From Ruthenibacterium lactatiformans (GTDB lineage: Bacteria > Bacillota > Clostridia > Oscillospirales > Ruminococcaceae), in the NCBI RefSeq assembly GCF_000949455.1, contig NZ_JXXK01000020.1:10314-42313 (forward strand): 32,000 nt of DNA. The letters run 5' to 3'. Below, piece after piece: positions 1 to 32,000 of the stretch. The notes beneath the pieces were generated by a model, which was given only the letters and a program-made list of their open reading frames with translations, was not told the origin of the DNA and did no database searches. Position numbers and translations under genes: made by a program. How positions within the stretch are numbered: position 1 is the stretch's first letter; each line of letters begins with the position of its first letter.

Positions 1-1
1 G

Positions 2-268
2 TTCCGTGAGCAGCATTCGACGATTTTCTTGGAAACGGAGGATGGAGTTCGGGAATACCGGATCGCATCGGTTTTGACAACCGACCTGTCGAGAATCCCT
101 TTTAACCGGACAGTGTTTGCAGATGAACAGGATTACCTCGCTTTTGCCGGCACGATGCTGGAAGAAACAGGGTATGAACCGCAAGCAGTGAAACGCCTGC
201 TGACGCTTGTGACTTGTGCCTACAACTGGGATGGAGCTCGGACAGTCGTTGTCGCTGTAGAGAAATGA
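2..268 (+). CDS. Sortase (class B-like), C-terminal fragment; 5' end lies outside the window
   Basis: The frame is open from position 2 (FREQHSTIFLETEDG...). It contains the sortase catalytic signature LTLVTC followed by a conserved Arg (GARTVVV). Stop at 266-268. Confidence 0.75.
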   Translation, partial: FREQHSTIFLETEDGVREYRIASVLTTDLSRIPFNRTVFADEQDYLAFAGTMLEETGYEPQAVKRLLTLVTCAYNWDGARTVVVAVEK

Positions 269-301
269 ATTGCCTGAACGGAGAAAGGATGTGATAGATG
301 G

Positions 302-991
302 TTGAAAGTGCTGATTGTTGAGCCGGGGCAGTATCCCCGGGAAGCGGAAATCGCAAAGAGTCTGAAAGCAGAACAGGCTGTGGTCGGGGGACTCATCGAA
401 TGTGTGTATCCCTGGCAGGACAACGCCTGCATTGTCTGCAATGACGAGGGCAAGCTGGAAGGGCTGCCCCTCAACCGGACGCTGGATGACTATGACGTGA
501 TCGCTGGGACTTTCTTTGTGGTGGGGCTCACTGAAGATGACTTCTGCAGTCTGACCAATGAACAGGTGGAGCGGTACAAAGCCATGTTTTTCAAACCGCA
601 GCTGTTTGTCCCGTATCGCGGTGGTCTGATGCAGGTGCCGTATACCAACCCTGATCTTCCGAATACCCCGGAATCCATCAAGCAGGATTTTGCAATCCGG
701 CACAACCTGCCGGAATTGAGCTTCTGTGCGGTTGAAGGATTCGACCATGTGATGCTCGTCCAGTACGGGAAAGATGGATATTGGGAGATCGATGCTCCCC
801 CGGAAGGCATTGATGCCAAGACGTATGCGGAACGCCTCAACGCCGCTATGGGCGTTACCAAGCAGCAGCAAACAGCCATGCTGTATGGTCTGACTGTTGG
901 ATGGGATAAGCTGGCATACCGCTTTCCTGACATTGATGAGCAAGGACGCATTACCCGGCCCCGAAAAAACCTGGATAACAAAGAGAGATAA
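302..991 (+). CDS. DUF3846-like domain protein (ICE-associated, function unknown)
   Basis: TTG start about 10 nt after GGAGAAAGG. The N-terminus MKVLIVEPG...VVGGLIE...CNDEGKL matches the recalled DUF3846 pattern. The C-terminal half is unassigned. Confidence 0.6.
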   Translation: MKVLIVEPGQYPREAEIAKSLKAEQAVVGGLIECVYPWQDNACIVCNDEGKLEGLPLNRTLDDYDVIAGTFFVVGLTEDDFCSLTNEQVERYKAMFFKPQLFVPYRGGLMQVPYTNPDLPNTPESIKQDFAIRHNLPELSFCAVEGFDHVMLVQYGKDGYWEIDAPPEGIDAKTYAERLNAAMGVTKQQQTAMLYGLTVGWDKLAYRFPDIDEQGRITRPRKNLDNKER

Positions 992-1018
992 GCCATGACC
1001 CAATATGTTTTTTACCAG

Positions 1019-1055
1019 GCGCGTAGCCCTCCCGGCTGTGCGCCTTTTTGTTTTG
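1019..1055 (+). terminator. Probable intrinsic terminator between the DUF3846 gene and metK
   Basis: GGCGCGTAGCC (1019-1029) pairs with GGCTGTGCGCC (1035-1045) apart from a 2-nt internal mismatch, then TTTTTGTTTT follows. Confidence 0.5.
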
Positions 1056-1090
1056 CCATAAACACCAATCAACATACAAAGGAGAAATCA

Positions 1091-2233
1091 ATGCGCACTT
1101 TTTATTCTGCTGAATCTGTCACCGAAGGCCACCCCGACAAGCTCTGCGATCTCATCGCAGACAACGTCCTGGACGCGTGTCTGACCGGAGACCCCGCCAG
1201 CCGCGTCGCCTGTGAGGTCATGGCCACCCGTGGTCACATCATTGTGGCCGGTGAGATTACCACCGAAGCAAACCCCGACGTGTTCAACATTGCCCGGGAC
1301 GTGCTGCACAGCGTTGGGTACGACCCCAAGAGCTTTCAGATCGATTGTTATCTGCATCCTCAGAGCCCGGATATTGCCGGAGCTGTGGAAGTGCCTGCGG
1401 ATAGCCCCGAAGATGACGAGGCCATCGGTGCCGGTGACCAGGGTGTCGTCATCGGGTACGCCTGCAACGAAACGCCCGAACTGATGCCCATGCCCGTGGT
1501 GATCGCTCACCGCCTCACCAGCCTGCTGACCCTGGCCAGAATGACCGATGCTGTTCACGGAATCGGCCCCGATGGCAAAGCCATGGTGGTTGTGGAGTAT
1601 GAGGATGACAAACCGCTGCGGGTAGATCAGATCCTGCTGTCGGTCCAGCATGAGGCGGGGGTACATATCGAGGATATCCAGGCCGACATCTTTGCTCAGG
1701 TCATTTTGCCCGCCCTCAAAGGAATGCCCACCGATGATCGGATGGAAGTCATCCTCAACCCCAGCGGCAGTTTCGTGGTGGGCGGCCCGGAAGCCGACAC
1801 CGGCCTGACGGGCCGCAAGCTCATGGTGGATGCTTACGGGCCTTTTGTGAGCCAGGGCGGCGGGGCGTTGTCCGGCAAAGACCCCACCAAAATTGACCGG
1901 ACCGCTGCGTACATGGCCCGGTACATTGCGAAAAACATTGTGGCTGCCAATATTGCGGATCGGTGCCGCGTGGCCCTGACCTATGCCATTGGCATGGCCA
2001 AGCCCATGGCGGTTACGGTGGACACCTTCCAAACGTGTTTTCGCTGCGATGACGAATATCTGGCAGCGGCAGTGCGCCATGTGTTCGATCTGACCCCGGC
2101 GGGCATGATCGAGACCCTCCATCTGCAGCAACCGATCTATGCCCGTACTGCCGTCGGCGGGCATTTCGGACGTGAAGATTTTCCCTGGGAGCAGGTGGAT
2201 AAGAGTAGCCTGCTGATGAGGGCCCTTTCCTGA
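1091..2233 (+). CDS. metK: S-adenosylmethionine synthetase (divergent, element-borne MetK paralog)
   Basis: ATG at 1091 is preceded by AAAGGAGAAATCA. Motifs GHPDK (1127-1141), GAGDQG, GGPEADTGLTGRK, GGGALSGKD and DRTAAY align with MetK. The 995 start on the ORF track is an upstream extension with no RBS. Confidence 0.9.
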   Translation: MRTFYSAESVTEGHPDKLCDLIADNVLDACLTGDPASRVACEVMATRGHIIVAGEITTEANPDVFNIARDVLHSVGYDPKSFQIDCYLHPQSPDIAGAVEVPADSPEDDEAIGAGDQGVVIGYACNETPELMPMPVVIAHRLTSLLTLARMTDAVHGIGPDGKAMVVVEYEDDKPLRVDQILLSVQHEAGVHIEDIQADIFAQVILPALKGMPTDDRMEVILNPSGSFVVGGPEADTGLTGRKLMVDAYGPFVSQGGGALSGKDPTKIDRTAAYMARYIAKNIVAANIADRCRVALTYAIGMAKPMAVTVDTFQTCFRCDDEYLAAAVRHVFDLTPAGMIETLHLQQPIYARTAVGGHFGREDFPWEQVDKSSLLMRALS

Positions 2234-3204
2234 TGCCCGGTGTCAGCAAGGAACAGATCGCCGCCGCCAAAAAGATGACGGCCATTGAATTCTTGCGGCG
2301 GTATCGTTCCGCAGATCTGGTCAAGAGCAGCGCCCGCGGCGAGTTCGAGCTGCGCAGTCACGACAGCTTCAAAATTAACGGTGAGTCCAGTGTCTGGCAC
2401 TGGAAAAGCCGTGGGATCGGAGGCAAGTCTGCCCTGGACTATCTCGTCCATGTGGAGCAGTGTGGTTTTGTGGAAGCCGTGCGGATGCTGTGTGATGAGG
2501 TACCTGGGTACATCCCTGTCGCTCATGAGGAGGTGGAGCAGAAGCGCCCGGAGTTCTCTCTTCCGCCTGCTGCCCGCAACAATGCCCGGGTTGTGGCGTA
2601 CCTTTGCGGGCGAGGCATTTCCCCCGTGGTGCTCAGTTACTGTGTGGACCGTGGCCTGGTCTATGAGAGCCTGCCGTATCACAATTGTGTGTTTATCGGA
2701 AAGGATGAAAACGGCACAGCACGGTACGCAGCTTTGCGCGGCACCTACGGCCAAGGGCGTCCGTTTAAGGCTGAAACGCCGGGCAGCGACAAGCGGTATG
2801 GCTTCTGCATTCCGCCGCTGCATCCTTCCACCACGGTGGCAGTGTTTGAGGCGGCCATTGATGCCATGGCTGAGATGACTCTCTCCGATAATACCGCAGA
2901 CAAATACCGCCTCTCGCTGGGCGGCATCTATGCTCCGAAAGAAGAAAATGTGGAGATCAAGACGCCAGTGGCATTGGTGGAGTTCCTGCGTCAGCATCCG
3001 GATGTGGACACCATCCAACTGTGCATGGACAATGATGAGCCGGGCCGCCATGCGGCGCTGGCCATCGCCCGCAATCTCGGCGGCAAGTACAAAGTGTCCC
3101 TGTGCCTGCCGCAGATCGAGGGCGGCGACTATGCCGACCTCGCCAAACAAATCAAACAGGCAAGATGTGCCTGTACCAGACATCGCACCGAGTTGGCGCG
3201 ATGA
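2233..3204 (+). CDS. DUF3991 + Toprim domain protein (conjugative primase/TraC-like accessory protein)
   Basis: The ATG overlaps the metK TGA by 1 nt. Toprim Glu context VAVFEAAIDAMAE and acidic motif CMDNDEPGRHAA are present. The N-terminal WHWKSRGIGGKSALDYL region is typical of DUF3991. Confidence 0.75.
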   Translation: MPGVSKEQIAAAKKMTAIEFLRRYRSADLVKSSARGEFELRSHDSFKINGESSVWHWKSRGIGGKSALDYLVHVEQCGFVEAVRMLCDEVPGYIPVAHEEVEQKRPEFSLPPAARNNARVVAYLCGRGISPVVLSYCVDRGLVYESLPYHNCVFIGKDENGTARYAALRGTYGQGRPFKAETPGSDKRYGFCIPPLHPSTTVAVFEAAIDAMAEMTLSDNTADKYRLSLGGIYAPKEENVEIKTPVALVEFLRQHPDVDTIQLCMDNDEPGRHAALAIARNLGGKYKVSLCLPQIEGGDYADLAKQIKQARCACTRHRTELAR

Positions 3205-4256
3205 CCATAACGGAGGTGATGCGATTGAGTGAACGCATTTTCAAAATGTACTCTCCGCTGACTGGTGAACTGTACCAGGCCGGAGAGTATGAATACGAGG
3301 ATTCCGCCGACGAATACAACGGCGAAGAACTGCTGCTTTATGCGGAGGAAATTGAAAAGGCAGTCAAGGCCTACACCGACAACGGTACCGAAGATCTCAT
3401 GAAATACTTCTATGAGAGCGATTACGTTAAGCAGCACGTTCGGAGTCTGGTCCCCTCGGTGGAGGTCTGGAACGGGCGGCTTTATGGTTGTACCACGGTG
3501 CGGGCAGATGATGATCTTTCGGAACCCGGCTGGGACAAGCTCATGGACTACCTGGCCGGACAGTATTCAGACGGCTGGGGCGAGGGCTTCGAGCAGCGGG
3601 AAATCGAAACCGAAGATGGCCTGCTGTATGTGCATTTCTGGCAGGACCACGACTTCGACTTCACGGTGGAGGAAGTCACCCCTTCGAAGAAGTATGAGAT
3701 CACCGACATCGCGCATCCCAAAGATCCCAGCCTGCACCGTATCCGGGCTCTGACGCGGGTAAGCGAAACCGTTGGCCCCGGTACCCTGGGCGGCTATGTC
3801 CAGAGCGAGGAAAATCTGACCCAGGAAAACGATGGTGCCTGGATCTACGGGGATGCCATCTGCTGCGAAAACGCCATCGTGACAACCGGGGCTTTCCTGA
3901 CTGGACAGGCCCGGGTAAGCGGTTCGGCCCTCGTTTCCAATGAAGCTGAAATCGGTGGCCAAGGCCGCGTCCGTGACCGCGCGGTAGTGTCCGGCGGTAC
4001 GGTGCAGGAAGGTGCCGTCGTCTGCGGCGATGCCGTTATTCGGAAAAACCAGATCACCGGAGCAGTGCCCCTCGTGGAAGGCCATGCCACCGTGATGGGC
4101 GTTGTGGCCGGTGCGGTTTACCTGGGCGCGGATGCCTTTATTCTGCCGGGAAACACGGTGGACAACCCCACCAACAGTGTCCTGGCCATCAACGGGACCC
4201 ATGTGCGGCTGTACAGCATTGAGCAGGTCAAGCCGCCGAAAGCGCCTGAACGCTGA
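3201..4256 (+). CDS. Hypothetical fusion protein: unknown N-terminal domain + YdcK-like left-handed beta-helix (hexapeptide-repeat) C-terminal domain
   Basis: ATGA overlap with the upstream stop (3201-3204). The C-terminal HRIRALTRVSETVGPGTLGGYVQSEENLTQENDGAWIYGDA, followed by repeated G-x-A-x-V units, resembles the E. coli YdcK family. Confidence 0.6.
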   Translation: MTITEVMRLSERIFKMYSPLTGELYQAGEYEYEDSADEYNGEELLLYAEEIEKAVKAYTDNGTEDLMKYFYESDYVKQHVRSLVPSVEVWNGRLYGCTTVRADDDLSEPGWDKLMDYLAGQYSDGWGEGFEQREIETEDGLLYVHFWQDHDFDFTVEEVTPSKKYEITDIAHPKDPSLHRIRALTRVSETVGPGTLGGYVQSEENLTQENDGAWIYGDAICCENAIVTTGAFLTGQARVSGSALVSNEAEIGGQGRVRDRAVVSGGTVQEGAVVCGDAVIRKNQITGAVPLVEGHATVMGVVAGAVYLGADAFILPGNTVDNPTNSVLAINGTHVRLYSIEQVKPPKAPER

Positions 4257-4268
4257 ATAATAGAAAGG

Positions 4269-5075
4269 ATGATGCCTTTGACAAATACTCTCCAGCAATC
4301 CACTTTGTTTTCTTCCAACGATTTTACTATGCCCGAGCATTTTGGAGATGACCGCTGGACGATTCTGCATGGCGATGTCATGCACATCGTTCCGCACATG
4401 ACCAGAGCCGTCTTTGATGCCGTCATTACCGACCCGCCCTATGCCAGCGGCGGTGCCAGCCAGACGGCCAAGAACCGCTCGACTACCGAGAAGTACAGCA
4501 GTCTGCGCGGCGACAAGGCACTGCCGGATTTTGACAGTGACCAGATGGACCAGCGCAGCTGGACCCGGTGGATGTGTGAATGGCTTCAGATGGTGCGTGC
4601 TGCCTGCAAGCCCGGTGCGCCCATCTGCCTGTTCATCGACTGGCGGCAGCTGCCCTCCATGACCGATGCCCTGCAGTGGGCCGGGTGGACCTGGCGCGGA
4701 ATCGCGGTATGGGATAAGCCGTCCGGTCGACCGCAGCGGGGGCGCTTCCGTCAGCAAGCCGAGTTTATCGTTTGGGGTTCCAACGGCAAGATGCCGCTGG
4801 AGCGCAATGTGGGTTGTTTGCCGGGGGTATTCCGTCAGGCCAACCCCGCCAACCGCATCCATGTGACCGAAAAGCCCCTGCAGCTCATGCGGGATGTGGT
4901 GCAGATCTGCGAACCGGGAGGCCGAATCCTCGACCCGTTTGCCGGTTCCGGCACCACCATTTTGGCTGCGGTGCAGGAAGGGTACGAAGCGGTGGGCATC
5001 GAACTTACCGACGCCTACTTCCAGCTTGGTACCCAGCGTGTGAAACAGGCGCTGGAGCCACAGAGTGAATCTTAA
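4269..5075 (+). CDS. Orphan site-specific DNA methyltransferase, beta-class (N6-adenine or N4-cytosine)
   Basis: Motif IV DPPY at 4431-4442 precedes motif I (LDPFAGSGTT), the circular order typical of beta-class enzymes. No restriction endonuclease gene is adjacent. The exact start (4269, 4272 or 4329) is uncertain. Confidence 0.85.
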   Translation: MMPLTNTLQQSTLFSSNDFTMPEHFGDDRWTILHGDVMHIVPHMTRAVFDAVITDPPYASGGASQTAKNRSTTEKYSSLRGDKALPDFDSDQMDQRSWTRWMCEWLQMVRAACKPGAPICLFIDWRQLPSMTDALQWAGWTWRGIAVWDKPSGRPQRGRFRQQAEFIVWGSNGKMPLERNVGCLPGVFRQANPANRIHVTEKPLQLMRDVVQICEPGGRILDPFAGSGTTILAAVQEGYEAVGIELTDAYFQLGTQRVKQALEPQSES

Positions 5076-5086
5076 CAAGATTCACT
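5064..5086 (+). repeat. Hairpin/palindrome AGTGAATCTT-AAC-AAGATTCACT spanning the methyltransferase stop codon
   Basis: Perfect 10-bp arms. The same arm sequence is reused in the terminator stem at 5102-5132. Confidence 0.8.
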
Positions 5087-5101
5087 GACAGAAAGAACCG
5101 T

Positions 5102-5140
5102 GCGGAGTGAATCTTATTAAGATTCACTCCGCCTCATTTT
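5102..5140 (+). terminator. Intrinsic terminator
   Basis: GCGGAGTGAATCTTA-T-TAAGATTCACTCCGC forms a 15-bp perfect stem, followed by CTCATTTTT. Confidence 0.75.
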
Positions 5141-5156
5141 TGGAAGGAGAACCGAT

Positions 5157-5495
5157 ATGAAACGTCCCTGGGCCTACGTGTGCGCCACCAATGACACCAA
5201 CTCCAAGACTTTACGCGGCTATTGCCGCACGATTTTTCAGTGCGGATATGTGCCGGTCTGTCCTCGTCTGCAGGACGGGCAGTTCATTGTGCTGGAAAAT
5301 CCCGATGAACGCCATGCCTTCAACGAAATTTTGCGGGACAAACTGCTCCGCTGCACAGTCTTGGTGGTTTGCGGTAAGCATTCGGATGCGACTACCAACG
5401 CGGAAGTGGGCCTTGCCAAGAAATACAGCAAGGTCCTCACAACGCTGGACGGTGTTTTGCAGGCCGCCGAAAAGGGAGAAATCCTCACCGACTGA
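5157..5495 (+). CDS. Small hypothetical protein; weak resemblance to the nucleoside 2-deoxyribosyltransferase-like/DUF4406 fold
   Basis: ATG lies 8 nt after GGAAGGAGA. The pattern ...CTVLVVCGKHSDATTNAEVGLAKKYSKV... recalls the C-terminal part of that fold. The functional assignment is tentative. Confidence 0.55.
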   Translation: MKRPWAYVCATNDTNSKTLRGYCRTIFQCGYVPVCPRLQDGQFIVLENPDERHAFNEILRDKLLRCTVLVVCGKHSDATTNAEVGLAKKYSKVLTTLDGVLQAAEKGEILTD

Positions 5496-5545
5496 AAGGG
5501 GAGGGGACGACCTCTCACCTGCTGGCAGACGGTTTTGCAAGCATA

Positions 5546-5622
5546 GCGTTTGGATATCCAAACGCAGATCCTTGGGGCGTGCCCCAAACCCCCGACGGCC
5601 TGCGAGAGCAGTGCCGCGTTAC
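5546..5622. other. Candidate origin of transfer (oriT)
   Basis: Lies in the intergenic region upstream of the mob genes. It holds a perfect 20-bp palindrome GCGTTTGGATATCCAAACGC (5546-5565), a second inverted repeat TTGGGGC-GT-GCCCCAA (5572-5587), and GCAGTGCCGCGTTAC (5608-5622), which loosely resembles MOBQ-type nick regions (recalled ..AAGTGCGCCCTTAC..). Confidence 0.45.
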
Positions 5623-5647
5623 ATTTGGAAAGGAACAGGTGAAAACC

Positions 5648-6061
5648 ATGAGTGGATTTGAAATGCGGGCACAATTTTACCCGCTGGTGACCGACTTGGA
5701 ACGGCTGAAAGAAGAAGCTGCGGAAGGCGTGCCGTACCCCTTCGTTACGGAAGAATTGCTGGAGCTCTCGCCCAAAGACTACCGGCAGTTCTGCAGTGCC
5801 CTGGGGCAGCGGTACGCATTCGAAACCGACATTCCCAAGGAAGGGTACGATACTGTGTACGGGGCCTTCCATTGTTCTCTGGTTACTGCGGTATCCGAAA
5901 AAGAAGCAATTCTCCTGACCAGGGTGGCCGCGCAGATGTTCGGTGCCTATCTGCCGGACAAGACACTTCTGGATCTTACGAGGGTGCCGAAGAAGCAGGT
6001 GACCCTTGAGGCGTGCCACAACCCGGAAATCCGCATCGGGCATCCGGATGCCGTCCGGTGA
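5648..6061 (+). CDS. Hypothetical protein (first gene of the mobilisation operon)
   Basis: ATG at 5648 follows GGAAAGGAACAGG. Its stop overlaps the mobC GTG (GTGA at 6058-6061). No family recognised. Confidence 0.6.
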   Translation: MSGFEMRAQFYPLVTDLERLKEEAAEGVPYPFVTEELLELSPKDYRQFCSALGQRYAFETDIPKEGYDTVYGAFHCSLVTAVSEKEAILLTRVAAQMFGAYLPDKTLLDLTRVPKKQVTLEACHNPEIRIGHPDAVR

Positions 6062-6372
6062 CAGGACGAAAGCGCCGCCACGTTATTCCACTTCGGCTGA
6101 CCGAGCAGGAACTGAAGCATCTGAACCGACTGGCAGCGCAAAGCGGGTTATCTCGTGAAAAGTTGCTGCGGGCGCTGATTATGGGTGAAACCATTCGTCC
6201 GCGTCCCTGTACCCATCATGAGGACCTGCTGCGAAAAGTGTCCGGACTCTGCAACAACGCCAACCAGGTGGCCCATCGGGCAAACAGTACCGGTGTGGCC
6301 AGTCAGGAAAGTGTAGATAAGATGATTCGAATCTCCCAGGAAATCTGGAAGGAGGTGAAAAGCCAATGGTAA
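6058..6372 (+). CDS. mobC: MobC-family relaxosome accessory protein (ribbon-helix-helix)
   Basis: RKRRHVIPLRLTEQELKHLNRLAAQSGLSREKLLRALI followed by ...LCNNANQVAHRAN... is the typical MobC pattern. The GTG start is coupled to the upstream stop. Confidence 0.8.
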   Translation: MTGRKRRHVIPLRLTEQELKHLNRLAAQSGLSREKLLRALIMGETIRPRPCTHHEDLLRKVSGLCNNANQVAHRANSTGVASQESVDKMIRISQEIWKEVKSQW

Positions 6373-7118
6373 AGAAATATCAGGAAACCGCCAATTTTGT
6401 ATCCGGTGTACTGGATGTTACTGAACTTCAGAATATTTCGCCGTTTATGAGTAAGCCGCAGAAGTTCTCCATACAGCGGGCTCTGGTGCTGAGTGACGCC
6501 GACTACCAGTTTTTTGTGAATGATGACTTTCGCAGACCGCCCGTTGTCATCCGCGCCAAACAGCGGTACATGGGATTTGACGTGAAGAAGAAAGAATGGA
6601 ATTGCCTGCTGGTGGTGAGCGAAATCAGCAAAGACGGCATCCTGGTGGGGAAAGAGCCGGACGCCGAGCGCTACTATATGGCCTATGTCCCCGACCACAC
6701 CAACCTGAACCTGCCGGCTGATCTGCCGGTGGAGTTCTGGACCAACGTCTGTACCACCACGTTGCAGCTGCAGCCTTCGGCAGAGGCACATCCTCCGCTG
6801 ACGGAGCAGGGAAACCGTCAACAGCACTTCGCGTCCTTTGTGGGAATGCAGCTGTCGACGGTGTGCTTTGATCTGCGTTTTATGTCCTATGACCCCGAAA
6901 AGGATGAGATGGTGACCCGCCTGTATGGCGGCCCCCACGATTACATCGAGAGCCGTGGGACGCCGGAGAAGATCGCAAAGGAAAACCACTTCTCGGGCAA
7001 GCTGCGTGGTATCTTCTTCAACATGGACTACCGCAACATCAGCCATCCGTGTCTGCCGGAAGAAGTGCCGCAACCCAAACGGAAAACTCCCCGAAAAACC
7101 AGGGAGGAAGGAAGATGA
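6366..7118 (+). CDS. Hypothetical 250-aa protein wedged between mobC and the relaxase gene
   Basis: The ATG overlaps the mobC stop (ATGGTAA, 6366-6372). Its stop lies 3 nt before the relaxase ATG. Amino-acid composition looks normal, unlike the antisense shadow ORF 6303-7553. No family recognised. Confidence 0.65.
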   Translation: MVKKYQETANFVSGVLDVTELQNISPFMSKPQKFSIQRALVLSDADYQFFVNDDFRRPPVVIRAKQRYMGFDVKKKEWNCLLVVSEISKDGILVGKEPDAERYYMAYVPDHTNLNLPADLPVEFWTNVCTTTLQLQPSAEAHPPLTEQGNRQQHFASFVGMQLSTVCFDLRFMSYDPEKDEMVTRLYGGPHDYIESRGTPEKIAKENHFSGKLRGIFFNMDYRNISHPCLPEEVPQPKRKTPRKTREEGR

Positions 7119-7121
7119 GTT

Positions 7122-8438
7122 ATGGCCTATACATCCATTATCCCCGTCCGCCGCCTGGACCGAGCGGTGGACTATGTGCGGGATAAAGCCAAGACAACAC
7201 GCGGCCCCAAGTCTTTGCAGGACGCAGTGGATTACGCCCTCAACCGGGATAAGACGGAGTCGGATTGTTTTGAAACGGGACTCAGCTGTGTATGCGAAAC
7301 CGCCTTTGAGGATATGCGGGATACGGTACAGCGCTGGCAGCAAACTGCCGGTGTGCAGGGATACCACCTTGTTCAAAGTTTTGCTGAGGGAGAAGTTACG
7401 CCGGAACTGGCTCATCAGATCGGGGTGGAGCTGGCTGAGCAGCTGCTGCAAGGCCGTTTTCAGGCGGTGGTTACCACTCACCTCAATACCAAACACTATC
7501 ACAATCATATTGTGTGGTGTTCGGTGGCTCTGGACAATGGCCGGAAATACCACAGCAATGCCAAGTCCTACTATACCGAGGTGCGGGCCCGTTCCGATGC
7601 GCTCTGCAGAAAATATGGACTATCCATCATTGAGACCAAAGAAAGTGAACAGTCCTCCATGCCGTATCACGTTTGGCTGGACGAACAGGAGAATCGTCCA
7701 AACTGGACATCTATGGTGCGCCAGGACGTGAATGAAGCGATCTCACAGGCTCTGACCTGGCGGCAATTTCTGCAGTGTTTAAGTCAGAAAGGATACACCT
7801 TCCGTTTCAATCGGAAATATCCTACGCTGCAGCCGCCCGGAAAACCTCGCCCGATTCGTTTCAAAACCCTGGGAAAGCAGTATACCCCGGAGACCATCAA
7901 ACAGCGCCTCCTCTACTCGCAGAAAACCTACCCAGCAGAACCACACGTCCATCATACCCGGCTACACGGAATCTACCGGAAAGCGCGCAAGCCTTTGAGC
8001 TTGCGCGCTTTCTATTATCGGGAACTGTATATGCTGGGAGTCTTTCCCCGGAAACCTTGGCATCCATCCCCGGCCGTGCGGGAGGAAATCCGTCAGCTAG
8101 ACAAACGAATTGAGCAGTACGAATTTCTGATGCGCCGGGATATCAGCACTCTGGCACAGCTGCGAGATCTCCGTGCCCAAACGGAAGCGAAGGTGCGGCA
8201 ACTGAACGCAGAGCGCAACCGTCTATACAAGGTTAACCCGAAAAGTGACCAAATCCCGCTGATTACCCAACGTCTGCGGGAACTCCGCAAGACCATCAAA
8301 TTGTGCAAGCAAATCGAAGAACATTCGCTGGAAATGGCACAGCGCCAGGAAGAAGAACAAAAGCGCCGTGCCGAACAAGAAAGGAGCAATGCCCATGAAC
8401 GCGAATCAATGGAATTACCGGGTCCAATACGCCCGTGA
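7122..8438 (+). CDS. Relaxase/mobilisation nuclease (MobA/VirD2 family)
   Basis: N-terminal MAYTSIIPV...; the histidine triad context HLNTKHYHNHIVW lies near 7490-7515. The C-terminus is coiled-coil rich. RBS AGGGAGGAAGGAAG lies upstream. Confidence 0.9.
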   Translation: MAYTSIIPVRRLDRAVDYVRDKAKTTRGPKSLQDAVDYALNRDKTESDCFETGLSCVCETAFEDMRDTVQRWQQTAGVQGYHLVQSFAEGEVTPELAHQIGVELAEQLLQGRFQAVVTTHLNTKHYHNHIVWCSVALDNGRKYHSNAKSYYTEVRARSDALCRKYGLSIIETKESEQSSMPYHVWLDEQENRPNWTSMVRQDVNEAISQALTWRQFLQCLSQKGYTFRFNRKYPTLQPPGKPRPIRFKTLGKQYTPETIKQRLLYSQKTYPAEPHVHHTRLHGIYRKARKPLSLRAFYYRELYMLGVFPRKPWHPSPAVREEIRQLDKRIEQYEFLMRRDISTLAQLRDLRAQTEAKVRQLNAERNRLYKVNPKSDQIPLITQRLRELRKTIKLCKQIEEHSLEMAQRQEEEQKRRAEQERSNAHERESMELPGPIRP

Positions 8439-8667
8439 TCATTACCCGCCCGGCACCCGTGTTCGGTTGCTGAATATGCCCGACGATCCCCAGCCCATTC
8501 CGCCCGGTACGACCGGCACGGTGTTGGCCGTGGACGATGCGGGTCAGCTGCTTATGAATTGGGACAACGGACGGGCTCTGAGCCTTCTGCCCGGAACGGA
8601 TTCTTTTGAGGTGATCAGCCGTCCGAAGGCCAAAGACGTACAGCGTCACAAAGGAGAAGCCAGATGA
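8395..8667 (+). CDS. DUF4314 domain protein
   Basis: YPPGTRVRLLNMPDDPQPIPPGTTGTVLAVDDAGQLLMNWDNGRALSLLPGTDSFEV matches the recalled DUF4314 pattern. The ATG at 8395 lies 8 nt after AAAGGAG and overlaps the relaxase 3' end. Confidence 0.75.
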   Translation: MNANQWNYRVQYARDHYPPGTRVRLLNMPDDPQPIPPGTTGTVLAVDDAGQLLMNWDNGRALSLLPGTDSFEVISRPKAKDVQRHKGEAR

Positions 8668-9398
8668 ACTACGGTGCAGAACCGGCGGATCAGGTCGTTC
8701 GCTACTCGCTTGAGGGCACCGAAGTTGCCCTGCGTCTTTCGGGATCGGCGGCGATCACCTTTGCCAAGTTTGTAGCCGCGGTACTCAAGGACCAGAAAAA
8801 GACCCACGGCAAAACCCGTCTGGTCCGCCTGCTGCGGGAAGGCAAGCCGCTGAAGTTCTTCTCGGTGGAGAAAGATCGGATGCGGGAGTTCGCCCATGAA
8901 GCGAAGATGCACGGCCTGCTGTTTGTCCCCATGCGGGACAAAACCGATCCCGACCATATCGAGATCGCAATCCTGGCCGATGACGCCTCCAAGGTGAATC
9001 GGATCTTTGACCGCCTGCAGCTGGATGTGGTGGACACCGGCATGGCAGAAGCGGTGGACGAGGTGGCGCAGGACATGGAGGCTATGCCCACTGAAGCACC
9101 GGACACTCCGCAGAAAGAGCCTCAGAAGGAGGAAGCACCGCCGGTTTTTCCTTCCCCGGCCCGTCACCAGACGGAGCCGGAACCCGCCCCTCCGTCCATG
9201 CCTTCCTCGAACAACAACGAGAAATCGCCGCCTATGTGGCCCGGATTCCGCGCCGACCAGGTGCGGGCCCGGGGTAAGCGTCCCAGCGTCCGACTGGAAT
9301 TGGGCGAGATCCGCGCCATTCTGGCCGCCCGCAAGGAACATTCCCCCATGCCCAGGTCGCCTATCCGAATCCACCGGGATGGTCCGGTCCGCGGGTAA
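8664..9398 (+). CDS. pcfB: PcfB-family conjugation protein (DUF3801)
   Basis: ATGA overlap with the upstream stop. HGKTRLVRLLREGKPLKFFSVEKDRMREFAHEAKMHGLLF is the typical PcfB core. The C-terminal tail is Pro-rich. Confidence 0.75.
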   Translation: MNYGAEPADQVVRYSLEGTEVALRLSGSAAITFAKFVAAVLKDQKKTHGKTRLVRLLREGKPLKFFSVEKDRMREFAHEAKMHGLLFVPMRDKTDPDHIEIAILADDASKVNRIFDRLQLDVVDTGMAEAVDEVAQDMEAMPTEAPDTPQKEPQKEEAPPVFPSPARHQTEPEPAPPSMPSSNNNEKSPPMWPGFRADQVRARGKRPSVRLELGEIRAILAARKEHSPMPRSPIRIHRDGPVRG

Positions 9399-9499
9399 AA
9401 GTTTTCCGTTTGTTTTCATTTGAGGGATAGCTATTCAAGGATAGCTGTGGTATGGTTTCCGTAATAGAAACCACCAGAAAGAAAAGGAGGCATCCCCTT

Positions 9500-9814
9500 A
9501 TGAGTGAACGTGTAATGAAGATGGACCGGAACGATAAAAGTATTCTCATCCGCGCACTCCATGCGCAGTATCGGGAGAAAAAAGCCAGTGGCAAACCCTA
9601 TGCCGAAATCGGCCAGCTGATCCTGCGCATCGATGCAACAGACCCCGGACGTCTGCGCCTGGGGGATGCCGAATACCTGCTGGCAAGGAATGCCCTCAAT
9701 GATCTGCGCAACCAGCGCATTGCCAGTGGTGGTTACACCGATGCCGCCGATGCGGCCCTTGCCAATCTGCTGCGGGCCAAAGTGCCTTTCCATCTCTTCG
9801 GTCATACGCGCTGA
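9500..9814 (+). CDS. Hypothetical small protein (104 aa)
   Basis: The ATG follows GAAAAGGAGG with ~9-nt spacing. The gene is followed by its own terminator. No family recognised. Confidence 0.55.
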   Translation: MSERVMKMDRNDKSILIRALHAQYREKKASGKPYAEIGQLILRIDATDPGRLRLGDAEYLLARNALNDLRNQRIASGGYTDAADAALANLLRAKVPFHLFGHTR

Positions 9815-9830
9815 ATTACCATCTGTATCC

Positions 9831-9862
9831 TGCCAGGGAATTTTCCCTGGCATTTTTCTTTT
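9831..9862 (+). terminator. Intrinsic terminator
   Basis: TGCCAGGGAA-TT-TTCCCTGGCA stem followed by TTTTTCTTTT. Confidence 0.75.
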
Positions 9863-9867
9863 AGGAG

Positions 9868-10659
9868 GTGTTGGAACCCAACAATCTGAAACCTGTCTAT
9901 ACCATCGCATCGCTGTCGGGTGGAAAAGATTCGACGGCAATGCTTCTTCGGCTTCTGGAGGAAGCCCGGCCCATCGATGAGATTCTGTTCTGTGACACCG
10001 GTTGGGAATTTCCGCAGATGTACGATCACCTGACCAGTCTGGAACGCTATATCGGGCGGCCCATTACCCGTCTGAAAGCCCCGATGACGGCAGAACAGTA
10101 CTTCTACGAGTATACCGCCAAGTCTACCGCCCGTCTGGTCACGAACCGGGGCCTCAGCTGGCCCTCCCATTCCTGCCGCTGGTGTACCGGACGCCTGAAA
10201 ACCCACGTCATCAACAAGCACCTGCGAGATCTGCGCAGGCAGTATCATCTGGTACAGTATGTAGGCATTGCCGCGGACGAAGTACACCGCTGTAAGGACC
10301 TGCACTACCCGTTGGTGGAATGGGGGATGACTGAAGCAGACTGCCTCAACTATTGCTATGCCCGCGGCTTCGACTGGGGTGGACTGTACGATATCTTTCG
10401 CAGGGTTTCCTGCTGGTGCTGTCCTTTGCAGCCGCTGTCGGAACTGCGGAAGCTTCGTAAACATTGCCCGGATCTTTGGCAGCGGCTTCTGAAAATGGAT
10501 GCCCATACCTGGCAGCCTTTCCGTGCCGACTACACTGCCCGACAACTGGATGTCCGTTTTGCTTTGGAAGAAGAAAGAACTGCACAGGGCCTGCCCATCA
10601 CCGGGCGGGCCTTTTTTACTGCCCTGCGGCAGCGATTCGAAAAGGAGGGATGTTCTTGA
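9868..10659 (+). CDS. PAPS-reductase-like PP-loop ATP-pyrophosphatase family protein (DndC/SspD/BrxP-related fold), with Cys clusters
   Basis: PP-loop SGGKDS at 9916-9933. Cys motifs SCRWCTG and VSCWCCP. The start is uncertain: GTG 9868 or TTG 9871 sits directly against AGGAGG 9863-9868. Confidence 0.75.
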   Translation: MLEPNNLKPVYTIASLSGGKDSTAMLLRLLEEARPIDEILFCDTGWEFPQMYDHLTSLERYIGRPITRLKAPMTAEQYFYEYTAKSTARLVTNRGLSWPSHSCRWCTGRLKTHVINKHLRDLRRQYHLVQYVGIAADEVHRCKDLHYPLVEWGMTEADCLNYCYARGFDWGGLYDIFRRVSCWCCPLQPLSELRKLRKHCPDLWQRLLKMDAHTWQPFRADYTARQLDVRFALEEERTAQGLPITGRAFFTALRQRFEKEGCS

Positions 10660-11456
10660 ATACCGATGATTTCTGGAGCCTGATTGAACGGGCCCAACAG
10701 GTGGCCGACCCGCAGAATGAAGCCTCCATGATGGAGGCCCTGTTTTGGGAACTGACCAAGCTGCCTGACCGGGAATTCTTTGCCTGGTACCGGCTGCAGG
10801 AAGCCTTTATGCAGCTGGCCGACACACCCAAGCTGTGTGCGGCGGCCGCTATCATTAACTATGGCACTTCCGATGACCGTTTCATGGATTTCCGCGCCTG
10901 GCTGGTCATGCAGGGACGGGCCGTGTATTTGTCTGCCTTGGCCGATCCTGACCGTCTGGCCAGGATGCGGGTGCCCTTCGGCGAAGCCGAATGGGAACTG
11001 TGTGGGTATATCGCCATGTATGCCTATACCGGCAAGAAATATCTTGCTCTGTTCAGACCGGATGCCCCCGATGGTCAGGCACTGCGCCGCCGCTATCCGG
11101 ATTGCAAGGATCTGCCGCAGCAGGTGGAACGTATCTGCATGAACCGTGCGCTGATCCGGAGATACGATGTAGGTGGGTTTGACCAGGATCTGGAACACCA
11201 GATGCTGCAGACCGAGATCGAGTACCGGCTGCATCGAAGCAATATCCCCAGGGATTTCTTTTCGGCTCAACACAAAGACGAACCCAAAGAGAATCTGGCC
11301 GAAGAACTGGCCAAGACGCTCACCATCGATACCGCAGAAGTGGACCCGGCTTTGCCGCACGCCCTTCCTGCCCTGTGGAAGAAGCGGACAGACTGGGAAG
11401 CCAGCCGGCTGCAGCAACGAAGCGGCATCACCCGCCACAAACAGGCTGAACGCTGA
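10656..11456 (+). CDS. DUF4240 domain protein
   Basis: DDFWSLIERA...AAAIINYGTSDDRFMDFRAWLVMQGRAVYLSALADPDRLA matches the recalled DUF4240 pattern. The TTG at 10656 lies 7 nt after AAAGGAGG and overlaps the upstream stop (TTGA); ATG 10650 is an alternative start. Confidence 0.65.
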   Translation: MNTDDFWSLIERAQQVADPQNEASMMEALFWELTKLPDREFFAWYRLQEAFMQLADTPKLCAAAAIINYGTSDDRFMDFRAWLVMQGRAVYLSALADPDRLARMRVPFGEAEWELCGYIAMYAYTGKKYLALFRPDAPDGQALRRRYPDCKDLPQQVERICMNRALIRRYDVGGFDQDLEHQMLQTEIEYRLHRSNIPRDFFSAQHKDEPKENLAEELAKTLTIDTAEVDPALPHALPALWKKRTDWEASRLQQRSGITRHKQAER

Positions 11457-13298
11457 TTGCAGAAAACGCCAACTCCATGGTGGATCTGGCTGCTGCCTCT
11501 TCCGCTGATTTGGTGGGCTGCAGCTGCCATGGCCATGCGCTGGCGGTCCGGCATGAATTTGTCGGACCTTCTGAACGCCTGCAATGAGATGTTGGCGCAG
11601 CCGCTTCCTCTTGCGTGGAGCAGCCAGACCCCTCGCTTCCTGCTGATCTTCACCGGTTTGTATGCTGTGATTGCCCTCGTCGCATCCAGTGAACACCGCA
11701 ACACCCGTCCGGGTGAGGAACACGGTTCCGCCCGCTGGGGAAACGCCAAAGAGCTCAACCGTCGCTACCGGGATACCCAAGGCCCCAACCTGCTGATGAC
11801 GCGCAACTTCCGCATCGGAGTGGATGGCTATAAGCACAAGCACAACACCAACGTGCTGATCGTCGGCGGCGCAGGTGCCGGCAAGACCCGTACCTATGCG
11901 GTGCCCAATGTGCTGGAGTCCGGGCGTTTGACCGTCGGCAAAGGTGCTTTATGTACCGGCTGCTCCATGGTCATCACCGATCCCAAGGGAGAGATCCTGC
12001 GCAAGACCGGTGGCTTTCTCAAGCAGATTGGGTATGAAGTTCGGGTGTTCGATCTGCTCAACCCCGATGCGTCCTTCTGCTATAACCCCTTTCGGTATGT
12101 GCGGGATGACAAGGATGTGCTGCAGCTGATCTCCAACCTCATTCAGAACACCACGCCGCCCCATGCACAGAGCTCCGACCCTTTTTGGGAAAAATCCGAG
12201 ACTGCGCTGCTCCAGGCCCTCATGCTGTATCTGCTGCATGAGGCTCCGCCGGAGGAACAAAACTTCGGCATGGTCATGGAGCTGCTGGGCAGCGCCCAGG
12301 TCAAGGAGAAGGACGAGAGCTACGAGTCGCCCCTGGATATCCTCTTCGAACGTCTGGCCATGCGTGACCCGGAAAGCATTGCCGTCAAGCAGTACGGCAT
12401 CTACAAACAGGCCGCCGGCAAAACCGCCAAGTCCATCCTGGTGAGCGTCGGTGTCCGATTGGCTGCCTTCAATCTGCCTCAAATTGCCCGCCTGACCATG
12501 ACCGATGAACTGCATCTGGACGAGCTGGGAGAAAAGCGAGTGGCCCTGTTCTGCTGTATCCCCGATGCGGATCGTTCCCTGAACTATCTGGTCGGCATGG
12601 TCTACACCCAGCTGATCCAGACGCTTTTCTACCAGGCAGACCGTGTCCATCGGGGACGGCTTCCTGTGCCGGTCCACTGCCTAATGGACGAGTTCGCCAA
12701 CATTGCTTTGCCCAAGGACAGCTTCCTGTCCGCACTGGCAACCATGCGTTCTCGGGGCATCTTCTGTTCCATCATTGTGCAGAACATCGCCCAGCTGAAA
12801 TCCATGTACAAGGACAGCTGGGAATCGCTGGTGGGCCTGTGCGATGAGTTCCTTTACCTGGGCGGCAACGAGCAGGGAACTCACAAATACGTTTCCGAGC
12901 TGATCGGCAAGGAAACGGTGGAAACCACCAGCCGAAGCCTTTCTCGAGGCCGCAGCGGCAGCAGCAGTACCAGCCACCAGCAAGCGGCCCGCGACCTGAT
13001 GACCCCCGACGAAGTGCGCCTGCTTTCCAATGACAAAGCGCTGCTGTTCGTGCGCGGTGAACGCCCGGTCATGGACTGGAAGTACAATCTGCTCTGGCAC
13101 CCGAACATCCGCTTCACCGAAGATGGCGGCGCGCCGCCCTATGACTACACCGCTGCACCGGATGCCCATGAGGATCTGGCAGGTGCTGCTGAAAACTACG
13201 AGCTGCTGGACATGGATGATTTCCTGCCGGCAGCCGAACAACCGAAACCCATGTTTACTTATCCAAGGAGGGATGCCCATGCATCGCAACAAGATTGA
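11457..13298 (+). CDS. Type IV secretion coupling protein (VirD4/TraG family)
   Basis: N-terminal TM segments; Walker A GGAGAGKT near 11865-11888; VITDPKGE; Walker B-like HCLMDEFAN. The TTG start abuts the upstream TGA. Confidence 0.9.
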   Translation: MQKTPTPWWIWLLPLPLIWWAAAAMAMRWRSGMNLSDLLNACNEMLAQPLPLAWSSQTPRFLLIFTGLYAVIALVASSEHRNTRPGEEHGSARWGNAKELNRRYRDTQGPNLLMTRNFRIGVDGYKHKHNTNVLIVGGAGAGKTRTYAVPNVLESGRLTVGKGALCTGCSMVITDPKGEILRKTGGFLKQIGYEVRVFDLLNPDASFCYNPFRYVRDDKDVLQLISNLIQNTTPPHAQSSDPFWEKSETALLQALMLYLLHEAPPEEQNFGMVMELLGSAQVKEKDESYESPLDILFERLAMRDPESIAVKQYGIYKQAAGKTAKSILVSVGVRLAAFNLPQIARLTMTDELHLDELGEKRVALFCCIPDADRSLNYLVGMVYTQLIQTLFYQADRVHRGRLPVPVHCLMDEFANIALPKDSFLSALATMRSRGIFCSIIVQNIAQLKSMYKDSWESLVGLCDEFLYLGGNEQGTHKYVSELIGKETVETTSRSLSRGRSGSSSTSHQQAARDLMTPDEVRLLSNDKALLFVRGERPVMDWKYNLLWHPNIRFTEDGGAPPYDYTAAPDAHEDLAGAAENYELLDMDDFLPAAEQPKPMFTYPRRDAHASQQD

Positions 13299-13614
13299 TA
13301 TGCCCCGCACCAAACGTCTGACCCGCCGCGCCTTCGCACTGTATGCTGCTCTGGTTCTGGTCTGCTGCGCCGCCACGCCGGTGCTGGCCGACGGTGATCC
13401 GCTGACTGTGGTCAACAACCTCAGTACCTTCATCTTCTCCATCATCCGGGCCATCGGCCTGATCCTGCTGGGCTGGGGCATTGTTCAGGTGGGTCTGTCG
13501 CTGCAGAGCCATGATCCCAGCCAGCGCAGCCAGGGCTTCCTGACGCTGGCCGGCGGCATCATCATCACCTTCGCCAAAGAGATCCTGGACCTGATCGTTG
13601 GCACCGGAGTCTGA
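13279..13614 (+). CDS. Maff2-family small membrane protein
   Basis: ATG lies 7 nt after AAGGAGG. Signal/TM segment then ...IIRAIGLILLGWGIVQVGLSLQSHDPSQRSQG..LAGGIII. The gene overlaps the coupling-protein 3' end by 20 nt. Starts at 13273 or 13300 are possible. Confidence 0.65.
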   Translation: MHRNKIDMPRTKRLTRRAFALYAALVLVCCAATPVLADGDPLTVVNNLSTFIFSIIRAIGLILLGWGIVQVGLSLQSHDPSQRSQGFLTLAGGIIITFAKEILDLIVGTGV

Positions 13615-13650
13615 TGTGCCGGAATATATCAGGAAAGGAGGTGATATACC

Positions 13651-14487
13651 GTGGGTGACAGCTGGATCGTAAGCAACCTCAACGCTGCCCTGACCACCTG
13701 GAATGACAAACTGGGAGAGATCTGGCAGCTGCTGACCCAAAGTCCACAGACCTTCAAGGACGGCCAGGTATGGGCCGTGATGGTGGGCATCCACGGGGCA
13801 CTGCAAGCCATTGGCTACGGGTTGCTGGTACTCTTCTTCGCAGCCGGTGTGGTCAAGACCTGCGGCACCTTCGTGGAGGCCAAACGCCCCGAACAGGCCC
13901 TCAAACTCTTTATTCGCTTCGCCCTGGCCAAAGCAGCTGTGACCTACGGTCTGGATCTGATGCTGGCTATCTTCCAGATCGTGCAGGGGATGGTCTCCAC
14001 GGTGATCAACCAATCTGGCGTGTCCGGAATGAGCGCCGTTACACTGCCCCAAGATCTGATTGACGCCATCAACCAGGTGGGTTTTTGGGATTCCATCCCG
14101 CTTTGGGCTGTGACTCTGATCGGCGGGCTGCTCATTACCGTACTATCCTTCGTGATGATCCTGACCGTGTATGGCCGTATGTTTTCCCTTTGGATGTATG
14201 CGGCCATTGCCCCCATTCCGCTTTCGTCCTTTGCCGGAGAACCCACGTCCAATGTGGGCAAGAACTTCCTGCGCAGTTATGCCGGTGTCTGCCTGCAGGG
14301 CGTAGTCATTGCTTTGGCCTGCATCATCTTCTCCGCTGTGTCCTCCAGCCCGCCCGCTGTGGATACCAGCGTCTCGGTAGTAACCGCCACCTGGACCTAT
14401 GTGGGAGAACTGGCCTTCAACCTGCTGGTGTTGGTTGGTGCGGTGAAGGGATGTGACCGGATCGTCAAGGAAATCATGGGCCTGTAA
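13651..14487 (+). CDS. VirB6/TrbL-like polytopic conjugal-transfer membrane protein (CD0415/CD1112-type)
   Basis: GTG start after AAAGGAGGTGATATACC. Multiple hydrophobic segments. The position between Maff2 and PrgI is as expected. Confidence 0.7.
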   Translation: MGDSWIVSNLNAALTTWNDKLGEIWQLLTQSPQTFKDGQVWAVMVGIHGALQAIGYGLLVLFFAAGVVKTCGTFVEAKRPEQALKLFIRFALAKAAVTYGLDLMLAIFQIVQGMVSTVINQSGVSGMSAVTLPQDLIDAINQVGFWDSIPLWAVTLIGGLLITVLSFVMILTVYGRMFSLWMYAAIAPIPLSSFAGEPTSNVGKNFLRSYAGVCLQGVVIALACIIFSAVSSSPPAVDTSVSVVTATWTYVGELAFNLLVLVGAVKGCDRIVKEIMGL

Positions 14488-14508
14488 CAGAAAGAGAAGT
14501 GATTGCTT

Positions 14509-14889
14509 ATGGAAATCAAAATTCCCAAAGAAGTCCGGGACTACCATGAGACCATCTTCTTCGGTCTCAACACCCGGCAGTTTATCTGCTCACTGCTGGC
14601 CCTCGGGGTGGCGGTGGGCGTTTATTTTTTGCTCCGTCCGCTGCTGGGAACAGAGGAAATCGGCTGGGTCTGCATCCTGGCCGCCGCGCCTTTCGCAGCC
14701 TGCGGATTTTTTTCCTACCACGGCATGACTGCCGAGCAGCTGTTTTGGGCGTGGTGCAAATCCGAGATTCTGAGCCCCAAGCGGCTGATCTATCGTTCCA
14801 ACAGCTATTACTACGATGCGATCCAGGGAGGGATGCGTATGAAGAAACCCAAACAGAAGAAGCGCAGCCGTAAGGAGAAGCGCCATTGA
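14509..14889 (+). CDS. prgI: PrgI-family (VirB3-like) T4SS membrane protein
   Basis: MEIKIPKEVRDYHETIFFGLNTRQFIC... followed by two TM segments. Basic C-terminal tail. The stop overlaps the virB4 start. Confidence 0.75.
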   Translation: MEIKIPKEVRDYHETIFFGLNTRQFICSLLALGVAVGVYFLLRPLLGTEEIGWVCILAAAPFAACGFFSYHGMTAEQLFWAWCKSEILSPKRLIYRSNSYYYDAIQGGMRMKKPKQKKRSRKEKRH

Positions 14890-17225
14890 TCAAGACCCTG
14901 TCCAAAGCGCGGAAACAGGAGCGTGTAAAGTTCCGTATTCCGCGCAGCGTGCAGGACTGCATTCCCATCCGCCGCATTTGGGCGGACGGGATCTTCCAGG
15001 TGGGCCACCAGTTCTCCAAGACCTGGTCGTTCACCGACATCAACTATTCGATTGCCGGCAAAGAAGATAAGACGGCAATGTTCCTGGACTACTGCGACCT
15101 GCTCAATGCACTGGACTCCGGTGCTTCGGCCAAGATAACTCTGTACAACCGGCGGATCAACAAGGAAGAATTCGAGCGGTCCGTTCTGCTGCCTCTCAAG
15201 GAGGATGGGTTGGACAATTACCGCGAAGAATTCAACGAGATGCTGCGCGCTCAAGTCACCGAGAGCAATAACAGTATCGTCCGGGAACGGTACCTTACCA
15301 TCAGTGTCGTCAAGCGCAACATCGAGGAAGCCCGCACCTACTTTGCCCGTGTCGGCACTGATCTGACCACCAAGCTGGCGGCGCTGTCCTCGGTGGCGCA
15401 GGAACTTTCGCTCAATGAGCGCCTGCGGATCTTCCGGGACTTTTTCCGTCCTGCAGACCCGCCGGCAACCGAGTTCGATATCCACCAGAAGGCTCGGCGA
15501 GGCCAGCATTTCAAAGACTGGCTTTGTCCCAGCAGTATGGAGTTCTCCGCCGACCATTTCAAGATTGATGACCGCATGGGCCGGGTACTCTACTTGCAGG
15601 ACTTCGCCAGCTATCTGAAGGACAGCTTTGTATCGGAGCTCTGCGACCTGGATCGTGAGCTAATGTTGTCCATCGATATTCTGCCCATTCCCACCGATGA
15701 GGCCGCCCGTCAGCTGCAGAATACGCTGTTGGGTGTAGAAACCAACGTGACCAACTGGCAGCGGAAACAGAACGCCAACAACAACTGGTCGGCCATTGTA
15801 CCTTACGACATGGAACTTCAGCGCAAGGAAACCAAGGAGATGCTGGATGATCTGACCACCCGCGACCAGAGGATGATGTTTGGTCTGGTCACCCTCGTCC
15901 ACATGGCAGGAACCAAGGAACAGCTGGATGATGATACCGAATCGCTGCTCTCTGTTGCCCGCAAGCACCTGTGCCAGCTTTCCACGCTGCGCTGGCAGCA
16001 GCGGGATGGGTTGGACACCGTGCTGCCCTATGGATTGCGGCGCATCGAGGCGCTGCGCACCCTGACTACCGAAAGCACGGCGGTGCTCGTTCCTTTCCGC
16101 GCCCAGGAAATTATGCAGACCCATGGACTCTACTATGGCCAGAACACCATCAGCCGGAACCGCATCGTGGTGGATCGCCGGCAGCTGCTCAACGGCAACA
16201 GCTTCCGGTTGGGCGTGTCCGGCTCCGGCAAGTCCATGAGCGCAAAAGAGGAAATCGCTCAGATTGCCCTGTCCACAGAGGATGATATTTTGATTCTGGA
16301 CGTGGAATCCGAGTTCGGACATCTGGTGGAAGCCTTCGGCGGCGAGGTCATCCGCATCTCGGCTACATCGGACACCCACATCAATGCGCTGGATATGGAC
16401 CGCGCCTATGGTGATGAGCGGAACCCCATTGTGTCCAAGAGCGAATTTGTCTTGAGCCTGTTTGAGCAGCTGATCGGCAGCGGGCTGGTCACCGCCAAGG
16501 AAAAATCCATCCTGGGCCGCTGCACGGAGCAGGTCTATATGCCCTATGTCCGCAACGGGTACAAGGGCGCAGTCCCCACGTTGAAAGACTTCTACCGCCT
16601 GCTCAAGATGCAGCCGGAACCGGAAGCGCAGGGGTTGGCCCTCTCCTCGGAGCTCTTCATCACCGGCACCCTGGGGACCTTTGCCCAGCCCACCAACGTG
16701 GATACCAAGGCGCGCATCATCGCCTACGATATCCGCGAACTGGGCGAACAGCTGATGCCCCTCGGAATGCTGGTGACACTGGACGCCATCTACAACCGCG
16801 TGATTAAAAATTGGGCGAGAGGGCATCGCACCTGGATCTTCTGCGACGAGTTCTATATCCTGTTCCGGTACGAGTACAGCGCCAATTTCTTCTACAAGCT
16901 CTGGAAGCGCATCCGCAAGTACAACGGTCTGATCACCGGCATGACGCAGAATGTGGATGAGCTGCTGCGTTCCGACACCGCTCGTCTGATGCTGGCCAAC
17001 TCCGAGTTCCTGATCATGCTCAACCAGAGTGCAACCGACCGGGATGAGTTGGCCAAACTGCTGAACATCTCGGACACCCAGCTGGGGTACATCACCAATG
17101 TGCCGGCTGGTTGCGGACTGATCCGCTGCGCAGGAAATCTGGTTCCATTCACCAACAACTTCCCCAAGGATACGCAGCTCTACCGCCTCATGACGACCAA
17201 GCCCGACGAACAACTGAAAGGATGA
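14886..17225 (+). CDS. VirB4-like conjugal transfer ATPase
   Basis: 779 aa. Walker A GVSGSGKS near 16211-16234; Walker B-like TWIFCDEFY. The TTG start overlaps the prgI stop (TTGA). Confidence 0.9.
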   Translation: MIKTLSKARKQERVKFRIPRSVQDCIPIRRIWADGIFQVGHQFSKTWSFTDINYSIAGKEDKTAMFLDYCDLLNALDSGASAKITLYNRRINKEEFERSVLLPLKEDGLDNYREEFNEMLRAQVTESNNSIVRERYLTISVVKRNIEEARTYFARVGTDLTTKLAALSSVAQELSLNERLRIFRDFFRPADPPATEFDIHQKARRGQHFKDWLCPSSMEFSADHFKIDDRMGRVLYLQDFASYLKDSFVSELCDLDRELMLSIDILPIPTDEAARQLQNTLLGVETNVTNWQRKQNANNNWSAIVPYDMELQRKETKEMLDDLTTRDQRMMFGLVTLVHMAGTKEQLDDDTESLLSVARKHLCQLSTLRWQQRDGLDTVLPYGLRRIEALRTLTTESTAVLVPFRAQEIMQTHGLYYGQNTISRNRIVVDRRQLLNGNSFRLGVSGSGKSMSAKEEIAQIALSTEDDILILDVESEFGHLVEAFGGEVIRISATSDTHINALDMDRAYGDERNPIVSKSEFVLSLFEQLIGSGLVTAKEKSILGRCTEQVYMPYVRNGYKGAVPTLKDFYRLLKMQPEPEAQGLALSSELFITGTLGTFAQPTNVDTKARIIAYDIRELGEQLMPLGMLVTLDAIYNRVIKNWARGHRTWIFCDEFYILFRYEYSANFFYKLWKRIRKYNGLITGMTQNVDELLRSDTARLMLANSEFLIMLNQSATDRDELAKLLNISDTQLGYITNVPAGCGLIRCAGNLVPFTNNFPKDTQLYRLMTTKPDEQLKG

Positions 17226-17227
17226 GG

Positions 17228-17236
17228 TATATGAAG
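17228..17236 (+). repeat. Left copy of the 9-nt direct repeat TATATGAAG flanking the accessory cassette
   Basis: An identical 9-mer occurs at 19301-19309. Confidence 0.6.
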
Positions 17237-17237
17237 C

Positions 17238-17267
17238 AAAAAAATAAAGGACCGCCCAGGGCGGTCC
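17238..17267 (-). terminator. Intrinsic terminator for the minus-strand 68-aa ORF / XRE unit
   Basis: GGACCGCC-CAG-GGCGGTCC (17249-17267). On the minus strand it is followed by TTTATTTTTTTG. Confidence 0.7.
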
Positions 17268-17279
17268 CCATATGTAAGG

Positions 17280-17486
17280 TCAGTGTGACCAGATGTTATT
17301 TTCCAGATCGCGCAGACGCGCGCGGTAGTCCTTCACGATCTCTTCGGTTTTCTCCACATCCGGGAAGGTGACCAGATAGTCGTCGCCCGCCTGATGAAAA
17401 CTCACAACACCGGCAAGACCCGCTATTTCCGCAACCTTGATGAGCGTATGAAAATCATATTCCTTGGAACTGAACAGAATATTCAT
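17280..17486 (-). CDS. Hypothetical 68-aa protein downstream of the XRE regulator
   Basis: ATG at 17486 is preceded by AAAGGAGCGCTTTGGC. A longer version starting at 17540 is possible. No family recognised. Confidence 0.55.
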   Translation of the reverse strand: MNILFSSKEYDFHTLIKVAEIAGLAGVVSFHQAGDDYLVTFPDVEKTEEIVKDYRARLRDLENNIWSH

Positions 17487-17547
17487 GCCAAAGCGCTCCT
17501 TTGATGATTCATAAAAGTGAGATAAACGACCGTGTGACATTTTTATA

Positions 17548-17576
17548 AGTATATCATAAAAGGACGATGTTTTGTA
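17548..17576 (-). promoter_or_regulatory. Possible extended -10 promoter for the 68-aa ORF
   Basis: Minus strand reads TACAAA-17 nt-TATACT, with TG one nt upstream of the -10. Confidence 0.3.
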
Positions 17577-17582
17577 CCTGTA

Positions 17583-17936
17583 TTATTCTTGCTTTAGTTT
17601 CTCGTTGGTTCTGACCGTTTCTACAGCAGCTTTGGCTACTTCATAGGCGATACGAACTTCATACGGTTCGCAGGTATCCAGCAATGCCTGCATATCACGC
17701 TCAAATTGAGGACGGGCCTGCAACAAATTATCACACAGTAAATCGTCCACTGTGACGCCCAAAGCGTTGGCGATTTTTACGATGGTCGTCAAACTGACCT
17801 TGGTTGTCCCCGTTTCTACGTTACTCATATGGGTGGGTGATAAAGATATCTTGTCTGCCAGCTGCTCTTGCGTAAGGTCTAATCCGATACGGGCAATTTT
17901 GATCCGCTTTCCAATAGCTTTATAATCCAGCTCCAT
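17583..17936 (-). CDS. XRE-family helix-turn-helix transcriptional regulator
   Basis: MELDYKAIGKRIKIARIGLDLTQEQLADKISLSPTHMSNVETGTTKVSLTTIVKIANALGVTVDDLL is a canonical HTH_XRE sequence. The ATG lies 6 nt after GGTGGAG. Confidence 0.85.
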   Translation of the reverse strand: MELDYKAIGKRIKIARIGLDLTQEQLADKISLSPTHMSNVETGTTKVSLTTIVKIANALGVTVDDLLCDNLLQARPQFERDMQALLDTCEPYEVRIAYEVAKAAVETVRTNEKLKQE

Positions 17937-17964
17937 AAAAGTCTCCACCATTCGTTTTTCATTA

Positions 17965-17993
17965 TTGTAACTACGGTGGCAAAACAATATAAT
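17965..17993 (+). promoter_or_regulatory. Near-consensus sigma-A type promoter directed toward the MBL lipoprotein gene
   Basis: TTGTAA (17965-17970), a 17-nt spacer, then TATAAT (17988-17993). Confidence 0.5.
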
Positions 17994-17997
17994 AAAC

Positions 17998-18020
17998 TAT
18001 ATCCGTAGAATACGGATATA
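17998..18020. promoter_or_regulatory. Candidate operator: perfect inverted repeat TATATCCGTA-GAA-TACGGATATA
   Basis: 10-bp arms located immediately downstream of the -10 box, in the divergent XRE/MBL intergenic region. Confidence 0.5.
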
Positions 18021-18148
18021 AGGAAAGACCGTTGGAAAAATATTTATCCAATATGCTTTTTGGCTGAAAAAAGGAATGAAAAGTACGAAATTCTTCCTTT
18101 TTCGCGGTTGTTTTCGCATACACTGATTCCACAAGCAAAGGAGTTCTT

Positions 18149-19297
18149 ATGAAGCAGGAGCGTTTTCGAAAAGCCTGTGGTATTTTTTGGTCGGCGGTGC
18201 TTGCTCTTAGTACCGCTTCGTGTGCTGCGGTTCCGTCAACTTCGCTTTCGACAGCCCCGGCAGTTACCGCAATACCTGAAGAAATATATGCCGCACCAAC
18301 GGTTGGTGAGCCAAACGATGCGACATTCTCTCTGACTATGCTGGACGTGGGGCAGGGGCTTTCCGTTCTTGTACAAGCGAATGGTGAGTATCTGTTGTAT
18401 GACGGCGGCGGTCGCGGCGCGTCCTCCTATGTGGTTGCCTATCTCCAACAGCACGCTGTGAAAGAATTGGAATGGCTGATAGCCTCCCACTATGACGAGG
18501 ATCACATCAGTGGTCTGGTGGGTGTGCTTCATACCACACCGGTGGAGCAGGCTTTGATGCCGGACTACACCACCGACACCCAAATCTACCAATCCCTGCA
18601 AAATGTGCTGGGAGAAAAGAGTGTCCCGGTGATTTATCCAGCTCAAGGAGATACCTTCTCTCTGGGCGGTGCAGAAATCCAAGTTGTAGGGCCCCGGAAT
18701 TATGCCTATGATTCGGACAACGACAAATCCCTCTGCCTGCGTATTTGCTACGGGAATTTCCAATGCCTGCTGACCGGAGATGCCGAGCAGGACGCAGAAC
18801 TGGACATGGTGGCTTCCGGGCAGGATCTGACCTGTGATTTATATGTGGTAGGGCATCACGGTAGTTCCTCTTCCACTAGTGAAGAACTGTTGGACGCGGC
18901 AGCTCCTGCCTATGCCTTACTTAGCGTGGGGGAGGACAACCCATATGGGCACCCTACAGAACAGACGCTGGAAGCTCTGCAACGGCATGAAATTGCCCTG
19001 TACCGAACCGATCAGCAGGGCGAAGTTACCGTGTATTCCGACAGACACCAATGCTGGTTCAGCACAGAGCCGTGCCAAGACTGGAGTACTGGAAACCAAA
19101 GCATTCCCGAAGAACCCCTTGCCACAGCGGTACCGCAGACCGCACAGTATGTGCTAAACACTCACACCAAAAAGTTTCATTTTCCGGATTGCCCCAGCGT
19201 TGATCAGATGAGTGAAAAGAACAAGGAGTTTACAGATGCTTCTCGAGATGAATTGATTGCCAGAGGCTATACGGCCTGTGGCCGATGTAATCCATAG
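18149..19297 (+). CDS. Lipoprotein with a ComEC/Rec2-type metallo-beta-lactamase-fold domain and a C-terminal His/Cys zinc-binding motif (putative surface nuclease/hydrolase)
   Basis: Signal peptide with lipobox LSTAS-C. MBL motifs SHYDEDH, TGDAE and GHHGS. C-terminal FHFPDC...ACGRCNP (H-x3-C...C-x2-C). RBS AAAGGAG lies upstream. Confidence 0.8.
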   Translation: MKQERFRKACGIFWSAVLALSTASCAAVPSTSLSTAPAVTAIPEEIYAAPTVGEPNDATFSLTMLDVGQGLSVLVQANGEYLLYDGGGRGASSYVVAYLQQHAVKELEWLIASHYDEDHISGLVGVLHTTPVEQALMPDYTTDTQIYQSLQNVLGEKSVPVIYPAQGDTFSLGGAEIQVVGPRNYAYDSDNDKSLCLRICYGNFQCLLTGDAEQDAELDMVASGQDLTCDLYVVGHHGSSSSTSEELLDAAAPAYALLSVGEDNPYGHPTEQTLEALQRHEIALYRTDQQGEVTVYSDRHQCWFSTEPCQDWSTGNQSIPEEPLATAVPQTAQYVLNTHTKKFHFPDCPSVDQMSEKNKEFTDASRDELIARGYTACGRCNP

Positions 19298-19300
19298 ATA

Positions 19301-19309
19301 TATATGAAG
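19301..19309 (+). repeat. Right copy of the 9-nt direct repeat TATATGAAG
   Basis: Identical to 17228-17236. It overlaps the foot of the terminator stem. Confidence 0.6.
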
Positions 19310-19350
19310 GGCGGCTACCTGCCGGAAAAGCAGGTGGCCGCCCTTTTTAT
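19307..19350 (+). terminator. Intrinsic terminator
   Basis: AAGGGCGGCTACCTGC-CGGAAAA-GCAGGTGGCCGCCCTT (one mismatch in the stem) followed by TTTAT. Confidence 0.8.
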
Positions 19351-19378
19351 ATAATATTTTCAAAAAGCAGGTGATTCA

Positions 19379-21103
19379 ATGAAAGAGAATACCCACAAAG
19401 AGCCCAAGCAGAAACCCTTTGGACGCGCGTCAAGAGAACGCGTAACAAATCGGCTGCCGAAAACCCTTGTGCGGCAAGCATGGCTGAAAAGTAAGGAAAA
19501 AGCAATTTCGGCAACACGCACAAAGTCTGGTGGCAACTATACCTCTGCACAGGAAATGGAAGAGTATGCTGTCCAGCAAGGAGAAGCCTATCTGGAAGAT
19601 GGAGTTCTCTTTGCATTGCGGAAAACAGGTGACGTTGCCAAAGATCGTTTCACTCGCAAACAAGAACCGGATAAACCGCCACAGGATGATTCCGTGTATA
19701 GAGATGCTCCGGAACCGAGAGAGAAGAAAAACGCAGTCCGTAAAGCCTCCGGCTCCGATCCGCAAGCAAACGCCAAGACGGAGCAGAAACGACGAACTGC
19801 TCAGAAGCAAAGCCGCGATGTCAAAGCGCGCCAGCAACGGATCAAGAAATCTACCCGAGGGGTACGCGGTGTCGATAGAGATCAAAAACAACTTCGCACG
19901 GCTGCCAATACCGTCCGCAAAGAAAAACAGGCAAGGCAAGCAGTGCAACGCACACAGAGAATGATCTATCGGGCCCAGCAGGCCGCCCGGGAAAGCGCAG
20001 AAGCAGCCAAAAAGGTGATTACTGTAATACACTCGGCGATTCAGCACCTGTTGGCTGCCCTGCAGAGCCTTGCGGCTGCACTGATTGCTGGCGGCTGGGT
20101 AACCGTGTTTGTCATCCTGCTGATCTGTTTAATTGCCCTTGTGGTAGGATCAGCTTACGGTATCTTCTTCGCTGAAGAATCCCCGGATGAGAATGCTATC
20201 AGCGTACAGGATGCCGTGGAACAGCTAACCGAAGAATATCGGGACCGGTTGGAAGAAATTGAAAACGGTGTAGACTATGACCGCCAGGAGATCGAGTCCA
20301 ACGATGGCAGCTATGCCATTGCGTGGCAGGATGTCCTGGCGGTTTTTGCGTCGCAAACATCAGGGGATGCCAATGGTGCTGCTGTTGCCTATTTGGATGA
20401 GGACAACGTGGATCGGCTGCGCACCGTCCTTTGGGATATGAACGAACTGGATTGGCGCACCGAAACCCAAACTCGGGAGGTAGAACAAACAAATGGGGAG
20501 GGGGAGACAGAAACCACAACCATTACAGAAACCATCCTGATCATTGAAATGACCCACCATACACCGGAAGAAATGCGGGAAACCTATCACTTTACAGACA
20601 GGCAGAATGAATACCTGACACTTCTGTCAGGCGAAGATACCACAATCCTTTGGGGTGAACTACTGGGTGGCTTCGTGCAGGGAAGTGGGGAACTCATGGC
20701 CCCCGGCATGGATACTGTTTTCGCAGACGGAGCCCTCCAATGGCCCTTGCCGATTGCGGGAACAATTACATCACCGCAAGGCTACCGTACCGATCCTATC
20801 ACAGGTGAAATCAGCTACCATAGCGGTACCGACATCGCTGTTCCGGAGGGTACACCAATTTTGGCTGCTGCAGATGGTACCGTAACAATCGCCAATGCCA
20901 CCGACAGTTGGGGAGGCAGTTACGGGTATTATGTTAAAATCGACCACAGTGGCGGGCTGACGACCCTCTACGCCCATTGTTCCAGCATCTGTGTCACTGC
21001 AGGGCAGCAGGTAGATGCCGGTCAGATTATCGCTTATGTTGGGCACACGGGAAGGGCTACCGGTAGCCACCTTCACTGGGAGATATGCTTGAGTTCGTAT
21101 TGA
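19379..21103 (+). CDS. TM-anchored conjugation cell-wall hydrolase with M23 peptidase domain (CD1108-type), probably 3'-truncated
   Basis: Lys/Arg-rich N-terminus, one TM segment (GGWVTVFVILLICLIALVV), and M23 motifs HSGTDIAV and GSHLHWEI. The ORF stops 5 codons after HLHWEI, exactly where the AT-rich DNA begins. Confidence 0.75.
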   Translation: MKENTHKEPKQKPFGRASRERVTNRLPKTLVRQAWLKSKEKAISATRTKSGGNYTSAQEMEEYAVQQGEAYLEDGVLFALRKTGDVAKDRFTRKQEPDKPPQDDSVYRDAPEPREKKNAVRKASGSDPQANAKTEQKRRTAQKQSRDVKARQQRIKKSTRGVRGVDRDQKQLRTAANTVRKEKQARQAVQRTQRMIYRAQQAARESAEAAKKVITVIHSAIQHLLAALQSLAAALIAGGWVTVFVILLICLIALVVGSAYGIFFAEESPDENAISVQDAVEQLTEEYRDRLEEIENGVDYDRQEIESNDGSYAIAWQDVLAVFASQTSGDANGAAVAYLDEDNVDRLRTVLWDMNELDWRTETQTREVEQTNGEGETETTTITETILIIEMTHHTPEEMRETYHFTDRQNEYLTLLSGEDTTILWGELLGGFVQGSGELMAPGMDTVFADGALQWPLPIAGTITSPQGYRTDPITGEISYHSGTDIAVPEGTPILAAADGTVTIANATDSWGGSYGYYVKIDHSGGLTTLYAHCSSICVTAGQQVDAGQIIAYVGHTGRATGSHLHWEICLSSY

Positions 21104-21294
21104 ATCAATTTCGAGTACTCTTCTAGTGATATTAGCATCGAATATAATCTTTGAGTGCTTTCATTTTATAAAATCATAGTACAGTAAATAATAATATGGA
21201 CTTAGCCAAACCAGAGCAAATTCTACAATATACTTTGCCAAAACGGAAATCGAACTTTACTGGATTTTAGAAGACTAGAAACCGCTGCATAAAT
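21104..21294. other. AT-rich non-coding junction between the ICE remnant and the chromosomal locus
   Basis: Hand counts of 60-nt lines give about 25-32% GC, against about 55-70% on either side. Only trivial ORFs are present. Confidence 0.7.
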
Positions 21295-21341
21295 AGCAAA
21301 TGGCCCCCTTACAAGGATTTCCCTGTAGGGAGCCATTTGCT
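21295..21341 (-). terminator. Hairpin downstream of the dehydrogenase gene (probable terminator)
   Basis: AGCAAATGGC pairs with GCCATTTGCT at the base, with an imperfect inner stem. On the minus strand only a weak ATTTAT tract follows. Confidence 0.45.
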
Positions 21342-21346
21342 ACGAA

Positions 21347-22453
21347 TTATAGCCACTCAGAAGGATCGGTCCAGTCCCGTTTGCCCAAGAACTTTTCCAG
21401 CATTTTCACATCGATTTTCTGCTTGCCTGCATCGACGTGCATCAGGCGGGACCAGCCGCTTTCCGCTTTGTCAACGCTGATGGCGTCGGCAGGCGTCATC
21501 AGGTTGCGCAAGGGTTCCCCGGCCTCAAAGCGGCGGGCATTTTCCCGGATAATCTCGATACTGCGACCAGCACGGTGGGGTACCTGAGGGGTGGAGTGGG
21601 GCGTGATGTAAACATTCTGCATACGCCACAGCGGATGGTCCGGGGGAAGGGGCTGCGTTTCGAACACATCCAGCCCTGCGCCGCCCAAATGACCGTTTTC
21701 CAGAGCTTCTACCAGGTCATCCGTGCACACAGTGCCTCCTCGGGCAATATTCACCAGGAAGGTACCCGGTTTCATCTTGGTCAGCGTATCCCGGTTGATT
21801 ATGTGGTAGGTCTCGTCGGTGAGGGCCAGGGTCAGGATCACGAAATCAGACTGTTCCAGCAAAGGATCCAGTGAGTCGCCTTCGTTGGCACAGAGCTTCT
21901 GGTCCAGGTAGTCCAGTCCCCGGATGGGAAACTTGTCGTAACCAATCAGCTTCATGCCAAAGGCATGCAGCCGTTCGGCCAACATTCGGCCATTGTTGCC
22001 CAAGCCGACGATGCCTGCCGTGCGGCCGTACAGCCCGCGCCAGGTATTCATGCCCGGCACGCCCCACTGACCCTTGGCTTGGGCGGCCAGCAGTTCTTTG
22101 GTGTGATAGCAACTTTGCAGCATAAAATAGATGCAATGTTCGGCCAGCACAGGGGCGCTGCGCCCGGCCGCGCCGGTGACCGGGATTCCTCGGGCGAACA
22201 CCTCGGGCCTGGCGGAACCGTTCAGCCCCGCGTGGTCGCAGTGAATCCATTGCAGGGTGTTTTCTCCCAAAAGACAAGGGTCCACATCTCCCATGAGAAT
22301 GGCGACGTCGGCATCCCGGACTTCCTCGGTCAGTTTCTGCTTGTCGAAAAAGTTTACATAGACGAACTGCGCATCGGGAAATACCTGTCGCAGGGCGTGC
22401 ATATCTTCTTTGTTATACCAGACGGTCGCGACGACCTTATGGATCTTGGGCAT
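21347..22453 (-). CDS. D-isomer-specific 2-hydroxyacid dehydrogenase family protein (NAD-binding)
   Basis: GIVGLGNNGRMLAERL dinucleotide fold; NIARGG; ITPHS. ATG at 22453 lies 7 nt after AAAGGAG. There is a ~55-aa C-terminal extension beyond the usual domain. Confidence 0.8.
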   Translation of the reverse strand: MPKIHKVVATVWYNKEDMHALRQVFPDAQFVYVNFFDKQKLTEEVRDADVAILMGDVDPCLLGENTLQWIHCDHAGLNGSARPEVFARGIPVTGAAGRSAPVLAEHCIYFMLQSCYHTKELLAAQAKGQWGVPGMNTWRGLYGRTAGIVGLGNNGRMLAERLHAFGMKLIGYDKFPIRGLDYLDQKLCANEGDSLDPLLEQSDFVILTLALTDETYHIINRDTLTKMKPGTFLVNIARGGTVCTDDLVEALENGHLGGAGLDVFETQPLPPDHPLWRMQNVYITPHSTPQVPHRAGRSIEIIRENARRFEAGEPLRNLMTPADAISVDKAESGWSRLMHVDAGKQKIDVKMLEKFLGKRDWTDPSEWL

Positions 22454-22507
22454 ATCCGGACTCCTTTCGGCTATCAGGAACCCTCGGTAGGGCCCTTGCA
22501 AAGTCGG

Positions 22508-22529
22508 GTCACCGCCCTGGGGCGGTGAC
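22508..22529 (-). terminator. GC-rich hairpin between the reductase and dehydrogenase genes (weak terminator or processing site)
   Basis: GTCACCGCC-CTGG-GGCGGTGAC, with no clear T-tract. Confidence 0.3.
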
Positions 22530-22550
22530 TCGATGAGAGAGAAATGACGG

Positions 22551-23435
22551 TCAGCGGCCGATAGCGATGCCGGTCAATTTCTCGTAATACTGGGCGATGG
22601 CGCTGTGGTCGGCCTGACCCTTACCGTTGTTGTGGAGCCATTGCAGGATTTCCTGCACACCGGCGGTCATGGGCAGGGGAGCCCCCACGGTGTGTGCGCA
22701 GTCCAGAGCGTTGTTCAGGTCCTTGATGTGAAGATCAATCTTGAAGCCGGGCTTGTCGTTGCCGGCAATCATCATGGGGGCCTTGGCGTTCATAACGGTG
22801 GAACCAGCCAGACCACCGCGAATGGCTTCAAAAACCAGCTGCGGATCCACACCGGCCTTCTGAGCCAGGGTCAAAGCCTCGGCCAGGGCTTGAATGTTGC
22901 AGGCCACAATGATTTGGTTGGCCAGCTTAGTGGTATTGCCGGCACCCACAGCACCGCAGCGAACCACGCTGGCACCCATGGTCTCCAGCAAGGGCTTGTA
23001 GGCGTCAAAGACATCCTGCTTGCCGCCAACCATGAAAGAGAGGGTGCCGTCGATGGCCTTGGGTTCACCGCCGGAAACGGGGGCGTCCAGCATTTCAATG
23101 TTCTTTTCGGCCAGTACAGCGGCAATCTCCTGAGAAGCGACCGGGTTGATGGAGCTCATGTCGATGAAGGTGGTGCCGGGACGCATATGGGCGGCAACAC
23201 CGTCTTCACCCAGCATGACCGCTTTCACCTGGGGAGAGTTGGGAAGCATGGTCAGCACAACATCGCAGTTTTCGCCAATCTCGGCGTTGGTGGCGGCTTT
23301 GGCTCCGGCGGCCACCACTTCATCCACGGCAGCCTGGTTCAGATCGCTGACCAGCAGGTCGGTGTAGCCTGCCTTGAGCATGTTTTTTGCCATGGGCTTG
23401 CCCATGATTCCCAGACCAATCAAACCGATTTTCAT
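22551..23435 (-). CDS. garR: 2-hydroxy-3-oxopropionate (tartronate semialdehyde) reductase / beta-hydroxyacid dehydrogenase family
   Basis: Near-colinear with E. coli GarR as recalled: MKIGLIGLGIMGKPMAKNMLKAGY, TMLPNSP, DAPVSGGEPKAIDGTLSFMVGG, GAGNTTKLANQIIVA, RGGLAGSTV, PGFKIDLHIKDL, DHSA..YYEKL. A YihU/GlxR-type specificity cannot be excluded. Confidence 0.8.
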   Translation of the reverse strand: MKIGLIGLGIMGKPMAKNMLKAGYTDLLVSDLNQAAVDEVVAAGAKAATNAEIGENCDVVLTMLPNSPQVKAVMLGEDGVAAHMRPGTTFIDMSSINPVASQEIAAVLAEKNIEMLDAPVSGGEPKAIDGTLSFMVGGKQDVFDAYKPLLETMGASVVRCGAVGAGNTTKLANQIIVACNIQALAEALTLAQKAGVDPQLVFEAIRGGLAGSTVMNAKAPMMIAGNDKPGFKIDLHIKDLNNALDCAHTVGAPLPMTAGVQEILQWLHNNGKGQADHSAIAQYYEKLTGIAIGR

Positions 23436-23490
23436 AAATGATACACTCCTTTTGTTTGTGATAGGCTTACAGCAATAGGGACAAGAAAAA

Positions 23491-25263
23491 TTATCGCTTG
23501 CCCGCTTGTTGTTTGGCTTTTTTGGCGTCTTTCTTTGCCTGCTTTTTGGCCCGGCGTGCCAGAACCTTGTTGTTCAGTGTGTCGAAGTCCTTGCCGGTAC
23601 GGGCGCAATATTCTTTCAGTTCCCGAATGCGGACTTCCTCTGCCTTGCGACGGAGTTCTTCCTGCTCACGGCGCTCCAGCTCATAGGAGGGGATGTACTC
23701 GATGCCCTTGGCCTCGCATTCGGCACGATGGCGCTCCTGCAGATCATGGGTAATAGTATCCATCTTGTCCTCAATGTCAAAGAAGAAACGGAAGAGGATG
23801 AAAGCCAGCACCCCCACCAGCAGCAAACTGCCCTGATAGGAAAAGTTGATCCAGGCGGTGGCGGCGGCAGGCTGATCCGCGTACAGAGCGATGCCCTCGG
23901 CGGATTCGCCAATCTTTTCGGGGGTGGCGTAGCCAGTGAGCATCAGGCCCAAGTTGAACAATCCCTGGCCGATACCTGCAGAAGCGGCAGTCACAAAACC
24001 AACCAGGGCACCGGTAGCGCCGTCACAGCGGATGCCAGTTTTCCATTCCACATGATCGATGGTGTCGCCCAGGAAGGAAAGATAGGTGTAAACGAAGGCC
24101 AGGTTGCCGATGCACATGACAGCGGTGCCGGCGTAGACAGGCAGGGTGTGACCGGCGTTGAGCAGGGCCACAGTGGAACCGACGATGGAGAAGATGGAGC
24201 AGACCCAGATGCTTCTGCGGCGGCCCAGCTTTTTGACGAGAGGAATCAGCAGGATGATGCCGGGGCCCATGGGGGACATGGCAATCATCTGGAACTTTGC
24301 CTGGATGGCTGCGTACTGGCCGTAGGCATTGCCCTGCACAACCCAGCCGGAATAGTAGATCAGGGACATGTCGCGCAGATTGTTGAACACCTGGTAGACC
24401 AGAATCAGGATAATCAGCAGAATCCAGTACCGGCTCTGAAGGCAGGCTTTGATTTGCTTGGCGAAGGGAGCCTCCGGTACAGCGGTGTGGGTCTCACTCA
24501 AAGCGGCATGGGTGCTGCGGCGCTCCTCGGTTACGCGTTCACGGGTATAGAAGTACTGCAGGAAGGTCAGCGGCACCGTGACGCAACAGACAAGGGCCAT
24601 GCAGGCCAGGTAACTCTGGCGGTAGTTGTCTCCCATCATGGCGCCCACCGAGGTCATGATCAGCGGGAAGAAGATGGAAATCATACCCACGCCCAGGTTT
24701 TTGGCCATCTGGCCGGCCATGGAATTGTTTTTGCGATGGTCTGTGTTGCGGCTGGACAGCGAGGCGGAAAGCTGATAGGCCATGTTCCACATGGTGTAGC
24801 CCACCGAGTAGAACAGGTTATAGGAGATGAAAATCCACACGGCCTGCAGCTGAGGGCTGGCAACCGGCACGCTGAACAGCATCAGGATGCTGACCACCAG
24901 AATCGGCAAAGAAAGGAGAAACCAGGGCCGCAGTTTTCCCTGACGGCAGACAGTGGAGTCGATCAGGCGACTCATGAGAACATTGGTGGTGGCATCAATG
25001 ACCTTGGTGAGCACCGGGAAGATGACCATGAAAATGGCAATCCATGCTCCGCGGGAAGCTGTAAAGCCCATGATGTCGGTCAGGTATTGGTTGTAGTAGC
25101 TGTTGACGACCGAGTACATCAGCATGACGCCAAAGGGGCCGAAAACATAGCCCAGCCACATTTCTTTCGCACGGACGTTGGCTGATCGGATGCGGGAATT
25201 CCAGATGTTGCCCTTGAATGCGTTTGCCAGAACGCCTTTGTGGGCAGCGGTTTCAGTAGCCAT
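23491..25263 (-). CDS. Glycoside-pentoside-hexuronide (GPH) family cation symporter with a charged C-terminal tail
   Basis: About 12 hydrophobic segments. The N-terminal MWLGYVFGPFG..NSYYNQYLTD is typical of GPH/MFS_2 transporters. The last ~95 aa (23494-23778) are Lys/Glu/Arg-rich. RBS GAAGGAGG lies upstream. Confidence 0.8.
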   Translation of the reverse strand: MATETAAHKGVLANAFKGNIWNSRIRSANVRAKEMWLGYVFGPFGVMLMYSVVNSYYNQYLTDIMGFTASRGAWIAIFMVIFPVLTKVIDATTNVLMSRLIDSTVCRQGKLRPWFLLSLPILVVSILMLFSVPVASPQLQAVWIFISYNLFYSVGYTMWNMAYQLSASLSSRNTDHRKNNSMAGQMAKNLGVGMISIFFPLIMTSVGAMMGDNYRQSYLACMALVCCVTVPLTFLQYFYTRERVTEERRSTHAALSETHTAVPEAPFAKQIKACLQSRYWILLIILILVYQVFNNLRDMSLIYYSGWVVQGNAYGQYAAIQAKFQMIAMSPMGPGIILLIPLVKKLGRRRSIWVCSIFSIVGSTVALLNAGHTLPVYAGTAVMCIGNLAFVYTYLSFLGDTIDHVEWKTGIRCDGATGALVGFVTAASAGIGQGLFNLGLMLTGYATPEKIGESAEGIALYADQPAAATAWINFSYQGSLLLVGVLAFILFRFFFDIEDKMDTITHDLQERHRAECEAKGIEYIPSYELERREQEELRRKAEEVRIRELKEYCARTGKDFDTLNNKVLARRAKKQAKKDAKKAKQQAGKR

Positions 25264-25306
25264 GGGGTTCCTCCTTCATATTGATACGGGTTTTATTGCG
25301 TCGTGC

Positions 25307-27283
25307 TCAAGTGGATTGTTCGAACACGATTGCTTCATAGTCCTGAAGAAGATCCAGCGTGAGGAGCAGTTCCTTCCCGGTCGTGCGGCAGACGACCTGT
25401 CCGCCGCGCAGAGTATGCACCGAGGAAAAGACCATATCAGGCAGTTTCAGGGATATGTCGTGTACCGGCACAGGATCTCGCCAGGCAGCGCCGCAGCAGC
25501 CTCCGGCGTTGATCAGCTGTACCACGGTACGTCCCTGCCCGGCAGCCAGAACGACCTCCACCATGGGGGAAAGGTCGGGCGCTACACTCACGGCACCGCA
25601 GAGCTCAAACAGAACGTCCTGTAAGAATCGCAGGGGATTTTCGGTGCCCAGTGTTTCGCAGAGGGCCGCTCCCTTCCACGGCAGCCAAAGGCTTTGCCCG
25701 CTTCCGCAGAAGGTGCGCAGCAGACCGGGAATCTCCTCCCGCACATCGCCTACCCAGCATTCTTCCGGCGGGCCCAGAGGGCTTTCCGGAACAAGATGCA
25801 GCCAGGTCTGGGTATCCGGGCCGGGCTGTACCTTCCACAATTCCGGGCCGGGGTCCAGCCATGGAGTGCTGCGGCAGCTGGGAAAATCGTCTGCCTGTTC
25901 AGGGGGAATCTCCCACATGGAAGAACGCAGTCCCTGACGGGTTTCGGTCACCTTTGCCCCGCCCAGGCAGGTCAAAGGGGCACTGCCTGGTCCCTGGGCT
26001 GTGGCCCCGGTGATCAGCAGGGTGCCGCCTGCCAGCACAAAGGCGTCCAGAGCACCGGCCTGAGACTCACTCAGCCGGGGGGCGTCCGGCAGGATGACCA
26101 GCGTTTTGCCGTTCAAAAGAGAGGTGTCTTTCAGCTCTGAAAGGGGCAACTCGTCAAAAGGAATGTGGCTTTCAGTAAGGATGCGTACCCAGCCCATTTC
26201 CTCGGCACTCATGCGTTTCCAGCTGCCGCTATGGAGTATCACCGTCCGGGCCAGGCTGTGCAGGCCGGTCAGAATGCCGGCGTGCTGCTGATGGAAACGA
26301 AAAACTTCCCGGGTGGCCTTCAGCCCGGCGGTATCACGGGCTGCGTCCAGCGTGCCCATGAGGTAGAGGCTCACACAACCGGAATTGGCCAGGCTCTGCC
26401 ATTGGCGCAGAGCCATAAGACCGGGCGGGGGAGCAATGTACCGGTGGGGAAAGCCCAGAAATCCCACACTGGCGGTATCGCTAGGACGCGTCCGACCTGG
26501 CCCGGCGGCGATCCGGGCGTTGCTGGAAGCTTTGTACACCCAGTTGGGGCAGTCGTAATCCAGGCTTACCTCGCTGCGGGCAAAGTCTACTCCGTCCAGG
26601 GCCAGTTCAGGGTTCAGCTTTTTCAAGAAAGAGGTGAGTTTTGCTTTATGCTGCGCGCCGCAGCGGGCCAGAAAAGCAATGTAAGGGCCCATGGCTGGGT
26701 CGCGCAAGGAAAGCCCGGGGGCAAGAGAACGACCGGTGGCCTGTTGGTACAGGGTTCGGCAGCGTTCACACTGGCAAACACCGTGGACCTTGCCATCGTA
26801 ATCGGTGATGAAAAAGCTGCTCATATTGCAGTACAGCCCATCGAAAGGATGGGTGGTAAACAACTCTTCCAGCACCTGGAACATGGCTTCGTTCTGGTAG
26901 TCGCTGTTGGGGCAGACGCTGACGTAACCGTGGTAGTCTACGATACTGCCGTCTCCCAAACGGGCGGCCCAGCCGGGATGCTGCTCATATACATCCCGGC
27001 GGATGCGGGAAAAGTCGGTACGTGCAATGACCCGGATGCCATGCCGGTGGCAGGCGTCCACCATTTCCAGCAGGCTGTTTCCAGTGATATACCGGCTTCT
27101 GGGCTGAAAATCCAGTTTGGTGGGGTAGCTGGCGATGATGCCTGCTGCGTTGAGATTGACCACTGTTGCGCCGAAACTTTCCAGACTGCGGGCAAATCTT
27201 TCGGCATCCATCTCTGCCATGGCTCGTTCAGGCAGGTTGGTCTGTACCATACGCCAAGGGGTATCCTGCCACCAGTGCGCCAT
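25307..27283 (-). CDS. Putative glycoside hydrolase, GH42-related (GHL6 / beta-galactosidase-trimerisation-domain type)
   Basis: The N-terminal WW..PWRMVQTNLPE...AAGIIASYPTKL...HGIRVIARTDFS pattern matches this type. A Cys cluster (C124 plus CQCERC at 26759-26776) resembles the GH42 zinc site. The family call is from memory. Confidence 0.6.
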   Translation of the reverse strand: MAHWWQDTPWRMVQTNLPERAMAEMDAERFARSLESFGATVVNLNAAGIIASYPTKLDFQPRSRYITGNSLLEMVDACHRHGIRVIARTDFSRIRRDVYEQHPGWAARLGDGSIVDYHGYVSVCPNSDYQNEAMFQVLEELFTTHPFDGLYCNMSSFFITDYDGKVHGVCQCERCRTLYQQATGRSLAPGLSLRDPAMGPYIAFLARCGAQHKAKLTSFLKKLNPELALDGVDFARSEVSLDYDCPNWVYKASSNARIAAGPGRTRPSDTASVGFLGFPHRYIAPPPGLMALRQWQSLANSGCVSLYLMGTLDAARDTAGLKATREVFRFHQQHAGILTGLHSLARTVILHSGSWKRMSAEEMGWVRILTESHIPFDELPLSELKDTSLLNGKTLVILPDAPRLSESQAGALDAFVLAGGTLLITGATAQGPGSAPLTCLGGAKVTETRQGLRSSMWEIPPEQADDFPSCRSTPWLDPGPELWKVQPGPDTQTWLHLVPESPLGPPEECWVGDVREEIPGLLRTFCGSGQSLWLPWKGAALCETLGTENPLRFLQDVLFELCGAVSVAPDLSPMVEVVLAAGQGRTVVQLINAGGCCGAAWRDPVPVHDISLKLPDMVFSSVHTLRGGQVVCRTTGKELLLTLDLLQDYEAIVFEQST

Positions 27284-27385
27284 ATGATTTCCTCCTTTTT
27301 GGTAATTCGCCGTGGATTTGACAAAATCCCTTGGCTATGGTTTGATAAATATAAAAAATTGCTTCGTTTTTGGGAGGTGCCTGAC

Positions 27386-28600
27386 GTGCAGGAACGCATC
27401 CGTTTGTATCTTGACCTGATCGCGTGCAGCCAGCCGCTTTTATACTGGCGATACGACGCCAAGGGAAATCTGCTGGAAAGCACATGCCCGACCGAGAAGA
27501 TGCTGGACGATGTCTTTCGCGCAACGGGGGCACTGGACGAGGCTCTGCACAATGAGTCGGGTCTGCCCATGATTCTGGGCAGCAACTCGTTGCTGCGGTG
27601 GATCGCGGAGCGGAACGCCGGCGAAACGGATGACGTCTCGCTGCATGTGCTGGGACCGTTTTTCGCCAATGAGGTGCGCACCGAAGGGGTAAAGTGGTTT
27701 GTCCGCCAGGCCCATCTCTCCGACTCGGAACCGTGGAACCGGGCTTTGACGGATACACTGCTGTCCCTGCCGGCGCTATCGGTACAGTTTTACTGTCAGT
27801 ACGCACTGATGCTGCACTTCCTGCTTACCGGGAATCGGGTGACGGTGGGAGAAATCCAGTATTCACTGGAAGGAATGGAAGCGGTGCCCGCCGATTTTTC
27901 CAACCTGAAAATCCATACCAAGCCCAAAGACCGCAAGGAGGTTTATCGGTTGGAGCGGGCGCTGCTCAACGCTGTGCGGGAAGGTGATGTGGAGGGCGTT
28001 TCGGCGATGTCCCTTGCGGGACACACCGCGCGGGTACGACAGTATACCAACGACCCTCTTCGCAATATGCAGATCGCCTGTACCACTTTCGTTACTTTGT
28101 GTACCCGCGCCGCCATCGAAGGCGGACTTTCCACGACCATGAGCTACTCGCTGGGAGATGCTTACATCAAAAGTATCTTTTTGGCTAAGAGCAGTGCCGA
28201 GGTACAGGACATCAAAGACCAGATGTATCGGGATTTTATTACCCGGGTGCATAACTGCCGGCACAATCCCGAATACTCCAATATGGTGCAAAGTTGCTGC
28301 GATTACATTGAATTACATGTTGCGGAGCCTTTGAGTATCGAAACTTTAGCGGCTCGAATGGGCTATGCAAAGTATTATCTCTCTACCCGGTTCAAAAAGG
28401 AAACGGGGGTCTCGGTGGGAAACTACATCAAGTTTGCTCGCATTGAGAGGGCGAAGCTCTTGTTGGCAACAACGGACAAAGATATTGCCGAGATTGCCGA
28501 AGAGACAGGATTTGCGTCCCGTAGCTTTTTCTCCAACACGTTTAAGCGCTGTTTAGGAATGACTCCGGCAGCCTACCGCCGGAATATGGCCAGCATGTGA
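27386..28600 (+). CDS. AraC-family transcriptional regulator
   Basis: GTG start lies 8 nt after GGGAGG. The C-terminal double HTH is ...LSIETLAARMGYAKYYLSTRFKKETG...IAEIAEETGFASRSFFSNTFKRCLGMTPAAYRR. The ORF-track start at 26165 is a shadow extension across the divergent gene. Confidence 0.85.
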   Translation: MQERIRLYLDLIACSQPLLYWRYDAKGNLLESTCPTEKMLDDVFRATGALDEALHNESGLPMILGSNSLLRWIAERNAGETDDVSLHVLGPFFANEVRTEGVKWFVRQAHLSDSEPWNRALTDTLLSLPALSVQFYCQYALMLHFLLTGNRVTVGEIQYSLEGMEAVPADFSNLKIHTKPKDRKEVYRLERALLNAVREGDVEGVSAMSLAGHTARVRQYTNDPLRNMQIACTTFVTLCTRAAIEGGLSTTMSYSLGDAYIKSIFLAKSSAEVQDIKDQMYRDFITRVHNCRHNPEYSNMVQSCCDYIELHVAEPLSIETLAARMGYAKYYLSTRFKKETGVSVGNYIKFARIERAKLLLATTDKDIAEIAEETGFASRSFFSNTFKRCLGMTPAAYRRNMASM

Positions 28601-28671
28601 CTATCCCAAAACAACATCCGTCTGTGATGCAGGGGCGGATGCCCTTGGTTTCGACACGTTTACTGTAACAC

Positions 28672-28714
28672 AAAAACAGGAGACTGGATATTTCCAGTCT
28701 CCTGTTTTTGTTTC
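28672..28714. terminator. Bidirectional-looking intrinsic terminator after the AraC gene
   Basis: AAAAA-CAGGAGACTGGA-TATT-TCCAGTCTCCTG-TTTTT. Confidence 0.8.
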
Positions 28715-28740
28715 TGAATTTCATTTATTCTTCTATTGTG

Positions 28741-28753
28741 TATAATGCAGAAA
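28741..28753 (+). repeat. Direct repeat copy 1 (TATAATGCAGAAA), also an extended -10-like box (TGTGTATAAT)
   Basis: 12 of 13 nt are identical to 28803-28815. Confidence 0.5.
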
Positions 28754-28802
28754 CATTATATCGAATCCAGAACTATCAAAGAGCCTGTTTGACCTGCTAC
28801 AA

Positions 28803-28815
28803 TACAATGCAGAAA
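28803..28815 (+). repeat. Direct repeat copy 2 (TACAATGCAGAAA)
   Basis: 12 of 13 nt are identical to 28741-28753. It lies 62 bp downstream, upstream of the GH2 gene. Confidence 0.5.
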
Positions 28816-28876
28816 GCTGGCATGGCGCGGAGCCGTCACCGGAAACAGGATATTTAGCCAGGAAAGGAATGTACAT

Positions 28877-31090
28877 ATGAGAAAAAAAGAAACGCTGGCC
28901 ACTGGCTGGTATTTCATGCGCCAGGATGTTGGTGCCGCACTGACACTGGCCCATGGAAGCGCTGTGGTTTTACCCCATACCTGGAACGCCGAAGATGGAA
29001 CCGACGGTGGCAACGATTACTACCGGGGAAGCTGCTGGTATGTAAAGAAATTTGAGGTCCCGGTCCTGGTCGGGTCGGAGGAACTTTGGGCAGAGTTTGA
29101 AGGGATTGCCATGACAGCAGAGGTATTCTGCAACGGCAAAAGTCTGGCCACCCATGCAGGCGGCTATTCCACCTTTCGGGTGAATTTGACACCGGTGCTT
29201 CAGCATGGAGAAAATCTGCTGGCTGTCAGGGTGGACAATAGCGAAAATGATACCGTATATCCCCAGAAGGCCGATTTTACCTTCTACGGAGGCATTTACC
29301 GTCCGGTGCATTTTATTACCGTCCCCAAAGCTCACTTTGCCCTGGGGTACCATGGCAGCACTGCACTGAAGGTGACGCCAGATGTGGACTTGCATTGTCG
29401 CCGCGCCAGGATCACGGTGGAAGCCTTTGCGGAAAACGCAGAAGGGGAGACGGTGACCTTCTCCGGCGCAGGACAGACCTTCTGCGCGACGGTGGAGGCG
29501 GGACTGGCCAAGAGTGTGTTCGTGATTGAAAATGTCCATCTATGGGATGGCGTGGAAGATCCTTATCTTTATACGCTCACCGCAAGCCTTTCCAGCGGGG
29601 ACAGCATTTCGGCTCAATTTGGCTGCCGGACGATCGGGTTTGATGCCGAAAAAGGATTTATACTGAACGGTCGGCCGTATCGTCTGTGCGGCGCTGCCCG
29701 GCACCAGGACCGCCAGAGGATTGGCAGCGCACTGACGGATGCGGAACACGATGAGGATATGGCTCTTTTGCGAGAGATGGGGGCCAATACGGTGCGGTTG
29801 GCCCACTATCAGCATGCGCAGCACTTTTATGACCTGTGCGATACGTACGGCATGATTGTGTGGGCGGAGATCCCTTACATTACAAAACATATGGAGAATG
29901 GTCGGGCAAATACCATCTCCCAGATGACGGAGCTCATCGTACAAAATTACAACCATCCTTCCATCGTCTGCTGGGGACTGTCCAACGAGATCACTGCTTC
30001 CGGCGGTGTCACCCCCAATATGGTAGAAAACCACAAGGAACTCAACGATCTCTGTCACCGGCTGGATCCCACCCGGCCTACGACGATGGCTCACGCGTTC
30101 ATGCTGGATATGGACGACCCCTTTGTACGGGTGACAGATATCCGCAGCTATAACCTCTATTATGGCTGGTATCTGGGGGAGCTGGAACAAAATGATCAAT
30201 TCTTTGATGACTTTCATCGAAAGTATCCCCGGGAGGTTATTGGGCTGTCGGAGTACGGCGCTGACGCCAACCCTGCCTACCAGAATGGTCACCCGGAAAA
30301 GGGCGACTGGAGCGAACCCTACCAGGCCTTGTACCACGAACACATGCTTGCCATGTGGTCAAAGCGCCCTTACATCTGGGCTATGCATTGCTGGAATATG
30401 TTTGACTTTGCCGCTGACGGTCGCAATGAGGGCGGAAAACCGGGTCAGAACCAGAAAGGTCTGGTAACATTCGACCGCCGCACCAAAAAGGATGCGTTCT
30501 ACATTTACAAGGCCTACCTGAGCAAAGAGCCTTTCGTACATCTGTGCGGCCGGCGTTACATCGACCGGCCGGAGGACGTTACCGAGGTTAAGGTATACTC
30601 CAATCAGAGCAGTGTCACTTTGCTTGTGGATGGCCGAGAGCTGGAAACCAGGAAGGGGGACAAGATTTTTATCTTCCAGGTCCCCTTGACCGGGGAGCAT
30701 ACCATTGAGGCCCGCAGCGGCGAGCTTGCCGATTCGATTACCGTCCGCAAGGTGGATCAGGCAAATCCCGCCTACCGGGTTGAGGGTGGCGAGGTGGTCA
30801 ACTGGTTCGACCGCCCGGACGAAGTCCTGCGGGAAGGGTATTACTCCATTCTGGACACCATGGAGGAAATCCGGAAAAGCCCTGCCGGTGCAGGACTGCT
30901 GGCCCGAATGATGGCCAAGGTTGCCGCCGGATATGGCGATGTAGCCAGGAGTGTCACCTTGCCCGAAGCGGTGCGGCGCCAGATGGATCAAATGCCTTTG
31001 GAAAAATTGCTGAAACAGGCGGGAAAGACGGTCACTCCCGCTATGGTCAAACAGCTCAACGCAGCGCTCAACCAGATTCCAAAAGCCTGA
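28877..31090 (+). CDS. Glycoside hydrolase family 2 enzyme (beta-galactosidase/beta-glucuronidase type with C-terminal accessory domains)
   Basis: LPHTWN, YYRGSCWY, acid/base context NHPSIVCWGLSNE (~29951-29989), nucleophile context GLSEYG (~30242-30259), and WNMFDFA...NQKGLVTFDRRTKKDAFY. Confidence 0.9.
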   Translation: MRKKETLATGWYFMRQDVGAALTLAHGSAVVLPHTWNAEDGTDGGNDYYRGSCWYVKKFEVPVLVGSEELWAEFEGIAMTAEVFCNGKSLATHAGGYSTFRVNLTPVLQHGENLLAVRVDNSENDTVYPQKADFTFYGGIYRPVHFITVPKAHFALGYHGSTALKVTPDVDLHCRRARITVEAFAENAEGETVTFSGAGQTFCATVEAGLAKSVFVIENVHLWDGVEDPYLYTLTASLSSGDSISAQFGCRTIGFDAEKGFILNGRPYRLCGAARHQDRQRIGSALTDAEHDEDMALLREMGANTVRLAHYQHAQHFYDLCDTYGMIVWAEIPYITKHMENGRANTISQMTELIVQNYNHPSIVCWGLSNEITASGGVTPNMVENHKELNDLCHRLDPTRPTTMAHAFMLDMDDPFVRVTDIRSYNLYYGWYLGELEQNDQFFDDFHRKYPREVIGLSEYGADANPAYQNGHPEKGDWSEPYQALYHEHMLAMWSKRPYIWAMHCWNMFDFAADGRNEGGKPGQNQKGLVTFDRRTKKDAFYIYKAYLSKEPFVHLCGRRYIDRPEDVTEVKVYSNQSSVTLLVDGRELETRKGDKIFIFQVPLTGEHTIEARSGELADSITVRKVDQANPAYRVEGGEVVNWFDRPDEVLREGYYSILDTMEEIRKSPAGAGLLARMMAKVAAGYGDVARSVTLPEAVRRQMDQMPLEKLLKQAGKTVTPAMVKQLNAALNQIPKA

Positions 31091-31106
31091 ACAGGAGATG
31101 TCTGAT

Positions 31107-32000
31107 ATGCCTCACTTCGCCTACCGCGCTGAACTGAAAGGTCCCGGCCCGCTGGATAAGGTGGACTTTTCCAATCCGGCGCTGGCTCCGCTGATACGGA
31201 TGACCGCCTCCAATCTGCAAAGGGAAGCCCGTGAGTGGGCTGCTGCCCCGCCGCCGGGGGTGCAGGTACGACGGCAGGAGATCCCGGTACCCGGAGCCCC
31301 TGACCTGCCTTGTTATGTGGTGGAACCCCGGGAGGAAAGGTCCCCTGTCGGATTGCTCTACTGCCATGGCGGTGCCTTTTTCCTGCCGGTTCAGGCTGCT
31401 GCGCTGCGGTTGGCTGCCAGGTATGCGGCGGCGCTGGGGGCGCGGGTGGTGCTGCCGGAATATCGCCTGCTGCCCGACTTCCGGGCTCCGGCGGCTTTCT
31501 GGGACTGTTTGGCCGCATGGGCTGCGCTGAATGAAGGCCGGTTCGGTCCTGTGGGAACAACCTTGCTTTATGGCGAAAGTGCCGGCGGCGCCTTGGCTGC
31601 GGGGGTGGCATTGTACGCACGGGACCACGGTCTGCTCCGGCCCGGGGGAATAAGCCTGATTTACCCGGTGCTGGACGACCTGCGGGGAAGCTATCCTTCC
31701 CGCCGTAGCTGCGATGGAGCTGCCTGGACACTGCGGTCAGAACGGTTCATGTGGCAGGCCTATCTGCCCGATCCTGCGGCCATGAGGGAACTGGAAGCCT
31801 ACCTGGTGCCTATGCGAGCCACCGACGTGGGCGGCCTGCCTTCGGTGTATATCGAACCTCAGGAGTTTGATATCCTTCGGGACGAGGCGTTGGCTTTTGC
31901 CCAAAGGCTGGAGGAAGCGGGCGTACCGGTGAGCAGAAACCTCATCCAAGGCTCTTACCACGGATTCGATGCCGATACACATAACCCTTTTGTGCGCAGA
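31107..32000 (+). CDS. Alpha/beta-hydrolase fold esterase/lipase (HSL family), 3' end outside the window
   Basis: Not on the ORF track because no stop is reached. ATG lies 9 nt after AGGAG. Own translation gives the oxyanion motif CHGGAFF and the nucleophile elbow GESAGG, then YHGFD near the window end. Confidence 0.8.
   Translation, partial: MPHFAYRAELKGPGPLDKVDFSNPALAPLIRMTASNLQREAREWAAAPPPGVQVRRQEIPVPGAPDLPCYVVEPREERSPVGLLYCHGGAFFLPVQAAALRLAARYAAALGARVVLPEYRLLPDFRAPAAFWDCLAAWAALNEGRFGPVGTTLLYGESAGGALAAGVALYARDHGLLRPGGISLIYPVLDDLRGSYPSRRSCDGAAWTLRSERFMWQAYLPDPAAMRELEAYLVPMRATDVGGLPSVYIEPQEFDILRDEALAFAQRLEEAGVPVSRNLIQGSYHGFDADTHNPFVRR

Follow-up and report, generated by a model that had tools for sequence, protein, structure and literature searches.

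Secreted DNases carried by ICEs and prophages inhibit transformation, as described for IdeA of ICE VchInd5, SxnA of SXT and Dns of Campylobacter CJIE1 (PMC12378983). The locus presented here, from a window of 32,000 nucleotides of the Ruthenibacterium lactatiformans genome, resembles these systems in carrying an exported nuclease, in this case a predicted one, as cargo of an ICE, and the benefit proposed for the element is the same. It differs from them in that the protein belongs to another enzyme family (MBL), the host is a Gram-positive anaerobe and the protein is predicted to be lipid-anchored instead of periplasmic. The nuclease domain of ComEC/Rec2 (9ic4; PMC12455585) shares its fold, its catalytic set and its predicted extracytoplasmic location with the MBL protein of the window. 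Unlike ComEC/Rec2, this protein has no transmembrane channel and is a lipoprotein on its own, with a low-complexity linker; a Zn module replaces the OB fold, and the gene is placed on a mobile element under a putative XRE repressor.

The first-pass annotation knew of no described system with this architecture, which goes too far, since chromosomes, plasmids and phages commonly carry annotated standalone genes for ComEC-type MBL proteins, and IdeA, SxnA and Dns are known. Standalone genes annotated as 'ComEC/Rec2 family competence protein' or 'MBL fold metallo-hydrolase' in Clostridia and Bacilli belong to the same family, with further copies in phrog_14556, in Clostridium phage c-st, in Geobacillus phage GBSV1 (gp37) and on C. 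estertheticum plasmids. Many of them share the order signal peptide, MBL domain and Zn module, and they have been annotated by homology only. The novelty is therefore modest; particular to the present lineage are the divergent XRE gene with its conserved candidate operator and the position in an ICE slot. In ICEs of the SXT/R391 group, cargo hotspots are variable regions between conserved backbone genes. The slot of the window is similar in that its flanks are conserved and the genes found at this one intergenic position form alternative, mosaic sets. It is different in that it lies within the run of T4SS genes in a Firmicutes ICE, has a conserved hairpin at its left and showed no recombination system.

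The slot comprises positions 17226-19378, from virB4 to the M23 hydrolase gene that ends the element. The virB4 stop at 17225 and the hydrolase start at 19379 are as earlier noted. The features are collected in Table 1.

Table 1. Features of the slot and of its flanks (positions in the window)
Feature	Position	Strand	Remarks
virB4 (CD1110-type conjugation ATPase)	14886..17225	+	Left backbone flank; NF045971, 1004 bits
Left copy of TATATGAAG	17228..17236		Backbone spacer, not cargo junction
Terminator hairpin GGACCGCCC/GGGCGGTCC with T-run	17237..17269	-	Left edge of slot; terminator scan, fold -17.5 kcal/mol
s68, 68 aa	17280..17486	-	Independent module (block 17280-17512); conserved, hypothetical
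Junction of s68 block and XRE-MBL block	17513..17576		blastn block ends; shared with L021 up to 17561
Promoter-like TGATATACT inside the junction	~17545-17556	-	Putative promoter, read from sequence
XRE-family regulator, 117 aa	17583..17936	-	Divergent from MBL gene; HTH residues 8-66 (nt 17739-17915)
Promoter-like TTGTAA-17-TATAAT	17965..17993	+	Faces MBL gene; both hexamers invariant
Perfect palindrome TATATCCGTA-gaa-TACGGATATA	17998..18020		Candidate XRE operator at transcription start
MBL lipoprotein, 382 aa	18149..19297	+	Signal peptide, linker, ComEC-type MBL domain, Ada-like Zn module
Signal peptide and lipobox Cys25	18149-18223	+	MKQERFRK...LALSTAS-C25; pattern match only
ComEC-type MBL domain, aa 60-300	18326-19048	+	Fold and catalytic residues
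Ada-like Zn module, aa 334-382	19148-19294	+	H344-x3-C348-x28-C377-x2-C380, all invariant
MBL gene terminator	19299..19353	+	Inverted repeat I1, A/T-rich arms; fold -39.4 kcal/mol, z -8.4
M23 peptidoglycan hydrolase gene	19379..21103	+	Right backbone flank, last gene of the element; PF01551, E 1.4e-30

Relatives of virB4 were found at 53 genome loci (57-98% amino acid identity). Homology among relatives ends at 21063-21085 and is followed by five different chromosomal contexts. The hairpin at 17249-17267, which the left 9-mer precedes, is conserved in the ICE lineage; about 14 relatives with different cargo have it behind their virB4 stop. The contiguity of virB4 and the hydrolase gene, from which the first-pass annotation started, was found in some more distant relatives (L036, L044 and L062), and the DNA between the two genes is, as had been supposed, accessory cargo which is missing or replaced in related elements. 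Its three ORFs (s68, XRE and MBL lipoprotein) were all confirmed; no others were found in the slot, nor were transposase, recombinase or terminal inverted repeats, in agreement with the earlier reading. The low GC content reported for part of the slot also stands, with a dip to 0.37-0.46 over 17350-18250 and values of 0.50-0.56 in the MBL gene, whereas the 55-70% given for the backbone was too high, virB4 having 0.53-0.61.

The interval from virB4 to the M23 gene is a cargo hotspot in Gemmiger/Subdoligranulum ICEs. Across related loci the distance between the two genes varies from about 70 bp to 5 kb, with at least 20 gene arrangements. By blastn the region resolves into backbone (17200-17271), an s68 block (17280-17512) and an XRE-MBL block (17577-19400), and the segment, described before as a single cassette, consists of two modules with separate histories. 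Moreover, identity to L074/L077 is 72% in the XRE part and 90% in the MBL part, and recombination has therefore occurred inside the XRE-MBL pair too. Fuller arrangements are widespread: their MBL variants occur in 26, 53 and 32 index blocks, where the variant of the window occurs in 28. About 3 kb of these fuller relatives (SRAP, S24, polymerase and an 84-aa ORF) is missing from the window at the s68/XRE junction; this difference may be a deletion from the fuller form or an insertion into the shorter one. The interval is the present state of a recombination-prone slot and not the product of one insertion with a 9-bp duplication. On balance we favour the description of a slot with two unrelated modules, s68 and a repressor-controlled lipoprotein which is a probable surface DNase.

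The repeat TATATGAAG is present at 17228-17236 and at 19301-19309, as had been seen, and no further copies occur elsewhere in the window on either strand. It had been interpreted as a target duplication or a capture scar. However, the left copy belongs to the backbone, the homology with relatives that carry other cargo running through it to 17256-17271, 20-35 nt beyond the copy, and the right copy is the outer 5' arm of the stem of the MBL gene's terminator, where it is not conserved in L021, L074/77 or L078, relatives with the same gene order. An insertion with target-site duplication was rejected because the repeats are not at the boundary of inserted and backbone DNA. A common word of at least 9 nt was obtained for both spacers in 1-4% of shuffles and in 20 of the 803 equally spaced segment pairs of the window. 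A further five pairs of identical 9-mers, and three exact repeats of greater length, are present in the 2.2-kb region; the shared 9-mer is at most weakly unusual. The predicted empty site with a single 9-mer was not found either, the pattern of virB4 end, 2-25 nt and terminator giving 0 matches where a control scan gave 40 contigs of the lineage. Of the latter, 29 are common short relatives (L022-type) with another junction and an in-frame 3' remnant of the MBL gene without start codon; as the remnant is retained, these contigs represent a deletion and not an empty site.

These data also bear on the proposal that the XRE protein, the nuclease and s68 form one system, inserted jointly with a 9-bp duplication or a microhomology scar. 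The three genes stand side by side in the window, as they do in another 19 contigs with identical proteins, and the 9-mer that brackets them has the shuffle frequency given above. Against this, s68 and the MBL gene are each found apart and are separated by 3 kb of other genes in the fuller relatives; in addition, the backbone continues past the left 9-mer, the right 9-mer is not conserved, and neither empty site nor transposase was found. The proposal is largely refuted and is now highly improbable. The repeat that prompted the study is a coincidence of terminator sequences.

The protein s68 is confined to these elements. Its 157 homologues are every one hypothetical, the few named ones being from Gemmiger/Subdoligranulum, and 29 columns of their alignment are invariant. 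A beta-alpha-beta-beta-alpha fold is predicted (AF2 pLDDT 89), for which profile and structure searches gave no family or fold match, toxin families included, and there was no match among the PADLOC defence-system models. The gene is placed after SRAP in L077-79, L134 and L032. In the fuller relatives, which are the commoner ones, it closes a LexA-like (S24)-SRAP-s68 operon beside a Y-family polymerase gene. The suggestion that s68 is a partner of the MBL protein fails, as s68 is found without the MBL gene in 10 tallied arrangements (L024, L025, L027, L032, L034, L063, L065, L066, L114 and L123) and the MBL gene is also found without s68 (L106, L088-90, L085 and L081). Being a small ORF that follows the XRE gene on the same strand, s68 might instead form with it a toxin-antitoxin or addiction pair which keeps the element stable, the MBL gene being an unrelated neighbour, and the XRE protein does weakly match antitoxin models (HipB, HigA and PezA). 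None of these matches, however, comes near its family cut-off, no toxin family or fold was matched by s68, and only in this variant do the two genes adjoin; in other loci s68 stands after SRAP, after other HTH types or alone, and XRE117 stands after an 84-aa ORF. Such a pair is exceedingly unlikely.

The XRE protein has an HTH_3 domain (PF01381, 52.3 bits against a cut-off of 23) and is paired with the MBL gene in L074-80, L088-90 and L134-136. The same pair is present in a different mobile context, next to sigma/HTH_16, NRPS and DUF3854 genes. The divergent orientation stated before was verified, and a conserved candidate operator was found in addition. This palindrome, with arms of 10-3-10, lies immediately 3' of a sigma-70-type promoter, and the promoter hexamers together with a CCGTA-N3-TACGG core are invariant across five XRE-MBL loci, including L088 in its unrelated context. 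In relatives whose HTH regulator differs, the palindrome pair that surrounds the promoter differs as well. The second module is a mobile two-gene unit, with a putative XRE repressor divergent from a lipoprotein gene; XRE would bind the palindrome and hold the MBL gene off until some cue. Downstream, the strong terminator announced before the hydrolase gene proved to be a very stable hairpin (19299-19353). With a promoter, a repressor and a strong terminator of its own, the MBL gene is outside the T4SS operon.

In the MBL protein the motifs SHYDEDH, TGDAE, GHHGS and H-x3-C...C-x2-C are all present, and its assignment as a lipobox-bearing ComEC-type MBL was upheld. A Cys occupies the position equivalent to the lipobox in most of 37 homologues, a single N-terminal helix (2-21) is predicted, and a low-complexity linker separates the lipobox from the MBL domain. 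The domain matches the C-terminal domain of TIGR00361 (E 3.7e-44) over model positions 436-663 only, with 150.9 bits against a cut-off of 190; a full ComEC/Rec2 competence protein was rejected on this score and since there is neither transmembrane channel nor OB fold. The ComEC chains of the PDB are matched with an E value of 1e-35 (phmmer). [quoted passage not shown] In that enzyme, mutation of H598, D600, D602, H603, D700, H725 or S728 abolishes or lowers nuclease activity (PMC12455585). The aligned residues in the window protein are identical (H114, D116, D118, H119, D211, H236 and S239) and, together with H344, C348, C377 and C380, are invariant in the 37 homologues. The PADLOC defence models gave only partial matches to the MBL domain (LmuA, Avs1a and RTasMBL), none of them full-length. 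A phage 'tail protein' family, phrog_7043, carries the same MBL domain (E 1.6e-50).

Since the NCBIfam model blaAHM (NF049846) matches the entire MBL domain (E 3.6e-28), the protein might be a beta-lactamase of the AHM-1 type, carried as antibiotic-resistance cargo. AHM-1 of Clostridioides difficile likewise stands alone as an MBL, with homology across the entire catalytic domain. It is reported to be a B3-like beta-lactamase (reference 39 of PMC13203522), and its gene, unlike the ICE-borne one of the window, is core chromosomal. However, the score is 98.3 bits against a family cut-off of 590, nothing in the 304 positions of the AHM model corresponds to the C-terminal Zn module, and the structural similarity to true B3 enzymes is remote (E about 1e-7, TM 0.3-0.47). 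The B3 metallo-beta-lactamase motif is H/Q-x-H-x-D-H, from which the H-x-D-x-D-H of the protein differs. There is very little probability that resistance is its function.

The C-terminal Zn module has the ligand spacing of the N-terminal Zn domain of Ada (PF02805), X-x3-C-x26/28-C-x2-C. The first ligand of Ada is the methyl-accepting Cys38, whereas that of the window module is a His, and the module is at the C-terminus of predicted secreted nucleases. Its PF02805 score is 16.8 bits, below the gathering threshold of 23, and the model was found in 12 of the 37 homologues at E <=0.01 (best 1.1e-7). Searched alone, the 49-aa module gave matches at the C-terminal ends of Endonuclea_NS_2 proteins (R. 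albus plasmid and Evtepia phage) and of Exo_endo_phos proteins (Pseudomonas plasmids), and these fusion partners score 20.6, 16.9 and 24.9 bits against PF02805. The module is common to three unrelated nuclease folds. Its position at the C-terminus of secreted nucleases suggests a function in binding and not in repair, and it is a candidate portable DNA-binding handle for such enzymes.

As predicted from sequence and modelled structure, the most likely function of the MBL lipoprotein is that of a repressor-gated surface DNase. The protein would be anchored on the outer face of the membrane, its ComEC-type two-metal nuclease domain, with the catalytic set of H-x-D-x-D-H, Asp and His/Ser, would cut extracellular or incoming DNA at the cell surface, and the Ada-like module may serve as DNA-binding handle. 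The likely benefit to the element would be that natural transformation or rival DNA is blocked; alternatively, DNA might be scavenged. Homology and domain fusions point to nuclease activity, and carriage as ICE cargo is consistent with such a role. A different substrate is conceivable, as Pce (2bib), a teichoic-acid phosphorylcholine esterase, was the second-best structural match (E 3.5e-15), and in the ComEC structure paper it is the closest structural homologue of the ComEC domain (PMC12455585). The protein could then be a Pce-like envelope phosphodiesterase which trims teichoic acids or phosphoglycans and, with the M23 hydrolase, opens the wall for the conjugation channel. The phage tail-protein family with the same MBL domain makes a cell-envelope phosphodiester substrate possible, and the MBL gene is immediately upstream of the M23 gene in every ICE copy. 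However, Pce has 17% identity and TM values of 0.41-0.70, well below those of the ComEC nuclease domain, the metal motif is of the ComEC type, the Zn module is fused elsewhere to DNA/RNA endonuclease and EEP nuclease domains, and the gene, which is outside the T4SS operon, is missing from many functional-looking ICE relatives. We consider an envelope phosphodiesterase unlikely. In addition, a chromosomal paralogue with 66% identity adjoins the ATP synthase operon without a regulator and chromosomal homologues also exist in Lachnospiraceae, so that the protein may have a general housekeeping function and its copy on the ICE need not be of benefit to the element.

At present the finding is mostly ordinary accessory-gene mosaicism, in a mapped hotspot where ICE cargo is shuffled by deletion and recombination and not by transposition. 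A broader view, to which we give only a modest chance, is that the nuclease domain of the host's DNA-uptake machine has been captured repeatedly by mobile elements of gut Gram-positive anaerobes, as a free, lipid-anchored enzyme with an Ada-like zinc handle for DNA. On this ICE a dedicated repressor would control the enzyme, which, when released, would destroy DNA that arrives at the surface and so block curing of the element by transformation or the entry of rival DNA. If the lipoprotein is a surface DNase switched on by the element, the sabotage of transformation by mobile elements would extend to abundant human-gut Firmicutes. It would moreover add a second enzyme family to the transformation-sabotaging nucleases and give a function to the standalone ComEC-type MBL proteins, a large family as yet unstudied.

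The slot between virB4 and the M23 hydrolase gene belongs to an integrative conjugative element (ICE) from a Gemmiger formicilis-like bacterium. In genome searches G. formicilis An812 and MAGs of Gemmiger or Faecalibacterium came closest, their VirB4 being 97-98% identical. The stretch from the virB4 stop to the start of M23 holds exactly three genes, those for a 68-aa ORF (s68), an XRE regulator and a metallo-beta-lactamase-fold (MBL) lipoprotein. The GC fraction of s68, the XRE gene and the DNA between genes is 0.37-0.46; for the MBL gene it is 0.50-0.56, and for virB4 0.53-0.61. The 9-mer TATATGAAG is present at 17228-17236 and 19301-19309, and no further copy exists in the window. As the 9-mer positions, the gene set and the GC dip were all confirmed by re-measurement, the sequence observations of the first-pass annotation are accurate. 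The virB4-M23 interval is indeed free of transposase, recombinase and terminal inverted repeats. An Rfam scan of 17100-19500 gave no match near threshold.

Features of the ICE backbone, the slot and the MBL protein (window positions, or residues where stated)
Feature	Position	Strand	Remarks
TrbL/VirB6-like gene	13651-14487		backbone
PrgI	14503-14889		backbone
VirB4, CD1110-type	14886-17225		backbone; 1004 bits
s68, 68-aa ORF	17280-17486	minus	
XRE regulator, 117 aa	17583-17936	minus	
MBL protein, 382 aa	18149-19297	plus	
574-aa membrane protein with terminal M23 peptidase domain	19379-21103		backbone
Backbone block	17200-17271		window against fuller forms
s68 block	17280-17512		86-90% identity to fuller forms
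64-nt junction	17513-17576		
XRE-MBL block	17577-19400		
MBL protein, signal	residues 1-25		basic, hydrophobic, lipobox (…STAS-C25)
MBL protein, linker	residues 26-55		disordered
MBL protein, MBL domain	residues 60-300		
MBL protein, small zinc module	residues 334-382		

At the other edge of the hydrolase gene, the homology of relatives ceases at about 21063-21085, within the last M23 codons (stop 21103). The M23 C-termini vary among relatives, the Pfam M23 match stops 9 profile positions short, and what follows the gene in related elements is one of at least five different chromosomal neighbourhoods; on this side the ICE seems to end at the 3' end of the hydrolase gene. Upstream, the ICE cargo at 302-5495 comprises DUF3846, a DUF3991/Toprim protein, DUF7768, a complete S-adenosylmethionine synthetase gene (995-2233) and an N6/N4 DNA methylase (4269-5075), and could be an anti-restriction or methylation-support set.

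The direct repeat had been read as a 9-bp target duplication or a scar of microhomology-mediated capture. A word of at least 9 nt common to both spacers arises in 1.1% of cases under mononucleotide shuffling and in 4.2% under first-order Markov simulation, and 20 of 803 equally spaced segment pairs of the window also have one in common. Moreover, the 2.2-kb region contains five additional exact 9-mer pairs and three longer exact repeats. On the 3' side of the left copy lies a hairpin, GGACCGCCC/GGGCGGTCC (17249-17267), which on the minus strand is a good intrinsic terminator by terminator scan and folding. This hairpin and the preceding A-run are kept directly after the virB4 stop in about 14 relatives, and nucleotide homology with these extends to 17256-17271 despite cargo unrelated to that of the window, so that the backbone runs 20-35 nt beyond the left 9-mer. 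The right copy belongs to the MBL terminator, AUAUAU.GAAGGGCGGCUACCUGC ... GCAGGUGGCCGCCCUUUUU.AUAUAU, a hairpin of -39.4 kcal/mol (z -8.4) in which it forms the outer 5' arm. Among related loci with the order MBL-terminator-M23 (L-numbers) this site reads TAGAAATAGATAAAGG (L021), TAGATATAGATGGAGG (L074/L077) or unrelated sequence (L078). A gapped pattern for the predicted empty site (virB4 end, 2-25 nt, MBL terminator) had 0 matches in the metagenome contig collection, in which a control pattern for the virB4 3' end retrieved 40 contigs of the lineage. In 29 of these 40, and in genome locus L022, only about 300 bp separate virB4 from M23; the junction differs, and an in-frame MBL 3' remnant of about the last 45 codons, without start codon, is retained. 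These short relatives are deletion derivatives and not virgin sites. The footprint reading is thus not borne out, the left copy being backbone, the right copy an unconserved terminator arm, and related junctions offering no empty site with a single 9-mer; that the A/T-rich spacer and the terminator arm both have the 9-mer is a coincidence.

Both spacers have further features. At the right, an exact 11-nt repeat, AAAAGCAGGTG, at 19326-19336 and 19363-19373 makes the MBL terminator's 3' arm a copy of the M23 ribosome-binding region. The terminator 5' arm could therefore base-pair with one or the other, and attenuation or masking of the RBS may result. At the left, the hairpin GGACCGCC-N3/4-GGCGGTCC preceded by AAAAATAAA (17226-17270) is kept just after virB4 whatever the cargo, as in L024, L026-L030, L033, L063, L065, L066 and L070, and could mark the recombination edge of the slot. 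In several relatives an ATG 3-8 nt after the virB4 stop opens a short ORF starting M-x-(Y/Q)-K-N-(K/R)-G-P-P, which may only mirror the hairpin.

The survey of gene arrangements took in 53 loci from genomes, 40 from metagenomes and the surroundings of individual proteins. From virB4 to the hydrolase gene the distance is between about 70 bp (L036, L044, L062) and about 5 kb, with at least 20 different gene arrangements among the survey loci. The commonest fuller arrangement (L077-79, L134) begins with virB4 and the hairpin, followed by variable genes (an ECF sigma factor and two ORFs, or two other ORFs), then three minus-strand genes (s68, SRAP and the LexA-like S24 gene) and two plus-strand ones (the Y-family polymerase gene and an ORF of 84 aa). 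XRE117 (the 117-aa regulator), again on the minus strand, comes next, and MBL and M23, both plus-strand, form the right end. Variants have the fuller set without XRE-MBL (L032), s68 alone before M23 (L024, L025, L063, L065, L066), s68 with one different HTH protein, or two, before MBL (L021, L045, L116, L128), a truncated S24 gene running directly into MBL (L094, L104, L111) or MBL with no XRE (L106). When the blocks of the window were mapped on the fuller relatives, the 64-nt junction had no counterpart in them. Within the XRE-MBL block the XRE half is 72% and the MBL half 90% identical to L074/L077, an inequality which indicates recombination also inside the pair. The proposal of a single inserted cassette does not agree with this mapping, which gives two modules with separate histories; the 2.1-kb segment of the window appears to be a shortened, mosaic state of a cargo hotspot.

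Other rearrangements were seen in related elements. A group II intron reverse transcriptase (RVT_N, RVT_1, GIIM) lies between the LexA-like and Y-family polymerase genes of the slot in L074-L076 (2023-3822), and in G. formicilis ATCC 27749 (L027, 8376-9746) a second VirB4 fragment, 40% identical, directly follows the full virB4 and precedes an s68 homologue. Large internal ICE deletions make fusion ORFs in several metagenome contigs (L011 10262-12649, L080 3396-5132, L009 4148-4942, L094/L104/L111), namely relaxase::VirB4 C-terminus (795 aa), relaxase::Y-polymerase and a truncated S24 gene abutting MBL, a pattern which suggests that these ICEs often decay in gut populations.

On comparative grounds s68 is a real gene, with 157 homologues, a conserved length and 29 invariant columns. 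All homologues are unnamed or hypothetical, the few with an organism name being Gemmiger or Subdoligranulum, and an exhaustive profile search of 1.8 billion representatives gave no more than 135 clusters, all without annotation and most of them short or partial matches. The AlphaFold model is a confident beta-alpha-beta-beta-alpha fold (pLDDT 89) with no Foldseek match at E 0.001 or better in PDB and BFVD. No match was obtained in Pfam, NCBIfam or PADLOC, and only a marginal one in PHROGs. The spacer preceding s68 in the window and in L021 carries TGATATACT, an extended -10-like motif. What steadily accompanies s68 is the left slot edge and, in the fuller elements, the SRAP/LexA-like operon. 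The MBL gene does not; co-occurrence therefore gives no support to the earlier suggestion that it inhibits or co-regulates the MBL protein. A TA pair of XRE and s68, and a single system formed by all three genes as the first-pass annotation had it, were rejected on the same test.

The XRE-MBL pair is found at the same place of the slot in many ICE variants and, with 61% protein identity, in another mobile context (L088-90), where sigma/HTH_16 regulators, an NRPS gene and a DUF3854 gene adjoin it. Its intergenic DNA has an invariant promoter, TTGTAA-17-TATAAT (17965-17993), directly followed by a perfect 10-3-10 palindrome, TATATCCGTA-gaa-TACGGATATA (17998-18020), whose core CCGTA-N3-TACGG is invariant, L088 included. 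Where relatives have another HTH protein in place of XRE, the palindrome differs too: it is ACCCGAATACGGGT, present in the two orientations around the promoter of these relatives. As the palindrome switches with the regulator, which is the expectation for a regulator-operator pairing, repression of the MBL promoter by XRE is a reasonable inference.

[quoted passage not shown] In M. glycerini ComEC two Mn2+ ions are bound by H598, D600, D602, H603 and D700 and the substrate is contacted via H725 and S728; mutation of these seven residues abolishes or lowers DNase activity, and mutation of any of them except S728 abolishes transformation (PMC12455585). The window protein has identical residues at the aligned positions (H114, D116, D118, H119, D211, H236 and S239), all invariant in 37 homologues. 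Whereas ComEC has a channel and an OB fold, the MBL protein is without both, and is thus a member of the ComEC nuclease-domain family and not a ComEC. The second-best structural match is Pce, the pneumococcal teichoic-acid phosphorylcholine esterase (E 3.5e-15, 17% identity). Because of this match, and because phage proteins of a 'tail protein' family have the same MBL domain, an alternative was retained, albeit an unlikely one, in which the protein would be a phosphodiesterase of wall polymers that acts together with the neighbouring M23 hydrolase. A beta-lactamase of the AHM-1 type is less probable still: AHM-1, a C. difficile homologue of the window protein, is described as a beta-lactamase in work cited in PMC13203522, but the window protein scores 98 bits for the AHM family against a cut-off of 590, and true B3 enzymes are distant structural matches.

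The C-terminal zinc module has an invariant H344-x3-C348-x28-C377-x2-C380 motif. Pfam Ada_Zn_binding gives 16.8 bits for the window protein, under the threshold of 23, and matches 12 of the 37 homologues (best 1e-7). When the 49 residues of the module alone were searched against plasmid and phage records, matches lay at the C-terminal end of DNA/RNA non-specific endonucleases (Ruminococcus albus pRUMAL01, Lachnospira eligens, an Evtepia phage), of endonuclease/exonuclease/phosphatase proteins from 68 Pseudomonas plasmids, and of other MBL proteins. Pfam confirmed the catalytic domains of three such proteins; in L139 (1553-2650), L140 (1523-2635) and L141 (3518-4150), Endonuclea_NS_2 or Exo_endo_phos is joined to a terminal Ada-like H/C-x3-C...C-x2-C. 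The Ada-like module seems to be portable between nucleases that are secreted or carried by MGEs. No argument available for a nucleic-acid substrate is stronger than its presence on three nuclease folds unrelated to each other. This suggests that the module replaces the OB fold that helps the ComEC domain to bind DNA.

The standalone MBL family is very common, with more than 2,800 homologues at E 1e-10 or better among the candidates scored, named 'ComEC/Rec2 family competence protein' or 'MBL fold metallo-hydrolase' in the source databases. A chromosomal paralogue, 66% identical, adjoins the ATP synthase operon and has no regulator; chromosomal copies also occur in Lachnospiraceae, and one copy adjoins Rep3 replication and integrase genes. 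Homologues are present in 188 plasmid and 39 phage records, and the PHROG family phrog_14556 has the same MBL-plus-Zn architecture (E 7e-87). A ComEC-type MBL domain is also contained in phrog_7043, 'tail protein', a 1077-position profile (E 1.6e-50). No characterised member with the signal-MBL-Zn architecture was found in the literature examined. The non-specific nuclease of Geobacillus phage GBSV1 (GBSV1-NSN), considered as a possible ComEC-like MBL, is a DnaD-like ORF (PMC2390534), the MBL of this phage being a separate gene, gp37. Hvo_1477, an eDNA lipoprotein of Haloferax, is a thermonuclease rather than an MBL and so an analogy at best; a COG2333 domain is added only in some larger haloarchaeal homologues (PMC3929857).

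The nearest functional precedents are IdeA, SxnA and Dns, exported DNases borne by ICEs or prophages, which block natural transformation (PMC12378983), although these belong to another enzyme family and to Gram-negative hosts. The finding is best filed as accessory cargo of an ICE hotspot, made up of a small orphan gene and a putatively repressor-controlled, probably DNA-degrading surface lipoprotein. Its value lies in the testable idea that mobile elements may redeploy a competence nuclease domain against incoming DNA, and in a portable zinc module common to secreted nucleases.
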